In this document: positions 1 to 64,000 of the stretch, in pieces | How positions within the stretch are numbered: the stretch's first letter is position 1 | Layout of the letters: the number at the start of each line of letters is the position of its first letter | NCBI GenBank assembly: GCA_009777955.1 | Contig: WRKW01000002.1 | Location: forward strand, 5,294 to 69,293 | Reading direction: 5' to 3' | Length of the DNA: 64,000 nt | Source: Alphaproteobacteria bacterium | GTDB lineage: Bacteria; Pseudomonadota; Alphaproteobacteria; Rs-D84 | The notes under the pieces: model-generated | What the model was told of the DNA's origin: nothing | The model's database searches: none | What the model saw: only the letters and a program-made list of their open reading frames with translations | Program-made: the position numbers and the translations under genes

Positions 1-272
1 TTCATCATTTTTAACAAATTTCTGCTCTACAGTCAAAGATGCCGCGCCAACGTTTTTCACGATTGTTTCCACGATAAAATCATCTGCTATACGCAAGGGT
101 TTCTTATATTTTGCAGATAATTCGACAACCGCGAATCCGATGCTTTCGGGTGCTGGCTTGAAAGTTTTCAGCCAGCTCATCCGTGCACGTTCCGCGATTT
201 CGACATATCGTGCGTGATATACAATTCCACCGGCATCCGTGTCGGCAAAAGCTATTTCAAATGGGAATATAT
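1..272 (-). CDS. ybgC: Acyl-CoA thioesterase, YbgC/4HBT family (N-terminal part; the gene continues beyond the window start)
   Basis: Reverse-strand translation from the ATG at 270-272 gives MKPHIFPFEIAFADTDAGGIVYHARYVEIAERARMSWLK..., a hot-dog thioesterase N-terminus (DxD..G.V.HA.Y). It lies downstream of ruvB, as in alphaproteobacterial ruvB-ybgC-tol clusters. Confidence 0.6.
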
Positions 273-281
273 GCGGTTTCA

Positions 282-473
282 TTATAATTGCTCCAATGCC
301 AGCCTGCATTCGGGCGATTTATCCACAAAGCTGACTATGGCATCCAGATAAAATGCGACTTCGCCCCTTTTTTTATATTGATAATGCGCGACCGGAATCA
401 TGGCGCACGCGCCGATAATAATGCCTGTTAATAAGGCCGCCGTTGCGGCAAGCAATACTTTTTTGTTTTTCAT
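282..473 (-). CDS. Small lipoprotein (YnbE-like, 63 aa)
   Basis: Signal peptide plus lipobox (..IIGAC) in a 63-aa product. Reading frame is tightly packed between the flanking genes. Confidence 0.45.
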   Translation of the reverse strand: MKNKKVLLAATAALLTGIIIGACAMIPVAHYQYKKRGEVAFYLDAIVSFVDKSPECRLALEQL

Positions 474-937
474 GACAACTCCTTTAAGGTTTTTTGAATA
501 AATTCTTTTTGCACATCGGTAAATTTGTATGTTGAAAGTGCGTATGATTCGTAAAAATCTATGACGGTTTTAAACTTCCCATATGCGTTCAGTTTTTGAA
601 TATTTGCTGCGCACCAATCGCAACACATTTCCGCCAACGCGATTTCCGGCATATCGGCTATGTCATCACCCCAATATTCTGGATGGTGCGGGTTTGTCGT
701 TTTATGATTCATAATACCCAATTCGCAATCTGCAAGCTGTTCCGTGCTTGGCGGTGCGTCTGAATCTGGACTGTACCTTTTCCATACATATGGTGCCATC
801 ATGGAACAGATCGGATCATGCAGCTTGTCTTTGTCGTGATCCGGAAAATGCAGCCCCAGTTTTTCTGCGAAACTGTTCACCAATGCGACGTGTTCTGTCC
901 GCTTGGATATATAAAAATTTTTCATTTCCGGTGTCAT
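470..937 (-). CDS. Hypothetical protein (155 aa)
   Basis: ORF ends 4 bp into the ruvB stop. No motif recognised with confidence. Confidence 0.4.
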
Positions 938-1944
938 TTCAAAGATGGGGAAAATCCCAGATGTATATACCCCTGCTCTGTCACTATGCGTCCACGTGGG
1001 GTACGTTGTATAAATCCCTGTTGCATCAGGTACGGTTCTATAACATCCTCGATGGTATCCACCGGTTCGGATAGGACGGCGGAAAGATTTTCTATTCCGA
1101 CCGGGCCGCCGGCATAATGCTTTACTATCGCGTTCATATATTCGCGGTCGATTTCGTCCAGTCCGGATTCATCGATTTTAAGCTGGCGCAAGGTAATATT
1201 GACAATATCGGATGTTATATGTCCGTCAGATGTTTGGGAATCAGCTGCCGCAAAATCCCGCGCGCGTTTTAACAGACGGTTTGCGATGCGTGGTGTTCCG
1301 CGTGATGAAATCGCCAATCGCAATGCGCCGTCGGGATCAATCCGAACACCGATTATATGCGCGCTGCGCAAGATTATTTTTGCCAAATCTTCGGACGAAT
1401 AAAAGTTCAAACGCATGTCGATGCCGAATCGGTCGCGCAATGGATTCGACAATAAACCGGTACGGGTTGTCGCACCGACCAGGGTAAATTGCGGAAGATC
1501 TATACGAACGCTTTTTGCCGACGGCCCTTCGCCCAGCATTATGTCCAGTTTAAAATCTTCCATTGCCGAATAAAGTACTTCTTCGATTGCTGTTGGCAAA
1601 CGGTGGATTTCATCTATGAATAGAACATCATGCGATTCAAGAGAGGTCAAAATTGCGGCCAGGTCGCCCTGTTTTGTAAGCATCGGTGCGGCGGTCGCGC
1701 GGAAATTCGTGCCAAGTTCGTTCGCGACTATATGCGCCAGTGTAGTTTTCCCCAGCCCCGGTGGCCCGTAAAGCAATACGTGATCCATGGCTTCGCGTCG
1801 CGCCCGTGCCGCCGAAATAAAAACATTCAGATTTTGTTTAAGATCTTCCTGGCCGACAAAATCCGACAGTTTTCGCGGCCGTATTGTCGCGGCCATTTCA
1901 TCTGGAATATTCGGGTCTATAAAACGGTCGGGTTTTTCTTTCAT
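934..1944 (-). CDS. ruvB: Holliday junction branch migration helicase RuvB
   Basis: Walker [12 protein letters not shown]. Typical RuvB N-terminus ([13 protein letters not shown]) and C-terminal winged-helix ([27 protein letters not shown]). Confidence 0.95.
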
Positions 1945-2058
1945 TGTATATAGATTTCACTGTTTTTTCAGTATTTTTCTGTGTTGTTACTGCGGCCTGT
2001 GCCGGATTGCGATTAGAGCTATTTTTTACCCCTAAAACCAGCAATCCGAAACCATAAA

Positions 2059-2718
2059 TCACAATAATTTATTTTCCTCGTTCTCTCTTCCTACATATGC
2101 TTTTACGTCGTTATATAACTGTTTCAATTCTGCCGGGGTCGAAAATTTTTCATCCGCCCCCTTGATGTGTATTGTTTCAAGCGTTATCTGTGCATGCTTT
2201 TTCAGTATATGTGTAAGATGGGGGCCAAATGCCTGTGCATCTTCGTTTTCGTTCGCGCCCTGAAGCAACAGTCCGCGGTTTGGCCTTGGCGAAAGGAATG
2301 CAAAATCCGACACCCCATAATCTGGCGAAATCAATGTAAATCCCGATACTTCTGGCCGGCGCATCATGGCTTGTAATACATACCAGGCACCAATATGATT
2401 GCCAGACAGCCATATTTTGTCGCTGTCTTCGTTCTGATTCTGTATCCAGTCTATGACGGTGGCGATGTCGATCATATTGTCGGTTGTGGCCCCCAGGGTG
2501 CCTTCGGAATCGCCAACCCCGCGATAATTAAATCGTGCAACAGAAAACCCGATGTCCATATAGGCCCGAAATAAAGCATATGAAATCCTGTCATTCATGT
2601 GGTATCCGGCACGTGGATTTCCAGAAAGAACCACGGCCAGCGGGGCGATATCCGTGGCGGATTTGTGATATACAGCGTGAAGTTTGCCAGCCTCGCCGGG
2701 AATGATAACGTCAACCAT
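2059..2718 (-). CDS. Alpha/beta hydrolase (219 aa)
   Basis: Nucleophile elbow-like LSGNHIGA region and overall alpha/beta-hydrolase-like layout. Confidence 0.6.
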   Translation of the reverse strand: MVDVIIPGEAGKLHAVYHKSATDIAPLAVVLSGNPRAGYHMNDRISYALFRAYMDIGFSVARFNYRGVGDSEGTLGATTDNMIDIATVIDWIQNQNEDSDKIWLSGNHIGAWYVLQAMMRRPEVSGFTLISPDYGVSDFAFLSPRPNRGLLLQGANENEDAQAFGPHLTHILKKHAQITLETIHIKGADEKFSTPAELKQLYNDVKAYVGRENEENKLL

Positions 2719-2839
2719 TTATTGCTCCTTTTGATGGTTTATACAACATTATGATTTAAAATTTCAACAGTATTTTTTGACTTGCCAAGCAATGCGCAAT
2801 TGTTCTAATATTCGGTTAAGCAAAAGAGAGGATTCCGTA

Positions 2840-3814
2840 ATGCAGCAAATTTTTTACATCAAAAAGGCACGAAAGCCCGTATTATGGCAATATGCCGCCA
2901 TGTTTGCCGCGATGATGTTCCCTGTCGAGCTGAATGCATCATTGTTCGGTGCGCGCCAACCGGACAATTCATTTCAACAGGTAGTATATACGGAAACCCC
3001 GGTATCTTCCTATCATTCCTATCCGGATGATCCTAATTTTGTTCCGGAAAGCTTTTTCATGATGCGGACGGACAGCCTTAATTATGACAATAACATAGAA
3101 GCAGCCCGAATGGCGGAAGCGAACGCCCATCCCGGTGCCAGAATTTCATTTGCGGATCGTCCGACGATAGTCTGTCGCGATTTTGGTTGTACGAAAATGA
3201 ATGACCGTATAACCCGTACTTTTCTGTTTAATTCGCTTACGAACATGTTTATGATGAATGCCCATTCAAGGATGTATATTTGCGAGGCCGATCCTTTTAC
3301 GCGCGCATGTATATATGCCGGAATATCTTTTCCCGCACGTGCCGGAATTGCGAATGCAATGGTAAAAATTCCGAAAATAACTATTGATCAGGTCAATCTT
3401 TCCACCGGACTGTCAAAAGCAATGATAGGAATGAGTTACGAGCTTTTGATAAACGGGGTTCAGGTTCGTTGCGCGCCAACAGTTACCGATATAGTCGTGC
3501 CAACCAATGCTCAATCCACTTTGATATCCAGGGAATTTGCATGTGGCATGACGACCGACGGATATACAAATGTTTCGTTCATGTTTAATATCGACTATAT
3601 AGATTTGGACTATGGATTGTTGGGTGGGTATTATTCGCTGGGCTTACAGGGGCCATCTATGGGTGGCGGAACCGGATACGCCCTGTTCAAAACCGAATAT
3701 TCTAATGCAGGGCTACGGGCTAATAATGCCGGTATTACTGGTTCACAGCTTCCGGTTGGAACCCAAACCGCTATACGTCCGGGTGAATATGCGGTGGAAC
3801 CCCTGGAAAAATAA
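2840..3814 (+). CDS. Hypothetical secreted/outer-membrane protein
   Basis: RBS agagagga precedes the ATG at 2840. Hydrophobic N-terminus. Gly/Tyr-rich C-terminus ending in F/aromatic residues. Confidence 0.45.
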   Translation: MQQIFYIKKARKPVLWQYAAMFAAMMFPVELNASLFGARQPDNSFQQVVYTETPVSSYHSYPDDPNFVPESFFMMRTDSLNYDNNIEAARMAEANAHPGARISFADRPTIVCRDFGCTKMNDRITRTFLFNSLTNMFMMNAHSRMYICEADPFTRACIYAGISFPARAGIANAMVKIPKITIDQVNLSTGLSKAMIGMSYELLINGVQVRCAPTVTDIVVPTNAQSTLISREFACGMTTDGYTNVSFMFNIDYIDLDYGLLGGYYSLGLQGPSMGGGTGYALFKTEYSNAGLRANNAGITGSQLPVGTQTAIRPGEYAVEPLEK

Positions 3815-3878
3815 AAGCATGAAGCGTGCGGGTGCAAGATAAAGTTATTTGCTTCACGTTTCTTGTTCCTTGTGTCTT

Positions 3879-4508
3879 ATGATTATGAATAAAGCCATTC
3901 TTATTATAGACGATGATGCTGTGCTCCGGGTTTCGCTGGCAAAGGGGCTTCGTCAAAATGGCTTTAATGTTGTAACAGCAGACAGTGCCGAAACGGCCGG
4001 AAAAATCCTTGAAAGGCTTAAATTTGATGCGATTATTCTGGATAGAATGATGACGGGTGTCGATGGACTGACCGCCTTGCGGCAATGGCGTTCCAGTAAT
4101 ATGACTGCTCCGGTTATTATGCTTACCGCGTTGTCGGGGTCGGAAAACGCGATAGCTGGACTGGAAGGCGGCGCGGATGACTATCTTGCAAAACCTTTCA
4201 GTTTAAAGGAATTAATTCTAAGACTTAATAATGCAATGAAAATATCGGTACAGGTACCTGTGCCAGTAATGCCAAAGGGATTAAAGATTGTTGATGGCGA
4301 ATTTTTTGTCGGGCAGAAACTGCTTGCATTATCGACAGTTGAAAAAAAGTTGCTTTCTGCGCTTACTTTACCCACGGGAAGCATTGTTGCCGCCGCACCC
4401 ATGACCGCAAAGCGTTTACGGGAAAAGCTGTCCGCTGCCCTGCCCTGTATTGATATTTTGACAATCAGGGGAAAAGGGTATAAACTAGTTCCAGTCGCTG
4501 GTCGTTAA
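3879..4508 (+). CDS. Two-component response regulator (OmpR family)
   Basis: Receiver-domain motifs: IIDDD, phospho-acceptor D in IILDRMMTGVDG, and LTA...GADDYLAKPF. C-terminal winged-helix ending GYKLVPV. Confidence 0.8.
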   Translation: MIMNKAILIIDDDAVLRVSLAKGLRQNGFNVVTADSAETAGKILERLKFDAIILDRMMTGVDGLTALRQWRSSNMTAPVIMLTALSGSENAIAGLEGGADDYLAKPFSLKELILRLNNAMKISVQVPVPVMPKGLKIVDGEFFVGQKLLALSTVEKKLLSALTLPTGSIVAAAPMTAKRLREKLSAALPCIDILTIRGKGYKLVPVAGR

Positions 4509-4559
4509 TCATTAATCCATTTTTTGAACGGCTATCGGCGGAAACCAAAGGTTTTTGAA

Positions 4560-5837
4560 ATGAAGTTATTTCCGCGCAGTTTTTTCTGGCGAACAGCTTT
4601 GATGATTGTTGTACCGCTGATTATCGTGCAATTAATAATGTCGAATGTTTTCTTTGGCAACCACTGGGGGCGCATACATGCATTAATGGCGAATACTCTG
4701 TCCAGCGAAATCGCGACCATGATAAGCCTTATGGATAGTGGAAATATGTCCGCTATGGAAACATTGGCGAAAAATTCCAGAATCAATATGTCGGTAAACG
4801 CAAAGCTGAATCGTCCAAAGCGTGACGATAATGATTCCAGAGAGGTTGGTCATCTGGCTGCGAATTTAAAGGAAAGGATAAAAGAACCCGTATCTGTTTA
4901 TGTTGACCGGGGAAATCGGTTGTTATTTGTGGATGTGCCGCGGGACGGTAAAATCGTAACTTTTGCGACATCACTTCGCCGGGTGTATTCGACTTCGACG
5001 GATGTGTTCGCCATCTGGCTTGTCGCCAGTGCCCTGCTTGTGACGATTCTGGTGTCGCCCTTTGTAATCATGCATACCCGTTCCATAACCCGCATAGCAA
5101 AGGCCGCCGGTCGATTCGGTCGGGGACTGGACGCGCCGGGGTTCAAGCCATCGGGTTCAAAAGAGATTCGCGAAGCTGCGCATGCTTTGATTACAATGAA
5201 AGAACGTTTGAACAGATACAACCGCACCCGTACAGACATGCTGAATGCTGTATCGCATGATTTAAAAACTCCGTTGACGCGTATGCGCCTGTCTGTGGAA
5301 ACCGATTCGGCGGTAAAAAAGGTATTGCTTCGTGATATAGACAGGATGACGGATATGGTAAACGGATATCTGGCATTCGCGCGCGGCGAAATACCAGAAA
5401 TAGAACAAGAAATTGCCCTGCCCGCGATGCTTATGCGTATTGCGCGCGATGATGCGCCGGACAAGAAAATTGCAACCAATTTTCCGGAAAATCCAGTGAT
5501 GTTTTATGCGCGTCCGACCGCCCTGGCGCGCGCTTTTCAGAATATAGTTGCGAACGCGGCACAGTATGCGAAATCGAAAATAGAAATTACGGAAACCGAT
5601 TCGTCGGAACAAATAACAATAATAATCGACGATGACGGGCCAGGAATCCCGGTTGATAAGCGTGCTGATGCCTTGCGGCCTTTTGTGCGGTTGGATGGGG
5701 CACGTTCAGATGCTACCGGTGGTACGGGTCTTGGACTTTCCATAGCCCAGACGGCGATTGAAAACCATGGCGGACAGATATTGCTGGAAGATTCCCCATT
5801 GGGTGGCCTGCGCGTGCGTGTTGTGCTTCCGATATAA
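4560..5837 (+). CDS. Sensor histidine kinase (EnvZ-like)
   Basis: Two transmembrane segments. H-box (HDLKTPLTRMRL), N-box (NIVANAAQYA) and G-boxes (DDDGPGIP, GGTGLGLSI). Confidence 0.85.
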   Translation: MKLFPRSFFWRTALMIVVPLIIVQLIMSNVFFGNHWGRIHALMANTLSSEIATMISLMDSGNMSAMETLAKNSRINMSVNAKLNRPKRDDNDSREVGHLAANLKERIKEPVSVYVDRGNRLLFVDVPRDGKIVTFATSLRRVYSTSTDVFAIWLVASALLVTILVSPFVIMHTRSITRIAKAAGRFGRGLDAPGFKPSGSKEIREAAHALITMKERLNRYNRTRTDMLNAVSHDLKTPLTRMRLSVETDSAVKKVLLRDIDRMTDMVNGYLAFARGEIPEIEQEIALPAMLMRIARDDAPDKKIATNFPENPVMFYARPTALARAFQNIVANAAQYAKSKIEITETDSSEQITIIIDDDGPGIPVDKRADALRPFVRLDGARSDATGGTGLGLSIAQTAIENHGGQILLEDSPLGGLRVRVVLPI

Positions 5838-5853
5838 AAAGGGAATTTCAGTA

Positions 5854-6864
5854 ATGAAAATAGATCTTGTTTATTTATGGGTGGATGGATCCGATAAGAA
5901 ATGGCTTGCGAAAAAGAATGTATCATTGGCCGCTGGCGGCCGTCCGCTGGCCAACAATGCGACCCGCGATTCCCGATGGGATGATAATGACGAATTGAAA
6001 TATTCCTTGCGGTCTGCCGAAAAATTCGCGCCATGGATAAACCATATTTACATAATTACCGACGATCAGCGGCCAAGTTGGTTTAAAAGCAGCAACCGCA
6101 TTACAGTTATTGATCATCGTGATATAATTCCAAAAGAATATCTTCCGACATTCAATTCTTCGATGATCGAAATGTTTTTGCATAACATTCCGGGTTTGTC
6201 GGAACATTTTTTGTTTGCAAATGACGATTTCTTTTTCGGCGCGTCTGTCGGATCGGAATTCTTTTTTGATGCCGATGGAAACCCCATTGTGATCGCTGCG
6301 TCGCGCCGTTGGTCTTTGTCGCGTCGCGAAAATGACCAAAGCAGGCACCGTCTGTTTTTCAGAACCATCCGCAACAGCGCACGGCTGGTCTATTCGGTGT
6401 TCGGTCTTGGATACAATCTTACCATGAAGCATGCGATAGAGCCGATGCGAAAATCGTATCTGGCGGATAATATCAACCAATTTCGTGAAAATTTCTTGTC
6501 CACTACCGTGACACCATTCCGCGAAAATATAAACATTCAGCGCATAGTCTTTCCGATGTTGGATAACGCAAAAGGGCGTAATACGATTGTATTTAACTGG
6601 CGCGACGGCCAGAAACGAATCGCCTATGATGTACGCCGCGATTCGTTTTTTTATCGTTTAAGGCTGCGGCTGCGTTGGCTGGCCGCGACAGTATCGGGTC
6701 GGATAAAGTACGATCAGTTTGACAAGAATTTCTGCCTGCTGGGTCATTTGAAGAAATATCGTCCGAAAGAATTTTGTATAAATAACATTCCGGAAAAAAA
6801 GCTGGCTATTGTGACCGGATTTTTAAAAGAAATGTTTCCGGAAAAATCAGAATTTGAAAAGTAA
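5854..6864 (+). CDS. Stealth-family capsule/exopolysaccharide hexose-1-phosphotransferase
   Basis: CR1-like motif DLVYLWVDGSDKKW and CR2-like motif FLFANDDFFFG. Confidence 0.65.
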   Translation: MKIDLVYLWVDGSDKKWLAKKNVSLAAGGRPLANNATRDSRWDDNDELKYSLRSAEKFAPWINHIYIITDDQRPSWFKSSNRITVIDHRDIIPKEYLPTFNSSMIEMFLHNIPGLSEHFLFANDDFFFGASVGSEFFFDADGNPIVIAASRRWSLSRRENDQSRHRLFFRTIRNSARLVYSVFGLGYNLTMKHAIEPMRKSYLADNINQFRENFLSTTVTPFRENINIQRIVFPMLDNAKGRNTIVFNWRDGQKRIAYDVRRDSFFYRLRLRLRWLAATVSGRIKYDQFDKNFCLLGHLKKYRPKEFCINNIPEKKLAIVTGFLKEMFPEKSEFEK

Positions 6865-6922
6865 ATAAAAATGATCCGGCAAGAGAGCCTGTCCTTTGTA
6901 GCACGAAAGGTGCCCTATAATT

Positions 6923-7900
6923 CTATTTGGCGAATTTTTTCAGCTTGATGAACCATATCACCCTTGTGATGGATAGCCGTCCCAACCGCAACCAGCCGCG
7001 AGCCTTTGCGTCACAAAGCCATTCTCTGAAAAGCGGCCAAAGTTCTGTTTGTGATTCTTTCGGCATGCGTTTGATTCTTTTGTAAATGGTTCGTGCGTCA
7101 TTGAAAAGATATTTTATAAAAATATTCTTTATTCTTTTTGGCTCGTCTTTGTATAAATCATATATGATATTGTATGCTGTGTGGTAATCGTTTATATGTT
7201 TTGCGGCAACCCGTGCCCGTGTTATAGATTCCGAAAATTCGGAATAATAATACAAATTTTCGTTTGTAAAGACTGTGCGGGGATTTTTTTTCACCAATGT
7301 TGCAGTATGGATAAGATCTTCCCAATATAATCCTGACAAAAAGGGTATTTTGTTAAATAATTCGCGCCGGAATAATTTCAGCGGGCTTTTGACATACATT
7401 GAAAAGTTATATCTGCGTTTTCCAATATGGAATATAGGATTGTCTGATATTATAACGCGTATCTTGTCGATGGAATCATATTTTTGGAATTTTGGAAAAA
7501 TATTCGGGTGTGCGCCATTTTGGCGTTCCAGATCTTTGTCCCATACGAATGTGACCATATCGGCATTATGCCGAATGGCCAGTCCGTGTGTAATTTCCAA
7601 TAATTGTGGGTGTATAAAATCGTCGCTGTCCAGGAAATATACGAATTTACCGCGTGCAGCCGAAATACCGGTGTTTCTTGCTGTGGATACCCCGGCATTC
7701 TTTTGTGTTATTATTTCTATATTTTTGTATTTATTTGCGTATTCTTTTAAAATATTGCCAGAATTGTCCGGGCTGCCGTCATTTACGCAAATTATTTCAA
7801 AATCCTTGAAAGTTTGGTTTAAAACGGAATCCAGACACCGCGAAAGAAATTTTTCGGTCTTATATACGGGGATGATTACAGATACTGTTGGAATTTTCAT
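6923..7900 (-). CDS. Family 2 glycosyltransferase
   Basis: VSVIIPVYKTEKFLSRCLDSVLNQT...ICVNDGSPDNS, and DSDD in YFLDSDDFIH. Start taken at the internal MKIPTVS. Confidence 0.8.
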   Translation of the reverse strand: MKIPTVSVIIPVYKTEKFLSRCLDSVLNQTFKDFEIICVNDGSPDNSGNILKEYANKYKNIEIITQKNAGVSTARNTGISAARGKFVYFLDSDDFIHPQLLEITHGLAIRHNADMVTFVWDKDLERQNGAHPNIFPKFQKYDSIDKIRVIISDNPIFHIGKRRYNFSMYVKSPLKLFRRELFNKIPFLSGLYWEDLIHTATLVKKNPRTVFTNENLYYYSEFSESITRARVAAKHINDYHTAYNIIYDLYKDEPKRIKNIFIKYLFNDARTIYKRIKRMPKESQTELWPLFREWLCDAKARGWLRLGRLSITRVIWFIKLKKFAK

Positions 7901-7973
7901 GTCGCAATTATAGATAGCAATTTGTGGAAAGGCAATGGAAAATAATCCCCGGTTTTTGAACCGGGGGTTGTTT

Positions 7974-9878
7974 TTACTTTTTTTCTTCAAAATCCGCATC
8001 AGTGGCTTCTTGCCCGTTTTCGTCCGCTGCGGATGCCTCTGGTTCGGTTTTGGCTTCTTGTGCTTCCTGGGCTTGTTTGTAAATAATTTCGCCCAGTTTC
8101 ATTGCCTTTTCGGTAAGCGTCTCGGTTTTTGATTTCAAAGCTTCGGCCGTCGCATCGGTCTTTGCCAATTCATCCGCCAAATCTTTTTTGGCAGATTCAA
8201 TTCCGTCACGCGTTGCCGCGTCTAATTTGTCGCCATGTTCTTTCAAAGATTTTTCTATTGAATGAATCGCGGTTTCCCCCAAATTTCGCGTTTCGACAAC
8301 TTCACGCCGCTTTTTATCCGTTTCGGCATTTGCTTCGGCTTCGGCAACCATCTTTTTTATATCATCTTCGGAAAGTCCGCCGTCTGATTTAATCGATATT
8401 GCTTGTTCTTTTCCGGTGCCTTTGTCTTTTGCTGATACGTGAACTATGCCATTTGCGTCTATATCGAATGATACTTCGATTTGTGGCATTCCGCGTGGTG
8501 CCGGTGCTATACCTTCCAGATTGAATTGCCCCAGTAATTTATTATCTGTGGCCATATCGCGTTCGCCTTGGAACACACGGATGGTCACGGCATTCTGGTT
8601 ATCTTCTGCGGTAGAAAATACCTGGGATTTTTTCGTAGGAATCGTAGTATTGCGGTCTATAAGGCGGGTGAAAACACCACCCAATGTTTCAATGCCCAAA
8701 GACAATGGGGTAACGTCCAAAAGCAGAACATCCTTTACATCGCCTTTTAAAACACCGCCCTGGATTGCCGCACCTTGGGCAACTACTTCGTCTGGGTTTA
8801 CCCCCTTGTGCGGTTCTTTGCCAAAAAATTCTTTTACGGCTTTTTGCACTTTCGGCATGCGGGTTTGTCCGCCGACCAGAATTATTTCGTTGATTTGCGA
8901 CTTGTCCAATCCTGCATCGGCCAGTGCTTTGCGGCATGGGTCAATGGAACGTTCTATCAAATCTTCGACCAAAGATTCAAGTCGGGCGCGTGACAACGGA
9001 ATATTCAGATGTTTCGGCCCGCTTGCATCTGCGGTTATGAATGGAAGATTTATGTCACTTGTCTCTTTGGATGACAATTCGATTTTCGCCTTTTCCGCGG
9101 CTTCTTTCAGACGTTGCAGTGCCAGCTTATCCCCCGACAAATCAATGCCACTTTGCTTTTTGAACTCATCGACCAGATATTGTAGAACACGCTTGTCAAA
9201 ATCCGCCCCACCCAATTCGGTGTCGCCGTTTGTTGCTTTTACTTCGAATACCCCGTCGATAATTTCCAGAATGGATATGTCAAATGTTCCCCCACCCAAA
9301 TCGTATACAGCGACAATACCGTTCTTTTCTTTTTCCAGCCCGTATGCAAGCGCGGCCGCCGTTGGTTCATTTACAATACGCAACACATTCAACCCGGCGA
9401 TTCGACCCGCGTCTTTTGTCGCCTGGCGTTGAGAGTCGTTAAAATAGGCCGGAACAGTGATTACCGCGTCATTTATAGTTTCGCCAAGGTATGCCTCAGC
9501 ATCTTTTTTTAATTTGCCAAGAATTATTGCGGATAATTGCGATGGGGCGTATTTTTTGCCCTCGATTTCAACCCAAGCGTCGCCATTGTCGCCCTCAACG
9601 ATTTTATACGGTATATGTTTTTTAATTTCGGCGATGGTCGGACTGTCGAATCGCAAACCCATAAGACGCTTTATTTCATATATGGTATTTTCGGGATTAG
9701 TGACAGCCTGGTTCTTCGCGGTAATTCCGACCAGCTGTTCCCCGCTGGATGTAAATGCCACAACGGACGGGGTTGTCCGCTGGCCTTCTTGATTTTCTAT
9801 TATTTTCGGATCCGCGCCATCCATAAACGCCATTGCGCTGTTGGTGGTACCCAAATCGATACCCAAAACTTTTGCCAT
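7974..9878 (-). CDS. dnaK: Molecular chaperone DnaK (Hsp70)
   Basis: Full-length Hsp70 signatures: [16 protein letters not shown], and an acidic C-terminus. Confidence 0.97.
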
Positions 9879-9904
9879 TTCAGTTACTCCTTTTTTTAAA
9901 TTGG

Positions 9905-9945
9905 TCGCGCGGTATATAGTTAAAAAAAATCCCCAGTCAAGGGGG
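9905..9945 (-). promoter_or_regulatory. Candidate RpoH (sigma32)-type heat-shock promoter upstream of dnaK
   Basis: On the minus strand: CTTGACT, about 17-18 nt, CTATATAC. This resembles the alphaproteobacterial RpoH consensus CTTG-N17/18-CYTATNT. It is followed by AAGGAG and the ATG at 9878. Confidence 0.35.
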
Positions 9946-9949
9946 AGGC

Positions 9950-10606
9950 TTATAACTTTTTCTTATTTATCTTTCTGAATACTTTCCACCACCGGAATAA
10001 TGCAGCTGTATCGTTGCATCCGAACATGAACACTGCCGCCAGCATAAGATATGATCCCGCCAGCCAGAACAGAAATATTCCCGCAATGTCCGTGATTATG
10101 AACAGTGCCCAAACTTCGATTTTTTTTCGTGCCAGCAACAGTATTCCGATAACCCCGGCCGCCATAGAAAAATAATCCAAAGCACCAATCGTGCCGTTTG
10201 CTGTAATTCCGAATGCGGCTGCAAAGATTACGGCAAATGCGATTCCGATTCGTGGCAATGGACTTAAAAATGTGGGGCGGATTATTTTTCCCTTTTTTTT
10301 CACTGGTCTGATCCATGAATACAGTGCGATAAAATTCATTGTCACAAGAAACAGGGACAATATGACTTGACCTGTCAGACCCAGTCCCGTGAAATAAAGT
10401 GCAAGCAATGCGTTTCCGATGGCGGCAATGGCCAATCCGGATGGCAATTCGCGTTTTTGCAGCGGTCTTGATATTACAAGGGACAGTACGGCGCAAAGTT
10501 CCAGAATTGGTATCTTTACGGAACCAAAGAAATATGACATTACCGCCAATGCCAATATCAAATACGGAAAAACCAAAAGATCAAAGTTTTTTCTAAGAAA
10601 GTTCAT
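9950..10606 (-). CDS. Polytopic membrane protein, PnuC-like (nicotinamide riboside transporter family, tentative)
   Basis: Seven to eight hydrophobic helices. Tentatively PnuC-like on a loose resemblance ([10 protein letters not shown] here vs E. coli PnuC ANIYGWYAW). Confidence 0.4.
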
Positions 10607-11728
10607 CTATCGGGTCGAATTATTTATACCGGTCTTTTTTATTTCCCCGATATATGCGCCCATACTTACTGCGACAGAAAGCAAGGGGTGGTCATCGGGA
10701 ACAAATGCGTTTGCTATGAACATGTTTGGGATATTTGGATCCGGTTTTGCCGCGCCCCGATTTATCATTTCTGAAATCGGCACGGTTTTTACGGTACTGC
10801 CATCCAGCGAAGTCATAACATAGGTTTCATTGTTATCTATCGCGTCAAGTGCCGCCGTTGCGAATCGGGCGGCCAGAATACGATCTGTCGCGATCGTATC
10901 CCCCGTTCTTTGGGTATGTTCTGGGAATGCAGTGCGATTGTTGATATTGCGTTTTGTCAGTTCGCGTGAAATCATGTCTGCGGGTTGACCGGAATGTCCG
11001 CGTAACTTTATGCCTTCGGCCACTATTATTATTCCGTAATCACGCCCCTGTTCTTTTTGGATGTTTTCTATATGCCGGCACAGATTGCCGACATCAAATT
11101 TTATTTCTGGAATCAATATAGCATCAGCACCCGTGGCTATTCCGGCGTGCAAGGCCAAAGCCCCTACTTCGCGTCCCATGGCCTGTACCACGAACCATCG
11201 GTGATGTGATCGCCCGGTCAGCATAAGTTGGTTGCAGAATGTCGAAAGGCCATTAACAGCTGTATCGAATCCTATGGTGGTATCTGTTGCGGGTATGTCC
11301 ATGTCGATAGTTTTTGGAATTCCGATAAGTTGCAGATTACCGTAAACGCTTTGGCTTTTGGCGGCGATGGAAAGAGAGCCGTTTCCGCCGATTACGACCA
11401 GCGCGTCCAAATTCATCGCTTTCAATGACTTTCTCATACGTGTGGTGAATTTTTCGTACAAACCTGTTTTCTTTGCGGTTTCAAAGTTAAGGGCATGGCG
11501 ATTTCCGTTGCGCAACCAGCTTCCTGCCATATTCGCTTCTTCCGGTGGCAAGGTGTTATAATCAAATTCTACAAAATTTGGTGCAAAATCTTGTGTCAGC
11601 CCGTCTGTGCCGTCAAGTATTCCAAGTATACGATGTCCGCGGCGCAGACCTTGGGTGGCCAGGTTGCGTATTACGGAATTAAGGCCAGAGCAATCCCCGC
11701 CAGTTGTCATGATCGCGATGGTTTTCAT
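10607..11728 (-). CDS. pfk: 6-phosphofructokinase
   Basis: MTTGGDCSGLN, VVIGGNGSL, MGR motif (VVQAMGREVG) and PE...D. Confidence 0.85.
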   Translation of the reverse strand: MKTIAIMTTGGDCSGLNSVIRNLATQGLRRGHRILGILDGTDGLTQDFAPNFVEFDYNTLPPEEANMAGSWLRNGNRHALNFETAKKTGLYEKFTTRMRKSLKAMNLDALVVIGGNGSLSIAAKSQSVYGNLQLIGIPKTIDMDIPATDTTIGFDTAVNGLSTFCNQLMLTGRSHHRWFVVQAMGREVGALALHAGIATGADAILIPEIKFDVGNLCRHIENIQKEQGRDYGIIIVAEGIKLRGHSGQPADMISRELTKRNINNRTAFPEHTQRTGDTIATDRILAARFATAALDAIDNNETYVMTSLDGSTVKTVPISEMINRGAAKPDPNIPNMFIANAFVPDDHPLLSVAVSMGAYIGEIKKTGINNSTR

Positions 11729-11942
11729 ATTAAGTCCTCTTATGTGCATTATACCATATTTTCCTGTCGAAAAATAGCCGGATAGTCATATTTTGCCTTT
11801 CTTACTTTTTCATCATAAAAATAAGTTACGTTTTTGTAACAATTTGTGTATAATGTAACCATAAGATTGTCATTTTGGCAGCTTGTCCGTCGAAGTGTCG
11901 GCACGGATTAAAATTTAAAATATATACAAAAAGGAACATACT

Positions 11943-12227
11943 ATGAAAAAACTTATCTTCATACTTCCCGCAATTTTTATCGCGGCGAACTCAGCAAACG
12001 CGAATCCGCTGGTAGCCTGTCCGAACGGAATGACCATGGAGATTCATAGCAATGTAACACTGCGTCCCGGAACAACATGCAATACCGGAGAGGATGTACA
12101 CGAATCGAGCATACAGAAATGCACAGCGTCATCTACCACCAAATGCTGGCTGTTTGTGGATGAATCGGATGGCTTCAGCGATGATGTCGGTAATTATGGT
12201 TACGGTTTTTGCCCAATGACATCTTAA
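11943..12227 (+). CDS. Small secreted Cys-containing protein (94 aa)
   Basis: AAAGGAA RBS. Signal peptide ending ANA. Confidence 0.45.
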   Translation: MKKLIFILPAIFIAANSANANPLVACPNGMTMEIHSNVTLRPGTTCNTGEDVHESSIQKCTASSTTKCWLFVDESDGFSDDVGNYGYGFCPMTS

Positions 12228-12302
12228 AAAAGTTTGCCAAGTATTAAAGAGTATCTTTTTCAACAAAATTAATCCCTGTTTGTCGCCCTTATAAAAGTCA
12301 AT

Positions 12303-12415
12303 ACGGCTCTCGTCAGAGAGCCGTCATGTTTTCCGTTTTTTGAATGAATAATGAATAGTGAATAATGAATAATTAATGCGTCGCGCAAAGCGCACGATAC
12401 AAATTTATATTGCAT
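12303..12415. repeat. Mosaic palindromic intergenic repeat (hairpin acggctctcgtcagagagccgt, then gaatgaataatgaataat and cgcgcaaagcgcacgataca modules)
   Basis: Related modules recur at 15174, 25047, 42164, 48043, 50694 and 54610. Confidence 0.8.
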
Positions 12416-12550
12416 AATCTGTACGGTTGATAGCTTATTGAACCGATGTTATGTTTACTCTTGACAAACAGTCTGTTTTGATAGTACTATTGCGTTAATT
12501 AATTCAAAGGGCGTGGAGAGAGGGTCTTTGATAAACAAAAGGCACAACTC

Positions 12551-13810
12551 ATGTTTAACAGAAACAAAGGCAGATTTGCCGATATGGGAAAAGTAAAAAG
12601 AACAACCGAAGAAATAATTGACGATGCCAATGCAAAGCATAATCGCATCGCCGCCCTGTGGAGTCGCAACAGACCATCAACCCCGGCGGTACCCGCATCC
12701 GCAAACAATCCCCATGTTGCAAAATCTGCATCGGAAAAAAAGCCGGCTGATAAACAGTCGTCCGAATCAAAAGGGTTCGTGCCATACGCGCTGAACAAAC
12801 AAAGTGTTGGTGGTATATTGTCGGCTTATTGGTTTCCGATTGCGTGTGTTGTTATCGTGCTTTTGCTTGTGGTGTGGGCTATGTGGCCAAGCAGTGATAC
12901 CACTTCGGAAGATGCCCTGCCATTGGCACCCGCTGTTGTAATGGTTGATGGAGAGGTTGTTCATGCCAATCCGGATGAAACAGATGTTAATGTTTCAGAA
13001 CCCACTGTCCATATAATTAACGAAAAGCAGTTGCCAGAATTTGACATAGTTCGAATCGAGAAAAATGGCTCTATAATAATCGCCGGTCGTTATCTGCCCC
13101 AGCAAAGCATATCCGTGATGATTAATAATAAGATTGTCGCCACGGAACGCACCGATGCCAATGGCGAATTTGTGCATGCGCCTACAAAGCCTTTAAATCC
13201 GGGCAACTATACAATAAAGCTGACCGCTGTTGATCATGATGTTGTGTCTGAAAACGATGTATTCCTTTATATAGCACAGGGAAATGATTACAGCAGATCG
13301 CTTTCATTGCTGATGACAAAGGATGGAAGTAAAGTATTACAGGCACCGATGTTGGCTGACGGTGACTTGGCAGTGTCCAAGATAGATTATCTTGAAAATG
13401 GCCGCATAGTCGTCCAGGGTCGGGCTATCCCGCGCCTGCGTGTGACTTTGACATTGGATGGAAATAAAATTGGCACTTCGCGCACAAGCGACCACAAAAA
13501 CTTCATGCTTGGTGCGGATACCGGAAACCTGACAGCGGGTACGGAATATACCCTGGTTGTGAATTTGCATGATGCCAGTGGTAACGCTGTGTCTGCGGTC
13601 ACGCACAAGTTCAAGATGCCGGAAATGACCCCGGGTGATGATACTTGGTACACTGTACGTCGTGGCGATTCGTTATGGATAATTTCACGGAACTTTATTG
13701 GGCGTGGCGTGCGCTATACCGTGATATTCGAAGCAAACAAGGATAAGGTTAAAAAGGCAGATTTGATTTATCCAAATCAGAAACTTCGGATCCCGGTAAC
13801 GGCAAATTAA
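12551..13810 (+). CDS. LysM peptidoglycan-binding domain protein with N-terminal membrane anchor and Ig-like repeats
   Basis: C-terminal LysM (YTVRRGDSLWIISR...LIYPNQKLRIP). One transmembrane segment near aa 95-115. Confidence 0.7.
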   Translation: MFNRNKGRFADMGKVKRTTEEIIDDANAKHNRIAALWSRNRPSTPAVPASANNPHVAKSASEKKPADKQSSESKGFVPYALNKQSVGGILSAYWFPIACVVIVLLLVVWAMWPSSDTTSEDALPLAPAVVMVDGEVVHANPDETDVNVSEPTVHIINEKQLPEFDIVRIEKNGSIIIAGRYLPQQSISVMINNKIVATERTDANGEFVHAPTKPLNPGNYTIKLTAVDHDVVSENDVFLYIAQGNDYSRSLSLLMTKDGSKVLQAPMLADGDLAVSKIDYLENGRIVVQGRAIPRLRVTLTLDGNKIGTSRTSDHKNFMLGADTGNLTAGTEYTLVVNLHDASGNAVSAVTHKFKMPEMTPGDDTWYTVRRGDSLWIISRNFIGRGVRYTVIFEANKDKVKKADLIYPNQKLRIPVTAN

Positions 13811-13887
13811 TCTAAATTGGGGCGCGGAACTACCGCGCCCCACCCTTATAATCCGAATCAATTATTTATAAGTTTGGGGAAAATAAA

Positions 13888-14424
13888 ATGAAAGCCAAAG
13901 ATTTTCGCACCTTTTGCTTGCGTTTGCTGAAATATGAAATGGGTATAACGCTGACAATGCGCCAGCGGGGTCGGAATGTTCCGATAGAAATAAACGGCGA
14001 AAACCAAGATACCCAAAACTGGGATAAGCTTTTGTTAAATGTGGAATGGGGTGAATTCAAAGAAAAAATTTTGCTAAGGCTTATAATGCACGGTGAATAT
14101 CCTATCTGCGGGATCAGTGGCAGACCGATAAAAGAAGAATGCCAGTTATCCAAAGATCATCAAGTTTGCAAAAGCAACGGGGGGTCTTATCGGCTTTCTA
14201 ATCTTCAGCCCGCAATGCATGAAGCAAACGGCAAACGTGGTAATAAAAAATTGGGCAATTCGTCGCCGTATTTAAATTGTAATACCAACGGAAAGATTAT
14301 AACAAATATCCGGCAGATTGAAGAGCGTAAGGATCACAAGCCAAAGTACAGAAATAAAAAGAAAATCCGTGTTTTTAATCTGGCAGATGAGATGATAAAT
14401 AGGGCAAGCAGAAAACAAAGATAA
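13888..14424 (+). CDS. HNH endonuclease family protein
   Basis: CGISGRPI...LSKDHQVCKSNGGSYRLSNLQ...HEANGKRGNK matches the HNH beta-beta-alpha metal finger (DH...N...N/H). Confidence 0.55.
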   Translation: MKAKDFRTFCLRLLKYEMGITLTMRQRGRNVPIEINGENQDTQNWDKLLLNVEWGEFKEKILLRLIMHGEYPICGISGRPIKEECQLSKDHQVCKSNGGSYRLSNLQPAMHEANGKRGNKKLGNSSPYLNCNTNGKIITNIRQIEERKDHKPKYRNKKKIRVFNLADEMINRASRKQR

Positions 14425-14548
14425 AAAAATAGGCTTTGTGGTAGAGAGTATTTTTTTGCATTTTGGCAAAAATATTTATTAAAAATAAACTTGACAAATC
14501 CATATACAGGTCTATCATGTTTGTATAATCTAACCAAAAGGCAAAAAA

Positions 14549-15100
14549 ATGTTTAACATATTTAATAGAAAACCTAAAAAAACACAATCGCATGATGAAA
14601 CGCAACAGGCGCATAACAAAACGTATTTTATTAAAAACTATCTTATAGTTACCCACAATATCCCGACCAAGGGCGAAGTTCCGGTGTTCGTTCATGTCTT
14701 TTCCGAAAGTATGCAGATGCTGGGCGTGCCAGAAATGTACGCGTTAAGCGATAATTGCAAGGCCAATCAGAAAGAAAATTGCAGTGGACTTAGCGTTATG
14801 AAAAAAATGATAAATAAAGAAAATGGGGATGGCTATTTCGAAGGAACTATGAGTGAAATGAAAAAAAAGTTTCCAAAGATAGGTTTTGACTGTCTGGTAA
14901 GAACCGATATCGGTGAATATTATTTGCGTATAGTAAAGCTTAGCACTACGACCATGACCGAAGGTGGAACTGCGCCATGCAAAAATATCTGCGGAAAGTG
15001 CGATAAGTGTAGGGAATCCCAGCCAACGGTTATTGGTAACGTAAATAGCCTGGTCGAACGTTTTCTGGACAATTGCAATTCGTGCAGAAACGGCAGATAA
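14549..15100 (+). CDS. Hypothetical protein with C-terminal CxxC...CxxC cluster (183 aa)
   Basis: Upstream is very AT-rich. C-terminus has a zinc-ribbon-like CKNICGKCDKC...CNSCRNG. Confidence 0.4.
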   Translation: MFNIFNRKPKKTQSHDETQQAHNKTYFIKNYLIVTHNIPTKGEVPVFVHVFSESMQMLGVPEMYALSDNCKANQKENCSGLSVMKKMINKENGDGYFEGTMSEMKKKFPKIGFDCLVRTDIGEYYLRIVKLSTTTMTEGGTAPCKNICGKCDKCRESQPTVIGNVNSLVERFLDNCNSCRNGR

Positions 15101-15173
15101 AATCGCATTAAAAAATTACCATCATACCTGCGACGGCAAATGATTCCGTTGATATGATTATCCCTTAAACGGC

Positions 15174-15195
15174 TCTCGTAAGAGAGCCGTTAATA
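15174..15195. repeat. Hairpin repeat acggctctcgtaagagagccgt (probable terminator of the upstream gene)
   Basis: Perfect 8-bp stem. Same family as the 12303 repeat. Confidence 0.7.
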
Positions 15196-15225
15196 ATGCG
15201 TTCACTTTACATGACTAAATACAAA

Positions 15226-15254
15226 TTGACCTTTGTCATGGCATATGGTATAAT
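15226..15254 (+). promoter_or_regulatory. Near-consensus sigma70 promoter (TTGACC, 17 nt spacer, TGgTATAAT)
   Basis: -35 at 15226-15231. Extended -10 at 15246-15254. AAAGGAG RBS follows, then the ATG at 15276. Confidence 0.6.
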
Positions 15255-15275
15255 ATACCCAAAGGAGAGAGTATC

Positions 15276-15785
15276 ATGAATACATTTAACAAAACTATAA
15301 AGATAACAAGTATCCTTGCTGTATTAACGATAATCCCATTGCATGGGTCTATTGCCGCTGTTGCGTGTATGGCAAGACCCATAAGTCCGACGAGTTGTCC
15401 AGAAAGTGGCGTAACCCAGTGTCCTGCTAGCGGTACCAGTGGTAATGCCACAAATCAAGATTGTACCAACCTATCCCTTGGCGATTGGAAATTAACGGGT
15501 TGTACCGGAAGTAATGTATCAGAGTTCAGTGGCACAAGCCTGTGTTCAAGCACAAGCGGAACATATCCTAATTTTGGCAACCCTGTTACAGATGGTGGCA
15601 GTAATTGTTGGTGTAAGATAACCAGTATTCCCGGGTTTAGTGTCGCTTCGTCAGCTTGGGTTTGCCGGGGCACCGTCGGCGGGGGTTTGTCCGGTTGTGC
15701 GGATTACTGCGCGTACCATTGCGCGGACTTCGTCCGGAACGTTTCCGTATTCCGGTCGGCGCTGTTTGCGGCTCTCGGCCTTTAA
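15276..15785 (+). CDS. Cys-rich secreted protein, paralog A (169 aa)
   Basis: Signal peptide. About 90% identical over the first 60 aa to the product of 24443..24994. Shared CWCKITSIPGFSV block. Confidence 0.6.
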   Translation: MNTFNKTIKITSILAVLTIIPLHGSIAAVACMARPISPTSCPESGVTQCPASGTSGNATNQDCTNLSLGDWKLTGCTGSNVSEFSGTSLCSSTSGTYPNFGNPVTDGGSNCWCKITSIPGFSVASSAWVCRGTVGGGLSGCADYCAYHCADFVRNVSVFRSALFAALGL

Positions 15786-16085
15786 TGTTATGGCGGTCTG
15801 ATGTCATTGTGGTCTGGTGTCATTGCGAGTCACAAAGTGGCGAAGCAATCTTTTCAGGTATTCCGTGTCATTGCGAGTCGCGCCGTCAGGCGGACGAAGC
15901 AATCTGTTCCAACGATGGAAGTATAAAAATTCCATTGTCTGGAAGGATTGCTTCGCGGTCTTCGACCACTCGCAATGACACGGAATGCTGGAAAAGATTG
16001 CTTCGCGGTCTTCGACCACTCGCAATGACACAAAATATCTGGAAAGATTGCTTCGTGGTCTTCGACCACTCGCAATGACACGAAA
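15786..16085. repeat. Cluster of five ~50-bp units (GTGTCATTGCGAGT, variable hairpin core, CGAAGCAATC), two forward and three inverted
   Basis: Direct reading of 15817-16080. The six-frame ORFs here (15804..16130 etc.) are repeat artefacts. Confidence 0.8.
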
Positions 16086-16187
16086 TGTTATATTGGAATA
16101 CAATATAAATCTTAAACATTGAAAATTCATACTAATATTGATATACTAAGCCTGTGAAACTTAACCATTAATCATGGAGCCTATGAT

Positions 16188-16526
16188 ATGATAACAGAAT
16201 CGAATAATATAAAAATATTTGTAAAAAACGGTAACAAGGTACAGGTCAGCGAAGGTGTGTTTTTGGAACTGATTAATATGGAATATGTTGTTGATTTCTT
16301 AAAAGATATATCCAAACAGGTTCCATCACCAGGATTCAAGGTAACTTTATCATATAAGCTTACCGTAGATAATAACGAATATCTTGGCGAATTTACGCAT
16401 AACCATTATTCTGGGAATGAAAGTAAAATGGACGAAAAAAGTCCTTATGATGTTAAATTTATAACCTGGAAATTTGGGGACGATAATCCGGATAAATATT
16501 TTGAATTTGATGTTATAAAAAAATAG
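16188..16526 (+). CDS. Hypothetical protein (112 aa)
   Basis: ORF only. AT-rich island context. Confidence 0.3.
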   Translation: MITESNNIKIFVKNGNKVQVSEGVFLELINMEYVVDFLKDISKQVPSPGFKVTLSYKLTVDNNEYLGEFTHNHYSGNESKMDEKSPYDVKFITWKFGDDNPDKYFEFDVIKK

Positions 16527-16688
16527 AGAATCAAAACAGACGGCGTTCTGTTTTTATCCCCCGCCCCGCCCGGTAAAAATTGGTGGTGCGGGGAGAGAAT
16601 AAAAATAGTTTTCAATTTCAACCTTTACCAAAAGGCTACGGTGGTAACAAAAAACTGCGCCTTTTGGGTAAAGTTTAGAAAATATAAA

Positions 16689-17126
16689 CTAGTGCTGTTT
16701 TTCCTTTTCCGCTTTAATTGAAAGATGCCGTGCTGCCATATTCACGGCTTTGTAAAGCTCTTCCGTGCAATCGACACATTTTTTCTGGCAACTTTCGCAT
16801 TCTGGAAATTCGACTTTGAATACCATAACCCCTTTTATGAGATTATTTCTGGGTTCGATACCATTTGGGCGTTTATCCATATAGCCAAATTCGGCATCAT
16901 GTCCCCTGTAATCTGTTATTATTTTTGCTTCTTGGGTAAAAGTAATCGTTCCATTTACTCTGGTTTTGGCATCCATTTCTTTATCCGCCTTTTCATAGTC
17001 TTTTTTGATGCATTCGCAGATAAGATCCGTTATTTTCTCGTGCGGATTCGCAAAGCCAAAATATGGAAGCGAGATTTTAATTTCCTGGTTTTTAAAGAGA
17101 AATTTTGCTGTGTCATAATCATTCAT
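16689..17126 (-). CDS. Hypothetical protein with CxxC-x5-CxxC cluster (145 aa)
   Basis: CESCQKKCVDC near the C-terminus. Confidence 0.35.
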   Translation of the reverse strand: MNDYDTAKFLFKNQEIKISLPYFGFANPHEKITDLICECIKKDYEKADKEMDAKTRVNGTITFTQEAKIITDYRGHDAEFGYMDKRPNGIEPRNNLIKGVMVFKVEFPECESCQKKCVDCTEELYKAVNMAARHLSIKAEKEKQH

Positions 17127-17305
17127 TTATCATCCTTTAATGTTACTTCTCTCTCATAAAACAAAATATAGGGTATATCTATATTTAAAATGCAATCGAA
17201 AATTGGATAAATATGGTGCTGTGGGCAGCTGTGGGAGTATCGAACTAATTTTGGTTATGATATTGAGAGGTTAAGAAAGAAAATCGATACATTCAAACAG
17301 GAAAT

Positions 17306-17866
17306 CTATTTCAATACTTTCCACAAATCTTCAAATGTTGCACCTGTGTCAGAAAAGCAAAAATGTCCTTTGTCCGTATAGTCGTGTCGTGTGATGTTTG
17401 GATATATCTGCATAATATGGTTAACGCTTTTTGTAATCATATCCATATCATCTTGCGAATGAAACAAATGGACGTGTTTGATTTTATTTAACGCTTCTTT
17501 ATTAAAATCGAATTGTAAGAAATCACCCTCTCGTCTATCTGGGTCGATCCATGGCGCAACCAGTACAAGCTTATCCAAAGATATCCCTGGATTCCCATGC
17601 AACCATTTCAAAAAAAATCCACAGCCTGCACTATGTCCAACAACAACCGACAGATTAGAATGGTCTAATTGTTCAAAAGTCTTTTTCCATTCTTCATAAA
17701 CGGGTTTGTAAGGCGCTGGCATTTCCAGACACTGACACAACAGGCCAGAACGCAAAAATTTTTGCTGCAACCACGGCAACCAATGCGCATTTGACGGAGA
17801 TGGGAAGTCCATCTCGAAATACTCCTCTCTATCACAAACACCGTGCAATATAACTGCTGTTTTCAT
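17306..17866 (-). CDS. Serine hydrolase, YdeN/RBBP9 alpha/beta-hydrolase family
   Basis: About 186 aa. GHSAGC nucleophile elbow. Late Asp/His (HSQDD...H). Confidence 0.6.
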   Translation of the reverse strand: MKTAVILHGVCDREEYFEMDFPSPSNAHWLPWLQQKFLRSGLLCQCLEMPAPYKPVYEEWKKTFEQLDHSNLSVVVGHSAGCGFFLKWLHGNPGISLDKLVLVAPWIDPDRREGDFLQFDFNKEALNKIKHVHLFHSQDDMDMITKSVNHIMQIYPNITRHDYTDKGHFCFSDTGATFEDLWKVLK

Positions 17867-17946
17867 TTAATTTCCTTTGCTTTTTGAAATTATAAACAAC
17901 ATTTCATAAAATTAAAGTTAAAACTTAAACAATTTAAGAGAAAATT

Positions 17947-18741
17947 TTAGTCGCTGATTATATCTTCAACCCAGTCTAAAATCTCTTTACTCGGATTGCT
18001 TATCACAAGTTCTTGCCATTGGCCTGTCTTTTGAAAATAATCGTCTTTCCAACCTGGCGAACACACACTTGAAAACTCTGCATTTTTGAAAGAAGTAGGC
18101 AAATCCCATTTAGACCTGCTCATTCCATTTTTAGTTAGAACGCGTTTGTCTGCGTATTTTAATGTTCCGTATTGTCTATCTTTCGGGATAAAAAGCCAGT
18201 TATTATCATCCTGGTCAAAAAGACTTCGTGCAATCTCTTTTTTTGAGTGCGGATGCCATGGACAAATTCGTGCAATATCAGCCGTTCCTTTTATTATTCC
18301 ACCAACTTCCATAAAGCCATAAATTATGTGCTTATCCGGACCAACGAATGCAAGCTTACCATTGTCTTGTAATTCCGTTTGTCTGAACCAACCAAAAAAC
18401 ACAAACAAGTCGCCAATACCAACATTGGATTTTTTAAGGTGTGACAAGGCAGCCCCTTGTTGTCCGAATGCAGGAATCCAATTCTCAGGACAACTATTTA
18501 TGCAATCATTTCTTATGTCCGGGTCAAGATGACAGAATCTAATATCAAAAGCAGGGTTCAGTTCTTTTATTATCTGTTCATAAGTTTTTCCATTATAGGA
18601 AATGTCCGAGAATCTTCGTTCGCTATTTTTATCAGGAATTGGCAATGATAAAAGCGTACCGTCCGACAATATAGGATTTGGCATACCGCCTGCACTTGAA
18701 TCAAAGCCCTTACGGCTTAGAATAATTTTCTGTTTTTTCAT
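17947..18741 (-). CDS. Hypothetical protein (264 aa)
   Basis: Long clean ORF. No recognised motif. Confidence 0.45.
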   Translation of the reverse strand: MKKQKIILSRKGFDSSAGGMPNPILSDGTLLSLPIPDKNSERRFSDISYNGKTYEQIIKELNPAFDIRFCHLDPDIRNDCINSCPENWIPAFGQQGAALSHLKKSNVGIGDLFVFFGWFRQTELQDNGKLAFVGPDKHIIYGFMEVGGIIKGTADIARICPWHPHSKKEIARSLFDQDDNNWLFIPKDRQYGTLKYADKRVLTKNGMSRSKWDLPTSFKNAEFSSVCSPGWKDDYFQKTGQWQELVISNPSKEILDWVEDIISD

Positions 18742-18917
18742 ATATGAATTATAAAGTACGCAGATGCAAAAATAAAGCCCAAACAGGCGGTGAGAATCGA
18801 ACTCCGTGCCATTTCTCCGAAAGGTTGGATTTCCAAGCTTTTTCAGTAGATAGTTCGATAGCTCCGTAAAAACTGCTGATTTAAAATATCATATTAACGG
18901 GCAGTGCAAAAGACAAA

Positions 18918-19163
18918 TTATTTCCAAAGCCTTTTATTCGCGAACGCCTGGCCAGAATGTGTTTTAAGATAATATTCAAATTCTTTCGCCTGACGTTCAT
19001 CAGAAAATGATAAATATGTTATCAATTCCCACGGCTTAAATTTGCTTGTATGTATGGACTTTCCATTATTGTGATCTTTTATACGTTGTTTCAAATCAGA
19101 TGAAAATCCAATATATTTTTGATTTGGGGAGTTGATACTTTTTATAAGATATACATAAAACAT
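18918..19163 (-). CDS. GIY-YIG nuclease family protein (small, YhbQ/UPF0213-like)
   Basis: YVYLIKSINSPNQKYIGFSSDLKQRIKDHNNG matches the GIY...YIG...R..H.N core. 81 aa. Confidence 0.7.
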   Translation of the reverse strand: MFYVYLIKSINSPNQKYIGFSSDLKQRIKDHNNGKSIHTSKFKPWELITYLSFSDERQAKEFEYYLKTHSGQAFANKRLWK

Positions 19164-19185
19164 TGGTGCTTTTTTTGATTTGTGT

Positions 19186-19289
19186 CCAGGCTTCGCTTTT
19201 CAAGCTACGCCGGACTAGTCTTCGCTAACTTCTCTCTACGGCCTGCCTTACTGGCGTAAGCCAGGCGTAGCTCGAAGAGCGAAGCCTGG
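19186..19289. repeat. Long inverted repeat (26-bp arms, 2 mismatches, ~52-bp loop) abutting the tRNA-Gly 3' end
   Basis: ccaggcttcgcttttcaagctacgcc pairs with ggcgtagctcgaagagcgaagcctgg. A single-arm copy occurs at 61896-61920 after tRNA-Ser. Confidence 0.7.
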
Positions 19290-19360
19290 TGCGGGCGAAG
19301 GGAATCGAACCCTCGTCTCAAGCTTGGGAAGCTCGCATTCTGCCATTGAACCACGCCCGC
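19287..19360 (-). tRNA. tRNA-Gly (anticodon CCC)
   Basis: Reverse complement GCGGGCGTGGTTCAATGGCAGAATGCGAGCTTCCCAAGCTTGAGACGAGGGTTCGATTCCCTTCGCCCGCACCA. Near-identical architecture to E. coli tRNA-Gly(CCC). Confidence 0.85.
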
Positions 19361-19522
19361 GAAGTTTACGAATTATAACCAGATTTCATTTGACTTTCAA
19401 TAGATTTGTTATATACTTACCGTAAGTAAAAACGAATCCTTGGCCTGTGGGTCTGGGACACCGAACGGCAAGTGTTTGCTCTCGGTGGCTTTTTATTGGA
19501 AAAACAAAAAAGGATACAAAAC

Positions 19523-20029
19523 ATGGCAGTTGCAATAAGACTTTCAAGACATGGCGCGAAGAAACGGCCCTATTATCACATAGTTGTAACAGATTCCCGT
19601 CTTGCACGCGATTCTGGCAGTATTTTGGCCACCATAGGAAAATATGACCCGATGCAGCCAAAGGATAGTGACAGACGGATGAAAATTGATGCAGACAAGG
19701 TAAAATCTTGGATGGGAAAAGGGGCACGTCCATCGGACAGAGTTTACAAATTGTTGGCAAACGCAGGATTGTTGGAAAAAAGACCATTCCCGGTTCAGAC
19801 AAAGAAAAATCAGCCGTCTGAAAAAACCCTGATGAAACTGAAAGATCGCGAGGCAAAGCTTGCCAAAGTTGCCGAAGATAAAGCGGCGGTCGATGCGGCC
19901 GCGAAAACAGAGATGGAAAAACCGAACGATAATCCGGTGGAAACTTCGGCCGAAGCTGTTGTCGCAACAGAACCAGTGGCAGAATCAGTTCCAGTCGAAG
20001 CCCCGACAGAAGAAGCAAAAGCAGAATAA
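19523..20029 (+). CDS. rpsP: 30S ribosomal protein S16 with Ala/Glu-rich C-terminal extension
   Basis: MAVAIRLSRHGAKKRPYYHIVVTDSR. RBS AAGGA. Confidence 0.9.
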   Translation: MAVAIRLSRHGAKKRPYYHIVVTDSRLARDSGSILATIGKYDPMQPKDSDRRMKIDADKVKSWMGKGARPSDRVYKLLANAGLLEKRPFPVQTKKNQPSEKTLMKLKDREAKLAKVAEDKAAVDAAAKTEMEKPNDNPVETSAEAVVATEPVAESVPVEAPTEEAKAE

Positions 20030-20265
20030 ATTTATCTATTGTACAAACAAAGGATTCTGGATGGGCTTTTTTTACAAAACCGAAAACGGATACTGTTGCA
20101 AAATTACATGTAAATATTGCCCAGAAGTAAACGAACATTTCAAGAATTGGGGAAACGGCATCCGATATTTTGCAAAAAATAAAGTTCCAGATTTGTTTCT
20201 TGAACCATCGGATGAGGCATTATGTGGCATTGTTTTGAAATGTCATCTTGCAAATCAGGGGAAAA

Positions 20266-20724
20266 ATGTCGAAACAAAACAAGATCCTTGTCGGGAAGAT
20301 AGTCGGGGTACAGGGGCTGCGCGGCGAAATCCGTGTGCAATCCTATACCGAAAATTCCGGGGATTTTGCGTGGCTGGACGCAAGTATATGGGCAAATAAC
20401 ATTCGCCCAAAGCAATTTAGATTTGTCCGCGCATTGCCCAACTCCACCGTCGTCATAGCCAGAATCGACGGCATAGATAACCGTACCGCGGCGGAATCAT
20501 TGCGCGGGACAGAATTATTTATTGATCGCGACACCCTGCCCCTGCCCGACGAAAACGAGTATTACATAGCCGATTTAATTGGAATGAATGTTGGTGGTCG
20601 CAAAGTTGCCGCCGTACACAACTTTGGTGCCGGTGACATATTGGAATTGGATGATGGCGAAATGCTATCCTTTACGGGTGCAAAGGTTGATGTAGAAAAA
20701 AGAGAAATAATACTGCACGATTAA
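20266..20724 (+). CDS. rimM: Ribosome maturation factor RimM
   Basis: KILVGKIVGVQGLRGEIRV, the PRC-barrel RimM pattern. Operon position after rpsP. Confidence 0.85.
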   Translation: MSKQNKILVGKIVGVQGLRGEIRVQSYTENSGDFAWLDASIWANNIRPKQFRFVRALPNSTVVIARIDGIDNRTAAESLRGTELFIDRDTLPLPDENEYYIADLIGMNVGGRKVAAVHNFGAGDILELDDGEMLSFTGAKVDVEKREIILHD

Positions 20725-20753
20725 TTCAAATTATAAAGTAAAAGGGGGTTGCA

Positions 20754-21077
20754 ATGAAACTTAACTGCCCACGGAAAGTATTATCGTACATAGATTGTGG
20801 CGATGCTTACGAGATAACGTACATTGATGGTACGTCGACAGGTACCATAAGGTTTAATAAAACCGAATTCTTGAAACAAAATCCGGCGGTTCGCAAAAAT
20901 ATGTATATCGCGCCATGCGGATGGGGGTGGAGTTGCGCCACAACTGGTCGCTGGTGCAAAAAAGTCGAAAACCTTGCAGAACGGGATGTTCCTGATAAGC
21001 TTCAAAGCAGATATGTGCCCTTTCCTTGGCTTGTCAAATGTAACAGGCAATTCTATAAAATGATCAAAAACAGATAA
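20754..21077 (+). CDS. Hypothetical Cys/Trp-containing protein (107 aa) inserted between rimM and trmD
   Basis: Strong RBS AAAGGGGG. No homolog recognised. Confidence 0.35.
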   Translation: MKLNCPRKVLSYIDCGDAYEITYIDGTSTGTIRFNKTEFLKQNPAVRKNMYIAPCGWGWSCATTGRWCKKVENLAERDVPDKLQSRYVPFPWLVKCNRQFYKMIKNR

Positions 21078-21370
21078 TCCCGGAAAAAATGAAAAGGATG
21101 AAAAGTGCAGGAATTTCCAAGAATGTTTTCACAAAAAATAAAAGCCGCAAAGGTCGTTTCTAAACATCCTTTTATGACATGGCGTGTTTATTTACCTGGT
21201 GCCGTTGTACGTGATATAAAAAGCAGTGACCTGTTGGGCGAAAGCGAACCGGAATCCGGTGCCACCATTTATCCGTGCAATCTGGTCTGCGACAGCCGTG
21301 AAGAGTATTGCGTCAAATACGGACGGGAAAATCACAAATGCTGGGGACAGTTTTCTTATATCAGAAAGGG

Positions 21371-22066
21371 ATGCCGTTGATGCATTTCAACATACTGACT
21401 ATTTTTCCAGAAATGTTTCCTGGTACTTTGGGCGGTGGGGTTGTTGGGCGCGCGCTTGAAAAAAAAATCTGGTCATATAGTGCCATGGATCTGCGTGGAT
21501 TCGCGACAGATAATTATGGCAGTGTGGATGATGCCCAATTTGGTGGCGGTGCGGGGCAAGTAATGTTGCCGGAAGTTATTGGCAGTGCGATTGATTCGAT
21601 CCCATCGAATCATCGTGGGGATATTATATGTTTTTCACCGCGTGGCAGGTTATTGGATCAAAAAACAGTCAGAAAATTCGCAGATTCGGGCATGTCACAC
21701 TTCACGCTGATTTGTGGCCGGTACGAAGGAATTGACCAACGTGTCATTGAAGAGTATAATATGACAGAGCTTTCTGTCGGCGATTATATATTGTCTGGTG
21801 GTGAAATTGCGGCCCAGGTTTTTATTGACAGTTTGGTTCGTCTGTTGGATAATGTGGTTAATGGTGGCGCGGATGCGACCGCCAATGAAAGCTTTGAAAT
21901 CGGGGGGTTGGAATGGCCGTTATACACCCGCCCGTCAGCATGGCGTGGACGCAAAGTCCCAGAAGTCCTGTTGTCCGGTCATCACGGCAACATAGAAAGG
22001 TGGCGGAAAGAACAATCGGACGAAATAACAAAAAAGCGTCGTCCGGATTTAGTAAAGGAAAGTTAA
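21371..22066 (+). CDS. trmD: tRNA (guanine37-N1)-methyltransferase TrmD
   Basis: [12 protein letters not shown]...GGGAGQVM...[12 protein letters not shown]. The start could alternatively be the ATG at 21380. Confidence 0.9.
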
Positions 22067-22068
22067 AT

Positions 22069-22470
22069 ATGAATATTATTAGCAAAATTGAAAAAAATCA
22101 GATTGAAAAACTTGCCGCTGGCAAGAAAATTCCTGTATTCAAGGCGGGCGACACTGTGCGTGTCGGCGTTAAAATCAAAGATGGCGACAAATTCCGTACC
22201 CAGGTTTTCGAAGGTGTGGTAATTGAAAGGTCAGGCAGCGGGTCGAATGCCGCCTTTACAGTCCGCAAAGATTCTTATGGTGTTGGCGTAGAACGCAAAT
22301 TCCCGCTGTATTCACCATCCATAGAATATATTGAAAAAGTCCGCAATGGAAAAGTCCGCCGTGCGAAATTATTCTTCCTGCGCGCTCTTTCCGGTAAAAA
22401 GGCCAGAATTGTGGAAGATCTTGGCGCGACAGCGGCAGAAAAAAATGCAAGGCAGGGACAGGCGGCATGA
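22069..22470 (+). CDS. rplS: 50S ribosomal protein L19
   Basis: [35 protein letters not shown]...[15 protein letters not shown]. Confidence 0.92.
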
Positions 22471-22619
22471 ATCTCTTTCCGAATTTAAGTTTAGAGAAAT
22501 TATCAAAAGTATGCCTTGTCGGTGCGCTTGTGTCGATTGCTTCGCCCGTGCTTGCAAAATATTTTCTTGCGGGTGCGTTATTTGTTGCCGCATCGGATAT
22601 GGTTTCCAGACAGAAATAA

Positions 22620-23017
22620 TGAAGAATATAAAAAAATATCTTTCAGTTCTTTGTGTCTTGTGCTTTGCACCCTGCGCCTTGTCTGCGAATGAATTTATCG
22701 ACAAGAACACCGCCGTTATTCGTATAATGAACAAGGCTGCGGGTCGGGCAAGAAGCATAACCATTCCTGTCGGCAGAAAAACCGAATTTGAAAAGCTGGA
22801 AATACTGATTCGTTCCTGCAAGTCGACGGCTCCGTTTGCGGCACAGGATAACTTTATGTTCATAGAGATAGCGAAAAAGTCCGTGGCCGGACGGGATTCG
22901 GGCAACAATGCCGCCAATGCTACCCAAATATTCAGCGGCTGGATGATTGCAAGCGCGCCGGGTGATAACCCGCTTCAAGATGCTGAATATGACCTTTGGC
23001 TGGTTGAATGCGAATAG
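22620..23017 (+). CDS. Secreted hypothetical protein (132 aa)
   Basis: Signal peptide MKNIKKYLSVLCVLCFAPCALSA. Operon position immediately after rplS. Confidence 0.45.
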
Positions 23018-23033
23018 AATAGAGAGAGAACAA

Positions 23034-23357
23034 ATGAACTTTATAAAAATACATTTGAAACTTATTATTGGGATATTGGCATTGGGCATGGTTGCCGCGA
23101 TGTTTTTTATGTCCATGAAGCCCAGCGATTTGGAAGAAGGTGACTTGCGTGCCTGGCTATCTGCGACATCTGCCCGCCGCCAGGCGGCGATAGAAATTCT
23201 TACCGGTGGGTCTGAAAATATTGGAATTATGGTTGCTTGCATTGATCGTATGGCCGGTTTGCCCGAATCGGGCAAAGTAAAGGTTCGCGATGCCGCGTCC
23301 CTTTGCGCCGTTGGTATTGCGTTGCGGGAAAACAACAGGGATCCTGACACGCAATGA
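23034..23357 (+). CDS. Small membrane protein (107 aa)
   Basis: One N-terminal transmembrane helix. Confidence 0.35.
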   Translation: MNFIKIHLKLIIGILALGMVAAMFFMSMKPSDLEEGDLRAWLSATSARRQAAIEILTGGSENIGIMVACIDRMAGLPESGKVKVRDAASLCAVGIALRENNRDPDTQ

Positions 23358-24424
23358 AAACTTTTGTCGGATCGGTTCAAAAAAAAATCCTTTGCCTTGG
23401 CATTGAATCTTCGTGCGACGAAACCGGTGTCGCCATTGTCGATTCGGAAAGAAATATTTTATCAAATATAATTTATTCCCAAATTCCAGAACATCAAAAA
23501 TACGGCGGGGTTGTTCCTGAACTGGCCGCGCGCGCGCATATTCTGGCGATAGAAGATGTTGTGCGCCGCGCGCTTTCTGTTGCGGGCAGGACAATTGATG
23601 ATATTGATGTTATTGCGGCGACGGCTGGCCCCGGGCTTATCGGGGGGGTGCTGGTCGGATGGCTGGGCGCGGTCGGGATAGCCCAGGCCACTGGAAAGCC
23701 GCTGGTGGCGGTAAATCATCTAGAGGGGCATGCACTGGTGCCACGGCTGACAAATGACACGAAGTTTCCATTTTTGTTGCTATTGGCATCCGGGGGGCAC
23801 AGCCAGATACTTTTGGTAAACGGTGTGGGTAATTATGAATTAATCGGCCAGACGCTTGATGACAGTGCCGGCGAGGCATATGATAAAGTCGCAAAAATGC
23901 TTGGGCTGGGCTATCCCGGCGGGCCGATTGTCGATTCGCGTGCCGGACTTGGCGATTCAGTTGCGTTTAAGTTTCCACGGCCATTATGTGATAAGCCGGG
24001 ATGTGATTTTTCATTCAGTGGATTGAAAACCGCCGCACGCACTTTTGTAGAAAAGCAAAAAGCGATTGACGATACACAAATAAAAAACGATGAATTTATC
24101 AATAATATTTGCGCGTCGTTCCAATCCGCAGTGGTCGATTGTATGGAAAACAGGATGCGCAATGCGATGAAAGACGGGCGTGTTTTGGCTGCATCGCCCA
24201 ATGCCCTGGTTGTGGCGGGTGGTGTTGCGAAAAATTCTGCCATACGCGCGATGCTTTCGGTATTGGCATCGGAATCTGGTATGCAGTATGCCGCCCCGCC
24301 TTTGAACCTTTGTACTGATAACGGGGCTATGATTGCATGGGCCGGAATTGAAAACTATCTTGTTGGAAAGATTGTAAAAGAACCTGTCGCCCCCCGTCCC
24401 CGCTGGCCCTTGACGGAGTTATAA
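23354..24424 (+). CDS. tsaD: tRNA N6-adenosine threonylcarbamoyltransferase TsaD
   Basis: LGIESSCDETGVAIV...VNHLEGHAL...ASGGHS. Kae1/TsaD family. Confidence 0.9.
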   Translation: MKTFVGSVQKKILCLGIESSCDETGVAIVDSERNILSNIIYSQIPEHQKYGGVVPELAARAHILAIEDVVRRALSVAGRTIDDIDVIAATAGPGLIGGVLVGWLGAVGIAQATGKPLVAVNHLEGHALVPRLTNDTKFPFLLLLASGGHSQILLVNGVGNYELIGQTLDDSAGEAYDKVAKMLGLGYPGGPIVDSRAGLGDSVAFKFPRPLCDKPGCDFSFSGLKTAARTFVEKQKAIDDTQIKNDEFINNICASFQSAVVDCMENRMRNAMKDGRVLAASPNALVVAGGVAKNSAIRAMLSVLASESGMQYAAPPLNLCTDNGAMIAWAGIENYLVGKIVKEPVAPRPRWPLTEL

Positions 24425-24442
24425 GCACTTCCCGCAATGACA

Positions 24443-24994
24443 TCAAAGGCCAAGACCCGCAAACAGCGCCGACCGGACAGCGGAAGAGTTCTGGGCGAAG
24501 AATGCGCAATTGAACGCGCAGTTATCCGCGCAAATGGACGGAGTGCTGTAGTCGTTCGCGAAAACCCAAGCCGACAAAGCGACACTAAACCCAGGAATGC
24601 TGGTTATCTTACACCAACAGTATTGTCCGTTATCTGCAACAGGGTTGCCAATGTTAAGGTAGCTTCCGCTTGTATTTGAACAAAGGCTTGTGCCACTGAA
24701 TTCCGATACATTACTCCCGGTACAATTTGTTGCTTTCCAATCGCCAAGGGATAGGTTGGTGCAATCACGATTTTGCGTGGCATTACCACCAGTGCCACCA
24801 CTAGCAGGACACTGGGACCAATCACCACTTGGACAACTCGTCGGACTTATAGGTCTTGCCATACACGCCACAGCGGCAATAGACTGATGCAATGGGATTA
24901 TCGTTAATACAGCAAGGATACTTGTTATCTTTATAGTTTTGTTAAATGTATTCATGATACTCTCTCCTTTGGGTATATTTATATTATACCACAT
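24443..24994 (-). CDS. Cys-rich secreted protein, paralog B (183 aa)
   Basis: Paralog of the 15276..15785 product (MNTFNKTIKITSILAVLTIIPLH...). Confidence 0.6.
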   Translation of the reverse strand: MWYNINIPKGESIMNTFNKTIKITSILAVLTIIPLHQSIAAVACMARPISPTSCPSGDWSQCPASGGTGGNATQNRDCTNLSLGDWKATNCTGSNVSEFSGTSLCSNTSGSYLNIGNPVADNGQYCWCKITSIPGFSVALSAWVFANDYSTPSICADNCAFNCAFFAQNSSAVRSALFAGLGL

Positions 24995-25011
24995 ACCATG
25001 ACAAAGGTCAA
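24983..25011 (-). promoter_or_regulatory. Near-consensus sigma70 promoter for paralog B (TTGACC, 17 nt spacer, TATAAT)
   Basis: Mirror copy of the promoter at 15226..15254. Confidence 0.55.
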
Positions 25012-25023
25012 TTTTTATTTAGT

Positions 25024-25200
25024 CATGTAAAGTAAACGCATTCTTAACGGCTCTTTTAAAAGAGCCGTCATGCCTTCCGCCTTCGCTATCGCTACGGTGC
25101 GACAAGGCGCAGACACCCATTGTTCAATAAGGCATCGTGCGCACAGCGCACGATACATACATTATTCATTATTCATTCAGCTGAAATCCACAACCCATAC
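25024..25200. repeat. Mosaic palindromic repeat, inverted copy (hairpin acggctcttttaaaagagccgt plus cgcacagcgcacgataca...attattcattattcattc)
   Basis: Same modules as the 12303 and 50694 repeats in reverse orientation. Confidence 0.75.
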
Positions 25201-25242
25201 TTTCTACTGGAAAATCCGTTGTGTATTTTATATCATGCTTTT

Positions 25243-26487
25243 ATGACTATCCAGAAACCGGAACCTTTTGTAAAACCTGATATTATTTTCAGTGTCAGCG
25301 ATGCGGCCGCACTGTTGAAAAATGTGGTAGAAACGGCGTTCCCGCAAATAAAAATTCGTGGCGAATTGTCACAAATTACACGTGCCGCCAGCGGACATAT
25401 TTATATGACTGTAAAAGATGCCGGTGCCGCGATAAGCGTGATTATATGGCGTGGTACGCCCGTGCCTTTCCAACTGGCAGATGGATTGGAAGTCATCATA
25501 ACTGGAAAATTTACTACATATCCCGCCCGATCTAATTATCAAATAGTGGCAAACGAAATAGAAATGGCCGGTGCCGGCGCGATATTAAAAATGCTGGAAG
25601 AACGCAAGAAAAAACTGGCGGCAGAGGGTTTGTTTGATGCATCGCGCAAACGCCCTATTCCAAAATTTCCAAATATAATAGGAATTGTGACATCGCCGAC
25701 GGGCGCGGCTTTCCAGGATATACAGAATCGGTTGCGTGAACGTTTTCCGGTGCGTGTGTTGTTATATCCCGCACAGGTTCAGGGGGTAACGGCCGCCGCA
25801 GAGGTTGCCGCCGGGATAGAATATTTCAACAAAATGACCGATGTTCGTCCCGATATAATCATTGTGGCGCGTGGCGGCGGAAGTCTGGAAGATCTTTTGC
25901 CTTTTTCAGAAGAAATCGTTGTTCGCGCAACAGCCGCATCAAAAATTCCGTTGATTTCTGGTGTGGGGCACGAGCCTGACAATATGCTTATAGATTTCGC
26001 AGCAGATATACGTGCCCCGACACCGACGGGCGCGGCGGAAATAGCGGTGCCCACCAAAATATCAATAATGACCGAGATTGAAAATTTGTCGCACAGGATG
26101 TCCGGTGCCTATATCGCGCGGTTTCGTAATTTGCGGCACATAGTTGAAAGTTTGAATGTAAAAAGCCCGCGTCAGATGATTATGGAACGTACACAAAGGC
26201 TGGATGACATTGGTCGTACGATCAATATAATTTTCATGGGTCGTTTGAACGCCGCGCGCACCGCGATTTTGTCCGCAAACAGCTTTCCCGTGTTGTTATC
26301 GAACAAATTGGCCACAGTGCGGCAATCCGTTCTGCACGAAAGCCAGATGTTGAATTCGCTTTCTTATAAAAATGTGTTGTCGCGCGGATATGCAATTGTC
26401 CGTCACAACAATAAAATAATTTCCGTTAAATCAGAATTTGCACGTCCCGTGGAAATAGAATTTATGGACGGCACAGTAAACATATAA
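25243..26487 (+). CDS. xseA: Exodeoxyribonuclease VII large subunit
   Basis: N-terminal OB-fold (GELSQITRAASGHIYMTVKD). Catalytic region (GVGHEPD). Confidence 0.9.
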   Translation: MTIQKPEPFVKPDIIFSVSDAAALLKNVVETAFPQIKIRGELSQITRAASGHIYMTVKDAGAAISVIIWRGTPVPFQLADGLEVIITGKFTTYPARSNYQIVANEIEMAGAGAILKMLEERKKKLAAEGLFDASRKRPIPKFPNIIGIVTSPTGAAFQDIQNRLRERFPVRVLLYPAQVQGVTAAAEVAAGIEYFNKMTDVRPDIIIVARGGGSLEDLLPFSEEIVVRATAASKIPLISGVGHEPDNMLIDFAADIRAPTPTGAAEIAVPTKISIMTEIENLSHRMSGAYIARFRNLRHIVESLNVKSPRQMIMERTQRLDDIGRTINIIFMGRLNAARTAILSANSFPVLLSNKLATVRQSVLHESQMLNSLSYKNVLSRGYAIVRHNNKIISVKSEFARPVEIEFMDGTVNI

Positions 26488-26544
26488 ATTGCAGTTCCGT
26501 TGTTTTAAAAGCTTCGTGCCGTTAAAAATACTTTATCGAATCGC

Positions 26545-27600
26545 TTAATTCCACGGTATAGTGGATTTTCCGCATGAAGAATGACCAATAGGCAATGTGC
26601 CCAGATTCGCACAGATTTGATCTGTGGTGCCAATACCAATTTTATGACATGATAAAGCCCCGTCAGTATCATTTATCATAAAGCATCCATCCCAATCGCA
26701 CGAACATCCGCCCCATAACAATCCGCCCATAGATGTGCAAGCCGTCTGTGTTATTGTTTCGGGACACGAGAATATGTTTCCGGTTGTGTTACATGCGGTA
26801 TGTGTAGCGTTTACAACGCCGTCGCAATGTGCACAAGCCGTGCCGTTCCAATATTGGTTTGCGCCGGGACAGCGCAGTTCGCACTTGTTTTGGAAATAGT
26901 TGGGCACGGCGTAATCCACACAGTTGAAACCGATGTATACTTGCCGAATTTCGGTGCGATTCGCATCGGTGCATATTGCGCCCATTGCGTCCGCGCATAG
27001 ATTGCATGTATTGGTAACTGGATTCCAATATCTTCCAGACCATCTGCTGCATTCAATACAAGCACCTATTCCAGAGCTATAATATTGATAGGCGCAAAAT
27101 TCACAATTTCCATTGGAATATACACTGCCGGCCGGACATCCCGTGGATTGCAACGTACACGAACCCGGTGTTCCATAGTATTTGTTTGCTGCGTCGCATA
27201 TACATCCTGAATGCGATGGATCCGGGATTTCGCCCGTGTTGTCACATGTTTTACAGGCATTGCCATTCCAGTATTGGTTAGAACCATCGCAATTGTCGGG
27301 TCTGGGTAACGGTTCTCCGTAGCCAAGTTCTTCCGAATCGAAATAAAAGGTTTGTCCAGCATAGTTTTTCATGCGCAACGAATTCATTGGCATGCTTGAT
27401 GCGCCGTCGTTTGCGGGCGAATAATATAAATGTCCGCTGTCTGTAAGTATTCTTAACGAATTTGACGGTATGTCTGAAAGTTGTGCGGCCGGGGTCAATG
27501 GTATGGAATATTGTCCTATGCGCAGGGTTTGCTGTGCCAATGCTGTACATGTAATGATTTGTATGACGACAAATAGAAAAAATAATTTTAAATCGCGCAT
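26545..27600 (-). CDS. Cys-rich secreted repeat protein (351 aa)
   Basis: Signal peptide. Recurring NQYWNG.AC..CD motifs and about 40 Cys. Confidence 0.6.
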   Translation of the reverse strand: MRDLKLFFLFVVIQIITCTALAQQTLRIGQYSIPLTPAAQLSDIPSNSLRILTDSGHLYYSPANDGASSMPMNSLRMKNYAGQTFYFDSEELGYGEPLPRPDNCDGSNQYWNGNACKTCDNTGEIPDPSHSGCICDAANKYYGTPGSCTLQSTGCPAGSVYSNGNCEFCAYQYYSSGIGACIECSRWSGRYWNPVTNTCNLCADAMGAICTDANRTEIRQVYIGFNCVDYAVPNYFQNKCELRCPGANQYWNGTACAHCDGVVNATHTACNTTGNIFSCPETITQTACTSMGGLLWGGCSCDWDGCFMINDTDGALSCHKIGIGTTDQICANLGTLPIGHSSCGKSTIPWN

Positions 27601-27671
27601 TTCAAATCTCTTGGGATTGATTGTAAAGAAACATTCTTATTTTGTCTATTCAAAACTTTGCTGTCGTTATG

Positions 27672-29309
27672 TTATTTTTTCAACAGTGCTTTTGCCGCAG
27701 CCAAAGATTCGTCGGTAATTTTTTCCCCCGATATTATGCGGGCGATTTCGTTTATTCGCGCTGTCCCGGTTATCCCGCTGACAGTGGTGGTTGTGGCATC
27801 CTTTGTACTGGTTTTCTTTATAAGAAAATGCTTGTCGGCATGACCGGCAACTTGCGCGCTATGGGTAATGACCAGTGCTTGTCCCGCCGCGGCAAGCCGT
27901 CCCAGACGTTCGCCAACCGCGCTTGCCGTCGCGCCGGAAATTCCAGCATCAACTTCATCAAATACGAATGATTTTTCGGTATCGCCACGCATCAGAACCA
28001 CGCGCAGTGCCAGCATCAGGCGTGCCAATTCCCCGCCAGATGCGATTTTATGCAACGGTGCAAAATTACTTCCGGGATTGGTGCGAATCATGAATGTTAC
28101 AACGTCGGTTCCGGTGGATGATGGCTCGCCGGATTCGATTTGTATCGCAAAGTCCGCCTGCCCCAGCTTCAGTGCGGGCAATTCCGAAAGTATTGCTTTT
28201 CTTAACTTTTCTGATGCGGCAACGCGTGCCAGATTTATATTTTTTGAAAGCTCTATGAAATCTGATTTTTTACTTTTGACTTCTGATTCCAATTTATGTA
28301 ATGCGGCATCATTATCGTCAATTGCGGCCAATTGTTCTTGCATCTGTATTAATCTGTCAGAAAGTTCGTCCGGGCTTATACGATGTTTTCGCGCAATGGC
28401 ACGCAATGCGAACAAACGCTCTTCTGTCTGTTCCAAATCCGCCGTTTCCAATGATGCCGGGGCTATCTGTTCTTCTATTTCTGCGATCATGTTCCCTGTA
28501 TCATACAATTTATCAATTTGTGGTTGATATGGGTTTGGGTCGGTTTTTACACGTTCCAGAATATGTGCGATATTGAAAATTTGTTCACTTAATCCGCGGT
28601 TTGTGCCATTCAAGGCAGCCTTTGCATCGGCCAAGATTCCGGCATTTTTTTCCGCATCCATCATTGCTGCGCGCCGGTTGGACAGATCTTCTTCTTCGCC
28701 CGGTATTGGTTTTAATGTTTCTAATTCTTGGACATTGTGTTCTAGAAATTCACGTTCCGCCGCACTCCGCGCAAGCATGTCGCGCAGTTCGCCCAATTTT
28801 TTTTCCGCATTGCGCATCTCTTGATACGCAATGCGCACACTGGAAACAAATTCATTGTGTCCGCCGAATTCGTCCAATGATGTAATATGCGTCGACGGGT
28901 CAAGAAGAGTATGGTTTTCGAATTGTCCATGGATTTCAATCAGTGTGTCGCCGATTTGTTTTAACATTTTTACGCTGACGGGAACATCGTTTATCCACGC
29001 CTTGCTTTTTCCGTGTGCATCCAATGTACGCCGCAGTATCAATATGCCGTTGTCTGTTTCTATGCCAGATTCGTGCAGATGTGTAATATCTTGCGTGCCT
29101 ATGTCAAATTCTGCCGTGACGCTTGCACCCGCACTGCCTGTGCGAACCAACCCTGCTTCGGATCGTGCGCCCAATGCAAGCGCAAGCGCGTCAAGCAATA
29201 TGCTTTTACCCGCGCCGGTTTCCCCGGTCAATACATTAAGACCCCGGCCGAATTCCAATTCCAACCGATCGATAAGAACTATGTTTGAAATATACAAACG
29301 TGAAAGCAT
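27672..29309 (-). CDS. recN: DNA repair protein RecN
   Basis: MLSRLYISNIVLIDRLELEF...LTGETGAGKSIL (Walker A). Coiled-coil middle. C-terminal signature-motif region (SGGELARLMLAL). Confidence 0.9.
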   Translation of the reverse strand: MLSRLYISNIVLIDRLELEFGRGLNVLTGETGAGKSILLDALALALGARSEAGLVRTGSAGASVTAEFDIGTQDITHLHESGIETDNGILILRRTLDAHGKSKAWINDVPVSVKMLKQIGDTLIEIHGQFENHTLLDPSTHITSLDEFGGHNEFVSSVRIAYQEMRNAEKKLGELRDMLARSAAEREFLEHNVQELETLKPIPGEEEDLSNRRAAMMDAEKNAGILADAKAALNGTNRGLSEQIFNIAHILERVKTDPNPYQPQIDKLYDTGNMIAEIEEQIAPASLETADLEQTEERLFALRAIARKHRISPDELSDRLIQMQEQLAAIDDNDAALHKLESEVKSKKSDFIELSKNINLARVAASEKLRKAILSELPALKLGQADFAIQIESGEPSSTGTDVVTFMIRTNPGSNFAPLHKIASGGELARLMLALRVVLMRGDTEKSFVFDEVDAGISGATASAVGERLGRLAAAGQALVITHSAQVAGHADKHFLIKKTSTKDATTTTVSGITGTARINEIARIISGEKITDESLAAAKALLKK

Positions 29310-29435
29310 ATTTTGATTATATCCCAAAGATTTCGTGGATTTCAATGGAAAAAAGCAGGTGTGATGTTCAAATATCAAAATGGCCGATTATTGTTTATTC
29401 GGGTGTAAAATTGCCAAATCAAATATTCGCGGGTT

Positions 29436-30908
29436 TTATCCGATGGTTTGTCTTATGTAATCCAATACTATGTTTTGCATCGGATGATTTGCCGAAAGAT
29501 TTTGAATCGCTTTTTTCTGGGTAAAGACATTATGCAGTTTTATGGGTGGTACAGGCTTGTTATCTGGTTTTGTTGTTCCGTCGGTCATGTGTTGAATTTT
29601 CTTTTCTGGCATTTTTCCGTTCGATAAGTTTGCAAATGCCCCCTGTTGCCTGTCTATCAAAACAATGGCATCGGTCGCAGTTACATTATGGCTTTCAAGT
29701 AATTGCGCGACCTCCAGTATAGATTCCCCGCCGGTTGTAGTGTCTTCGACAACCAATGTGGTTCCAAATGCCTTTCCGACTATACTGCGCGTGTCGCCAT
29801 GATTTTTTGCGCCTTCTTTGCGCGGTGTTATGACGGGCTTTTTTAAATCCCGTGATATATCGAACCCCATACTTAATGCCCCGTATGGTACAGCGGTTAT
29901 ACTTTCCACATTGTCTGTGCCGATTGTTTCGCGTATCTTTTTTGACATAAGATAAGATGCTGTTTCGCGCAGATATGGATATGATTGAAGCATTCGTGCA
30001 TCCCAATAAAGCGGCGACAGTGTTCCGTTCTTTAATTTAAACCATTTTGCTTTATTCGCATCGGGTGCAATTTTCAGTATGTCATGTTTGATAAGATCTT
30101 CTATAAAATACTGTGTGATAGATTTCATTTGATATCCGTCTTTGGCCTCATTATTGATGGTATTTTTTAACATGTCCGCAAATTTCAAAGCCGTCAATCC
30201 GTTCGGGTATTTATTATCCGGTAATTCGATTGAAATCGGATAGATTGCGTTTGAACCCGCGCATGCAATGAAAGATAGTTCGCTGTCCTGATACCAAGAT
30301 TCCGGCATCATTATAAATACAGTGGTGTCGGTTGTATATCCGTTTTCCAACTCTGCCGCACGAATTTTTTGTAAATATTCTGGATTGGTGGAATCAATGG
30401 TTATCCCGACACGATCTGTATCGGCTTTGCGTATTTCTAATACTGTATGCTGGAATATCTGCATACCTTCGGAATACATATTTTGAATCCTGTTACATTT
30501 TGTTGCTGCAAAAACGCCTATGTTTGGATTGGCTTTAAGATATGGGATAATGGTTTCGGATTCTCCCATATATGAAGTGACGGTAATTATGTCTGGATGA
30601 AAATTTGCTATATTCTCTTTTGCCTGTTTTTCTTGGACGTTGTCAGTATCGTTGTGATTTGTATCAAGTATTCGTAATAAATCCGGATGTGTTTGTGCGG
30701 TATAAGACATGATGTCGCACAGGGTATTACAATTGTCTTTGTTATAATAGTCCGGATTTAGCTTGATTCCAACGATATGGGGAGCCAATTCGTCTATAAG
30801 TTTTTTTAATTGTATGGGGCTTATTTGTTTTTCGGATAATCTTGGCACAAGAATAAGACGGGAATTTTTTATTTTTATTTGTTGTAAGAGTTTTTTAAAT
30901 GCATGCAT
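29436..30908 (-). CDS. Fusion protein: OMP-decarboxylase-like N-domain plus orotate phosphoribosyltransferase C-domain (UMP-synthase-like, order OMPDC then OPRT)
   Basis: C-terminal half carries the OPRTase core (FKLKNGTLSPLYWD...PYGAL...PRKEGAKNHGD...LVVEDTTTGGESI PRPP loop). The N-terminal ~260 aa resemble a long-type OMP decarboxylase. Confidence 0.65.
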   Translation of the reverse strand: MHAFKKLLQQIKIKNSRLILVPRLSEKQISPIQLKKLIDELAPHIVGIKLNPDYYNKDNCNTLCDIMSYTAQTHPDLLRILDTNHNDTDNVQEKQAKENIANFHPDIITVTSYMGESETIIPYLKANPNIGVFAATKCNRIQNMYSEGMQIFQHTVLEIRKADTDRVGITIDSTNPEYLQKIRAAELENGYTTDTTVFIMMPESWYQDSELSFIACAGSNAIYPISIELPDNKYPNGLTALKFADMLKNTINNEAKDGYQMKSITQYFIEDLIKHDILKIAPDANKAKWFKLKNGTLSPLYWDARMLQSYPYLRETASYLMSKKIRETIGTDNVESITAVPYGALSMGFDISRDLKKPVITPRKEGAKNHGDTRSIVGKAFGTTLVVEDTTTGGESILEVAQLLESHNVTATDAIVLIDRQQGAFANLSNGKMPEKKIQHMTDGTTKPDNKPVPPIKLHNVFTQKKAIQNLSANHPMQNIVLDYIRQTIG

Positions 30909-30962
30909 GTCGTGTACTTTTTTGTTTGCAAAATTTGTCCATGAAATGATTGATTTTTACAA

Positions 30963-33900
30963 CTATATAAAGCTTTCCAATTCCCAATCATGTAACCAAA
31001 GGATATAGCCATGTATTGTTCGGTTTGGAAAGGCCGTGCGCAGCAAAGCCTCGTATTCCGCCACTTGTGCTGTGTATTTGTCCCGGTGTATTGTCTTGTC
31101 TGTGTCAGTTTTAAAGTCGACAAATTCGATGATATCGGATGTGACGATCATGCGGTCAATTCGTCGGCTGATGAATTTTCCGTTAACAAAACCCGCAACG
31201 GGGACTTCTGCGCGGGAATTTTTTTCAAAGAATCTGGCTATTTCCGGGTGCGTGCGGATTTTTTCTATCAACTTTGCATCGCCGTTGGTGTCGTCGCCGT
31301 CGATTAAAATATGCGATAATTGTCTGTGTATTTTTTCGCCCGCCTCGATAGCATATTTTCTACTTTCGCGTGCGGTAATAATATCCGATAAAGATTTATT
31401 CGAAAAGTCCGGGTTTAAAGGGGATTTTGTGATAAAAAGTGTACTTGATGTATTTTTTTCTCGTTTCGGACGGTCGTAAAATGTTTTTGTGTCGCTGCGG
31501 GATGTTTCGGGGGGGGCATCTTGCCCCGGGGCTTTCGGAACTTCTTTTTCTTGTGTGCATGCGATACGTGTTATGCCGTTTTCATCCGTTATTGCATTTG
31601 GATGTTCTGGAATCACATGTGACAGTGTTGTATGCCAGGCATCAATCGGGGGTTCTTTGGTGTTATTGAATCCGTAAATATATAATCTGTCACGGGCGCG
31701 CGTCATCGCAACATAAAGCAGACGATAATATTCTTCCAGTTGGATTTCGTATTTTTCCTGTATGGCCTTTAGAAACCTTTCTGATGCGACCGCCCGCCCT
31801 TTCCACAAGAACGGGTTGCCGTATTCAATGGTGTTGGGTATGGGGATTGGTTCTGCAATTCTGACCGCATTCGCACTGCGCGGGGTGCGAATAGTGTCGA
31901 CAAGGAATATGATCGGTGCCTCCAGGCCTTTAGAGCTGTGTGTAGTGACAATCCGAACCCCGGCACTTGCATCTATATCACGAATGATTTCATTGGCACC
32001 GTCTGTGAACCACCGTATGAATTCTTTCAGACCGCCCGGTCTTGTGCGTTCGTATGACAGGCAAATGGTTAAAAATTCTTCCAATGGGTCGATTGCCTGT
32101 CGTCCCAGGGCGGATATAAGTTTTTCTCTTCGTTCTTCGGTATTCAAAAGCCACATGAAAAATGAATAAGGCGAAAGGCTTTTTTGCACTATGATTTGTT
32201 CTATTTGTTTGTAACATTCGTTATTTAACCCGTTGATATGGCTGAATAAGTCAGTATATTGCCTGTTTCGGCATAAATCGAACAATTCTGCTTCATTCAT
32301 TCTAAAAAATGGGGATTTTAATATACAGGCAAGCAAATAGTCATCGGTCGGATCAAGTGCGAACCGCGCTGTGTTTAACAGGTCGCGTATTGCCGGAAAG
32401 TCAGGTAATCTTATGCGATCGCTTCCGGCCACGGGTATGTTTCGGGATTGTAATTCTTCTATCAGGGGTGCTGCAAATGGTGCACGTCGCTGTACCAGAA
32501 TCATGATGTCGGATGGTAAAATGTTACGGTCGGCAGATTCTAATCGTTCGCCACAGAGCAGACTTTCAATTTTTCCGGCTATTTTGCATATAAAATCATG
32601 CCGTCCCATAGCGGTGTCTTGGTTTTCTGCGGGTTTTGATAATGGATGTAATTCGACTAAGCCCGCATCGCCATTGCGGAATATTTTATGATGATTATTT
32701 TCAAACTTTGATAATGAACTGATTGATATATCGTTAAAAAAATAATCCACGCTTGATAAAATTGGCGCGGTAGAGCGAAAGGATTGTGACAGTGGCACTT
32801 CGGAAATTCGTCGTTGATCGTTTTTTATTTGTGTGTCTATGGTGTCTTTTGATGCCGAAAATGATCTTGGATTTGCGCCCTGGAATGAAAAAATCGACTG
32901 TTTTGCGTCCCCAACAACAAAAAGAGACCTTGGGTTTTCGGTTTTGTCCCCGTCGGTGAAAAAATTTGTGGTCATAGAGCACATAATTTCCCATTGCTCG
33001 GGGGATGTGTCTTGGGCTTCGTCTATTAATATATGTTTCAGGTTGTTATCCAGTTGTGATAGTATCCATCCCATTTTGGCGGGGTCGGAAAATAGTTTGT
33101 TAACGTGCAGAATTAAATCGTCAAAGTCAAGTGTTGCCCGCAAGTGTTTAATCGAACTGTATTTTTTTACAAACGCATCGGTAAGGTCAAACAATGCGAC
33201 AGAGTTTTCGAAAATTTCCCTGTTCGTATTTTCTTGATCTAATGCGTGCACAAGCTCTTGTTCTTCGGCCAGGTAATCTTTTTTTGCGACATTGGATATT
33301 TTTGTTCCTGTTGCGGTTAAAAACGCGCATTTGTATTCTTCAAAGTTTTCACCAGTGAATTTTTTCACAGCTTCCGAGATTTTTAATAAATATCCGGCGG
33401 GTTTGGCCTCTGTTGCAACCATGTCTGGGATTGAATTGCGATTCGTGGCGGCGGCGGGGCTGTGGAATTTGGTTTTGGCCGATTCGTTTATTTTTAAAAA
33501 TTGTTTAATATTATCAATATATTGTTCGCGATAATTAAAATTATTTCTAATCTTAAAAAAGTGTCTATATTGCCCGGTTATTATATTCAAAAGGTCATCT
33601 AATGAATATTCTGATACCTGATCCAGGATGCGGGAAAAGGCATCTTTTACCAATGGCGATTGATCGGTGCCACCCACCAATTCTTGAAATACGTCTTTCA
33701 GCAATCGCTTTTGATCCGCCCCGGATACAAGATGCCAGGCGGGTGCAATGCCGGCTTCCATGGGAAATCGGCGTAAAATTTCTTCGCAAAATCCATGAAT
33801 TGTCCGAATTTTCAACATTCCTGGATTGTCTATATATTCATAAAAGATTGTTCGCGCCCGTACCAGATCGCTTTCTGTTGGTACTGAACCATGATTTATC

Positions 33901-34172
33901 CCATGCAAAAGGTCGCGCAGTTCTTTGTCTTCCGCCATTGCCAATTTGCGCAATTCGGCCAGAACCCGGTTCCGCATTTCCCCCGCGCCGGCATTTGTAT
34001 ATGTCAGACATAGAATGCCATCCCGTGTATCGGTGCTTTTTAACAAAATTCGCAACAGACGCTGTACCAAAACACTTGTTTTTCCGGTTCCGGCATTGGC
34101 CTGAACCCAGACGTTTTGCGTGGGGTCACTGGCTTTGGCTTGTTCTTTTGAAAATTCTCGTTTTGATGACAT
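30963..34172 (-). CDS. addA: Double-strand break repair helicase-nuclease AddA (UvrD-like helicase plus C-terminal RecB-family nuclease)
   Basis: N-terminal Walker A ANAGTGKTSVL. Helicase motifs through aa 750. C-terminal nuclease motif IDRMIVTSDIIEFVDFKTD. Confidence 0.85.
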   Translation of the reverse strand: MSSKREFSKEQAKASDPTQNVWVQANAGTGKTSVLVQRLLRILLKSTDTRDGILCLTYTNAGAGEMRNRVLAELRKLAMAEDKELRDLLHGINHGSVPTESDLVRARTIFYEYIDNPGMLKIRTIHGFCEEILRRFPMEAGIAPAWHLVSGADQKRLLKDVFQELVGGTDQSPLVKDAFSRILDQVSEYSLDDLLNIITGQYRHFFKIRNNFNYREQYIDNIKQFLKINESAKTKFHSPAAATNRNSIPDMVATEAKPAGYLLKISEAVKKFTGENFEEYKCAFLTATGTKISNVAKKDYLAEEQELVHALDQENTNREIFENSVALFDLTDAFVKKYSSIKHLRATLDFDDLILHVNKLFSDPAKMGWILSQLDNNLKHILIDEAQDTSPEQWEIMCSMTTNFFTDGDKTENPRSLFVVGDAKQSIFSFQGANPRSFSASKDTIDTQIKNDQRRISEVPLSQSFRSTAPILSSVDYFFNDISISSLSKFENNHHKIFRNGDAGLVELHPLSKPAENQDTAMGRHDFICKIAGKIESLLCGERLESADRNILPSDIMILVQRRAPFAAPLIEELQSRNIPVAGSDRIRLPDFPAIRDLLNTARFALDPTDDYLLACILKSPFFRMNEAELFDLCRNRQYTDLFSHINGLNNECYKQIEQIIVQKSLSPYSFFMWLLNTEERREKLISALGRQAIDPLEEFLTICLSYERTRPGGLKEFIRWFTDGANEIIRDIDASAGVRIVTTHSSKGLEAPIIFLVDTIRTPRSANAVRIAEPIPIPNTIEYGNPFLWKGRAVASERFLKAIQEKYEIQLEEYYRLLYVAMTRARDRLYIYGFNNTKEPPIDAWHTTLSHVIPEHPNAITDENGITRIACTQEKEVPKAPGQDAPPETSRSDTKTFYDRPKREKNTSSTLFITKSPLNPDFSNKSLSDIITARESRKYAIEAGEKIHRQLSHILIDGDDTNGDAKLIEKIRTHPEIARFFEKNSRAEVPVAGFVNGKFISRRIDRMIVTSDIIEFVDFKTDTDKTIHRDKYTAQVAEYEALLRTAFPNRTIHGYILWLHDWELESFI

Positions 34173-34329
34173 CTGGCTTTCAATGTTATCTATAAATGGT
34201 TGTCTTGCTTATTCATTTTTATATTGCTTTGCTTTTACTAATTATAGTATAAATTCATTGAAAAATCAATAAAAAGCCGTCCGTACGGCTTGTGGCCGAA
34301 TGTTAAGTCTGTGACAAAGGATTTGTAAA

Positions 34330-34905
34330 ATGAAGAAATTAAAACGAAACGAATCTGGAATATGGGTAATGGTTGCCGTGGGGGATGAATTCATTCATCC
34401 GGATGCAAATATATGCAATAGCGGTATAGGAAAGATCAATGCCGCAATCGCTGTGCAGCATATTATAGATACGGAACAGCCAAAGCTTATTGTGCTTATG
34501 GGTATGGCCGGCAGTAGCAGATTCAAATACGGACAAATAGTAAATCCGACCAGCTGGGTGCAGCGGGATATGAATTTGACCGAATTTATGGGGTCAAAAT
34601 ATGTGGTGCCATTCAGTGATGATGATCCAATATTAAGATATGGTCGCCGCGACGAAAGATATCCAGACGCAATTTGTGGTTCTGGTGATGGCTTTATCCG
34701 CAACACGACAGAGGGTATTTGGGACTGTGTAGAGATGGAGGGCTTTGCGATAGCGTATGCATGCCGCGAAGCGGGTGTGCCGTTTATAGCGTACAAATTT
34801 ATCAGTGATCCGGCATCTGCAAATACACAAGATCACGAGTGGGAAGCATCTTTGGATGAAGCCCGCGCGGCGTTGCACGGGGTTTACGAAAATATGGAAA
34901 AATGA
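34330..34905 (+). CDS. MTA/SAH nucleosidase-family (PNP_UDP_1) protein
   Basis: SGIGKINAAIAV, LMGMAGS, VEMEGFAIAYAC and ISD align with E. coli MtnN motifs. Short at 191 aa. Confidence 0.65.
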   Translation: MKKLKRNESGIWVMVAVGDEFIHPDANICNSGIGKINAAIAVQHIIDTEQPKLIVLMGMAGSSRFKYGQIVNPTSWVQRDMNLTEFMGSKYVVPFSDDDPILRYGRRDERYPDAICGSGDGFIRNTTEGIWDCVEMEGFAIAYACREAGVPFIAYKFISDPASANTQDHEWEASLDEARAALHGVYENMEK

Positions 34906-35046
34906 ACAGATGTGCAACTTATTGTATAAATTTCGATTTGGATTGAATTGCGGGCATGATGGCTTTGGTGAAAGTTTTGTCGTGGGACGGATTGCCGTAT
35001 CAGCCCACCCGATTGTTCGAATTTAATTGATAAAAAAAGGTATAAA

Positions 35047-35631
35047 ATGGTGAAAGAAATAGAATTGAAATTTTATCCTGTGGACAAAGATGAAATTCGT
35101 GGGCGATTAAGCGCGGCGGGCTTTCGATTGGATGCCCCGGAATTTATGATGACGCGTGCAACTTTTGATGCTCCACCGCATTTGGGAAAATCATGGGGTC
35201 GTGTGCGTACAGAAAAGGACAGGGTTACAATGTCCATAAAGTGCGTAGATTCTTTGTGCCTTACGGGAACGTCTGAATGGCAGGTGGTGGTAAATTCTTT
35301 TGATGCGGCGGTTGGTTTTATGTCTGCCGCCGGGTTTAGAAAGAAAGCCATTCAAGAAAATACCAGAGAAATATGGATACGCGAAAGTGTCGAAGCCACC
35401 ATTGATACATGGCCGGGGCTGGATCCCTATATAGAAATTGAATCGGAAGCATCCGATGAAGACATTGCTGTTGCGGCGGTTTATAAAGCGGTATCAGATC
35501 TTGGCTTTAACAAAGACGATGCGATGTTTGGAAGTTCTGATCTTGTTTACGAAAAAATTCTGGGTATTCCAAGCCATGATATTTGTAGCCTGCCCGAAAT
35601 AACCTTTGATAATCCGCCGGTAAAAAAATAG
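35047..35631 (+). CDS. CYTH-domain protein (class IV adenylate cyclase / triphosphate tunnel metalloenzyme family)
   Basis: N-terminal EIELKF (ExExK signature). About 190 aa. Confidence 0.7.
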   Translation: MVKEIELKFYPVDKDEIRGRLSAAGFRLDAPEFMMTRATFDAPPHLGKSWGRVRTEKDRVTMSIKCVDSLCLTGTSEWQVVVNSFDAAVGFMSAAGFRKKAIQENTREIWIRESVEATIDTWPGLDPYIEIESEASDEDIAVAAVYKAVSDLGFNKDDAMFGSSDLVYEKILGIPSHDICSLPEITFDNPPVKK

Positions 35632-35758
35632 CGTGGGCGAATAATAAAAACGTGTACAGGATTTCAACGGCAACGAAATCGTTGCCTTAACTTTATCCTA
35701 GACTTTTATGTTCCTTTTTTGCTAGATTTGACTTTGATAAAGGAAATCGGAGAAAAGC

Positions 35759-37696
35759 ATGGATACTATTCTTATAATTGGTTTTGCTACGGCGTTGTTG
35801 GTCGTATGCGCGGTTATCATGGCATTAATGGCGCGCCGGTCGCAAAAGGCGGCGGAATCCTTGATGTTGCTGTTGACACGACCCGAACGCATGAAGGTTC
35901 AGGATGCAGCCCGCGTGTTACAGGTCGTGCTGGCCGGAGAGATAGAAAAAATAGAATCCAATTTCAAATCAATATCCGGTGTTTTGGATAATCAAATACA
36001 GCGTGCTGATGAATTGTCGAAACACTTGGGGCAGCATAATGCATTGTTGGTTGGTACCGCGGACGAAGCGTCGCGGAAAATGACTATAATGAATCAACGT
36101 CTTGAAAATATGTTGACCGGGTTTGACAGGATAGTCAATTCCCAAGAATGGTCTGAACTGGAAAGTGCGGCCGAAAGATTTCATGATAGAATCAATGATT
36201 TGTTAAATAGAGTTGATGCATCGGCGCAAGATGCGATAGAGCGTACGAAAACATTACAGGGTCATATAGATGGTTGGATTGATTCCGGTAAAAAGATGTC
36301 GGCGATGTTACATACGGATATGGAATCCAATACTTCGCAAATGAATTCAATGGTTGTAGAATCAGATGCCATGAAGGAAAAGCTGGAATCCCTGGCAAAA
36401 ACTGTGGCTGAGGGTTTTGGCGGCGTACGGCGCGAAGCCGTCGGGTACGAGGCATCAATGGTAGAAGGCGGAAAACTGTTGGATAGCCAGTTGGAAAAGC
36501 TGGATGATTTCACAAAAAAATCAAAAACACTGTTGGTGACGCAAATCAACGGGCTGACCAATACTGCTAATAGCGTCGGCGCACAAATACGCCTTGCCGA
36601 AGCGTCGATGGAAAAACAGGAAAAAATACTGCGCGAAACTATTACAGAAATGACAGCGGCCGCACAAAATACCGAGGGGTCTGTGCGTAATGTTGTCGGG
36701 GAAGTATCCATTCTGGCCGGTAAATTCAATGGTGAAATCAAAGACTTTACAAGCGAAGTTGTGTCAGAACTTAAAGCCGTCCAAGGTGTCGCAAACAATA
36801 CATTAGATGATACCAAAGCTGCGGCCGGGGCATTCAGCGAATCCGTACGCACGATGGCCGAAGGCGTACGCGAAACGCTTATAGAAATGAATAATGCCCA
36901 CACAATGCTGACCAGCCAGTCGGATGAGCTTATAAAAGTATCTGCCGATACGACTGCACAATTGCAACCATTGTCAGAGCTGATAGAAAGATACACTGGT
37001 GCCCTGCCCGAACTTACCAGTGGAAGTGCACAGCTGTCCGAGCAACTGGAAAACGATATTAATACATTGGAAGAAAAGATTGCCGGGCTTCATGGCACTA
37101 TGGAAACATCAATCGTGGGTATCGCAGATTCGTCTATGAAATTGGATCATTTGGCTGGTGAATCGCGTCAACAAATGATAGATCTTATGTCTGATTATGC
37201 AAAGGCGGTTGATACCATGAAAACTCTGACGGCGCAAATGGCTGAAACCCGCGCATCCGCTCCGATGAAAGCGGTTGCAAAGGGTATCGATGCCATGGCA
37301 TCTGGCGGCAGTGCTTCGGTCGCACCCAGAATATCGGCGGATGATTTCATAGGCAGTGCCGGCGCGCTTATAGAAAGGTTGCACGAACTTTCGGTCGACC
37401 TTACCCGTGCGGTTGGTGCGGAAATCCCTGACGCTGTTTGGGCAAAGTATCATTCCGGGGACAAGTCAATATTTTCCAAATGGTTTGCAAAGATGCTGAA
37501 TGCGGCCGATAAGCGAAAGGTAAAAGATTTGTTCAAATCCGATGCGGTATTCCGCAGCCAGGCGACGCAATTTGTACGTGGATTTGCAAAAATGTTGGCG
37601 GGTGCCGAACAGACGGATAACCGTGAACTTATAGTCGGAACTCTGTTAAAGACCGATTTGGGACAGATGTATTTGGCATTAAAGGCTTATCTTTGA
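35759..37696 (+). CDS. Membrane-anchored coiled-coil protein (645 aa)
   Basis: Single N-terminal transmembrane helix, then about 600 aa of heptad-rich Ala/Glu/Leu/Thr sequence. No MCP signalling motif seen. Confidence 0.5.
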   Translation: MDTILIIGFATALLVVCAVIMALMARRSQKAAESLMLLLTRPERMKVQDAARVLQVVLAGEIEKIESNFKSISGVLDNQIQRADELSKHLGQHNALLVGTADEASRKMTIMNQRLENMLTGFDRIVNSQEWSELESAAERFHDRINDLLNRVDASAQDAIERTKTLQGHIDGWIDSGKKMSAMLHTDMESNTSQMNSMVVESDAMKEKLESLAKTVAEGFGGVRREAVGYEASMVEGGKLLDSQLEKLDDFTKKSKTLLVTQINGLTNTANSVGAQIRLAEASMEKQEKILRETITEMTAAAQNTEGSVRNVVGEVSILAGKFNGEIKDFTSEVVSELKAVQGVANNTLDDTKAAAGAFSESVRTMAEGVRETLIEMNNAHTMLTSQSDELIKVSADTTAQLQPLSELIERYTGALPELTSGSAQLSEQLENDINTLEEKIAGLHGTMETSIVGIADSSMKLDHLAGESRQQMIDLMSDYAKAVDTMKTLTAQMAETRASAPMKAVAKGIDAMASGGSASVAPRISADDFIGSAGALIERLHELSVDLTRAVGAEIPDAVWAKYHSGDKSIFSKWFAKMLNAADKRKVKDLFKSDAVFRSQATQFVRGFAKMLAGAEQTDNRELIVGTLLKTDLGQMYLALKAYL

Positions 37697-38439
37697 TTAT
37701 AATTTGTGACAAATATGTCGTGCGCTTCGATTTGAAATGAGAAATCTGGATTTCTAGACATTATTTCGTGAATTTTGTTGTCGATCTTTGAATTGAACTC
37801 GATGGCGGATTCTTTTGGTTTTTCGAATATCCCATAAATTTCTTCGCCGCCAAATGTCATGTCGTAAATAGCGGTAATCCGCTTCATGCCGTCGGCTTGC
37901 AGTTCGTCTATAATTCTGATGCATTCCGGCCTTATCATATTAAAGTTTTGAAAATTTATTAGTTTTTTTGTTCTGTATTGCTCTATCTCTCTACCCTGGC
38001 ATCCATTTATTCGCAAGCGTCCGCCGGGTTTCAAATACAACATGGCCCTTAAATAAAACAATTTTGCGGCGGCGGCGTTTATCGCATACATAGGAAGCGA
38101 ATATAGTGCAAGCCCTTCGTCGAACGTTTCTGCCGAAAATCCCCTGTATGTCACAAAGTCGTCATTGATGGTTTTTACAGGTGAAGGATAATAACCCGGG
38201 TGCAGGTCTATGTTCGTAAAATTATATTTTTGCAATATTTGGTGTGTGAAATAAAGTGGGGATTCTCCGCCGCCGATAAGAAGTACATCGGAACCAGCGG
38301 TTGGATAAGATGATAAAAGCAACTTGTTTACATATTCATGAAATGGCCGTTCACGGTTTTGTTCGCACAGTCTGTTTGTTTTGTGTTCTGTTGTGTCGTA
38401 GTTATAATTCATAAAGGAATTATATTGCAAATGGGGCAT
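37687..38439 (-). CDS. Hypothetical protein, possibly class I SAM-methyltransferase-like
   Basis: VLLIGGGES glycine-rich motif. Convergent 10-bp overlap with the previous gene. Confidence 0.35.
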   Translation of the reverse strand: MPHLQYNSFMNYNYDTTEHKTNRLCEQNRERPFHEYVNKLLLSSYPTAGSDVLLIGGGESPLYFTHQILQKYNFTNIDLHPGYYPSPVKTINDDFVTYRGFSAETFDEGLALYSLPMYAINAAAAKLFYLRAMLYLKPGGRLRINGCQGREIEQYRTKKLINFQNFNMIRPECIRIIDELQADGMKRITAIYDMTFGGEEIYGIFEKPKESAIEFNSKIDNKIHEIMSRNPDFSFQIEAHDIFVTNYNQR

Positions 38440-38585
38440 TTGTCAATATGACTTTTGATTCTTGGGGTCGAAAGATATCGGATTTAAGATATAATTTTTG
38501 CATTATGCAGAAAAATCGCAAAAATTCCCTTGAAAATCGATTCGGTTTACATTATATTAACCCAAGCCAAATAAAGGAATTTCCT

Positions 38586-39110
38586 ATGAATTATCCGTAT
38601 ATGCCCAAATCCACTGCGTTGTGGCTGGTTGAAAATACCTCATTATCCTTTGAACAAATTGCTGATTTCTGCGGTTTGCACGAATTGGAAGTCAAATCAA
38701 TAGCCGATGCCGAAACACATAAAGTCCAGGGTTTGGATCCGGTTTTATCGGGTCAGATAGCGCGTGATGATATAAAGCGTTGCGAATCCGATCCGACTGC
38801 GCGGCTTGTTTTGCTGGAAAGCATCGTTATGGCTCAGAAATCCCAGAATAAAAAAGGTGTCGGATATACCCCGATGTTGCACCGCCAAAATCGTTTGGGT
38901 GGAATTTTGTGGATTGTGAAGAATTATCCTGAGCTGACCGATGGCCAGGTTGCCCGCCTTATGCGCAGCACCAACCCAACAGTGGCAAGCGTCCGTAACA
39001 AAACGCACAAGAATTATTCCAACATCCATATTCAAAGCCCGATAGTGCTGGGTCTGGTTTCGGAATCAGCACTGCACGAAGCTGTCGCCAAAGCGCGGAA
39101 AAATTCATAA
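38586..39110 (+). CDS. DUF1013-family protein (TrcR-like), tentative
   Basis: MPKSTALWLVENTSLSFEQIADFCGLHELEV and a conserved alphaproteobacterial neighbourhood upstream of rpoD. Confidence 0.5.
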   Translation: MNYPYMPKSTALWLVENTSLSFEQIADFCGLHELEVKSIADAETHKVQGLDPVLSGQIARDDIKRCESDPTARLVLLESIVMAQKSQNKKGVGYTPMLHRQNRLGGILWIVKNYPELTDGQVARLMRSTNPTVASVRNKTHKNYSNIHIQSPIVLGLVSESALHEAVAKARKNS

Positions 39111-39124
39111 ATTTTTAAGGTTTC

Positions 39125-41203
39125 ATGATGCCCAAACACATCGACGAAGCGACCAAATTTTTAATAGAATCGTTGCCTGAACACTTGCGGCGGCTTGCCG
39201 AAAGTGCCACCGATGTCGGATACATGTCGCATGTAGAGTTCGATGCCGCGATTGAATCCGATGAAATTCCGTCGAACGAAAAAGATGAAGTCCTGTCGTT
39301 TTTCCAACAGGATCTTGGACTGGAAGTCATAGAGAGTGCCGTGTTTTCGCGTGGCGACGAAAGATATGATGATTATGAAGAAAATCCCGGGGCAAAGCAC
39401 GATAAAAGCCGTAATTTTTTGAACAGTGATGCAGAGCAAGTAGATGTCGGTGATGAAGACTATGAACATTACGCCCGCCAATTGGAACGCAGTACCACCG
39501 GTGCCCTGACGCTGGGGGTTCAGGATTCCGTTCAATCTTATTTGAAACAGATCGGAACAGTGCAGCTATTGACTGCAATAGGCGAAGTAGCGATTGCCCA
39601 GCGTATCGAAGCCGCAAACCGGCTGGTTGTTTACGGTCTTTGCGAATCCCCGATGACCATACGTGCCATGCTGGATTGGTATGCACAGTTGCTGGCGGAC
39701 GAAATAAAGTTGCGCTATATCGTGAATCTGGAAGTCATGTATTCGTCTGACTCTGAAAAAAAGTCACTTGTGGCATTGGTCGATACCCTGAAAGCAAAGG
39801 GTGTAGAAGATGTCGAAGACCTTGACGATGAAGATCTGGAAGATGAAGAGCTGGGCGACGAAGAAGAGGAAGAAGACACCGCCGATGAAGACGGGGTAAG
39901 AAAGGAAGAGACCCCGCGCGGGACAAGTGGCGTTCCGGTTCCGATAATGGAAGAAACCTTGATGCCGATGATGTTGGATCTATTTGCGAAAATAAAGCGC
40001 ATATTCAACCAGATGGAAAAGTTGCAGAAACAGCGTCTTGAAAATCTGGTAAAGTCGGCAAAACCGGATGAAGTGCTTGAAAAGAAATATGCAAAATTGC
40101 GTCTGGAATTATTTGAATATGTAAGCAAAATCCGCCTTAGCGATGACCGTATTAACGAGATTCTATCCAACCTGACCGCACGCAATGCCTGGCTTATGGG
40201 ATTAGAGGGCAAGATGTTGCGTTTGGGATTGGCGATGAAGATAAAGCGTGACGAATTTTTGGTCGAATGGATGGGCAACGAATTGAACAAGAACTGGGTA
40301 AAAAAACTGCATAAAAGCAAGAATCAGGTTTGGGTAAAGTTTGCCGCTAAGCATGAAAAAGATATATTGAAAATCCAGGATGACATTACCAGCATTGCAA
40401 TCGAAACCGGCCAGCCGACGGGCGAATATAAAAAGGTCGTGGAACTTGTTCGCAGGGGTCAGGCAGAGGCCGCACGCGCAAAACGCGAAATGATAGAAGC
40501 CAATCTGCGCCTTGTTATAAAATTTGCAAAAAAATCGTCCAATCGTGGATTGGGTCTTGATTTTTCCGATCTGGTACAGGACGGCAACATAGGCCTTATG
40601 AAAGCGGTCGATAAATTTGATTATCGTTTGGGAAACAAATTTTCTACATATGCCACCAACTGGATACAGCAGGGGATTTCGCGCAGCATAGCGGATCAAG
40701 CGCGTACCATCCGCATACCGGTGCACATGATAGATAATATTCACAAGATACAAAAAGCCAGCCGACAATTCATGCATAAATACGGCCGCCAGCCGACAGC
40801 GGAGGAATTATCAAAGATAATATACCTGCCGGTGGAAAAGATACACAAAGCTCAGAAAGTAAATCTGCGCCCCATTTCATTGGAAGCCCCGGTGGGCAGC
40901 GAGGATGACAGCAGCCGTATAGAAATAATTGCAGACGAAACTGCGAAAAATCCGTTCGTATCCGCCGCACAAAAGAATTTGCGCAAGATTGTCACACAGA
41001 TTCTATCAGAATTGGATCCGAAAGAAGAAACGGTTATACGTCAGCGTTTCGGAATGTCTACCAACAAGACAAGTACACTGGAAGAAGTCGGGGAATATAT
41101 TGGTGTCACGCGCGAACGTATCCGCCAGATAGAACAAAAAGCACTGAACAAGTTAAAGCACCCTACCCGCGCCCGAAAACTTCGCAGCTTTTTGGAAGAG
41201 TAA
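39125..41203 (+). CDS. rpoD: RNA polymerase sigma factor RpoD (sigma70)
   Basis: Acidic non-conserved insert. Regions 2-4 (DLVQDGNIGLMKAVDKFDYRLGNKFSTYATNWIQQ...TLEEVGEYIGVTRERIRQIEQKAL). Confidence 0.95.
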   Translation: MMPKHIDEATKFLIESLPEHLRRLAESATDVGYMSHVEFDAAIESDEIPSNEKDEVLSFFQQDLGLEVIESAVFSRGDERYDDYEENPGAKHDKSRNFLNSDAEQVDVGDEDYEHYARQLERSTTGALTLGVQDSVQSYLKQIGTVQLLTAIGEVAIAQRIEAANRLVVYGLCESPMTIRAMLDWYAQLLADEIKLRYIVNLEVMYSSDSEKKSLVALVDTLKAKGVEDVEDLDDEDLEDEELGDEEEEEDTADEDGVRKEETPRGTSGVPVPIMEETLMPMMLDLFAKIKRIFNQMEKLQKQRLENLVKSAKPDEVLEKKYAKLRLELFEYVSKIRLSDDRINEILSNLTARNAWLMGLEGKMLRLGLAMKIKRDEFLVEWMGNELNKNWVKKLHKSKNQVWVKFAAKHEKDILKIQDDITSIAIETGQPTGEYKKVVELVRRGQAEAARAKREMIEANLRLVIKFAKKSSNRGLGLDFSDLVQDGNIGLMKAVDKFDYRLGNKFSTYATNWIQQGISRSIADQARTIRIPVHMIDNIHKIQKASRQFMHKYGRQPTAEELSKIIYLPVEKIHKAQKVNLRPISLEAPVGSEDDSSRIEIIADETAKNPFVSAAQKNLRKIVTQILSELDPKEETVIRQRFGMSTNKTSTLEEVGEYIGVTRERIRQIEQKALNKLKHPTRARKLRSFLEE

Positions 41204-41248
41204 GCCATACAATTTAAAATAAAATCCGCAGATAACTGCGGAAATTCA

Positions 41249-41324
41249 TGGTGGGTTGTACAGGATTCGAACCTGTGACCCAGTGATTAAAAGTCACTTG
41301 CTCTACCAACTGAGCTAACAACCC
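41249..41324 (-). tRNA. tRNA-Lys (anticodon UUU)
   Basis: Reverse complement GGGTTGTTAGCTCAGTTGGTAGAGCAAGTGACTTTTAATCACTGGGTCACAGGTTCGAATCCTGTACAACCCACCA. Confidence 0.9.
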
Positions 41325-41415
41325 AAACTTTGTCCCCAAAGCATGCAATGCAAATGGCGGATGGCATGGATTTTGACATATTTATACCTGGATGTCAAAC
41401 ATAAATTGTTTTTTA

Positions 41416-41445
41416 TTGACAGGGTGTTGGCTAATTTTTTACAAT
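41416..41445 (+). promoter_or_regulatory. Candidate sigma70 promoter for dcd (TTGACA, 18 nt spacer, TACAAT)
   Basis: Read directly from the sequence. AAGGAAGAAAGGA RBS precedes the ATG at 41496. Confidence 0.4.
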
Positions 41446-41495
41446 ATTAACCATAGCGGGAGACGGAGAGAAAAAAGGAAGAAAGGACTTTTGTA

Positions 41496-42122
41496 ATGCG
41501 TGCAAGAATTTCCGACACAATGCTGTCCGGCGAGATTATAAAACTCGAACTTACAATCCCCAGGTTGGGAAATCCCGATAGCAAACCCAATTTGATTATA
41601 AAGCCGTATGATGAAAAACACGTGTCAACGCGCAGCTATGACATTCATCTGGGAGACAAGCTTTTGGTATTTAAATGGGGGTTGCTTGAACGTTTTTGTA
41701 ATTTAGTATGCCCCTCTAAAATAGCAATTGATCCCACGACATTCCCGAACCCACAGCCAGTACGTATAAAAGAAATAGATATATCTAAAAAACCGTTCGT
41801 TTTAAAGCCCGGAAGATTCGCGCTTGGGACAACTTTGGAATATTTTGAAGTATATAACCATGCCTTGCAGATTGATGGTACTTCAAAGCTGGCGCGCAGT
41901 GGATTATCCAACCATCAGACTGCCGGTTGGACTGATGTTGGATTCTGTGGAGAGATAACCCTTGAATTTTCTACGTCGTATCCCATAAAGCTTAGCCATG
42001 GAATGAAAATAGGCCAAATTTCATGTCATCCGGTCAGCGAACAACACAATAATTACAAGGGTACGTTTCGCGGCCAGACCGGCCCGACCCTTCCCTGGAC
42101 ACTTAAACAAGTCCAGAGATAG
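41496..42122 (+). CDS. dcd: dCTP deaminase
   Basis: SYDIHLG. GTSKLARSGL. GWTDVGFCGEITLE (dUTPase-like fold motifs). Confidence 0.85.
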   Translation: MRARISDTMLSGEIIKLELTIPRLGNPDSKPNLIIKPYDEKHVSTRSYDIHLGDKLLVFKWGLLERFCNLVCPSKIAIDPTTFPNPQPVRIKEIDISKKPFVLKPGRFALGTTLEYFEVYNHALQIDGTSKLARSGLSNHQTAGWTDVGFCGEITLEFSTSYPIKLSHGMKIGQISCHPVSEQHNNYKGTFRGQTGPTLPWTLKQVQR

Positions 42123-42163
42123 GGGGCAATGCACAGGATGTCGCGGCCAGAATTATAACCAAA

Positions 42164-42232
42164 ACGGCTCTCGTAAGAGAGCCGTCATGCTTGCCGTTGC
42201 ATGTATGACGGCAACTGCGTTGCCGTGCCCGC
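42164..42232. repeat. Hairpin repeat acggctctcgtaagagagccgt plus a second palindrome gacggcaactgcgttgccgt
   Basis: Lies between the convergent dcd and bamD genes. Confidence 0.7.
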
Positions 42233-42951
42233 TACTTTAATTTCTGTGTCCACTCGTTATCCGGGAAATTAATGCGCAACATTTCTGCATATCCCGTCGA
42301 CTGTTCGGGGATGCCGATGGCTTTATATGTTTCGGTAAGTCTGTACAATGCTTCTGGGGTCATTACCGTTTCTTGGGCACCTATGATTATGGATTGTAAT
42401 TGTTCTATGGCACTGGGCCAGTTTTGACGCGCCATGTCGCGTCGCGCCGAATACATTATCTTTCCGGCGATATAGTTCTTTAAAATCAGAATCTTGTTCC
42501 TTGTATTTTCGGTATAGGGGCTGTTCGGGAATCGTTCGACCAGTTGTTGAAAAGTATTCAGTGCATGAGCCGACATTCCGGGTTCCCGTCTTACGTCTGA
42601 TACTTGGCGGTAATAGCTCATCCCGCGAAGGTAAAGCACATACGGTACATCCCCGTGTCCGGGATGGAATCGCATGAATCGGTCGGTAATTATCAGTGTA
42701 TTTGCAAAGTCATCATCCATATATGCGCTGTATGCCGCCATTACCAGGGCATCCGCAGCCCAGGGGCTGGCCGGATGGGTTCTTTCCGCATTCTGGAACT
42801 CTTCGGATGCCTGGCTGTAATTTCTGCGATTAAACTGGCGATAGGCTTCGTTATAAATTTCCGTCAGCGGTACTTCTGGCACAATTTTATCCCCGCCACA
42901 GGCGAAAAGTGAAAAGCAAACGGCAAACAGTAAAAGTACTCTTTTAATCAT
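42232..42951 (-). CDS. bamD: Outer membrane protein assembly factor BamD (lipoprotein, TPR)
   Basis: Lipobox LFACGG. TPR-like repeats. YfiO/BamD-like length and composition. Confidence 0.75.
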   Translation of the reverse strand: MIKRVLLLFAVCFSLFACGGDKIVPEVPLTEIYNEAYRQFNRRNYSQASEEFQNAERTHPASPWAADALVMAAYSAYMDDDFANTLIITDRFMRFHPGHGDVPYVLYLRGMSYYRQVSDVRREPGMSAHALNTFQQLVERFPNSPYTENTRNKILILKNYIAGKIMYSARRDMARQNWPSAIEQLQSIIIGAQETVMTPEALYRLTETYKAIGIPEQSTGYAEMLRINFPDNEWTQKLK

Positions 42952-43102
42952 GTTGGAAAGTATAATACGCTGGGTTATAAAATAAAAGCGGAAAATTTAA
43001 TTGTTATCGTCATGCCTGCGGCGGCAGACATCCATTGCACGATACAAATATGTATTCGCGGGCAAAGCCCGCGAATAGTAATACCGGGCTTGTAATACAA
43101 AA

Positions 43103-43303
43103 TTACTTTAAGAACTCGATACAGTCTTTTTCAGAACGATTTTCGTTTGTCCAATCGGATTCCTGGTATCCAAGCAAGGCGTTGCCGTTCTTGGTTACTT
43201 TATACACACATTCTTTATTACCGGATTTTATGGTGCGATCTGTGGAATAAGAATAGCAACCTGTTAAAATGACGGCAATGGCGGCGAACAACATATATTT
43301 CAT
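43103..43303 (-). CDS. Small lipoprotein (66 aa)
   Basis: Lipobox LTGC. Confidence 0.45.
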   Translation of the reverse strand: MKYMLFAAIAVILTGCYSYSTDRTIKSGNKECVYKVTKNGNALLGYQESDWTNENRSEKDCIEFLK

Positions 43304-43403
43304 AGGATTCTCCTTTTTGTTTGTTAAGCCGGATTTACCATAGCAAAAGAAAAAAATTCCATCAACAGAAAAGTCTTGATTGCTTTTCCTTGCATAAGAC
43401 TAT

Positions 43404-44906
43404 ATGATTAACACTATGTCACTTTCTGCCAATATTTTTAAAATAGGCGCGTGGACGGGGCTTTCCCGTGTTCTTGGTTTTGTGCGTGACCTGTTGATTG
43501 CGAATGTTTTGGGTGCGGGTCGGTTGTCTGACATATTTCTTACCGCGTTCAGGCTGCCCAACCTGTTCCGTGATCTTTTGGGCGAAGGCGCACTTTCCCT
43601 GGTTTTCGTTCCAATGTTTGCTTCTCATAAAAACCGTAATAAAGCTGGGGCGTTGTTTGCCAGCAATGTTTTTTCTTGGCTTATGGCTATTTTGTTGGTC
43701 ATTACCGTGATTGCCCTTGTCGCAATGCCGTTGATTATATGGGGTATTGCGCCCGGATTTGCGGACGATCCCGGAAAGATGTATATGACGGTACAGGTTT
43801 CGCGTATTTTGTTCCTGTACGTTATTCTGGTATGCGGCATAGCGTTCCTGTCTGGAATCCTTAACGCATTTTCCGACTTTGCGCGTGCGGCCATGATGCC
43901 TGCGTTGTTGAATGTTTTTATGATCGGCGGGCTTGTCCTTGCGATACATTTGGATGCCGGAGAAAATGCCATTTATATCCTGTCTGGTGCGGTGCTGTTA
44001 TCCGGGGTCACCCAATTTGCTATATTGTGGCAACGGCTTCGTGCGCGGCGGTTTGGCCTTTGCATTGTTCGTCCGCGCGTAACCCCCCAGATAAAAACAA
44101 TGGTAAAGCGCATAGGCCTTGGCTTTGTCGGATCTGGATTTTACCAATTGAATATCCTTGCAGGAACATTAATAGCTTCGTATCAGTCTGGTGCCATATC
44201 TTGGTTGTATTATTCGGACAGAATGGTACAACTGCCGTTTGCCGTCATAGGGCTGGCGGCGGGAACTGTATTGCTGACAAGTATTTCGGATGCGCTGGCG
44301 ACAAAGGACTTTAACAGGGTTTATGACTATCAGAACAAGGCTATACGCAGTACGATGATGCTTACGCTTCCTTGTATGGCGGGGTTGTTTGTGCTGGCGC
44401 GGCCAATAATGGGTCTTTTATTCGAACATGGTGCCTGGACTTCGGAATCCACGCTGGCGGTTGCGTTTGCCATTATGATACAGGTTTTTGCCCTGCCCGC
44501 CATGACGACAAGCCAGGTGTTCGGCCGGACTTTATATGCGGCCCAAGATGTCAAGGCCCCCGTGAAGATAAGTATCATATCGCTTATAATTGGAATAGTG
44601 ACCATGTTTGCCCTGGTCGGGTTCATAGGATACCTTGCCGTACCGGTTGGTACCGTATTGGCCGGATATCTGCGCGCCGTCTGGTTAAGGACTGAATGCC
44701 GGCGACGCGGCCTGTTCCGCATGCAGCGTTCTACTAACTTTGCTGTATTTATGTTTGGTATGCTGTCGATAGCAATGGGGGCGGGTCTGTGGTGGGCTAT
44801 GTCGGTTGGGATTATAACAGGAATCTGGACGCTTGCGCTGGCGATTATTTTGTCGGGCTGTGTATATTTGCCGATGGCATTATTTGTGGATAGAAAAATC
44901 GGCTGA
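43404..44906 (+). CDS. murJ: Lipid II flippase MurJ
   Basis: GLSRVLGFVRDLLIANVLGAG...DIF..AFRLPNLFR. About 14 transmembrane helices. Confidence 0.9.
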   Translation: MINTMSLSANIFKIGAWTGLSRVLGFVRDLLIANVLGAGRLSDIFLTAFRLPNLFRDLLGEGALSLVFVPMFASHKNRNKAGALFASNVFSWLMAILLVITVIALVAMPLIIWGIAPGFADDPGKMYMTVQVSRILFLYVILVCGIAFLSGILNAFSDFARAAMMPALLNVFMIGGLVLAIHLDAGENAIYILSGAVLLSGVTQFAILWQRLRARRFGLCIVRPRVTPQIKTMVKRIGLGFVGSGFYQLNILAGTLIASYQSGAISWLYYSDRMVQLPFAVIGLAAGTVLLTSISDALATKDFNRVYDYQNKAIRSTMMLTLPCMAGLFVLARPIMGLLFEHGAWTSESTLAVAFAIMIQVFALPAMTTSQVFGRTLYAAQDVKAPVKISIISLIIGIVTMFALVGFIGYLAVPVGTVLAGYLRAVWLRTECRRRGLFRMQRSTNFAVFMFGMLSIAMGAGLWWAMSVGIITGIWTLALAIILSGCVYLPMALFVDRKIG

Positions 44907-44972
44907 AATTTTTCACTTTTTTATAACTCCTTTTTATGATAAAATGCAAGTGTGAAAGGAAGGAGTAAATCA

Positions 44973-45836
44973 ATGAATATAAGGAAATTAATATCACTCG
45001 CTATTTTGCCCGTCGTGCTGGCGGCATGCGGTGGCGGCGAAAGTATAAACGATTATAATCATCCGATGCTGGCCGAAGAATCGCTAGGCGGCTCTTACAC
45101 AAGTGTCAGCAATAATGCGCCCTATCTGATGGCTCCGGGGGCAAGGTATTACCTTGGAAGCCCGTACCAGCTGGAAGGCGTACAGTATGTTCCGGCGGAA
45201 GATTTGTTCTATAACCAAACCGGCATTGCTGGGATAATTCCGAACGAAATGAACGGGGTTCAGACCATCAACGGCGAAACTTTCAATGCAGATCAATTAC
45301 TTGGGACAAGCAAGACATTACCATTGCCAAGCATAGTAAGGGTTACGAATTTGGATAACGGTCGTTCAGCGGTCTTGCGTGTGAATAATCGTGGTCCGTT
45401 TGTGAATTCCCGGATTATGGACGTATCGCCTGCGGCGGCGCGTCAACTGGGGATGGGCGGCCAGACCAAAGTTCAGATTCAGATTTTGGCCGAACAATCG
45501 ACCCAGGTAAAGAATGCGACATTGGGTAATGTTGATGTTTCTGCTGTGGAAATGGCTCCGCCACCACCACCGGCCACCGCACCTGAATCATCGGGCGGGC
45601 CGTATGCTGTCCAGCTGGGGGCATTTCATTCCGAAGACAGCGCACAGTCGGTTGTCCAAAAGGTTGCGTACATAGGAAGGGCGACGGTTGTCTATGAAGA
45701 TGATCTTTATAAAGTTCGCATAACCGGCCTTGATGCATCTGCTGCGCGTAATACCATAGATACATTACGCAGAAACGAAGCGATGAGCCCGGGTCTGTTA
45801 ATGAACGGCCGATGGGTGAATGCCGACTCTATATAA
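44973..45836 (+). CDS. rlpA: Septal ring lytic transglycosylase RlpA (DPBB plus SPOR domains)
   Basis: Lipobox LAACGG. DPBB region (VTNLDNGRSAVLRVNNRGPF). C-terminal SPOR (YAVQLGAFHSEDSAQ). Confidence 0.85.
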   Translation: MNIRKLISLAILPVVLAACGGGESINDYNHPMLAEESLGGSYTSVSNNAPYLMAPGARYYLGSPYQLEGVQYVPAEDLFYNQTGIAGIIPNEMNGVQTINGETFNADQLLGTSKTLPLPSIVRVTNLDNGRSAVLRVNNRGPFVNSRIMDVSPAAARQLGMGGQTKVQIQILAEQSTQVKNATLGNVDVSAVEMAPPPPPATAPESSGGPYAVQLGAFHSEDSAQSVVQKVAYIGRATVVYEDDLYKVRITGLDASAARNTIDTLRRNEAMSPGLLMNGRWVNADSI

Positions 45837-46039
45837 TAAAAACGTGGCGAAAAAGCCACGTTTTTTCTTATTTATCTTATTCGAATTGGTGTGATAATCT
45901 TGCGGTAAAACCACCTGCATGTGCGGGTCGATAAATTAATAATCGATGATAAATAGAAATTCTACCGACTAATGACTATCGACTACCGACTATCAACTTG
46001 AACCTTGATTTCCCGTTTCCCTGTGCTATCCTGTTATTT

Positions 46040-46945
46040 ATGAATCAAACCAGATCCGGTTTTGTCGCAATTATCGGCCCCACAAATGCGGGCAAGTCTA
46101 CATTGATGAATCACATCATGGGACGCAAAGTATCTATTGTTTCGCACAAGGTTCAAACCACCCGCACCCGCATGCGTGCGGTAAAAATGATTGATGATAC
46201 ACAGCTGATTTTCGTTGATACCCCCGGTATATTTAAACCTGCGCGGCGGCTTGACCGCGCCATGGTTGCGGCGGCGATGGATGCAATATCCGATGCGGAT
46301 GCAGTGCTTCTTTTAATCGACGCTACAAAGGGGGTTACCGAAACAATAAAAGAACTGGTGAAAAAAATCAGCAATCGGCAATCAGAAATCAACAATATGT
46401 TCGCCGTTATCAACAAAACCGATGCCGTAAAAAAACCTGATCTTTTGCCCATAGCGGCAGAGCTCTCCGCGCTGGCAAATTTCCATACAATATTTATGAT
46501 TTCCGCAACAAAGGGCGATGGTATTGCAGCCATGCTGGAATCGATTGCCGCAGTCATGCCGTCTTCCCCTTATTTGTTCGATCCGACTGATGCGCCGGAT
46601 GTTCCGGATGAACTGTACCTTGCCGAATTGACCCGCGAAAAAATTTACAAATATGTTCACCAGGAATTGCCATATCGTATTCATGTGGTAACGGAAAAGG
46701 TCGACAAAGGAACGGACGGAGTTTTGGAAATTTATCAAAAAATAGTTGTGAATTCCAATAATCATAAAAAGATAATCGTTGGCAAGGGTGGCGCACAGCT
46801 TAAACAAATCGGTATGGCGGCACGACTGGATATTCAGCATCAGTGGAATGTTTCCGCCCGCCTTCATCTTTTTGTACGCATAGAACCGGATTGGGAAAAT
46901 AAGCGCGAAAATTATGAAGAACAAGGTCTGGAATTCAAGAATTAA
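46040..46945 (+). CDS. era: GTPase Era
   Basis: G1 GPTNAGKSTL. G3 DTPG. NKTD. C-terminal KH domain. Confidence 0.92.
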   Translation: MNQTRSGFVAIIGPTNAGKSTLMNHIMGRKVSIVSHKVQTTRTRMRAVKMIDDTQLIFVDTPGIFKPARRLDRAMVAAAMDAISDADAVLLLIDATKGVTETIKELVKKISNRQSEINNMFAVINKTDAVKKPDLLPIAAELSALANFHTIFMISATKGDGIAAMLESIAAVMPSSPYLFDPTDAPDVPDELYLAELTREKIYKYVHQELPYRIHVVTEKVDKGTDGVLEIYQKIVVNSNNHKKIIVGKGGAQLKQIGMAARLDIQHQWNVSARLHLFVRIEPDWENKRENYEEQGLEFKN

Positions 46946-48013
46946 ATGCTTATCTCTGAATTTGATTTTCAGCTATCAGAAGAATTAATTGCCACACGTC
47001 CATTGTCACAGCGTGATGCCAGCCGGATGTTGGTGGTTAATGCACCCATCCATGGAAAAAAAGACACGGGTGATTTATTTCAAGACAAATATATTTTTGA
47101 CTTCATTTCTTATATTAAACCCGGTGACGTTGTTGTATTCAATAATTCAAGGGTAATTCCCGCGCGGTTCACAGCAACCGACAAAGATGGCACGGGATAT
47201 GAAATAACTTTGCATACCAACCATTCGGATAAAACGTGGTGGGGATTATGCAAAAAATTTAACAAAATTGATATTGGCGACGAATTGATACTGGCGGATG
47301 ACACACGCATAAATATTATTTCAAAAGATGATGAAAGCGGATTGTTGTTAAAATTTGATTGCGATAACGAATTTGCTTTGTTGGAAAAAATTGGCAAGAT
47401 GCCCCTGCCCCCCTATATGAAACGCGACGATGATGCCGATGACCGTGAGCGTTATCAAACCGTATATGCCGCATCGCCGGGTTCTATGGCTGCGCCGACG
47501 GCGGGTTTGCACTTCACCCGGGAACTTATTGCCGCGATTAAAAATGCCGGTGCGGCGGTTGTTAATGTAACTTTACATGTTGGCGCGGGAACCTGGGCAC
47601 CGGTAAAATCCAACGATATTACAAATCACAAGATGCACAAAGAATGGGGAACGATTACGCCCGGACAGGCGGATATAATCAATCATGCCCGTGCGAATGG
47701 TAAAAAAATTATTGCGGTTGGTACGACAAGTATGCGGTTGCTTGAAAGCGCGGCGGATAATTCCCGTGATGTAAAATCCTTTTGCGGTACTACAGATATT
47801 TTTATAACGCCGGGGTATGATTTCAGGGTTGTCGACATATTACTGACCAATTTTCATCTGCCGAAATCGACACTGTTCATATTGGTGTCGGCATTTGCTG
47901 GATTGCCAGAAATGCACGCTGCATACTCGCACGCTATTGCGAAAAAATATCGTTTCTTTTCCTATGGCGATTGTTGTTTGTTATTCCGAAAAAACCTTGA
48001 ATTTGTGATTTAG
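46946..48013 (+). CDS. queA: S-adenosylmethionine:tRNA ribosyltransferase-isomerase QueA
   Basis: MLISEFDFQLSEELIATRP...PLPPYMKR...TVYA...GAPTAGLHFT. Confidence 0.92.
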   Translation: MLISEFDFQLSEELIATRPLSQRDASRMLVVNAPIHGKKDTGDLFQDKYIFDFISYIKPGDVVVFNNSRVIPARFTATDKDGTGYEITLHTNHSDKTWWGLCKKFNKIDIGDELILADDTRINIISKDDESGLLLKFDCDNEFALLEKIGKMPLPPYMKRDDDADDRERYQTVYAASPGSMAAPTAGLHFTRELIAAIKNAGAAVVNVTLHVGAGTWAPVKSNDITNHKMHKEWGTITPGQADIINHARANGKKIIAVGTTSMRLLESAADNSRDVKSFCGTTDIFITPGYDFRVVDILLTNFHLPKSTLFILVSAFAGLPEMHAAYSHAIAKKYRFFSYGDCCLLFRKNLEFVI

Positions 48014-48042
48014 TTATCGTTATTCCTGCCTTATGCAGGCAT

Positions 48043-48064
48043 GACGGCTCTTTTAAAAAAGCCG
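48043..48064. repeat. Hairpin repeat acggctcttttaaaaaagccgt (probable bidirectional terminator between queA and galE)
   Basis: Same family as the other acggctct...agagccgt hairpins. Confidence 0.7.
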
Positions 48065-48065
48065 T

Positions 48066-49058
48066 TTAGGATATAATTTTATTCTGGAAATTCCAACTGT
48101 CGCGGCACATATCAGACAAATCTTTTTCCGCGCGCCAGTCCAGTTCCGTCACTGCCTTTGACGGATTGGCGTAAATTATCGGCGCATCGCCCGCACGGCG
48201 GGGTTTTATAGCAAATGGAATTTTTTGCCCAGTCACTTTTTCAAACATACGAATACATTCCAGAACGCTGTATCCACGACCGGTGCCAAGATTGTATATT
48301 GATAATCCACCAATACGTTCCAAAGCCTTTATATGACCTTTTGCCAAATCCGCAACATGTATATAGTCGCGTATAGCTGTGCCGTCCGGTGTACCGTAAT
48401 CATCCCCGAATACGCCCAGTTGTTCCAGTTGGCCGGCTGCCACACGCATAATAAAAGGAAATAGATTATTCGGGATGCCGCGCGGATTTTCACCGATAAT
48501 ACCGCTTTCATCTGCGCCAACCGGATTAAAGTAACGCAATAACGTGATATTCCATCCATTGTCCGCTGCCCAAATATCACGCAACATATTTTCTTGAACC
48601 AGTTTTGTATATCCATACGGGTTAAGTGCCGATAACGGGGAATCTTCGGTAACAGGCAGAGTTTCCGGCATTCCGTACACGGTCGCACTGGACGAGAATA
48701 TAAGATTTCTGCAATCGGCATCCTGCATGGTTTTCAAAAGGTTTAACGTAGAAATTAAATTATTCCGGTAATACAACAGCGGACTGGCGACGCTTTCACC
48801 AACCGCCTTTAATCCGGCAAAATGCATTACAGCATCGATTTTCTGGTCACGGAATATATTTGATAATGCCGACATATCCAATATGTCGCATTCGTAAAAT
48901 ATGACTTTTTGTCCGGTTATTTGTTCTATGCCACGCACACTATCGATAGAAGAATTGGACAGATTGTCGACGATCACGACCCTGTGGCCGGATCTTAAAA
49001 GTTCTGTCGCAGTATGGCTTCCGATGTATCCGGCACCGCCGGTAAGGAGAATTTTCAT
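48066..49058 (-). CDS. galE: UDP-glucose 4-epimerase
   Basis: MKILLTGGAGYIGSH. YGYTK catalytic motif. SDR extended family. Confidence 0.9.
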   Translation of the reverse strand: MKILLTGGAGYIGSHTATELLRSGHRVVIVDNLSNSSIDSVRGIEQITGQKVIFYECDILDMSALSNIFRDQKIDAVMHFAGLKAVGESVASPLLYYRNNLISTLNLLKTMQDADCRNLIFSSSATVYGMPETLPVTEDSPLSALNPYGYTKLVQENMLRDIWAADNGWNITLLRYFNPVGADESGIIGENPRGIPNNLFPFIMRVAAGQLEQLGVFGDDYGTPDGTAIRDYIHVADLAKGHIKALERIGGLSIYNLGTGRGYSVLECIRMFEKVTGQKIPFAIKPRRAGDAPIIYANPSKAVTELDWRAEKDLSDMCRDSWNFQNKIIS

Positions 49059-49090
49059 ATTGTGTTACCATCGCTTTGCCCGATAAAAAC

Positions 49091-49165
49091 TGGTGCCGGT
49101 GGTCGGATTTGAACCAACGACCTTTCGCTTACGAAGCGACTGCACTACCACTGTGCTACACCGGC
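49091..49165 (-). tRNA. tRNA-Thr (anticodon CGU)
   Basis: Reverse complement GCCGGTGTAGCACAGTGGTAGTGCAGTCGCTTCGTAAGCGAAAGGTCGTTGGTTCAAATCCGACCACCGGCACCA. Confidence 0.85.
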
Positions 49166-49418
49166 ACGGATTCTATTATACATAAGCAATGCCGTATTTC
49201 AAGCGATTTTACCTGTATGGACTATTTAAAAAGCTATTCGCGGGCTTTGCCCGCGAATGGTTTATATAAACATTGGATTCCCACCTGCGCAGGAATGACG
49301 GCAACGAAGTTGCCGTTAAGAATATGTCCGCGAAACTGTTGCTCCCCTTCTCTTGACATATTCTTTTATATGAAATATAGTTGCCATATACAGAGAGAAA
49401 ACATAAAAGGAAGACACA

Positions 49419-50612
49419 ATGTCAAAATTTACCAAAGCTGATGTAAACAATTTTGATTTTGATACCCCCATTGCAGATGGCAAGACAAAAAAAATATGGC
49501 AGACGGTTCATCCCGGAATAGTTGCTTTCGAACAAAAACCGGATCTGGTCATGGCCAACGGCACAAGCGTAATGACGGCAGAACCGGAAAAAGCCGCTAT
49601 TTTGGTAAATTATTTGAATATCCAGAATAACAATATATTCAACTATTTGAACTCGTTGGGTTTTGCCACTACGTACCAGGGATTCAAAGACGGATTTTTG
49701 TTTCATAAAGAATGCGCGCCATTGAAAATAGAATTCGTGGTACGCTTTGCCGCATGTGACAATGCCAGCCTGTTAAAGCGAGAGCCGGAAAAATACGCGC
49801 TTTGGGATGAAAGCAGTAATTCTTATAACACCGATAAAGCAAACCGTAAATACTTTAACGAAGACGGAACGATTATTACATTTGCAAGTCCGATTTTGGA
49901 AAGTTTTCATAAATATCCATTGGTAATTACCGAAAACGGCATCGACATGATTCCCGAATCAAAGGCAAAGGAACATCCGCGTTATTTCAGAAACGGCAAA
50001 ATGACAGAGTTCATGAATGAAGATCCGATACTTATAACCCCACCGGATAATAAAGTTGTATGGCATGTGCATAACCAAAAAAAGCCGGTTGTTCCCGGAA
50101 AACCGCTGGCGATTATAGATCGTCGTGCCAAAGAATTATATGATGCAGGTAACGGAAATATCAAATTTGTACGCCGTTTGGATCAGACCGAATGCATATC
50201 TTACAGTGACGAACTGGGGCTGCAGCGACAAACATTGGAAATTGCCCAGGCGATTGATTATGCATGCCGCAATACTATGTTCAAAAAGACCGAATTTGAC
50301 GGGAATGGAAATATTGTATTTTTGGGCGAAGAAAAACCGTTCAATGTAATTGATATAAAGTTGGAGTATGGAATAACTGCGGACGGTTATGCCCTTACCG
50401 ATGATATTGTTACCAGTAATGCACGTTTTGCATGGGGCGGACTGCCAACTATGTCTTTCAAAAAAATGTTCAAAGGTGCGTATGTACCCCCCGTATTCCA
50501 GAATGCCAATGATCTTCCGGAACATCTTTTGACCGCTGCGATGTTTACAGCCGGTACGGAACACTTTTCAAAGGCAAGACAGGGCTATCTGTCCAAAAAT
50601 ATCGGCAGATAA
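49419..50612 (+). CDS. Hypothetical 397-aa protein with distant SAICAR-synthetase (PurC-family)-like N-terminal region
   Basis: ADGKTKKIWQT...VAFEQKPD and IEFVVRFAACDNASLLKR resemble PurC motifs (GKTK..Y; E.VVRN.AAGS..KR). Roughly 160 aa longer than bacterial PurC. Confidence 0.4.
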   Translation: MSKFTKADVNNFDFDTPIADGKTKKIWQTVHPGIVAFEQKPDLVMANGTSVMTAEPEKAAILVNYLNIQNNNIFNYLNSLGFATTYQGFKDGFLFHKECAPLKIEFVVRFAACDNASLLKREPEKYALWDESSNSYNTDKANRKYFNEDGTIITFASPILESFHKYPLVITENGIDMIPESKAKEHPRYFRNGKMTEFMNEDPILITPPDNKVVWHVHNQKKPVVPGKPLAIIDRRAKELYDAGNGNIKFVRRLDQTECISYSDELGLQRQTLEIAQAIDYACRNTMFKKTEFDGNGNIVFLGEEKPFNVIDIKLEYGITADGYALTDDIVTSNARFAWGGLPTMSFKKMFKGAYVPPVFQNANDLPEHLLTAAMFTAGTEHFSKARQGYLSKNIGR

Positions 50613-50693
50613 ATATAACCTATTTTTAACGGCAACTTTGTTGCCATTATTCCTGTACATGTAGTATTTCGTGGACGGAATTATAACCTGAAC

Positions 50694-50830
50694 GGCTCTT
50701 TTAAAAGAGCCGTCATGCTTTCCGTTTTTTGAATGAATAATGAATAATTAATGCGTCGCGCAAAGCGCGACACCGCCCCCAACATTGTCACTCCGGCGCA
50801 TGTGGATTAAAGTTTGAAGCGAGTCATTTG
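50694..50830. repeat. Mosaic palindromic repeat (hairpin plus gaatgaataatgaataat, cgcgcaaagcgcgac, and caacattgtcactccggcgca modules)
   Basis: Shares modules with the 12303 and 54610 repeats. Confidence 0.8.
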
Positions 50831-50881
50831 ATTTTTACAAAAGTGACAAACAGAAATAAAGATACTTAAATCGAATATTGT

Positions 50882-53800
50882 TTAATACCCCCATTTCCAC
50901 ATAGTGGGCATGTCGTCGTAATCGCTTAAATTATACGAATTTGAATAACAGTATGCGACATCGTAAAGGCCTGCGTTTGGCCATGCCTGATATATTGGTA
51001 TGGAAACACCATCCTTGTCCCTTGTGGTGGCCGATGATCCCGTAAGATGGAAACAATTTTCGAACGTTCCCAAGTATCTGTCTACTCTATAGTCATCCCA
51101 TATCTGATATACCCCGCCGAACATCCAATTTTTGACATTAGAACAATAAACATCATCTTCGGCTAACCGCCATTCACAATAATTATTTGTTTCGCAGAAA
51201 TTGCATTGGTAACCGTCAAATAGATTATTTAAGAAAACGGTTGGAATGTGATATGCGCCGGATCCATATTGATTATAACAATAATGTATACTACCATAAG
51301 TAAGATTTTCTTCTTCCACGGTAATGTAACCATACTGTACGTTAGCTTCAGTCGGTATTCTGACATCGCAATTGTAATAATAACCCGCGTGTTCTGTAAG
51401 GGTACTGGGATCAAGAATTGTAAAACCGTAGTATTCGCCAGCCTTATCATTTCCATAACAACTATAGTATCCGTATGTTATAGTAACGTCGTTGGTATAA
51501 TAAGCATTCCAATATTTACCATTATTATCCGTGCCATAGCACTGATAAAGACCATATTCCCATACGGCACTGTGGGTTGGAATATATATATATTCACCAT
51601 TTTCATTCGTATCCTGGCAAATCTTAATCTCATAATCCTGATAAACTTCGGTAGTGGTGAAATTTATGGGGGATCCGTTATTGTTATAGTATGTACAAAC
51701 CTTACGTTCCCAATCGTAGTCCCAATCTGTTGTGTAAAAAGAAGTCCAGATGCCTTGTTCATTGTAATGTTCACAAGCTTTTCGATTTTCATCATAATAA
51801 ACATTGGTGGTGTCGAAGGTGATGGAATTACCAAATTCGTCGCGAACATTGGTATCACATGTCATCAAGTTTTCGTTATAATATACATCATTGGTAACAA
51901 AATCGGTTCCATGATTATAGTCATGACATCTGTACGCCTGAAAAACTTCGTCTTCTGTAAAATATCTGCCTCCCCACGAACCATTATCATAGTATCCAGA
52001 GCAATAATATGGCGGATTACTATATGAATAGTAAGAGCAGCTCCAATTATTAACAATATCAAAATAGGATGGATAGCATGGATGATTGCCATCAATACTT
52101 AACCAATCTGAAACTTTCCAGCAATTATAATCACCATCGGTACTAAAATAAAAACTCCACGGTTGGTAGCAAGGAATATTACCATTGGTGCTGAATGTAC
52201 CTTCTGGATGATCTTCGCAATAATGGTTGCCATTTACGCTTAGATATTCATGGTAACCAAGATCATAGCACATATATCCATTAAAAACAAAGCCGTTATT
52301 CATAAAATCACTATAACAGTCAAGTCCATTGTTGGTTTTAATAATATTATTGTAGTTGTAATTACAAGGGATATAAGCACCATTTTCAAGAGCGTATAAA
52401 TAGCCAGAAGAGCTCCAAGCCGTATGACATACATTATGATCTGAATCAAAGAAGCCTTCGTTATTGTAATAACAGTAATCATATTCTCGATATGGATTTA
52501 CATAACGTTCATTGTGTTTTGAACAATTACTTCCGCCGTCATAACTGCTACAGGTATGAACTGAAGTCCAATTCTGAATTCCATCGAATAAACCGGCACC
52601 TATGCTTGTGATATTGGTATTCGCGAAAGTCGAAGCAAACATGCCCTCTGCCGGTGGCCCTATGATATTGGAAAATAGATTACCGGGTACTTTGCCGGTA
52701 ATATTTCTTGCGCCAGAAAATGTGCCAAGGAACATATATGATGCCGGTGACCCGAAAAGCGTACCGAATATATTGTGCGGGATTGTTCCGGTAAGTCCGC
52801 TGCAACCAACAAATGTGCCATAGTACATGGAACTTGCTGGCATACCATTTACCCCAGAAAATAACGGCGGTAATGCATACGGTTGCGAGTTCTCGCTGGT
52901 AAGGCCGCGGCAGTTTCTGAAAGTTTCATAGAACATACTATCTGCCGGTGCGCCATTAATTCCGGCAAACAGGTTTGCAGGAATTGAACCGGTCAATCCT
53001 TGACAATTCCAGAATGTCTGGCTGAACATACTGCTAGCAGCCGATCCTGTAAAAGTTCCGAACAATCCCGGTGGGATTGAACCGGTCAGGCCAGTGGCAT
53101 GGTAAAATGTAGAGCTGAACATACTATTCGCTGGCACACCATTGATTCCGGCGAATAATGCGCCGCCTATACCGGTAAAGCCGGTGTAAGCGAATGTACC
53201 ACTAAACATACTAGACGCTGGCGCACCTTTTATTCCTTTGAACAGATCTTTTGGAATAATTCCCGTTAATCCATAAACATTCCAAAATGTACTACTGAAC
53301 ACGCTGTCTGCTGGTGGTCCATCAAGTCCCGCAAATAAATCTTCTGGAATTTCGCCAGAAAGTCGGGCTTGAGAAAACGTGCCACTGAACATACCAGACG
53401 CTGGCGCGCCGGTAATACTTGCGAACAGGCGGTTTGGAAGTGTTGGGGGGGGAAAATTCCATCCATAATTTTGTCCTAAATTACCAAATGTGTACGCAAA
53501 CATACTGCTTTTTCCCGTACCTATGACACTTTCAAACAATGTTCCCGGAATTTTTCTTAAAGCATTGCAGTAGAAAGTTTGATAAAAACTTGGTATCTCG
53601 GCATTGGTGGTGCCAAGTATTGGGAACAGGCGACCCAAATCTCCACATATATCTCTCATTCTTGTATCCGTATTACAATTATTTTGCCACCATCCGACGT
53701 AATTATGATTTCTTGCGAAACTGATTGCTGGTGTCGAGCTTGATAAATTATATGCCGTTGCCCCCCCACCGATACCGACGGTGTAATTGCCCGGTACCCT

Positions 53801-54496
53801 ATATGTTCTTGAATACATTCTTTCTTCTGTGTCGGTTTTTTTTATCACGGTTATTCCGTTCCACTCTTCGCCTTCTGCTTCGCGATCGCCCCAATCTATG
53901 CAAAATTCCCCTTTGGCTGAAATGGTAAAGTGGAAAAATCCGCCGGATGGTACATCTTCAAGTTTTACAAAAAATTTGGGCTTACATTCGACCAATTTTT
54001 CGATGCCTTCAATTACCGTGGCACCGTTTGTGGCGGTTTCGGTTGAAAGGACGTGGTCGCAGAAATTGCTTCTGTTCGCTGGACCGCCAATATGTTCGTT
54101 TATCCGGTCGATTGTGCATAAAAGAAACTTCATGTTCGATACGGCTTTCCATACTACGTCATTGCCCGCTTCCAATGATACGGGAAAGGCACAATCACCA
54201 TCCAGACACATTGTTTTGGTTGATCCTACCTTGTGCTTTATGTAATCTTTCACAAGCTGGTTATTCGCAATTTGACAGCTTTGGGTCGCGGAATGCAGAT
54301 CTGGTTTCTCATAGATATCGCCGGGCATTACAACGGATGGAATATCTGGAACATTGTTAAGACAATCCGGGGATACGAACCCGATATCTTTTACCACTTC
54401 GCATGTGTCCCAGTCAACGATATATTTCGCCCATGCATGCGGCGCAAACAGTATGAATGACAGGCAAACAGCAAAGAAAAAGGAATACTTTTTCAC
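50882..54496 (-). CDS. Giant secreted tandem-repeat protein (1204 aa)
   Basis: Signal peptide. About 10 copies of a ~33-aa repeat (G.PA.SMFS.TF..C.GLTG.IP..LF.GI.G). Then a Tyr/Asn/Asp/Cys-rich region with ~26-aa repeats (YYDEN...C..YN..G....FTTT.VY). Confidence 0.7.
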   Translation of the reverse strand: MKKYSFFFAVCLSFILFAPHAWAKYIVDWDTCEVVKDIGFVSPDCLNNVPDIPSVVMPGDIYEKPDLHSATQSCQIANNQLVKDYIKHKVGSTKTMCLDGDCAFPVSLEAGNDVVWKAVSNMKFLLCTIDRINEHIGGPANRSNFCDHVLSTETATNGATVIEGIEKLVECKPKFFVKLEDVPSGGFFHFTISAKGEFCIDWGDREAEGEEWNGITVIKKTDTEERMYSRTYRVPGNYTVGIGGGATAYNLSSSTPAISFARNHNYVGWWQNNCNTDTRMRDICGDLGRLFPILGTTNAEIPSFYQTFYCNALRKIPGTLFESVIGTGKSSMFAYTFGNLGQNYGWNFPPPTLPNRLFASITGAPASGMFSGTFSQARLSGEIPEDLFAGLDGPPADSVFSSTFWNVYGLTGIIPKDLFKGIKGAPASSMFSGTFAYTGFTGIGGALFAGINGVPANSMFSSTFYHATGLTGSIPPGLFGTFTGSAASSMFSQTFWNCQGLTGSIPANLFAGINGAPADSMFYETFRNCRGLTSENSQPYALPPLFSGVNGMPASSMYYGTFVGCSGLTGTIPHNIFGTLFGSPASYMFLGTFSGARNITGKVPGNLFSNIIGPPAEGMFASTFANTNITSIGAGLFDGIQNWTSVHTCSSYDGGSNCSKHNERYVNPYREYDYCYYNNEGFFDSDHNVCHTAWSSSGYLYALENGAYIPCNYNYNNIIKTNNGLDCYSDFMNNGFVFNGYMCYDLGYHEYLSVNGNHYCEDHPEGTFSTNGNIPCYQPWSFYFSTDGDYNCWKVSDWLSIDGNHPCYPSYFDIVNNWSCSYYSYSNPPYYCSGYYDNGSWGGRYFTEDEVFQAYRCHDYNHGTDFVTNDVYYNENLMTCDTNVRDEFGNSITFDTTNVYYDENRKACEHYNEQGIWTSFYTTDWDYDWERKVCTYYNNNGSPINFTTTEVYQDYEIKICQDTNENGEYIYIPTHSAVWEYGLYQCYGTDNNGKYWNAYYTNDVTITYGYYSCYGNDKAGEYYGFTILDPSTLTEHAGYYYNCDVRIPTEANVQYGYITVEEENLTYGSIHYCYNQYGSGAYHIPTVFLNNLFDGYQCNFCETNNYCEWRLAEDDVYCSNVKNWMFGGVYQIWDDYRVDRYLGTFENCFHLTGSSATTRDKDGVSIPIYQAWPNAGLYDVAYCYSNSYNLSDYDDMPTMWKWGY

Positions 54497-54559
54497 GAAC
54501 TTTTCTCTCTTGTTTTGATAAACGTAGCAAAATGGAAAATTTATATCAACAGGAAAATT

Positions 54560-54790
54560 TACGGCCGGTCATTTAGCCGGTAGTCGATAGCCGATAGTCG
54601 GTAGTCGGTAGAATTTTCCGTTTTTTGAATGAATAGTGAATAATGAATAATGTATGTATCGTGCGCTTTGCGAGACATCACCCCCAACATTGTCACTCCG
54701 GCGCAGGCCGGAGTGGGACTTAAAACCGCAACGCAAAGCGTTGCCAACCAGCCCAGGTCGCGTTTTGCGCGATTAGATGTACTTCCCCGG
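54560..54790. repeat. Composite repeat: (ccgact)-type block ggtagtcgatagccgatagtcggtagtcggtag plus mosaic modules (gaatgaatagtgaataatgaataat; caacattgtcactccggcgca; gcaacgcaaagcgttgcc)
   Basis: The ccgact-type block is an inverted copy of 45962-46000. The other modules match the 50694 repeat. Confidence 0.75.
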
Positions 54791-54862
54791 ACTTATACTT
54801 ATATTTTTCTCTTGCCTTGTCGGTTTGTATTTCGCTATCATGCCGCGAAAAGGAGAAGCCAA

Positions 54863-55399
54863 ATGAGAAAAATTTCAATATTCTGCACCCTGTTTTCCGT
54901 GCTTTGTATATCTTCGTATGCTGCCCGGGAAATTACAGTTTACCATTCCCCGAACTGTATGTATTGTCATCATGCGATTGACTTTATAAATGACAACCTT
55001 GTGAATGAATACCCGGATCTGATTGTGACACAGGTAAATGCCGCCCTGCCCGCCAATGGCGAAACTTTCCGTGCGGCGGTCAGAAAATGTGACCTGTCGG
55101 GATTTGGTGTTCCATTGGTTGTAATCGGCGACAGATGTTTCCAGGGATTTTCTGCGGCAACTGGTGATGAATACCGTAATGTCCTTGAAGCCATTGTTCC
55201 AGAAGAAGTCGCGGCCGCTGGACAAGGTTTGATTGCCGATGAAACAATGGGTATGGAAACAGAAACTGTTCATGCGGTACAGACCCCGAGTAATGATGCC
55301 CGCATTGGCAAAACCCCGGTTTTCCTTTATGCTTTATTCGGAATATTCCTTTTGGCACTGGGGACAGTGTTGTTGGCAAAAAAAAGACGCAAGGCGTGA
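54863..55399 (+). CDS. Secreted thioredoxin-fold protein (CxxC) with C-terminal membrane anchor
   Basis: Signal peptide. YHSPNCMYCHHA CxxC motif. C-terminal transmembrane segment plus KKRRKA. RBS AAAAGGAGAA. Confidence 0.5.
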   Translation: MRKISIFCTLFSVLCISSYAAREITVYHSPNCMYCHHAIDFINDNLVNEYPDLIVTQVNAALPANGETFRAAVRKCDLSGFGVPLVVIGDRCFQGFSAATGDEYRNVLEAIVPEEVAAAGQGLIADETMGMETETVHAVQTPSNDARIGKTPVFLYALFGIFLLALGTVLLAKKRRKA

Positions 55400-55431
55400 A
55401 GCGTGAGTTCGTGAAGCGTAAGACGTAAGAC
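55393..55431. repeat. Inverted-repeat element, left copy (gcgtgaagcgtgagttcgtgaagcgtaagacgtaagacg)
   Basis: Pairs at about 26/31 with the reverse complement of 55808..55847. A third related copy is at 56592..56624. Confidence 0.65.
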
Positions 55432-55438
55432 GAAAAAA

Positions 55439-55789
55439 ATGGCAGTAATGGAAGATTTGGATGTTTATAAACTAGCATATCAGATTGTTCTGAAAATATA
55501 TAAACTGACCGCACAATATCCGAATGATGAAAAATTCGGATTAATATCGCAAATGCGTCGCGCTGCAATATCAGTAGTTTCCAACTTGGCCGAAGGCGGG
55601 GCAAGAATAACTTATGGAGAGCAAAGGCACTTTGTTGGAAATGCTAGGGATTCTATTGTAGAATTGCGTACTCAAGTATGGATATCTAGAGATATCGGTA
55701 TTATGTCAAAAGAAGATTCGGTTGATATCTTGAATGATATTGAAAGAACAAAAATGATGATGAACGGATTGTTAAAAACAATAAAATAA
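55439..55789 (+). CDS. Four-helix-bundle protein (23S rRNA intervening-sequence protein family)
   Basis: DVYKLAYQ...VLKIYKLTAQYPNDEKFGLISQMRRAAISVVSNLAEG is the conserved core of this family. 116 aa. Confidence 0.75.
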   Translation: MAVMEDLDVYKLAYQIVLKIYKLTAQYPNDEKFGLISQMRRAAISVVSNLAEGGARITYGEQRHFVGNARDSIVELRTQVWISRDIGIMSKEDSVDILNDIERTKMMMNGLLKTIK

Positions 55790-55807
55790 ACCAAAGGAAA
55801 GATTGTG

Positions 55808-55847
55808 CTTCGTTTTACGCCTTACGCCTTACGAACTCACGTCTTAT
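55808..55847. repeat. Inverted-repeat element, right copy
   Basis: cttcgttttacgccttacgccttacgaactcacgtcttat. Confidence 0.65.
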
Positions 55848-55853
55848 AAAACC

Positions 55854-56582
55854 ATGTTCGACCTTACTATTATTGACTATATTTATATCGGGGTGCTTTT
55901 GGCATCGACCGTTTGGGCTTCTATACGTGGTGGGGTCTATGAAACCGTGACCATGATGGCATGGGTTGTGGCGGCATTGGTGTCGCGCTTTGCATCCCCG
56001 TACCTTAACGAAGTATTCCAAAGCTGGTTCGGGTTGGCAGAACCCACCATAGGGACGCTTGTGGCGGCGTATTTTATAGTGTTTTTTGTTATATTGCTGT
56101 TATTCAGCATGTTTAACCAACGGCTTCGATGGAGTGTCCAGCAAAGTATGATGAGCCTTACCGATCATACATTCGGCATAGTGTTTGGGCTTGTCCGGGG
56201 CGTGGTCGTCATGGGTTTTGTGTATTGGGGAATGCTTTGGTATTATTCGGACGGGCCATTGCCCAGTTTTATGTCGGATGCGCGATCCAGGCCGCTTATG
56301 CAGCTTACAGCTGTAAAAATGCACCAATGGTTCATTCCCGGTGAGAACAAGCTGTTGGATGACGACATGACTGGTGAACATTCGGCCCAGGAAGTTTATG
56401 AAAACCTGATTAACCCGATGGTAAAAAGAAAAGATACGGATGAACACGAAATAAATCTTGACCCGGATGCTTTGCCATCTTCTGAAAACATTGGCACCGG
56501 TTACCGTGATTCCGAACGTGACTCGCTTGAAAACAAACTATTACAGCTGGAAAATGTGTTAGAGCAAGATCAAACCGAATAA
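55854..56582 (+). CDS. cvpA: CvpA-family membrane protein with acidic C-terminal tail
   Basis: MFDLTIIDYIYIGVLLASTVWASIRGGVYE, a typical CvpA start. Four transmembrane helices. Confidence 0.7.
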   Translation: MFDLTIIDYIYIGVLLASTVWASIRGGVYETVTMMAWVVAALVSRFASPYLNEVFQSWFGLAEPTIGTLVAAYFIVFFVILLLFSMFNQRLRWSVQQSMMSLTDHTFGIVFGLVRGVVVMGFVYWGMLWYYSDGPLPSFMSDARSRPLMQLTAVKMHQWFIPGENKLLDDDMTGEHSAQEVYENLINPMVKRKDTDEHEINLDPDALPSSENIGTGYRDSERDSLENKLLQLENVLEQDQTE

Positions 56583-56677
56583 TACGGTATTCGTTTCACG
56601 CCTTGTGAACTCACGTTTCACACCAATATAATTTTTCCCTTTCCCTACTTTGCGAAATTTGGTACAATTGGCCTAAG

Positions 56678-59158
56678 GTGAGAATAAAACATTCATTTTT
56701 TGCACTATTGTGCGCCGTGCCGTTTGTTGTGAACGCTGCCCCGGCTCCCAATCCCCGCGCAACCGGCGATCAATCGGTGCGCCAGTCGGCCGACACGGCC
56801 GCACCGTCATCTGCTACGATTCGGAAAAGCATGCCTTCGGATTATGTTACCCGCTCTTCTTCTCGTACCGCTGTACAGCCCCGTGCAACTGCAAACCCCG
56901 CAGTTCAAAGTCGTGCGGCGGCCATTGGTGCCACGGCAAATCGTGCGCAAATGCCTTCGACCCAACCGGTAATATCGCGTCGTGCGCGATCTGCAACAAT
57001 GATGCCAGCCGGGGGTCAGGTTTCCCGCGCCGCTACATCGCGTTCTGCCGTTAATCCTGCGATGGCGCGTTCCGCCACTATGCATGGTGGTCGTGCCGGT
57101 ACAAATCTTTCCCGCGCCGGTGTTGCGCGCGCGCCAACCCCGATATTCGGCGATATGTCCAAAATGGGGGGGGCTTATGCTGCGTGCCGCGAAACCTATG
57201 CCACATGTATGGATCAGTTTTGTGCCAATAAAAGCGATGTTTATCGCAGATGTATATGTTCTGAAAAATTCCGTGAATTTGCCGATACGGAAGACGCTAT
57301 AAAAACAGCCCAAAATATGTTAAGTAACTTTGAAGACGAAAACCTTACTAATGTCAGCCTGTCCGCAGCAGAAGCGGCCAGCCAGTACCAAGCGACTGAG
57401 GGCGAAAAAGCCGCCGCGAAATTCAAAGACAAATCCGCCGCCGCGAAAATGCTGGAAAACATAGGCGATATCTTGTCTGGTAAAAGTAAGCCGGACAAAG
57501 GGGGCGCATCGAAAATATTGGCACCGATTAACTTTTCCGCCGCGATGGATGATATCTGGGGTGGTGGCGATACTTGGGGTTCCAGCAGTGGTCCGGACGT
57601 AGCAGAAATGGAGGGCAAGGCATTGTATGACGAGGTTAATCGCCAATGTTCCAATATGGCAAAATCAGCATGCGAAACCGAAGCGAATTTGCAGATGGTG
57701 CGCAGTGCATACGGGATAATGGTGGTTCAGGACTGTAACGCATACCAGAAAGGTATCAACACGATGCGTGACAAGGTTGTAGAGCGTGTGCGTGAAATGA
57801 ACGTTGCGTTACGCAATGCACGTCTGGAAGATTATCGTTCGCACAATTCGGCATCGGTCAATGAATGTATTGCAAAAGTTCGTGCGGAAATACTTCAACC
57901 GACGGCTTGTGGTCCGAATTGGGAAAGATGTCTGGACTTTACCGGAAACTATATAAACGCAACAACGGGCGAGGCTATATTCTCTATGAATTTGTTTCAG
58001 TTGTCCAGCCTTATCAATTTACCCGATCTTGGTGCCAAACCTGATCAGGTTACACAAAGATATCTTTCCGAACTGGATGCATTCAGGGCAAAAGGTTTTG
58101 TAAAGGGACCACTTGACAGCTGTCGCGATGATGCAGATAATGTGTGGAATTCTTTCAGAATGCAGGCACTTATCGAAATCGCCCAGGCTCAAGATGCAAA
58201 GATAAAACAAGTAAAGGATAGTTGTGTTGCGACCATGAAAGAATGTTATGATACGACTAGCGACGGTTTAAAAGATATGGACGATACTACTGCGCAAATG
58301 TCGGGTGCGTTGTCCGCGCGCGCGGCGAAACAGATGTGCGCGGACAAGGTAGCCGGTTGCGCAAGTCTTTACTTTTTGCCAAGTCCCGGAAATCCGACAC
58401 CGCGTGCATGTGAATTCGCAGCCAATGGAACCATTACGAATGCCCAAAGTTGTGGTGCGGCGGCTCTTATTGCCTTTGTATCGGCGGTAGACGATATTAA
58501 AATTGAAGAAGGTTGCAAGATGGCTTTGGAAAATTATGTTCAGGATCTTTGCCAACCGGCTTCGGGCGCGACGGGAAGAACTTGGCCGTGGGGATGCGTG
58601 TTGCGGGGGATATGGGCAGAGGGTGGAATTGTCGATATGGTTATAAGGCGTGCCAACGATGTATGTTTGGATGTGGCGATGGAAGAACAGCCATATAGAT
58701 ACAGCTATGACAACGATAGCCCAAAATTGATGCAGGGAGATAAAGATTTGACGGACAGTGATGAATATAACGCCAGCGGAGCCATGATTAGTGAAGTATT
58801 AGAGAGAATAATCGACGATATCGAGGGTTCGCTTATCTCGCAGATGCAAAAGGAATGCGATACTGTCGGTGGGGTATGGTTACCGACATTGGGGGGGCAG
58901 ACACTGGATCCTACGTATAAAAACAATGTTTATGGTGGAAGAGAACCGCCAACTGGCACAGTTGGATTCTGTGCCGAGAATAGTACAAGGTTGTTATGCG
59001 AAGTATTGAACGAACAAACGGGTGGTAGCGGACTTGTAACATACAGCAGTGCTGGTAATGAATGTGTGTTCCAAGCGGACTATTACAAATATCGTTGCGA
59101 AAACGATATGGGCGGAATATGGCAGGACAGCAACTGTTATGTGCAACCATTGCAATAA
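56678..59158 (+). CDS. Large Cys-rich secreted protein (826 aa), GTG start
   Basis: Signal peptide AVPFVVNAAPA. Ala/Arg/Ser-rich low-complexity region. Then a domain with more than 30 Cys. Confidence 0.55.
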   Translation: MRIKHSFFALLCAVPFVVNAAPAPNPRATGDQSVRQSADTAAPSSATIRKSMPSDYVTRSSSRTAVQPRATANPAVQSRAAAIGATANRAQMPSTQPVISRRARSATMMPAGGQVSRAATSRSAVNPAMARSATMHGGRAGTNLSRAGVARAPTPIFGDMSKMGGAYAACRETYATCMDQFCANKSDVYRRCICSEKFREFADTEDAIKTAQNMLSNFEDENLTNVSLSAAEAASQYQATEGEKAAAKFKDKSAAAKMLENIGDILSGKSKPDKGGASKILAPINFSAAMDDIWGGGDTWGSSSGPDVAEMEGKALYDEVNRQCSNMAKSACETEANLQMVRSAYGIMVVQDCNAYQKGINTMRDKVVERVREMNVALRNARLEDYRSHNSASVNECIAKVRAEILQPTACGPNWERCLDFTGNYINATTGEAIFSMNLFQLSSLINLPDLGAKPDQVTQRYLSELDAFRAKGFVKGPLDSCRDDADNVWNSFRMQALIEIAQAQDAKIKQVKDSCVATMKECYDTTSDGLKDMDDTTAQMSGALSARAAKQMCADKVAGCASLYFLPSPGNPTPRACEFAANGTITNAQSCGAAALIAFVSAVDDIKIEEGCKMALENYVQDLCQPASGATGRTWPWGCVLRGIWAEGGIVDMVIRRANDVCLDVAMEEQPYRYSYDNDSPKLMQGDKDLTDSDEYNASGAMISEVLERIIDDIEGSLISQMQKECDTVGGVWLPTLGGQTLDPTYKNNVYGGREPPTGTVGFCAENSTRLLCEVLNEQTGGSGLVTYSSAGNECVFQADYYKYRCENDMGGIWQDSNCYVQPLQ

Positions 59159-59180
59159 TAGAACCAAGGATAAAAATGGT

Positions 59181-59987
59181 ATGATGAACATTGCCCGGAT
59201 TTTTGTAATCACTGTTATAATGACAGTTGGCACACCTACTGAATCTAACGCTTTTCTGAAAAAGGCCTGGAACGCTGTCAAAACCACTGTTGCCAATGTG
59301 GTCAGTGTGGGTGGTTTAATCAGCGTGTGTAAAAACAATGACTTTACTCATGCCGGTGAAATGTGGTGCTGTGACAAGACTGTAAGCAGCGGTTGCAAAT
59401 ATAACATCAAAAATAATGAATTTGCGTTTCATGAATTTCCCAATATGCGTAAATGTGTTAAAAAGACTGGGTGTAATCAATTTGATGATCCGGCAGAGAG
59501 AATTTGCGGTGGAAAAACATTGGCGGAATATCAAGGGGAAACAGTATCCAAAGGAAGTGGTTGTTGGGATTGGACACCGAATACGACGGGTGGTCCCGAC
59601 TCTGCTGCTGGTGGTTCTGGTGCCGCTGGTGGCGGTGGTGGTTCATCTGCTTCCCCAGAGGATTGCACGGAATTCCAATATTGGACAGGCTCGGCTTGTG
59701 CCAATAAAACTTCTGTTTCCCTTGCGAATATGCAAAGTTGCAGAAACGAGAGAGAATTTGTAAATTGCGTAAGTCAGCACATGAAAGGCCCACCCGCCGC
59801 AACTTTGCCGACCAGTACCGGAGCCAATGGGTGCCCTTCGAATTCATCCCCTGACTCCAGTTGTGGCAGACAAACTGCTATTGGGTTTCTAAAAAAATTA
59901 AAGTCTGACTCGGGTTGTATAAGAAAGGGCGGTTGCAGATGTAATTCCGGGTATAGGGCATTTTTAAACGCATGCAGACCTGGTTAA
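59181..59987 (+). CDS. Cys-rich secreted protein (268 aa)
   Basis: RBS AAGGA. Signal peptide. Gly-rich linker. Many Cys. Confidence 0.5.
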   Translation: MMNIARIFVITVIMTVGTPTESNAFLKKAWNAVKTTVANVVSVGGLISVCKNNDFTHAGEMWCCDKTVSSGCKYNIKNNEFAFHEFPNMRKCVKKTGCNQFDDPAERICGGKTLAEYQGETVSKGSGCWDWTPNTTGGPDSAAGGSGAAGGGGGSSASPEDCTEFQYWTGSACANKTSVSLANMQSCRNEREFVNCVSQHMKGPPAATLPTSTGANGCPSNSSPDSSCGRQTAIGFLKKLKSDSGCIRKGGCRCNSGYRAFLNACRPG

Positions 59988-60080
59988 TTCGCATCACCCG
60001 CGCTGTTGTAATATATGTGTCAATAATATAATGGCAACTTCGTTGCCGTCCAGGTTAAATTCTATCCACGAGATTATTCG

Positions 60081-61310
60081 CTATACCGCTTCCGCTATAA
60101 AACGTGGCTCTTTATCCGGTTCAATATCTATCAGTTTCACATCTATTATACTGCGCGCTGGAATTATTTCGCCCCTGCCCCCGTTGTTGACGATCTTTAT
60201 CGGTACATCATGTGTGTCACGCGCGATGTTATTTTTTTCAATCAATACCGAAACCGTTCGACCAACTTGTTCCCGCATAAATTCCAGCATATTTGTCCGT
60301 GTCAGTTCGGTAACTATGCGAACGCGGCGTTTTGACTCTGCCGTATCAATTTGATTTGGCATTGTCGCGGCCGGTGTTCCCGGTCGCGGACTGAATGGGA
60401 ATACATGCAGACGTATCGGTTTTAATTCGTTGATAAGTGCACAGGTTTCATCAAAATATTCTTTTGTTTCGCCCGGAAACCCGCAAATCAAATCCCAAGA
60501 AAAAGACACATTATCCGCATATTTCATCAAATCCCGTACCATTTGTGCATTGTGCCGACGACCCATGCGGTATAAAATCGCATCGCTTCCGGATTGCATC
60601 GAAAGGTGCATGTGTGGCATCATCCGCATATTTTCGCGCATCATATCGGCCAATGGTCGTAAATCTGTACCGGGATCCAGCGATGACAGCCGTAATCGCC
60701 GCAATGTCGGGATATCGGCCAGCAATTTATTACATAAACCGGAAAGCCCGAATTTGTTGTCATCCTGCCAACTATATCCCGCGATGTCCACCCCGGTAAG
60801 GACTATTTCACCGTATCCATTGTCCGTCAACGCGCCGGTTTGTGCCAATATCTGTTCGTATGGAAATGATACATTACGACCGCGCAACCGACTTACTATG
60901 CAATATGCACAGGAATGATTACAGCCATTTTGAATCTGGACGAAACCTTTTGAAAGCGAAGAATGGCTGGAAAGAAGCGGTGGAATTACATCACAATCAA
61001 TGCCATAGGCCTTGATATCCATCTTGTCTTTATTTATGATTACCCGTGTTACACCGTCGATTGCCCGAAAATCATCCGGTGCGCGTGTTGCGGCGCAACC
61101 CGTTACAAATAACATGGTGCCCGGGTTTTCCCGTGCCAGCTTTCGGATTGCTTGTTTTGACTGACGCTCTGCTTCTTTTGTTACTGTACAGGTATTCACG
61201 ATAATGGCGCGGGATAACCCCGCTTTCATCAGCATCGCTTTTATCTTTTCGGCCTCCAAAGCATTCAATCGACAGCCCAGAGATATAAAATTTATTTCTT
61301 GATTTTTCAT
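60081..61310 (-). CDS. Radical-SAM methylthiotransferase, MiaB/RimO/MtaB family (MtaB-like, 409 aa)
   Basis: N-terminal MTTase domain (ISLGCRLN). CNHSCAYC radical-SAM cluster. C-terminal TRAM-like region. Confidence 0.85.
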   Translation of the reverse strand: MKNQEINFISLGCRLNALEAEKIKAMLMKAGLSRAIIVNTCTVTKEAERQSKQAIRKLARENPGTMLFVTGCAATRAPDDFRAIDGVTRVIINKDKMDIKAYGIDCDVIPPLLSSHSSLSKGFVQIQNGCNHSCAYCIVSRLRGRNVSFPYEQILAQTGALTDNGYGEIVLTGVDIAGYSWQDDNKFGLSGLCNKLLADIPTLRRLRLSSLDPGTDLRPLADMMRENMRMMPHMHLSMQSGSDAILYRMGRRHNAQMVRDLMKYADNVSFSWDLICGFPGETKEYFDETCALINELKPIRLHVFPFSPRPGTPAATMPNQIDTAESKRRVRIVTELTRTNMLEFMREQVGRTVSVLIEKNNIARDTHDVPIKIVNNGGRGEIIPARSIIDVKLIDIEPDKEPRFIAEAV

Positions 61311-61361
61311 TGTTGGTGGTGCATTATAGCGGGACTTTGGAACAATTCAAGAGGTTATGAT

Positions 61362-61754
61362 ATGGCTCGCATAACAAATACAGACACATTACCATTCGTA
61401 AGCAGTCGTTACGAACTGGGCATGCTTTCGGCACAACGTGTGCGTGATTTGAATGGTGGGGCGGAACCATTGGTTCCGGTCAAAGGTGACAAGCAAACTG
61501 TAACTTCCCTGCGTGAAATTGCATCCGGAAAACTGGATATTGATAACCTGCGTCATGAATTTATCCAGTCTTATAAAAATGTACCTGTTGCCAATGATAC
61601 CGAAGGCGCAATAGAATCAAAGTCCGAAGATCCCCTGTTGAAAGAAATCGATGTGGAATTGGAAAGCGCGATAGTCGAATCCGATGAAGTGATGCCCGTG
61701 GAAGAGATTGCTGACGAACCGAAAGAATCGACATCAGATTCCGTGGAAGAATAA
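61362..61754 (+). CDS. rpoZ: DNA-directed RNA polymerase subunit omega
   Basis: MARITNTDTL...SRYELGMLSAQRVRDLNGGAEPLV...DKQTVTSLREIASG. Confidence 0.85.
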   Translation: MARITNTDTLPFVSSRYELGMLSAQRVRDLNGGAEPLVPVKGDKQTVTSLREIASGKLDIDNLRHEFIQSYKNVPVANDTEGAIESKSEDPLLKEIDVELESAIVESDEVMPVEEIADEPKESTSDSVEE

Positions 61755-61760
61755 GTTTCA

Positions 61761-61850
61761 GGAGACGTCGCATAGCGGTCTAGTGCGCTCGCTTGGAAAG
61801 CGAGTATGGGGGCAACTCCATCGAGAGTTCGAATCTCTCCGTCTCCGCCA
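61761..61850 (+). tRNA. tRNA-Ser (anticodon GGA)
   Basis: GGAGACGTCGCATAGCGGTCTAGTGCGCTCGCTTGGAAAGCGAG, a long variable arm, then GAGAGTTCGAATCTCTCCGTCTCCGCCA. Confidence 0.9.
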
Positions 61851-61940
61851 CCAATTTTCGTTAATTTTTGCAAAGCAAAAATTTAAGAAAATTGAGTGCC
61901 CGCCGTAGCTTTAGCGAAGGCTGGGCTGTTGGAGCATCTT

Positions 61941-62039
61941 TATGTATTTTCAAAGTGAAATTCATCCTGATATTACATGCGTTGGCTATTCAACAGACCT
62001 AAAACAGCGTCTTTCAGAGCATAACTCCGACAGCAAATA
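61941..62039 (+). pseudogene. Truncated GIY-YIG nuclease gene remnant (32 codons)
   Basis: MYFQSEIHPDITCVGYSTDLKQRLSEHNSDSK* aligns with the N-terminal half of the 18918..19163 product (YIGFSSDLKQRIKDHNNGKS). A single-arm copy of the 19186-19289 inverted repeat sits at 61896-61920. Confidence 0.55.
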
Positions 62040-62046
62040 AGAGATT

Positions 62047-62994
62047 ATGGAAATGACTGCAACAATACACTTAATACATGGTTTTATTGGTTTTGGAAAG
62101 ACCACAATTGCGAAACAGCTTGCGCACGAATTGCCCGCCGTTATTTTGACCAATGATGATTTTATGGTTCGGTTATATGGACGGAATCCCCCGGCGGACA
62201 TGTTCCAAAGTTATTATAATCGTGTCGATGATCTAATCTGGGATTTGGCAGAGAAAATTATAAAAGCAGGAACCGATGTAATTATAGACCATGGATTCTG
62301 GACCAAAGAATCGCGTGGGGTTGCCCATAATCGGGCAAAGGAAATTACGGATAATGTTGTTTTCCATAATATTCAATGTGATATAGACACAGCCCGTCAA
62401 AGCGTATTAGAGCGCACAAAAAGAAACAGGTCAGAGCTGACCATAGATGAAAATGCTTTTGACTTGTTTTATCCACAGTTTCAACCGATAAGTTCAGATG
62501 AAAATTATGAAATAATAAACCACGATAATAATCTTAAAGAATGGAATTATGCCGTATACATTTTGCCGGTACGTGAAATTGATGGTAAAAAACAGGTCGC
62601 TTTATCAGTTTATAAAACTGAATGGTATTGTGCAATTGGCGGGCGCAAAGATGGTAACGAATCCCCACGTGAAACCGCCATCCGGGAAATGATAGAAGAA
62701 TTGGGCGACAGTGCAAGATCTGTTATGGATAATGCCATGGAATTTTCAAAGAAAAATATATGCAAGATTCGTGACATTTGGTTCCGTCGCGCAAAAAATG
62801 AAGAACATACATATTTTATTGCCCGGGTATCGGCGGATACGGAATTATCGTTTTGTGAAAAAGATAATCCGGGATTTGAAATTGAATGGTTGGATGTCGA
62901 TGCCTTGGGCGACGCAAATATAATCAAGTTGGATGAAGTGCGTGAATATTATATAGAACATATTATCCCCGCTATAAAATCTGATTCATTTTAA
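62047..62994 (+). CDS. Fusion protein: P-loop NTP-binding kinase-like domain (AAA_33/zeta-like) plus C-terminal Nudix hydrolase
   Basis: Walker A GFIGFGKTT with D-rich downstream motifs. C-terminal Nudix box GGRKDGNESPRETAIREMIEELG. Confidence 0.65.
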   Translation: MEMTATIHLIHGFIGFGKTTIAKQLAHELPAVILTNDDFMVRLYGRNPPADMFQSYYNRVDDLIWDLAEKIIKAGTDVIIDHGFWTKESRGVAHNRAKEITDNVVFHNIQCDIDTARQSVLERTKRNRSELTIDENAFDLFYPQFQPISSDENYEIINHDNNLKEWNYAVYILPVREIDGKKQVALSVYKTEWYCAIGGRKDGNESPRETAIREMIEELGDSARSVMDNAMEFSKKNICKIRDIWFRRAKNEEHTYFIARVSADTELSFCEKDNPGFEIEWLDVDALGDANIIKLDEVREYYIEHIIPAIKSDSF

Positions 62995-63062
62995 ACAATT
63001 TATCAGATTTTCCAAATGTTCGTTGGGCGATTTTCCGGCAACTATCACAAACCCCACAATTA
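62968..63062. repeat. ~95-bp direct repeat, copy 1 (second copy at 63599..63695, about 93% identical)
   Basis: acatattatccccgctataaaatc[t/g]gattcattttaaacaatttatcagattttccaaa[t/c]gttcgttgggcgatt... Confidence 0.85.
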
Positions 63063-63461
63063 GCATATTTGCTGTACAATCTTTTTAAGAAAATCGTCCA
63101 GTTTGCCATCATCTTTCCCAACCCAGCAATGGTCACAGTGTTCACAACTGATTGTGATATCGGGCAAATATGTCAATTGGATCAAATAGTTAATTTGCAA
63201 ATAACGATCTTTTTTATCTAATCCAGTGAATTCTTCCGAAATTCCCAAAAATTTGATCGGCGTTCCTTTTAAATCCACCCCGATTTCTTCTTGGAGCTCT
63301 CGAAATAAAGCATCTGTAATTTCTTCATGTTCTTCTACACTGCCACCAGGAAATTCCCAAACCAAGGGAAGAAAGTCTTCTGAGGCACTTCGCTGTAGAA
63401 CCAAAAATTTATCATTGTGAGTTATAAGTGCACAAGTAGATAATTTGGTTTTTTGGCTCAT
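63060..63461 (-). CDS. Nudix hydrolase (134 aa)
   Basis: Nudix box GGSVEEHEEITDALFRELQEEIGV. RBS AAAGGG precedes MSQKTK. Confidence 0.75.
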   Translation of the reverse strand: MSQKTKLSTCALITHNDKFLVLQRSASEDFLPLVWEFPGGSVEEHEEITDALFRELQEEIGVDLKGTPIKFLGISEEFTGLDKKDRYLQINYLIQLTYLPDITISCEHCDHCWVGKDDGKLDDFLKKIVQQIC

Positions 63462-63598
63462 AATTACCCTTTTGTTTTGCCGAATTGTATATTCGATTCC
63501 TTGTTTTTGCAAGTTTTATTTCGAGAGAGATTCAATTGCAAATTCAAAATAGAAGTGCAATATTCCTTATAATTAAAAAGCTACTAGATGTAGGTGAA

Positions 63599-63695
63599 CA
63601 TATTATCCCCGCTATAAAATCGGATTCATTTTAAACAATTTATCAGATTTTCCAAACGTTCGTTGGGCGATTTCCCGGCATCTACATCTTCGCCA
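63599..63695. repeat. ~95-bp direct repeat, copy 2
   Basis: See copy 1. It overlaps the 3' end of the APH-like gene. Confidence 0.85.
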
Positions 63696-64000
63696 ATGTC
63701 GTTCAAGGTATTGACCATCATCTGGAATTTTTGTCGTCGTGGTAAAAATTCATCACCGTTATCACCGTATCCGGATAATATGGATTTTGCGCCATCGCCC
63801 CAATAATAATGCATATCCCGTGATGGTTCAGCATAATGCGCCGCGCCAAAATCTAATAATCCGGAAATCTTTTTTGCGTCCGCATCAAACATCAGGTTTC
63901 CAAAGTGTAAATCACTGTGGCAGAAAACCGGTTGCACCGGATGTTCGGCAGAGAGCCGTTTATAATCATCCGCAGTTGCCATGATTTTCTTAATCTGATC
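63626..64000 (-). CDS. Aminoglycoside/choline-kinase-like (APH-family) phosphotransferase, C-terminal part (the gene continues beyond the window end)
   Basis: Brenner motif HSDLHFGN. DFG motif LLDFGAAH. Confidence 0.6.
   Translation of the reverse strand, partial: DQIKKIMATADDYKRLSAEHPVQPVFCHSDLHFGNLMFDADAKKISGLLDFGAAHYAEPSRDMHYYWGDGAKSILSGYGDNGDEFLPRRQKFQMMVNTLNDIGEDVDAGKSPNERLENLINCLK

What the first reader, a model, noticed from the sequence alone, without database searches (positions are those of the whole stretch)
50882..54496. 1204-aa secreted protein built from two unrelated tandem-repeat arrays (PA.SMF/GLTG.IP repeats, then a Tyr/Asn/Cys-rich YYDEN repeat region)
The N-terminal half carries about 10 copies of a ~33-aa unit (..LF.GI.G.PA.SMFS.TF..C.GLTGSIP..) reminiscent of, but not matching, BspA-type surface LRRs. 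The C-terminal ~450 aa are extremely rich in Tyr, Asn, Asp, Gly and Cys with ~26-aa periodicity (e.g. TNDVYYNENLMTCDTNVRDEFGNSITFDTTNVYYDENRKACEHYNEQGIWTSFYTTDWDYDWERKVCTYYNNNGSPINFTTTEVYQDYEIKIC). The gene is markedly AT-richer than the surrounding housekeeping genes and is flanked by mosaic repeats and a tRNA. This looks like a surface adhesin or effector-like protein of foreign or eukaryote-mimicking character.
Basis: seen in the sequence. Interest (0 to 1): 0.7.

Follow-up and report, generated by a model that had tools for sequence, protein, structure and literature searches.

The report
Secreted LRR protein with orphan insert
This is a secreted leucine-rich-repeat (LRR) binding protein from a family common in small-genome gut Alphaproteobacteria, and it is unusual only because a ~440-residue tyrosine/asparagine/cysteine-rich repeat region with no detectable relative in the searched databases has been inserted near its C-terminal end.

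Summary
The 1204-aa ORF (50882-54496, minus strand) is intact and has a Sec-type signal peptide.

It has three repeat arrays, not two:
- 11 units of ~31 aa (aa 320-635; lag-31 z=10.4).
- About 11 units of ~16 aa (aa 659-832).
- About 9 units of ~26 aa (aa 833-1073).

Each unit of the last two arrays ends in one Cys. Cys spacing is more regular than 200,000 random placements.

The Tyr/Asn/Cys region (aa ~646-1083) is an insertion between the array and its terminal repeat plus cap. It has no homolog among 1.84 billion representative proteins, no Pfam hit and no predictable fold.

The foreign or eukaryote-mimicking reading is not supported. Only the insert is AT-rich, the flanking repeats are dispersed elements, and the tRNA is not adjacent.

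The likely role is partner or host binding. This is inferred, not shown.

The parts
50882..54496 (-). Whole ORF, 1204 aa plus stop, GTG start
   Evidence: Identical protein P0001 (JGI) and P0132 = MCL2017420.1 (NCBI MAG).
54428..54496 (-). Signal peptide, aa 1-23 (MKK / hydrophobic core / AWA|KY). Sec/SPase I type, no lipobox.
   Evidence: It is the only segment with KD19 >1.5, and no lipobox is present. No dedicated signal-peptide predictor was available.
53981..54427 (-). N-terminal region, aa 24-172, with 8 Cys. Partly conserved in the family from aa ~75. Mostly low-confidence in the model, with a few helices.
53753..53980 (-). PKD-like beta-sandwich, aa ~173-248 (FHFTISAKGEFCIDWGDRE...RTYRVPGNYTVGIGG)
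   Evidence: pLDDT 80-95 with 6-7 strands. The aligned element in homologs hits Pfam PKD/PKD_4 (22/40 and 21/40 members). The family profile hits PDB PKD domains at E=0.012-0.8. The query itself gives no Pfam hit.
53630..53752 (-). Linker and N-terminal start of the solenoid, aa ~249-289 (AISF...DICGDLGRLFPIL)
   Evidence: Conserved family motif 'AISF..I.GSLGAIFPTL'. High pLDDT.
52562..53629 (-). LRR-type solenoid, aa 290-645: 11 units of ~31 aa (LF.GI.G.PA.SMF..TF..C.GLTG.IP..) plus a degenerate first unit
52001..52561 (-). Insert, part A, aa 646-832: ~11 units of ~16 aa, 'Y....(F/L)S.(N/D)G(N/D)..C', one Cys per unit
   Evidence: GC3 0.278 observed against 0.431 expected. No homolog. No Pfam hit at E<=10.
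51248..52000 (-). Insert, part B, aa 833-1083: ~9-10 units of ~26 aa, '(Y/H)YN.NG....F.TT.VYYD...K.C', one Cys per unit
   Evidence: Lag-26 z=6.3. Layout and Cys spacing. No homolog. No Pfam hit. pLDDT <50.
51077..51247 (-). Terminal LRR unit resuming after the insert, aa ~1084-1140 (HIPTVFLNNLFDG...MFGG...), with a small extra Cys-rich insertion (C1098, 1101, 1107, 1118)
   Evidence: Aligns to the family's terminal 'EIPLGLFGNLSG..MF'.
50885..51076 (-). C-terminal cap, aa 1141-1204 (YLGTFENCFHLTGSSATTRDKDGVSIPIYQAWP...LSDYDDMPTMWKWGY)
   Evidence: Matches the cap of ~50 of the top homologs (30-48% identity) and 13 representative proteins. pLDDT 83-90. Partial repeat-HMM hit.
50719..50800 (+). 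Downstream copy of a dispersed ~85-nt intergenic repeat. It contains a terminator-like hairpin on the minus strand (50773-50753).
54615..54705 (+). Upstream copy of the same dispersed repeat (86-94% identical), followed by the REP-like hairpin CACTCCGGCGCAGGCCGGAGTG

Best explanation
The gene encodes a Sec-exported, soluble binding protein. It belongs to an unannotated family that is abundant in uncultured gut Alphaproteobacteria with reduced genomes.

The family module has three parts: a PKD-like beta-sandwich, a solenoid of unusually long (~31-aa) leucine-rich-type repeats with about two short strands per coil, and a conserved C-terminal cap.

The most likely function is to bind a ligand (protein or glycan) on a partner cell, host surface or particle through the solenoid, as other bacterial LRR surface proteins do.

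In this lineage alone, a ~440-aa segment was inserted between the last-but-one LRR and the terminal LRR plus cap. It probably grew by tandem amplification of two short units (~16 and ~26 aa) that have since diverged strongly. Each unit keeps a turn motif ((N/D)G), aromatic and Thr/Asn-rich strand-like stretches, and exactly one Cys. I infer that it forms a stack or string of short beta-hairpins cross-linked by disulfides between units. It would project from the C-terminal end of the solenoid as an extra Tyr/Asn/Asp-rich binding surface or a rigid spacer.

Shown:
- ORF integrity.
- The three periodicities.
- The LRR fold of the array.
- The family distribution.
- The insertion topology.
- The orphan status of the insert.

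Inferred:
- Export and cleavage of the signal peptide.
- Surface location.
- The adhesive or binding role.
- Hairpin and disulfide architecture.
- Origin by tandem amplification.
For: - ORF and signal peptide.
- 31-aa array.
- Model: pLDDT >90 for aa ~173-653 and 83-90 for the cap.
- The family profile hits the FLS2 LRR through 'LTGxIPxxLF' (E=2.8e-5) and PKD domains weakly.
- 182 homologs cover aa ~130-650 and the last ~60 aa only.
- In many homologs the array abuts the cap, and modules are tandemly multiplied.
- The strong hits in the genome collection are mostly in Ca. Enterousia and other gut Alphaproteobacteria MAGs. That order (Rs-D84) is described as having genomes under 1 Mb and a probable partner-dependent lifestyle (PMC12306168).
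- Other family members carry other disulfide-rich accessory modules, as expected for extracytoplasmic proteins.
- Insert: Cys spacing is non-random (0/200,000). Units are diverged to ~40% nucleotide identity, yet the Cys and NG positions are kept. The chance of 475 open codons at this base composition is 3e-16, and the downstream cap stays in frame. There are 26 Cys (an even number) between aa 649 and 1118.
- Only a self-hit in an exhaustive search of 1.84e9 proteins.
Against: - No experimental or expression data exist.
- No signal-peptide predictor was run.
- No route across the outer membrane is identified. There is no autotransporter barrel, lipobox or recognisable sorting signal, so the protein could be periplasmic.
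- AlphaFold gives no confident structure for the insert, either in context (pLDDT <50) or alone (mean 32). The hairpin/disulfide picture rests only on sequence patterns.
- The mature protein has an odd number of Cys (43).
- The lineage is reported to lack respiratory chains (PMC12306168). If this organism belongs to it, which was not established, the oxidant for disulfide formation is unclear.
- The insert-bearing protein is known from a single population, so selection on the insert cannot be measured.
- GC3 of the insert is lower than expected from its amino-acid content (0.305 against 0.418). That is also what relaxed constraint would give.
Confidence: 0.6

Rival explanations
1. The insert is a functionally neutral, fast-evolving low-complexity spacer. 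It would have been produced by slippage or unequal recombination in AT-rich DNA and tolerated because it sits in a loop between LRR coils. In that case the protein works like its insert-free relatives.
For: No homolog anywhere. No predictable fold. GC3 is well below expectation. Family members function without it.
Against: The units have diverged to ~40% nucleotide identity, yet one Cys per unit is kept at near-constant spacing, along with NG turn motifs. 475 AT-rich codons remain open (3e-16 by chance). The composition is not simple low-complexity: there is 13% D+E, and aromatic and Thr positions are ordered.
Confidence: 0.2
2. The gene, or its insert, is horizontally acquired foreign DNA. 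On this reading it is a eukaryote-derived or eukaryote-mimicking effector carried on a small island bounded by direct repeats near a tRNA.
Against: The conserved module is shared with more than 180 proteins, and all source-named or genome-located strong hits are bacterial, mostly gut Alphaproteobacteria. The bacterial 4fs7 is the best structural match. GC of the conserved part is normal. The repeat is a dispersed element also found at 12330. The tRNA is 1.7 kb away behind another gene. No integrase or mobility gene is among the neighbours. The insert has no eukaryotic, or any other, match.
Confidence: 0.07
3. The insert is an assembly artefact or chimera. Unrelated metagenomic reads would have been joined inside a repetitive gene.
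For: The source is a metagenome or MAG, the gene is repetitive, and the insert differs in composition from the rest.
Against: The reading frame is preserved across both junctions, and the family's terminal LRR and cap follow in frame. Repeat units are far from identical at the DNA level. The sequence is identical in a JGI contig and a 216-kb MAG contig with the same gene order, although these may not be independent data.
Confidence: 0.05

Closest known systems
BspA-like bacterial LRR surface proteins (Pfam LRR_5 type). Solved example: Bacteroides ovatus BACOVA_04585, PDB 4fs7; also 4fdw and 4h09.
   Different: The repeat is ~31 aa instead of the low-to-mid 20s (the latter figure is from memory). 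No Pfam LRR_5 or other LRR hit in the query or in the 39 other family members scanned. No sequence-level PDB hit to 4fs7. The family has its own PKD-like N-terminal sandwich and C-terminal cap. The query carries a 440-aa insert.
Plant-specific LRR receptor ectodomains (FLS2, RGFR1, GSO1, PSKR1, TMM, PGIP)
   Different: 24-aa period against 31 aa. Higher rmsd (4.6-11 A). Eukaryotic receptor-kinase context with Cys-pair caps. The bacterial family is large and self-contained, so convergence or ancient common LRR ancestry is more likely than mimicry.
PKD domain (Pfam PF00801 / PF18911)
   Same: The element before the array carries the 'WGDG ... HTY..pG.YtV.l' signature. 22 of 40 family members hit PKD at this position. 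A beta-sandwich is predicted with high confidence.
   Different: The query's own copy is too diverged for Pfam (no hit at E<=1). The profile-to-PDB matches are marginal (E 0.012-0.8).
Aromatic/Gly-rich beta-hairpin repeats of bacterial surface proteins (cell-wall-binding/YG repeats, Rhs/YD repeats), and Cys-laddered beta-solenoids such as insect antifreeze proteins. These are resemblances recalled from memory, for the insert only.
   Same: Short (12-26 aa) tandem units rich in Tyr/Asn/Asp/Gly/Thr, with an '(N/D)G + aromatic' hairpin-like motif. In the antifreeze proteins, Cys recurs at a fixed period.
   Different: No Pfam match of any kind at E<=10 for the insert or its parts. No PDB sequence match. 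One Cys per unit with periods of 16 and 26 aa is not the pattern of those families. No structural model is available to compare.

Membership tests
Leucine-rich repeat (LRR) superfamily | Tandem short repeats with a conserved hydrophobic/Asn-or-Cys ladder pattern | tested here: met
   11 units of ~31 aa: lag-31 z=10.4 and HMM units. Conserved L/F/I/C positions across the family.
Leucine-rich repeat (LRR) superfamily | Curved solenoid fold superposable on solved LRR proteins | tested here: met
Leucine-rich repeat (LRR) superfamily | Recognised by a curated LRR sequence model (Pfam LRR_1/4/5/8 etc.) | tested here: not met
   0 Pfam and 0 NCBIfam hits for the query. 0 of 40 family members hit any LRR model at E<=0.01.
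BspA-like LRR (Pfam LRR_5) | Match to PF13306, with a repeat length in the low-to-mid 20s | tested here: not met
   No PF13306 hit. The period is 31 aa. Only the fold (4fs7) and the 'F..C..L' motif resemble it.
DUF285 (PF03382) LRR-like repeats | Match to PF03382 | tested here: not met
   The query has no hit. One distant family member, P0058, hits it at 2.5e-8 in aa 557-677. None of the 40 aligned members does.
PKD domain | Match to PF00801/PF18911 and an Ig-like beta-sandwich | tested here: inconclusive
   The query has no Pfam hit. Homologs hit at the aligned position (22/40). A sandwich is predicted. PDB PKD domains match at E 0.012-0.8.
Sec-secreted protein | N-terminal signal peptide with n/h/c regions and an AxA cleavage site, and no other membrane segment | tested here: met
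   MKK + 15 hydrophobic residues + AWA|KY. It is the only KD19 >1.5 segment, and there is no lipobox. No dedicated predictor was available.
Genomic island / horizontally acquired cassette | Insertion next to a tRNA, mobility genes, island-specific direct repeats, atypical composition over the whole unit | tested here: not met
   The tRNA-Thr is 1.7 kb away behind another gene. Neighbours are queA, an epimerase, CvpA and similar, with no integrase. The repeat is dispersed. Only the insert is compositionally atypical.
Rhs/YD repeats, cell-wall-binding/YG repeats (for the insert) | Match to the corresponding Pfam repeat models | tested here: not met
   No Pfam family at E<=10 for the insert, type A or type B segments.
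Autotransporter / other outer-membrane surface-display systems | C-terminal beta-barrel or recognised sorting domain | tested here: not met
   The C-terminal 64 aa is the LRR cap shared with internal module ends in homologs. The C-terminus has no Pfam hit.

The most novel reading that the evidence does not exclude
The ~440-aa Tyr/Asn/Cys region is a newly born protein domain. On this reading, a disulfide-laddered hairpin-repeat fold with no relatives arose by tandem amplification inside an LRR binding protein of a small-genome gut symbiont. It would provide a new binding surface, for example for glycans of a protist or bacterial partner. The host family would itself be an undescribed LRR class with 31-residue repeats.
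Probability: 0.25. Interest if true: 0.65.

Novelty: new variant of a known kind. Interest (0 to 1): 0.45.

Why it matters
There are two modest points of interest.

1. The sandwich + 31-aa LRR + cap module defines a large family that no curated model detects and that the few sources naming it call only hypothetical. The genome-collection scan places its strong hits mostly in gut Alphaproteobacteria such as Ca. Enterousia (order Rs-D84). These bacteria have genomes under 1 Mb and are thought to live off partner cells (PMC12306168). Such proteins are obvious candidates for the unknown attachment machinery of that lineage. They would also justify a new Pfam/NCBIfam model.

2. The insert is a clean example of a long, internally periodic, Cys-punctuated sequence with no homolog among 1.84 billion representative proteins, placed inside a well-defined domain. 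If it folds, it is a case of domain birth by repeat amplification and possibly a new fold.

Against this, the insert is known from a single uncultured population. Its function is entirely inferred, and LRR surface proteins with lineage-specific repeat extensions are common in host-associated bacteria.

Tried and rejected
1. The word-indexed homolog search with the C-terminal 560 aa returned nothing, not even the identical P0001. I treated it as an unreliable null and replaced it with the exhaustive HMMER search.

3. AlphaFold on the insert alone gave mean pLDDT 32 and is unusable. No fold search was attempted on it.

4. The AFDB Foldseek library was unavailable.

5. The search for related loci failed in several ways:
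- With alignments A1 and A2 there was no sufficiently conserved stretch.
- With the neighbouring 397-aa gene in genome contigs it found nothing, so the window's genome is not among the species representatives and no syntenic orthologs could be examined.
- Metagenome scans with the insert and with the core found no relatives.

6. Tandem Repeats Finder sees no DNA-level tandem repeat inside the gene. The repeats are detectable only at the protein level, or as 64-80% identical 44-nt blocks in the LRR array.

7. Pfam scans found nothing in the insert, in types A and B separately, or in the N- and C-terminal pieces at E<=10.

8. Unit HMMs of types A and B hit only the query, among 135 family proteins and the six-frame window. 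tblastn of the insert against 79 family loci found nothing.

9. No paralog of the array or the insert occurs elsewhere in the window.

10. A prion-like or amyloid reading of the Tyr/Asn-rich region was rejected. With 13% Asp+Glu and ordered Cys/Thr positions it does not fit.

11. A lipoprotein reading was rejected because there is no lipobox.

12. The third homolog search was deliberately not spent on a 26-column unit profile. The word prefilter had already failed on this composition.
Full report
**1. The observation**

The ORF at 50882..54496 on the minus strand is real. It has 1204 codons, a GTG start and no interruption. The first 23 residues (MKKYSFFFAVCLSFILFAPHAWA|KY) form the only strongly hydrophobic segment, end in an AxA motif, and contain no lipobox. 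Pfam, NCBIfam and PDB sequence searches of the whole protein return nothing at E<=1.

Internal periodicity is significant:
- In aa 290-650, BLOSUM62 autocorrelation peaks at lag 31 (z=10.4 against 500 shuffles).
- In aa 840-1100 it peaks at lag 26 (z=6.3).
- An HMM built from eight hand-anchored units recovers 11 units between aa 320 and 635, plus a partial copy at aa 1141-1157.

When the C-terminal region is laid out on its Cys residues, it splits into two arrays:
- About 11 units of ~16 aa (aa 659-832): 'Y....(F/L)S.(N/D)G(N/D)..C'.
- About 9-10 units of ~26 aa (aa 833-1073): '(Y/H)YN.NG....F.TT.VYYD...K.C'.

Each unit ends in a single Cys. Cys-to-Cys spacings have coefficients of variation of 0.14 and 0.079. 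None of 200,000 random placements is as regular.

**2. Is it an artefact?**

This is unlikely.
- The 26-aa units share only 40% mean (55% maximum) nucleotide identity.
- The LRR units share 64-80% over 44-nt blocks.
- Tandem Repeats Finder finds nothing inside the gene. Collapse or expansion of near-identical repeats is therefore not a concern.
- The chance that 475 codons of this base composition stay open is 3e-16.
- The family's conserved terminal repeat and cap follow the insert in frame.
- The identical protein occurs on a JGI metagenome contig with the same gene order, and as NCBI MCL2017420.1 on a 216-kb contig of an Alphaproteobacteria MAG. These may not be independent data sets.

**3. 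What the conserved part is**

A search of 5.8 billion protein clusters gave 182 homologs. The few that carry a source name are 'hypothetical protein' from Alphaproteobacteria or Proteobacteria MAGs. They cover only aa ~130-650 and, in about 50 of the top 119, the last ~60 aa. Almost none cover aa 680-1100.

Inspection of the homologs shows a recurring module:
- A beta-sandwich with a PKD signature ('F.ISAAG.F.VDWGDG...HTY..G.YTV.LGG').
- A start motif ('AISF..I.GSLGAIFPTL.DGSQPRFY').
- A variable number of ~31-aa units ('IPENLFAGISGAPASSMFSGTFSGCSGLTGS').
- A cap ('C.GLTG.SARNPDGT.LY..FP.AT...V..MY.G.TGLSDY..IP..WK').

The module is often tandemly multiplied; one homolog has five caps. In homologs the sandwich hits Pfam PKD/PKD_4 (22 and 21 of 40 members). 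No member hits any Pfam LRR model, including LRR_5, or DUF285. One more distant member, P0058, has a DUF285 hit.

An AlphaFold2 model of aa 24-1204 was built with a 40-sequence alignment:
- Confident for the sandwich and the array (aa ~173-653, mostly pLDDT >90).
- Confident for the cap (aa ~1133-1198, pLDDT 83-90).
- Not confident for aa 656-1120 or for most of aa 24-170.

- Other bacterial LRRs: 4fdw 10.8, 4h09 10.1, TpLRR 8.1.

A profile of the sandwich plus the first repeats hits the FLS2 ectodomain through 'LTGxIPxxLF' (E=2.8e-5), and PKD domains marginally.

The N-terminal array is therefore an LRR-type solenoid with an unusually long repeat that curated sequence models do not detect. 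It resembles both BspA-like and plant-type LRRs without belonging to either.

**4. Where the family lives**

A scan of one genome per species, using a consensus-like member (P0006), gave strong hits almost exclusively in uncultured gut Alphaproteobacteria. These include Candidatus Enterousia, sheep, goat and human-gut MAGs, and a termite-gut MAG. A few contigs are binned to other taxa, and there is a weaker hit in Candidatus Nutricula glyptotermitis. The weak hits in Flavobacteriia appear to match little more than the PKD-like element.

Ca. Enterousia belongs to order Rs-D84. Its members have genomes under 1 Mb, lack the TCA cycle and respiratory chains, and are proposed to obtain metabolites from other cells (PMC12306168).

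The window's own genome is not among the species representatives. Its assignment to that order is therefore an inference from the family distribution and the NCBI name. There is no paralog in the window.

**5. What the Tyr/Asn/Cys region is**

The query's C-terminus was aligned with 11 homologs whose array runs straight into the cap. Query aa ~1084-1201 ('HIPTVFLNNLFDG ... YLGTFENCFHLTGSSA..RDKDGVSIY...NLSDYDDMPTMWK') corresponds to the family's terminal LRR plus cap. The region aa ~646-1083 is thus an insertion inside the LRR domain. There is a further small Cys-rich insertion (aa ~1098-1136) in the terminal unit.

The insert has no detectable relative:
- An exhaustive phmmer search of aa 645-1204 against 1.84 billion representatives found only the protein itself covering the insert. 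The other 13 hits match only the last 60-100 aa.
- Pfam finds nothing in the insert or its parts at E<=10.
- The insert has no match in 79 family loci, in the metagenome contigs, or elsewhere in the window.

No family member approaches its composition. The maximum Tyr in a 200-aa window is 0.17, against a family maximum of 0.115. Several members do carry other Cys-rich accessory modules of the Ephrin-receptor-like type, with irregular CxxC spacing.

AlphaFold cannot model the insert, either in context or alone.

**6. Composition and context**

Whole-gene GC (0.411) is only about 1.2 sd below the window's other ORFs (0.450 +/- 0.032). The conserved parts are normal (0.44-0.46). Only the insert is AT-rich (GC 0.34-0.37; GC3 0.28-0.34).

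Part of this follows from Tyr, Asn and Asp codons. GC3 is nevertheless lower than expected from the amino-acid content and the window's codon usage. The insert shows 0.305 against 0.418 and the LRR array 0.391 against 0.478, while the reference genes deviate by sd 0.031 with a minimum of -0.071. This fits a fast-evolving or weakly expressed gene. It is not specific evidence of foreign origin.

The ~85-nt direct repeats on both sides (50719-50800 and 54615-54705, 86-94% identical) belong to a dispersed intergenic element. Part of it recurs at 12330. It contains a terminator-like hairpin and a REP-like palindrome.

The tRNA-Thr lies 1.7 kb away, beyond a 397-aa gene. The neighbours are queA, an epimerase, a 23S-rRNA-IVP protein, CvpA and two unannotated exported proteins, with no mobility genes.

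**7. Most likely mechanism**

The protein is exported by Sec. It folds into a sandwich plus LRR solenoid that binds a ligand on a partner cell, host surface or particle. That is the general role of secreted bacterial LRR proteins, and it is a plausible need for a partner-dependent, reduced-genome lineage that has expanded this family.

The insert most likely arose by tandem amplification of two short units. Because the Cys period and the (N/D)G turns are retained despite deep nucleotide divergence, it is probably a structured string of beta-hairpins linked by disulfides. There are 26 Cys between aa 649 and 1118. It would act as an added Tyr/Asn/Asp-rich binding surface or as a rigid spacer.

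These functional statements are inferences. The route across the outer membrane and the source of oxidising power are unknown. The divergent upstream gene may be relevant: it encodes an exported, membrane-anchored CxxC protein with sub-threshold glutaredoxin and ScsC similarity.

**8. Rivals**

- A neutral slippage-generated spacer (about 0.2) fits the orphan status and the low GC3, but not the conserved Cys period.
- Foreign or eukaryote-mimicking origin (about 0.07) is contradicted by the family's distribution and by the normal composition of the conserved part.
- An assembly chimera (about 0.05) is contradicted by frame preservation and the diverged repeats.

**9. Verdict**

This is a new variant of a known kind. 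It is an LRR-type secreted protein from an undescribed, Pfam-invisible LRR family of gut Alphaproteobacteria, carrying a unique Cys-periodic repeat insertion of unknown fold. Interest is moderate (0.45). The family deserves a model and may mediate attachment in Rs-D84 bacteria, and the insert is a candidate case of domain birth. Both points rest on a single uncultured population and on inference.

Noticed in passing
window 54863-55399 (+): The divergent upstream neighbour is 178 aa from the ATG at 54863. The 249-aa ORF from 54650 starts inside the dispersed repeat and is probably spurious. The protein has a signal peptide, a CxxC motif ('YHSPNCMYCHHA'), a glutaredoxin-like 'GVPLVVIGDRCFQGF' and a C-terminal TM helix. 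Only sub-threshold hits were found (Pfam Glutaredoxin E=0.012; PDB ScsC 4gxz E=0.016). It may be an exported thiol-disulfide oxidoreductase sitting next to two Cys-rich secreted proteins.
   Followed up: partly
window 56678-59158 (+): An 826-aa ORF with an N-terminal signal-like sequence and many Cys, and no Pfam hit. It is present in the same order on the JGI contig L001, where it is called as 813 aa. It is another unannotated exported protein in the same neighbourhood.
   Followed up: no
window 50719-50800, 54615-54705, 12330-12350: A dispersed ~85-nt intergenic element. It comprises a 'TTTCCGTTTTTTGAATGAATA' part, (AATGAAT)n, a GC-rich terminator-like hairpin and 'CCCCCAACATTGTCACTCCGGCGCA', followed at 54690-54712 by a REP-like palindrome. 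Two copies bracket the target gene as direct repeats, which could mediate its deletion.
   Followed up: partly
window 49283-49327 / 50618-50662: A 45-nt inverted repeat (82% complementary) brackets the 397-aa ORF 49419-50612. That ORF matches SAICAR synthetase only over its first ~95 residues (E=1.9e-7). No relative was found in the species-representative genomes by the 8-aa peptide-pattern scan.
   Followed up: no
window 55402-55434 / 55809-55841 / 56592-56624: 33-nt repeats ('CGTGAGTTCGTGAAGCGTAAGACG...') in inverted orientation bracket the 23S-rRNA-intervening-sequence-protein gene (55439-55789). A further copy lies after cvpA.
   Followed up: no
window 54574-54611: A short tandem repeat (TAGTCGG/TAGCCGG, 5.4 copies of 7 nt) lies ~80-115 nt upstream of the target's start codon, in its putative promoter region.
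   Followed up: no
L011, L013, L021, L022, L023: Family members appear on contigs binned to Muribaculaceae, Paludibacteraceae, Clostridia and Tannerellaceae. One also appears in Candidatus Nutricula glyptotermitis (29% identity, E=3e-33), which a termite-flagellate endosymbiont paper (PMC11707648, seen only in the search listing) appears to place in Bifidobacteriaceae. These are either mis-binned contigs or horizontal transfer among gut organisms.
   Followed up: no
tool behaviour: The word-indexed protein search returned no hit for the Tyr/Asn/Cys-rich query, not even the identical database entry. The exhaustive HMMER search found that entry at 1342 bits. Null results from the indexed search are unreliable for sequences of this composition.
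   Followed up: yes

Follow-up and report, generated by a model that had tools for sequence, protein, structure and literature searches.

The question raised by this locus is why two tRNA genes lying within one 64,000-nucleotide stretch of alphaproteobacterial DNA (the window, by which we mean the whole stretch that was analyzed) should both be followed, directly past their 3' ends, by hairpin-forming repeats and a sequence coding for a GIY-YIG nuclease. The original prediction saw here a small site-specific mobile or homing-like element that targets tRNA 3' flanks, intact behind tRNA-Gly and decayed behind tRNA-Ser. Comparison with other genomes supports this idea, with the movement of the element and its cleavage of DNA remaining inferences. 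Because this cassette recurs behind tRNA and tmRNA genes across many bacterial phyla, the reading that we narrowly prefer is a minimal selfish, site-specific, homing-like cassette residing at tRNA and tmRNA 3' ends (probability about 0.55).

The intact cassette adjoins tRNA-Gly on the minus strand. Read in the direction of the tRNA gene, the features of this locus are as follows.

19372-19400, minus strand: sigma-70-like promoter upstream of tRNA-Gly (TTGAAA-17-TATAAT, 11/12)
about 19287/19290-19360, minus strand: tRNA-Gly(ccc), host gene of the intact cassette (ARAGORN and Rfam, 67.6 bits)
19262-19290, minus strand: hairpin module M1, inverted (CCAGGC-TTCGC-TCTTCGA-GCTAC-GCCTGG; covariance model 45.9 bits, E = 2e-8)
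19215-19261, minus strand: central spacer, with the hairpin GCCTGGCTTAC-GCCA-GTAAGGCAGGC and then a degenerate module, CGTAG..GCGAAG
19184-19215, minus strand: hairpin module M2, forward (CCGGC-GTAGC-TTGAAAA-GCGAAG-CCTGG; covariance model 31 bits, E = 7e-5)
18918-19163, minus strand: intact GIY-YIG nuclease gene, 81 aa (PF01541, E = 1.5e-17), its stop codon forming the right end of the cassette
18784-18865, minus strand: pseudogene resembling tRNA-Ser(GGA), decayed but full-length, 52 nt past the nuclease stop codon and outside the cassette

M1 and M2 together make up the long inverted repeat that was noticed first. Its arms had been given as 26 bp and proved to be 31 nt long (19186-19216 and 19259-19289, 87% complementary), and its claimed overlap with the tRNA 3' end was confirmed: the CCA of tRNA-Gly is encoded at 19290-19288, the repeat begins at this CCA, its right arm overlaps it (19288-19290), and the 5' strand of M1 is simply the CCA plus 3 nt. 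The 26-nt core of the repeat occurs twice in the window, against 0.00 occurrences expected. The hairpin of the central spacer shares sequence with its neighbor, its 5' strand (19262-19267) doubling as the 3' strand of M1, and the central spacer sits within the long hairpin of the predicted fold, which for the whole spacer between tRNA and gene reaches -61.1 kcal/mol (z = -7.5). The possibility that the spacer holds a tRNA-like or other known RNA was rejected for want of an Rfam match: nothing credible was found in 18650-19400 at E values up to 10, and only tRNAs reached Rfam gathering scores in the window. Rfam also made no call for the tRNA-Ser-like pseudogene; its local alignment to the window's tRNA-Ser scored 40 (z = 7.0), a value reached by 0 of 500 shuffles.

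The promoter at 19372-19400 is the sole promoter-like site able to drive both tRNA-Gly and the cassette. No promoter-like site was found in the spacer, and no terminator-like site in the interval from tRNA to gene.

The intact gene encodes a GIY-YIG domain, scoring 64.1 bits against PF01541 (cutoff, 22.6 bits) and covering profile positions 1-74 of 78; the only Pfam matches are GIY-YIG and T5orf172, and no NCBIfam model matches. Across 26 homologues, residues Y3/Y5, Y17, G19, R27, H31, E63, and N76 never vary, and at least 90% of these proteins have H38; we take the invariant residues to be the counterparts of the I-TevI catalytic residues (the two tyrosines of GIY/YIG, Arg, His, Glu, and Asn). 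A structure model of the 81-residue protein (pLDDT 95.6) gave HIGLE and Slx1 as its best Foldseek matches (7wme, 7cq2/3, and 6seh/6sei; TM 0.70-0.74), with I-TevI (TM 0.51) and UvrC (TM 0.54) far lower, and a profile search of the PDB likewise returned UPF0213 (1zg2, 1.2e-8) and an SLX1 homologue (7wme, 1.1e-7). The protein consists of 80-81 residues of catalytic domain and nothing beyond it, with no separate DNA-binding domain. It belongs to a separate, tightly conserved 80-residue clade that ends in AFANKRLW, is represented by 3,117 cluster representatives at a profile E value of 1e-10 or better, and at orthologous sites is under strong purifying selection (dN/dS 0.02-0.19). A role in defense was considered and rejected, as PADLOC gave only marginal hits (E = 4e-3), PHROGs gave weak ones, and NCBIfam offered no model. 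The protein is thus a bare nuclease domain of the SLX1/UPF0213 branch with an intact catalytic residue set, its nuclease activity being inferred.

The relatives that match best in both sequence and structure, SLX1, HIGLE, and the UPF0213 proteins YhbQ, YazA, and BH0048, share the same catalytic residue set. SLX1 cuts branched DNA, flaps, and junctions, an activity that fits a hairpin or cruciform substrate. Unlike eukaryotic SLX1, the cassette protein has no RING/PHD, C-terminal zinc finger, or partner-binding domain and no Slx4 partner, and to our knowledge neither tRNA genes nor hairpin repeats have been linked with SLX1 or UPF0213 genes.

The second cassette lies on the plus strand, behind tRNA-Ser.

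61761-61850, plus strand: tRNA-Ser(gga), its CCA encoded in the gene, carrying the dead cassette behind it (ARAGORN and Rfam)
61852-61894, plus strand: AT-rich 20-bp hairpin, a variant first module that begins one base past the CCA
61898-61926, plus strand: hairpin module M2 (CCCGCC-GTAGC-TTTA-GCGAA-GGCTGGG; covariance model 29.4 bits, E = 1.6e-4)
61942-62040, plus strand: GIY-YIG pseudogene of 32 codons, aligned to profile positions 7-33 (nucleotides 61948-62028)

What had been taken for a single repeat arm at this site is in fact a complete second hairpin module, and the notion of one inverted repeat common to both sites gives way to that of a family of hairpin modules. The first hairpin of this locus, CCAATTTTC...GAAAATTG, recurs together with the second module after tRNA-Gly in a metagenome locus, L090. 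The pseudogene has lost the YVY motif and Y17, its reading frame ends before E63 and N76, and the next gene begins at 62047. The claim that this 32-codon fragment aligns to the GIY-YIG protein held: against a hidden Markov model of the family it scored 25.0 bits (E = 1.5e-6 over all 1810 six-frame segments of the window), and 0 of 2000 shuffled sequences reached that score, the highest attaining 9.3 bits. The claim that a living and a dead copy are both captured in the window held as well, with the correction that the living copy at tRNA-Gly and the dead copy at tRNA-Ser represent two different cassette lineages, neither being a decayed duplicate of the other.

It might be objected that two unrelated tRNA flanks share a short motif and a short GIY-YIG-like reading frame by chance, and indeed the Pfam score of the fragment alone falls just under the gathering score (19.6 versus 22.6 bits; E = 1.1e-3). 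This explanation can be all but excluded. Besides the family-model score and its shuffle control, the M2 module at tRNA-Ser is significant under the covariance model, the window has 4 matches to the motif CGTAGC-N-GCGAAG, that at 61904-61919 among them, where 0.02 are expected, and the same layout recurs in dozens of genomes. The pairing of hairpin repeats and a GIY-YIG sequence behind two tRNAs, one copy intact and one decayed, is statistically solid.

The spacers are built from a single covarying family of hairpin modules with the form (6-7-bp stem)-CGWAGC-loop-GCGAAG-(stem), one inverted copy of which pairs with the tRNA CCA. The covariance model was built from 54 seed sequences, mostly modules of other genomes; since one of the seeds is the window's own tRNA-Gly module, that module is the top hit by construction. 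Applied to the 64 kb, the model returned exactly three significant hits (19260-19290, 19184-19215, and 61898-61926), all at the two tRNAs, the next best having an E value of 2.9. The fourth match to the motif, at 25081-25096, was rejected as a third cassette because it has neither a tRNA nor a GIY-YIG neighbor and no support from the covariance model. The covariation score of the modules is 0.546, against 0.170 in shuffles, and their unfiltered inner pair is variously CG (26 cases), UA (14), and GC (11). Of 64 loci, 60 have a stem that includes the CCA, where shuffled sequences give 5.3; at locus L076 this stem carries a compensatory CCG/CGG change. Wobble pairs favor the strand with the purine loop (10 versus 2), numbers too small to tell whether the modules act as RNA or DNA. 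At 24 of 64 loci the 20 nt nearest the start codon contain a Shine-Dalgarno-like sequence, which is mostly the 3' strand of M2. A possible copy of the left end (CCAxyC-TTCGC) within the 3' coding end (SGxAFANKRLW) was rejected; the GCCTTCGCC similarity merely encodes Ala-Phe-Ala, as the codon for x does not follow the stem bases.

These modules invite comparison with REP/REPIN-RAYT systems, in which short GC-rich hairpin repeats in inverted orientation likewise flank a nuclease-type gene. Under a reading of this kind, a single-copy, vertically kept enzyme propagates or maintains nonautonomous hairpin modules, and the position at tRNAs is secondary. In its favor are the inverted copies of one hairpin family around the gene, the sites that hold modules only (L090 and L081), the tandem module arrays (L036, L039, L043, L046, L058, and L077), the GTAG inside many modules, and the long persistence of the gene, which is mainly inherited vertically and is subject to purifying selection. 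Against it, the modules are nearly absent away from the cassette rather than dispersed: 102 matches to a regular expression fell in cassette zones versus 6 elsewhere (6/108), and about 116 of 120 covariance-model matches lay inside or just past the spacer, leaving about 4, two of which are just past the gene. The 64-kb window has no extra modules. These figures cover the window and 430 kb of sequence, not whole genomes. The enzyme, moreover, is a GIY-YIG nuclease and not an HUH Y1 transposase, and the system is anchored at tRNA and tmRNA 3' ends. We regard this alternative as very unlikely.

The original prediction had proposed that further copies be sought beside tRNAs and that the junctions be aligned. 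Both checks were carried out on 80 loci from GTDB species genomes of many phyla, containing 82 homologous genes. The first was met overwhelmingly, with 63 of the 82 genes lying 82-381 nt downstream of a co-oriented tRNA or tmRNA. The host tRNAs have 13 identities (Leu, Gln, Ser, Pro, Thr, Asn, Ala, Val, Arg, Gly, Glu, His, and Asp), tmRNA is the host at 8 loci, and different tRNAs are occupied within the single genera Rhizomicrobium, Terricaulis, Enterousia, and Mesorhizobium. Most of the remaining genes adjoin tRNA 3' fragments, ten of them abutting fragments that end in CCA, so that the loci apparently lacking a tRNA were rejected as counterexamples.

Alignment of the junctions showed discrete ends, from CCA to stop codon. 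Copies at different tRNAs are similar over this interval and no further; L051 at tRNA-His and L071 at tRNA-Ser, for example, are 80% identical along a 364-nt stretch whose left limit is at -2 with respect to the tRNA end and whose right limit is at -2 with respect to the stop codon. Several further pairs at different tRNAs or tmRNA end in the same way. The similarity between the window and L092 spans 19361 to 18918 exactly. The same tRNA may also be occupied or empty: of the 11 metagenome loci whose tRNA-Gly 3' end is identical, 9 are empty, and in the other 2 there are hairpin modules without the gene. Dead or tandem copies other than that at the window's tRNA-Ser occur at L021, L046, and L075. 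Duplicates of the tRNA 3' end past the gene are found at only 3-5 of 63 loci and are clear in 3 (17 nt at L035, 14 nt at L039, and 13 nt at L071), and there is a weak general signal that a tRNA is closer in sequence to the tail downstream of it than to the tails at other loci (p = 4.6e-4). The discrete ends, the presence/absence polymorphism at the same tRNA, the spread over many tRNA identities and phyla, and the existence of decayed and tandem copies are thus directly shown.

Such occasional duplicates, together with the choice of tRNA and tmRNA targets and the intact state in which the tRNA is left, are features shared with tyrosine-integrase islands and prophages. It could be supposed, then, that the GIY-YIG gene is mere cargo and that islands, acting in trans or through imprecise excision, move the cassette with a tRNA 3' segment between like tRNAs. 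Islands do insert independently into cassette-bearing tRNAs; at a cassette-bearing tRNA-Ala one has displaced the tRNA 3' half together with the cassette (L100 versus L102), and it is because islands split tRNAs in this manner that only a tRNA 3' fragment precedes the cassette at several loci. At L035, moreover, a decayed copy of the tRNA, starting at its anticodon stem, follows the stop codon, as in a classic attR. Against this view, the cassette is about 0.4 kb long and holds one 243-nt reading frame, with no tyrosine or serine recombinase, and the 8 kb beyond the window cassette contain no integrase. Copies at different tRNAs become similar only from the CCA onward, whereas integrase islands have their junction within the T or anticodon arm; a matching attP would be needed for each tRNA identity, which leaves the 13 identities and tmRNA unexplained; and the conservation of the invariant hairpin loops and the nuclease is not accounted for. 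The passenger hypothesis is accordingly a very improbable one.

A more serious rival is domestication, in which the nuclease and hairpins form a conserved, host-beneficial operon partner of tRNA and tmRNA genes, for example in processing the shared transcript or in resolving structures or conflicts where tRNA genes are heavily transcribed, and in which the variety of tRNA partners reflects ancient rearrangements rather than ongoing mobility. Several observations favor it: the strong purifying selection; the stable site, with both flanks conserved, within Bradyrhizobium (tRNA-Ala ggc) and Mesorhizobium (tRNA-Ser gct); the same protein always in the same context in populations; and a CCA-pairing stem kept by compensatory changes, as expected if release of the tRNA matters. 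We found no recent hop, meaning near-identical copies at two sites; when two proteins present on many contigs were looked up, identical proteins occurred in identical contexts only, and recent transposition was rejected on these grounds. Carriage by plasmids or phages was likewise rejected, there being no hit in 50,697 phage records and, in plasmid records, only a weak match to Bacillus yazA. With no phage record and virtually no plasmid record containing the family, no vehicle for its spread across phyla has been identified.

Domestication is nevertheless unlikely in our judgment. It sits poorly with a patchy distribution in which the cassette is wholly missing from 9 of 11 relatives with an identical tRNA-Gly, with the thirteen tRNA identities plus tmRNA and the different tRNAs used within single genera, and with near-identical copies in different phyla or at different tRNAs (L054 and L063, as well as L051 and L071). 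Pseudogenes, module-only relics, and tandem arrays also speak against it, as does a protein tree in which phyla and sites are intermixed.

We return, then, to the selfish, homing-like cassette. In the mechanism that we propose, an element of roughly 350-450 bp, made up of two to three hairpin modules and an 80-residue GIY-YIG nuclease, occupies the first bases past the CCA and ends at the nuclease stop codon. The nuclease gene would have no promoter of its own and would be expressed by read-through from the tRNA promoter; the long GC-rich hairpins would let the tRNA be cut free and, in many lineages, would sequester the Shine-Dalgarno sequence in a CCCTCC/GGAGGG stem, holding nuclease synthesis low. 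Having no DNA-binding domain, the nuclease would read DNA shape and the invariant CGWAGC/GCGAAG loops and then nick, the candidate shapes being a hairpin or cruciform at the junction of module and tRNA or the extruded T-arm or acceptor of an empty tRNA gene. Repair or replication would copy the cassette into the cut tRNA 3' end in a homing-like manner, as for SegB, at times with tandem arrays or 13-17 nt of duplicated tRNA 3' end as the outcome, and the inserted cassette would be inherited vertically for long periods.

SegB of phages T4/T6 is the nearest precedent that we found. It cuts tRNA genes within the T-loop box RAWTSGAAC and drives tandem amplification, and its homologues are enriched next to tRNAs (PMC13096335). 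Like SegB and the free-standing GIY-YIG homing genes, the cassette places an intergenic GIY-YIG gene beside tRNAs and shows presence/absence polymorphism and tandem arrays. SegB is about 220 residues long and includes a DNA-binding part, whereas the cassette protein is a catalytic domain of 80 residues without a domain for binding a long target, and its fold is that of SLX1/HIGLE rather than I-TevI. The cassette is also chromosomal, in many bacterial phyla, whereas SegB belongs to phages; its position directly past the CCA and its orientation are fixed, and it is always accompanied by conserved hairpin modules. A further parallel is with IS200/IS605 elements, whose ends are likewise set by hairpins instead of terminal inverted repeats, whose insertion is likewise directly 3' of a short fixed sequence (here CCA), and whose strand bias recalls the lean of module wobble pairs to one strand. 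Unlike those elements, the cassette has no TnpA or TnpB, its right end is a stop codon without a hairpin, and it occurs in about one copy per genome. We found no description of the cassette in the literature searched, although coverage was incomplete and a prior description is not excluded.

Several points tell against the selfish reading. The purifying selection indicated by dN/dS exceeds the expectation for a fixed, purely selfish homing gene and fits a host function; an 80-residue domain without a DNA-binding module is unlikely to be a sequence-specific homing enzyme; and there is no right-side homology that would permit classical homing between different tRNAs. The flanking duplicates might be relics of integrase events, which have been demonstrated at these tRNAs. 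The stability of the site within Bradyrhizobium and Mesorhizobium and the lack of any recent hop are further points of this kind.

A bolder interpretation, which we consider less likely than not, is that the cassette is an autonomous mobile element of a new class, and perhaps the smallest such element known from bacteria. On this interpretation an SLX1-like, structure-specific nuclease of 80 residues and two or three cognate hairpins would suffice for precise insertion after the CCA of any tRNA or tmRNA, with recognition of shape (a CCA-pairing hairpin or the extruded arms of a tRNA gene) in place of a long sequence and with expression from tRNA promoters.

These results bear on annotation as well as on mobility. 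The 3,117 cluster representatives, annotated until now only as "GIY-YIG nuclease family protein," gain a concrete candidate substrate. The cassette explains why gene calls in this family are overextended at the N terminus, since these read through the hairpins, and it may also be the reason that some contigs break off 100-400 nt before the gene. If the shape-reading mechanism is true, the system would offer a compact tool of nuclease plus hairpin whose insertion site is both universal and safe. Given the strong purifying selection, it is puzzling why such a gene persists once it is fixed, and this selection leaves room for a possible domesticated role. Finally, integrase-borne islands classically land in tRNA and tmRNA genes; the cassette, if our preferred reading is true, would add an integrase-free solution to the use of these sites and would constitute a bacterial chromosomal counterpart to phage SegB.

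The window carries an intact copy of the cassette at tRNA-Gly(ccc) and a dead one at tRNA-Ser(gga), and the claim of the original prediction, that a GIY-YIG gene and a repeat lie 3′ of both tRNAs, held.

Features of the two tRNA loci
19290-19288, minus strand: tRNA-Gly(ccc), encoded CCA
19186-19216 and 19259-19289: arms of the long inverted repeat starting from the CCA of tRNA-Gly(ccc), 31 nt, 87% complementary
18918-19163, minus strand, same as tRNA-Gly: intact GIY-YIG ORF, 81 aa (Pfam GIY-YIG, E = 1.5e-17)
61761-61850, plus strand: tRNA-Ser(gga)
61852-61894: AT-rich 20-bp hairpin 3′ of tRNA-Ser(gga)
61904-61919: motif CGTAGCTTTAGCGAAG 3′ of tRNA-Ser(gga); 4 matches to the motif in the window versus 0.02 expected
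61942-62040: 32-codon GIY-YIG remnant ORF 3′ of tRNA-Ser(gga)

The window contains the 26-nt core of the tRNA-Gly inverted repeat twice (0.00 expected), and the 124-nt spacer between tRNA end and gene start folds as a single long hairpin (−61.1 kcal/mol, z = −7.5, folded as RNA; z = −5.4 for the opposite strand folded as DNA). When the family profile was run against all 1,810 six-frame segments of the window, it matched the intact gene and the 32-codon ORF (25.0 bits, E = 1.5e-6) and no others. The tRNA-Ser fragment also passed the shuffle control that the original prediction called for, the highest of 2,000 shuffles scoring 9.3 bits and none exceeding that. The fragment covers profile positions 7 to 33, so that the N-terminal YVY motif and Tyr17 are gone, and it ends ahead of Glu63 and Asn76; it is therefore a pseudogene. 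The gene at 62047-62994 (+), encoding an AAA_33 P-loop kinase-like domain fused to a NUDIX hydrolase domain, starts 7 nt past the remnant, and it is possible that its arrival caused the truncation.

The surroundings of the two loci offer further observations. At 18784-18865 (−), 52 nt beyond the stop of the intact GIY-YIG gene, is a full-length but decayed pseudogene resembling tRNA-Ser(GGA); it aligns to the window's tRNA-Ser(gga), GCTTGGAAA anticodon loop included (score 40, z = 7.0, 0/500 shuffles). Because the live tRNA-Ser(gga) bears the dead cassette, a common history of both loci is possible, for example as a former Gly-Ser tRNA pair or through duplication, although the pseudogene remains unexplained. 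The gene after the intact cassette (17947-18741, −) encodes Nmad3 (nucleotide modification associated domain 3; E = 1.7e-54), and beyond it, at 13.9 to 17.2 kb, are several small ORFs without a Pfam match; together these might be a small foreign segment adjoining the tRNA, but no integrase was seen. Long acidic C-terminal tails mark both the RNA polymerase omega (Rpb6-type) ORF before tRNA-Ser (61299-61754, +) and the ORF adjoining tRNA-Gly (19472-20029, +), which we take, by eye from the sequence and without a family-library scan, to be ribosomal protein S16; such tails are probably lineage traits of the source MAG. A fourth CGTAGC-N-GCGAAG match (CGTAGCGATAGCGAAG; 25081-25096, −) falls in the gap separating a secreted-protein ORF of 183 aa (24443-24994, −) from xseA (25120-26487, +) and is flanked by the palindrome ATCGTGCGC-TGT-GCGCACGAT and a terminator-like hairpin. 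No tRNA or GIY-YIG gene is near this site, and the module covariance model gives it no support. The match is possibly an orphaned fragment or a chance occurrence.

The association with tRNAs extends across bacteria. We took 80 loci from a GTDB scan of one genome per species, which confirmed at least 556 stretches. Of their 82 gene copies, 63 had a start codon 82 to 381 nt beyond the end of a co-oriented tRNA or tmRNA; only some 1 to 2% of bacterial genes sit likewise 3′ of a tRNA. Thirteen tRNA identities were represented (Leu, Gln, Ser, Pro, Thr, Asn, Ala, Val, Arg, Gly, Glu, His, and Asp), and tmRNA was the partner at 8 loci. Most hosts are Alphaproteobacteria; the others include several "delta" lineages, Binatia, Tectomicrobia, Methylomirabilales, Nitrospirales, Verrucomicrobiota, Kiritimatiellia, Victivallales, Acidobacteria, Bdellovibrionota, TM6, and two candidate-phyla-radiation groups. 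Among the 19 copies without a called tRNA, a contig end lay within 400 nt in 9, and a CCA-terminated tRNA-like 3′ end stood directly 5′ of the first hairpin in 10, counting contig-cut and uncut groups together. Two marine metagenome contigs explain such fragments: in L102 tRNA-Ala(cgc) is whole and is followed by the cassette, while in L100 a tyrosine-integrase island has inserted into the same locus at the anticodon stem (L100/L102 positions 1100-1510), leaving the cassette and only the final 48 nt of the tRNA at its far junction. Cassette-bearing tRNAs therefore stay integration targets. We also observed that many assemblies (L004-L007, L009, L019, L023, L031, L037, and L069) end 100 to 400 nt upstream of the GIY-YIG start, within or just 5′ of the tRNA and hairpin region. 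This region possibly breaks short-read assemblies, though the cause of the breaks was not examined.

After the discriminator base, the spacers share the design CCA-xyC-TTCGC-(short palindrome)-GCTWC-Gy′x′-TGG, which begins at the CCA, so the tRNA's own CCA forms the outer portion of a stem. The CCA-initial 6-mer had an exact complement within 80 nt at 60 of 64 loci; shuffled spacers averaged 5.3 and reached 11 at most. The stem covaries (GCC/GGC, CCC/GGG, TCC/GGA, CGC/GCG, CAC/GTG, GAC/GTC, GGC/GCC [the window's own], ACC/GGT, and TGC/GCA, with CCG pairing with CGG at L076). Read on the opposite strand, the first hairpin has the signature of the gene-proximal one, namely, a stem of 6 to 7 bp whose two strands enclose CGWAGC, a small inner stem-loop, and GCGAAG; the spacer thus contains two copies of one module family in opposite orientations, often with a third. 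Across 54 distinct modules the covariation score was 0.546 versus 0.170 in shuffles. Because the outer stem served as a filter, its paired-position percentage is biased upward. An inner pair unused in selection showed CG 26, UA 14, and GC 11. A covariance model seeded with these 54 modules, among them the window's tRNA-Gly module, which it matches by construction, gave exactly 3 significant matches in the 64 kb of the window, none of them outside the two tRNA flanks, and 120 in 430 kb of related loci, of which about 116 fell between tRNA end and start codon or directly 3′ of the stop codon; a regex version gave 102 matches in cassette zones versus 6 elsewhere. These positions indicate that the modules are parts of the cassette and not a dispersed genomic repeat.

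The cassette ends were defined by BLAST between loci at different tRNAs. Between L051 (tRNA-His) and L071 (tRNA-Ser), 364 nt align at 80% identity; the alignment opens 2 nt ahead of the tRNA end and closes 2 nt short of where the stop codon ends. Similar limits were found for Ala versus Leu, Thr versus Gln, Gln versus Leu, Arg versus Leu, and Ala versus tmRNA; some cross-tRNA alignments begin about 24 nt sooner, within the generic T-arm. The window copy and L092 have the same tRNA in different genomic surroundings, and their alignment is confined to the stretch that opens with the tRNA's first base (19361) and closes with the final base of the stop codon (18918). Copies within Bradyrhizobium (tRNA-Ala ggc) and within Mesorhizobium (tRNA-Ser gct), by contrast, remain similar across both flanks, which points to vertical descent.

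None of 11 metagenome contigs with an identical 33-nt 3′ end of the window's tRNA-Gly has the nuclease gene: 9 are empty sites that diverge directly past the CCA into terminators or genes, and 2 keep the hairpins alone. One of these (L090) has the CCAATTTTC...GAAAATTG hairpin followed by CCCGCC-GAAGC...GCGAAG-GCTGGG, as at the window's tRNA-Ser locus, which identifies the AT-rich hairpin there as a variant first module. The window's two cassettes belong to different lineages. Turnover also shows in two tRNA-Ser-plus-cassette units in tandem (L021), a second, decayed gene past a repeated spacer (L075), six tandem first modules (L046), and direct repeats of the spacer directly 3′ of the stop codon (L011, L016, L009, L060, and L064).

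Three loci carry an exact copy of the tRNA's last 13 to 17 nt, 44 to 58 nt past the stop codon (L035, 17 nt; L039, 14 nt; L071, 13 nt). At L071 an older, decayed first module follows, and at L035 the entire post-stop stretch is a decayed tRNA copy from the anticodon stem onward. Over 53 loci, tRNAs were closer to their own downstream tails than to those of other loci (p = 4.6e-4). The duplicates could be insertion target duplications or relics of integrase events, which are known at such tRNAs, and the two cannot be separated. An otherwise empty tRNA-Gly(ccc) site (L082, 6663-6800) is followed by about 105 nt of unrelated sequence, a decayed tRNA 3′-end copy (GGTTTCCCCTCGCCCGCACTA), and then the flank seen in L084/L089, perhaps the scar of another integration or excision event.

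Expression probably relies on the tRNA. A strong promoter-like site (11/12 positions) lies just upstream of tRNA-Gly, no promoter-like site was found in its spacer, and no terminator-like site separates tRNA from nuclease gene; unlike tRNA-Gly, the window's tRNA-Lys has a terminator hairpin directly 3′, and L092 has one directly past the nuclease stop codon. From this layout we infer that the mRNA is likely produced by transcription that starts at the tRNA promoter and reads through. The gene-proximal stem is CCCTCC/GGAGGG in many lineages, its 3′ strand being a Shine-Dalgarno sequence 5 to 10 nt before the start codon; a Shine-Dalgarno-like sequence is present no more than 20 nt from the start at 24 of 64 loci, and none is recognizable in the window copy. 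Gene callers often run the ORF upstream across the hairpins, yielding N-terminal extensions and 100- to 130-aa products.

The intact protein is identical to an annotated protein of an Alphaproteobacteria MAG and belongs to a tightly conserved family (80 aa; 55 to 79% identity between phyla) with invariant Y3/Y5, Y17, G19, R27, H31, E63, and N76 and nearly invariant H38 (at least 90%). A profile search of 1.84 billion representatives found 3,117 proteins at E ≤ 1e-10, many of them with gene calls extended N-terminally across the hairpins. No NCBIfam model matches the family, defense systems gave no convincing match, 50,697 phage records contained no member, and the sole match in 72,556 plasmid records was a weak Bacillus yazA. 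The confident AlphaFold model (pLDDT 95.6) best matches HIGLE, an SLX1 homologue from plants, and Slx1 of yeast (TM 0.70 to 0.74), then UPF0213, with I-TevI and UvrC much weaker; sequence searches concur. By sequence and fold, the protein is predicted to consist of a nuclease domain of the structure-specific branch alone, without a DNA-binding module. At orthologous sites dN/dS is 0.02 to 0.19 (dS 0.3 to 0.9 where unsaturated). Purifying selection of this strength, a locus that stays in place within genera, and the absence of recent hops argue against pure selfishness, and we therefore retain a domesticated role as the main rival, unlikely as it seems.

The closest precedent is phage SegB, a homing enzyme of the GIY-YIG type whose cleavage site in tRNA genes is the T-loop box; it adjoins tRNAs and drives tandem amplification (PMC13096335). 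The cassette differs greatly from it, in that its protein is a catalytic domain alone, with an SLX1-like fold, in its residence on bacterial chromosomes and not phages, in a junction fixed at the CCA, and in its obligatory hairpin modules with invariant loops. The full-text literature searched, with incomplete coverage, contained no description of it. The reading we favor, with moderate confidence (probability about 0.55) and with movement and cleavage inferred, is a selfish cassette of minimal size whose target is the 3′ ends of tRNA and tmRNA genes. Such ends are safe, conserved, and strongly transcribed sites, where the nuclease may sense DNA shape together with the invariant module loops and the long hairpins may also let the tRNA be freed from the shared transcript; once inserted, the cassette would be inherited vertically over the long term.

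Follow-up and report, generated by a model that had tools for sequence, protein, structure and literature searches.

Near its right-hand end the window, by which we mean the whole 64,000-nucleotide stretch of DNA analysed here, carries a P-loop kinase::Nudix fusion gene on the plus strand and an APH-family phosphotransferase gene on the minus strand which face each other with their 3' ends, and between them a stand-alone MutT-like Nudix hydrolase gene bracketed by two copies (R1 and R2) of a direct repeat. The features of the locus are as follows:

61761..61850, plus strand: tRNA-Ser(GGA) gene (ARAGORN), left edge of a low-GC variable region
61942..62040, plus strand: remnant of a GIY-YIG nuclease gene, 32 codons (Pfam GIY-YIG, E 1.1e-3, profile positions 11-34 of 78 only)
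62053..62994, plus strand: P-loop kinase::Nudix fusion gene, 313 aa (Pfam AAA_33 5.8e-18, NUDIX 5.4e-7)
62956..63044, no strand: R1, giving the fusion gene its functional 3' end and stop and holding a non-functional APH tail
62976..63011, no strand: AT-rich hairpin with a perfect 10-bp stem (inverted repeat I7 and RNA folds), spanning both overlapping stops
62986-63066, minus strand: 26-codon ORF, MLIVGFVIVAGKSPNEHLENLINCLK; its last 18 codons and stop are the duplicated APH tail, its first 8 codons are junction sequence
63045..63595, no strand: putative inserted cassette, 551 bp between the repeats, with the Nudix gene and the 134 bp upstream of it, GC 0.35
63060..63461, minus strand: stand-alone MutT-like Nudix hydrolase gene, 133 aa (Pfam NUDIX 3.3e-15)
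63596..63684, no strand: R2, giving the APH gene its functional 3' end and stop and holding a non-functional fusion stub
63596-63634, plus strand: fusion stub in R2, EHIIPAIKSDSF and stop
63626..64000 in the window, minus strand: APH-family phosphotransferase gene, 288 aa in full, running to window-equivalent 64492 (Pfam APH 2.2e-11 on the in-window part)

To the right of the tRNA-Ser gene the GC content drops from ~0.44-0.47 to 0.36-0.39, and the ~10-kb low-GC stretch that begins there holds a type II restriction-modification system and a second short duplication, in which 44 nt of a GT2 gene correspond to the last 12 codons of a His_Phos_1 gene and which seems to be left over from duplication and deletion. 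As the GIY-YIG remnant, this second duplication and the restriction-modification system share the stretch, it looks like one that accretes genes piecemeal. When examined as a genomic island it presented the tRNA-Ser gene and the GC drop, with no integrase and no repeat of the tRNA end in the 10 kb examined.

The fusion gene likely starts at the ATG at 62053 and not at 62047, because its homologues begin M-x-ATIHL, and its product, identical to P0001/MCL2017428.1, is thereby shortened to 313 aa from the 315 aa given in the preliminary description. The division into a kinase (~62053-62532) and a Nudix domain (~62533-62994) was upheld. The kinase half is a member of the AAA_33 P-loop kinases (66 bits against a threshold of 27); its Walker A motif (GxxxxGK[ST]), GFIGFGKT, is invariant in the fusion homologues, as are D35, D79, R115 and R121, while Arg40 is not. 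The Nudix half scores 30.1 bits against the superfamily threshold of 21.1 and, judged by the pattern GX5EX7REUXEEXGU with its catalytic Glu residues, has an intact Nudix box, G197-x5-E203-x7-R211-E212-x2-E215-E216-x-G218. An AF2 model of the fusion has a pLDDT of 83, and the kinase, which had been left between an AAA_33, zeta toxin or PNK-like placement, belongs by fold to the PNK/PSTK/Kti12/6PF2K group; neither the Pfam Zeta_toxin profile nor structural similarity assigned it to the zeta toxins (UDP-GlcNAc kinases). It matches the PHROG polynucleotide kinase at 4.7e-9. The Nudix half resembles RppH, Ap4A hydrolase and NudB; the fusion gave no match to the NCBIfam PRK00714 models of RppH, and no NCBIfam model reached its cut-off. 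These fold and profile matches do not discriminate between substrates. PADLOC gave nothing for the fusion and no relative turned up in IMG/VR, and the ideas of a defence system and of a phage origin were dropped.

The stand-alone Nudix gene lies complete between the repeat copies, as had been described, with an AAAGGG ribosome-binding site 5-6 nt ahead of its ATG, and shares the minus strand with the APH gene. Its product, identical to MCL2017429.1, belongs to the Nudix superfamily (56.7 bits against the Pfam threshold of 21.1) and has an intact Nudix box, GGSVEEHEEITDALFRELQEEIGV. The best NCBIfam matches (PRK08999, NudG, NudI and MutT) all remain under cut-off: with scores of 36.5 against 97.9 for TIGR00586 and 39.6 against 148 for PRK10776 it is not a MutT 8-oxo-dGTPase equivalog and is MutT-like in class only, and RppH was rejected at 31.8 against 118 (NCBIfam PRK00714). 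PADLOC returned only a half-length generic match to the candidate PDC-S07. The nearest relative, 55% identical, adjoins queC.

The complete APH gene was read on L001 (8970-9836). In agreement with the preliminary description its catalytic motifs are intact, H192-x-D194-x4-N199 and D214-F-G216 being conserved across 14 homologues. The nearest APH homologue is only 53% identical; the named aminoglycoside and macrolide phosphotransferase families were rejected, the best NCBIfam score being 41.6 bits against 600.

The duplicated junction

R1 (62956-63044) and R2 (63596-63684) are each 89 nt long, lie 640 nt apart from start to start and differ at 4 positions (96% identity, 4.5% divergence), and the identity falls to background just beyond both ends of both copies. 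A repeat of ~95 bp with ~93% identity had been placed at 62968-63062 and 63599-63695; the repeat itself stands, while its borders and identity required revision, the earlier starts lying 12 nt and 3 nt too far right and the earlier ends 18 nt and 11 nt too late. Both reading frames and their stops are present in each copy, so that the segment does contain the convergent 3' ends of the fusion and APH genes: the plus strand of both ends in EHIIPAIKSDSF and stop, and the minus strand reads (V/D)AGKSPNE(H/R)LENLINCLK and stop. The fusion stop (TAA, 62992-62994) and the APH-frame stop (TGA, 62986-62988) leave the convergent frames overlapping by 9 nt.

Copy 2 keeps the complete APH gene and a plus-strand stub, as first reported, and this fusion stub carries 1 synonymous change. 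The APH stub in R1 carries 3 changes, 2 of them non-synonymous, which give the duplicated tail within the 26-codon ORF 2 amino-acid differences from the live tail. This ORF had been taken as an APH remnant throughout; it exists, but only 18 codons and the stop derive from the repeat, and it is probably not a gene. Such drift in the unused halves of R1 and R2 matches the expectation after duplication. The hairpin at the overlapping stops, intact in R1 and with one mismatch in R2, may on its sequence be a weak bidirectional terminator; a consensus terminator scan did not flag it.

A 72-nt core of the repeat occurs at exactly 2 sites in the 64-kb window at up to 3 mismatches (0 in 100 shuffles), blastn of the region against the window found no further copy, and the 10 kb past the window end, which bring the coverage to ~74 kb, hold no third one. 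A dispersed REP or MITE family was rejected on these counts, and the duplication is local, as proposed, and made of the flanking genes' own 3' coding ends. The same gene order was recovered in three assemblies: in the ENA contig k141_604777 (186 kb), in contig L002 from a second sample (window-equivalent 62983-64611 at 99.94% identity) and in an NCBI MAG, where the three proteins have the consecutive accessions MCL2017428, MCL2017429 and MCL2017430. It is thus extremely improbable that the repeat arose in assembly or belongs to a dispersed family; the short contig L002 does stop within R1, as sometimes happens to assemblies at repeats, but the three assemblies agree, the copies are not identical and number only two, and their sequence is that of coding ends with no intergenic element.

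History of the locus

The most economical reading of the locus is an insertion scar, which is favoured because the repeat brackets one complete Nudix gene. In its fuller form, a single 551-bp insertion with an 89-bp duplication of the junction between tail-to-tail genes, by staggered-break repair or template switch, and with three genes that are separate units, we hold this reading to be probable. The kinase::Nudix (plus) and APH-family (minus) genes would originally have been tail-to-tail neighbours that overlapped by their last 9 nt. A 551-bp segment with the MutT-like Nudix gene and its upstream region would then have inserted at this junction, of which 89 bp would have been duplicated in the same single event, giving the order R1, Nudix gene, R2. 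R1 would now end the fusion gene, just downstream of the new Nudix gene, and R2 would end the APH gene; both flanking genes are intact because the duplicated piece holds the last codons and stops of both, together with the shared AT-rich hairpin.

The Nudix gene is the sole sizeable ORF in the insert. Insertion by a transposon or insertion sequence was rejected, as an 89-bp duplication, the lack of terminal inverted repeats at 63045 or 63595 and the lack of a transposase in the cassette do not fit the action of a transposase. The event may instead have been a break with widely staggered ends that captured a fragment and was repaired by fill-in, or a switch of the replication template to the Nudix segment and then back to a point 89 bp upstream; we know of no well-characterised bacterial mechanism for long target duplications of this kind.

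The geometry of the duplicative insertion put forward in the preliminary description, a local repeat around one gene, was retained, while the pre-insertion arrangement that it had asked for among relatives was found neither with the fusion relatives and GTDB loci nor with the APH homologues and JGI metagenomes. The contexts of fusion relatives at 84%, 76% and 64% have no APH gene; next to the closest (84% aa, L004) lies a purH fragment, and DNA homology ends exactly at the CDS ends. In 80 GTDB loci the kinase never has an APH gene as its neighbour, synteny with the window flanks was absent from all of the fetched loci, and the JGI metagenomes gave 0 matches in an exact 29-mer scan and 0 in an MtaB-based search for the empty site. 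As neither a pre-insertion (fusion-R-APH) allele nor an empty site was found in these sets, we infer the polarity of the event from parsimony. The APH homologues could not polarise the four differences between R1 and R2, the C-terminus not being conserved among them.

A divergence of 4.5% is high for a recent in-situ duplication and would also suit a copy brought in from a diverged relative. Homology-driven integration of a small circular or linear DNA from such a relative, carrying the Nudix gene and its own 89-bp junction, would by a Campbell-type single crossover leave exactly such flanking direct repeats, and the region, with its low GC next to a tRNA gene, looks horizontally acquired. However, the donor must already have had the Nudix gene at the same fusion/APH junction, whereby the question is merely pushed back; no such donor has been recorded, the closest relative of the Nudix being the one beside queC and that of the APH the one at 53%; and 89 bp is short for efficient RecA recombination. 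We consider this history fairly unlikely. A multi-step history, in which a larger junction segment was tandemly duplicated and later deletions spared only a Nudix gene already nearby, is in keeping with the GT2/His_Phos_1 duplication in the same region, but it requires at least 3 events with deletion end-points exactly on the repeat borders, where the identity drops abruptly in both copies, and the surrounding 20 kb holds no second Nudix copy or other remnant of the fusion and APH bodies; it is judged quite improbable.

The kinase::Nudix family and its neighbours

The exact fusion is rare, with ~13 homologues and one 50%-identity cluster among 1.84 billion, and is annotated only generically ('AAA family ATPase'; 'predicted kinase/8-oxo-dGTP pyrophosphatase'), in line with its not having been recognised at first as a known bifunctional enzyme; no paper in the library searched joins Nudix with AAA_33. 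The recurring theme is a kinase with Nudix and/or pyrophosphatase-like domains: time and again, the kinase domain in gut, rumen and termite Alphaproteobacteria either shares a protein with Nudix and truncated pyrophosphatase-like domains or is encoded next to them, this association being present at 28 of 48 close kinase loci as compared to 0 of 34 distant ones, and neighbour clustering of 81 loci revealed no conserved neighbourhood other than Nudix and PPase. The module lies immediately downstream of tRNA genes in 5 contexts.

The fusion would thus represent a family confined to its clade, whose small PNK/PSTK/6PF2K-like P-loop kinase has repeatedly been joined to diphosphate-cleaving partners, namely Nudix domains and a truncated family-I pyrophosphatase-like domain. 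By inference from these domains it most likely acts on nucleotides or nucleic-acid 5' ends, where the Nudix half would cleave a polyphosphate or NDP-X bond and the kinase half would add a phosphate. A bolder proposal, which we regard as improbable, is that the kinase::Nudix fusion and its kinase-miniPPase-Nudix relatives form an undescribed class of nucleic-acid 5'-end processing enzymes, perhaps acting on tRNAs: the kinase half would convert 5'-OH to 5'-monophosphate, the Nudix half would convert 5'-triphosphate or capped ends to 5'-monophosphate, and the pyrophosphatase-like partner would clear the released PPi. Action on tRNA is possible in that it fits the PSTK/Kti12/Pnkp-like fold and the position downstream of tRNA genes.

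It had further been suggested that the kinase::Nudix fusion, the stand-alone Nudix and the APH-like kinase are one dedicated nucleotide or phospho-metabolite processing module. The kinase-Nudix association is real in the clade, the three genes are physically adjacent, and in the rumen MAG L035 a kinase-PPase-Nudix-Nudix gene has directly upstream of it a relative that is 46% identical to the stand-alone Nudix. Membership of the APH gene did not hold up: it is beside the kinase at 0 of 82 other kinase loci, with two weak APH-like matches 7-8 kb off, and an APH relative located near an integrase has an ABC exporter and an ABC-F gene as its neighbours. Moreover, no kinase gene neighbours the closest relative of the stand-alone Nudix, the three genes differ in strand or have separate upstream regions, and the present arrangement itself results from recent rearrangement. 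A single module is accordingly very doubtful, and the three genes would be separate functional units, the stand-alone Nudix being a MutT-type house-cleaning NTP pyrophosphohydrolase and the APH-family enzyme a small-molecule (antibiotic-type) kinase. The insertion may still not be functionally neutral, because of the relative that adjoins the kinase-module gene in L035.

On the preferred reading, a variable region of this uncultured alphaproteobacterium bears an insertion scar that is genuine but of a fairly ordinary sort. It offers a clean natural case of a gene entering overlapping convergent ends and destroying neither, the overlap itself being duplicated, and it shows how bacterial variable regions get built. 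Of greater use as a lead is the protein family, in which a PNK-like small kinase has repeatedly been joined to Nudix domains and to truncated pyrophosphatase domains in uncultured, gut-associated Alphaproteobacteria. No member of it has been characterised, and its substrate, if worked out, could add a new nucleotide-salvage, sanitation or RNA-end-processing activity. Neither the scar nor the family overturns current understanding.

Comparison with known systems

As in the target-site duplication of transposons and the repeat duplication of CRISPR spacer integration, a host direct repeat brackets one insert here, with a geometry of staggered cut and fill-in. Transposase target duplications measure 2-15 bp, whereas the present one, at 89 bp, is many times longer and its insert is an ordinary single metabolic gene; unlike those systems, the locus has no terminal inverted repeats, transposase or integrase, and no Cas genes were seen.

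The APH gene shares with APH(2''), APH(3') and Mph the Pfam APH match and the conserved HxDxxxxN and DFG motifs, and these are its best NCBIfam matches, but at 30-42 bits against cut-offs of 205-625 it belongs to no named resistance family.

The likeness of the fusion to the polynucleotide 5'-kinases (Pnk/Pnkp) is a putative one of predicted fold and PHROG similarity only. Such enzymes phosphorylate the 5'-OH ends of nucleic acids, with a catalytic Asp and Arg in a cleft that binds the nucleic acid; in the fusion homologues Asp35 is invariant, but the nearby Arg40 is not. Its identity to T4 Pnk, bacterial Pnkp/Pnkp1, mammalian PNKP, PSTK, Kti12, 6-phosphofructo-2-kinase and gluconokinase is only 12-21%, and the scores do not tell apart the P-loop kinases that act on nucleic acids and those that act on small molecules; in contrast to the polynucleotide kinases its partner domain is neither a phosphatase nor a ligase but a Nudix domain. 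As compared to RppH, Ap4A hydrolase and NudB, this Nudix domain scores far under the NCBIfam equivalog cut-offs and carries an RRAKNEEHT-x-F motif that is invariant in, and specific to, the family. The fusion lacks the Pro that ADP-ribose pyrophosphatases typically have 15-16 residues beyond the Nudix box.

NadM-Nudix and NadR are precedents for a nucleotide-handling catalytic domain fused to a Nudix or P-loop kinase domain, and the two Aravind-group surveys that describe such fusions contain no kinase::Nudix fusion of the present type (PMC7824862, PMC9503650). The fusion differs from both in having no HIGH-type adenylyltransferase domain, and its match to NRK1 is confined to the P-loop.

Duplicated gene tails around a stand-alone Nudix gene

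The right end of the window, which follows a tRNA gene, carries a gene fusion of a P-loop kinase and a Nudix domain, a stand-alone Nudix gene and part of an APH-family phosphotransferase gene; the DNA past the window end was read from a 186 kb contig (ENA ERZ27257348, k141_604777; L001).

Features at the right end of the window and beyond (profile match values in brackets)
61761-61850: tRNA-Ser(GGA), with a hairpin next to it (61852-61894)
61942-62040: GIY-YIG nuclease gene remnant of 32 codons, directly after the tRNA and hairpin, matching profile positions 11-34 of 78 only
62053-62994, plus: fusion, 313 aa, AAA_33 P-loop kinase (5.8e-18) and C-terminal NUDIX (5.4e-7)
63060-63461, minus: stand-alone Nudix gene, 133 aa, NUDIX (3.3e-15)
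63626 to window end, minus: APH-family gene, 3' part, APH (2.2e-11)
L001 2065-5021 (window-equivalent ~68441-71397): type II restriction-modification system in the low-GC region, endonuclease matching PADLOC REase_II (8e-70)

A repeat search of the window returned one family, with copies of 89 nt at 62956-63044 (copy 1) and 63596-63684 (copy 2) that differ by 4 mismatches; the duplication reported in the preliminary description is present, though the coordinates given there deviated by 3-18 nt and the identity was put too low. Alignment of the copies with their flanks established that the borders are sharp, as identity collapses just past either end of both. The 72-nt core occurs at 2 sites only in the window as compared to 0 in 100 shuffles, and neither a blastn comparison of the region with the window nor the next 10 kb revealed an extra copy. 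The plus strand of both copies encodes EHIIPAIKSDSF and a stop, the minus strand ...AGKSPNE(H/R)LENLINCLK and a stop, and the fusion and APH ends overlap at their stop codons by 9 nt (TCATTTTAA). The live fusion gene is terminated by copy 1 and the live APH gene by copy 2, and the earlier account of these convergent tails was right. One of the 4 copy differences is synonymous in the fusion frame, while 3 of the 4 are, in the APH frame, His/Arg, synonymous and Val/Asp. An AT-rich hairpin with a 10-bp stem spans the stops, being perfect in copy 1 and having one mismatch in copy 2; it was not flagged in the terminator scan. Separately, an inverted repeat (10/11; AGATGTAGGTG / CATCTACATCT) at 63586-63596 and 63679-63689 straddles both borders of copy 2 and has no counterpart at copy 1.

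An assembly artefact was ruled out, as a contig from a second sample matches window-equivalent 62983-64611 at 99.94% identity and an NCBI MAG has the same arrangement, the three proteins being consecutive (MCL2017428, MCL2017429 and MCL2017430) on a 216-kb contig.

Origin of the arrangement

Each copy holds both tails, and any history must therefore begin with a fusion/APH junction at which the tails overlapped. Only the Nudix gene and the 134 bp upstream of it lie in the 551 bp that separate the copies, and neither terminal inverted repeats nor a transposase was found in this segment. Most likely is the simplest path, in which one event put in the Nudix segment and duplicated the 89 bp; this could have been a replication template switch, or a break with widely staggered ends that was filled in around a captured fragment. 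The 4.5% divergence of the copies would be accounted for by a remaining rival, Campbell-type homologous integration of DNA with its own diverged copy of the junction, but this requires a donor, which is unobserved. A larger tandem duplication subsequently trimmed by deletions, the other remaining rival, would take at least three events whose end-points coincide exactly with the repeat borders, and neither a second Nudix copy nor any other remnant was found. The pre-insertion allele that the preliminary description had proposed to look for in related genomes was found neither among fusion relatives and APH homologues nor in two scans of JGI metagenomes, which gave no hits, and the polarity of the single insertion event therefore rests on parsimony. 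In the nearest relative of the fusion (84% aa, 82.7% nt) homology is confined to the CDS and a purH fragment comes next, the remaining fusion relatives lie in different contexts, and the best APH homologue is 53% identical.

The surrounding region

Full-length APH is 288 aa and is followed by genes for a GNAT acetyltransferase, a His_Phos_1 phosphatase, a Cys-rich 132-aa protein, a PAP2 phosphatase and a GT2 glycosyltransferase, then by the restriction-modification system (C5 DNA methylase, N6/N4 methylase and HNH-type endonuclease) and pfk. GC content is 0.34-0.40 over ~10 kb right of the tRNA, as compared to 0.44-0.47 on its other side. The GIY-YIG remnant and a second direct duplication show that piecemeal rearrangement also occurred elsewhere in the region. 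The latter, 44 nt with 93% identity, lies past the window end at L001 5552-5595 and 7463-7506 (window-equivalent ~67867-67910 and 65956-65999); one copy, inside the GT2 gene, encodes KKLKNGGEFNPRER, the other encodes in a different frame the last 12 codons of the His_Phos_1 gene (KEIEKRRGIQPT and the stop), and between them lie the GT2 5' part, the PAP2 gene and the Cys-rich 132-aa gene.

Elsewhere in the window, intergenic direct repeats of ~45-70 nt and 70-86% identity (50734-50800 and 54637-54705) flank a 1204-aa ORF (50882-54496, minus) without a Pfam match. A 116-aa gene (55439-55789; L001 17673-18023) with weak Pfam matches to 23S_rRNA_IVP and bAvd adjoins a CvpA-like gene and itself precedes two large, secreted Cys-rich proteins (56678-59158 and 59049-59987); it may be a diversity-generating-retroelement accessory gene.

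The kinase family and likely functions

The fusion is rare: a search over 5.8 billion clusters gave ~13 full-length homologues (54-84% identity), exhaustive phmmer against 1.84 billion 50%-identity representatives gave 1 that covers the whole fusion, and it occurs in 3 of 185,579 GTDB species representatives, split into two ORFs in one of the 3. In one GTDB MAG (L010 9980-10931) kinase::Nudix is split into overlapping ORFs of 82 aa and 240 aa, as a result either of a frameshift in a pseudogene or of an error in sequencing. The kinase domain alone (~160 aa) is widespread in Alphaproteobacteria MAGs from gut, rumen and termite.

Architectures of the kinase family
kinase alone
kinase-PPase, the PPase part being a ~100-aa truncated family-I pyrophosphatase-like domain
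PPase-kinase
kinase-PPase-Nudix-Nudix, ~573 aa, the largest form with the PPase-like domain
DUF3977-kinase
kinase-Nudix-Nudix
tight operon PPase / kinase::Nudix / DUF3977

A Nudix and/or PPase-like domain was fused or within 2.5 kb at 28 of the 48 closest kinase loci and at none of 34 more distant ones, and the kinase-Nudix link is thus real and selected. This upholds part of the earlier proposal that the three genes form one module. APH is no part of it: none of the other kinase loci has APH beside the kinase (two show weak APH-like matches 7-8 kb away), and a 48% APH relative (P0070, L093-L095) has an ABC exporter on one side and a two-ATPase-domain ABC-F-type gene on the other, with a phage-type integrase ~4 kb away, a layout resembling that of an antibiotic-resistance locus. 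For the stand-alone Nudix the picture is ambiguous: the relative closest to it (55%) adjoins queC without a kinase, and in one rumen MAG a 46% relative immediately precedes a gene for kinase-PPase-Nudix-Nudix.

In 5 contexts (window 61761-62053; L008 8847-10004; L010 9710-9980; L020 9612-9998; L042 9401-9998) the kinase module comes right after tRNA genes and shares their strand; tRNA-Ser is nearest in three of them, tRNA-Tyr in one and tRNA-Pro in one. L042 also has a Nudix ORF between two tRNA-Pro genes, immediately ahead of the kinase. Counted roughly by hand, the enrichment over background is only ~4-fold by number of tRNAs, and weak per locus.

In many gut Alphaproteobacteria MAGs the kinase has the PPase-like domain (~100-115 aa) fused to it or next to it (L005 7653-7997; L008 9664-9999; fused in L015, L024, L018, L044 and others). 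This domain is without the N- and C-terminal parts and retains NYGFIP...DG(D/E)xxD and D...D, keeping the carboxylate clusters (DGD/E-x-x-D and D-x4-D) of family-I pyrophosphatases, and its presence alongside the kinase therefore suggests that the Nudix reaction releases PPi. An AlphaFold model of the fusion has pLDDT 83. We infer that the fusion acts on nucleotides or nucleic-acid 5' ends, salvage or sanitation of small nucleotides being somewhat likelier than the processing of RNA ends, that the stand-alone Nudix belongs to the MutT class of NTP pyrophosphohydrolases, and that APH is an antibiotic-type kinase of small molecules.

No NCBIfam model matched any of the proteins at cut-off, and no description of the fusion architecture was found in the searchable literature. 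The fusion joins two well-known superfamilies in a rare architecture with generic annotation. The scar is of a familiar sort, an insertion with duplicated target on both sides; its duplication is unusually long and happens to preserve two overlapping genes.
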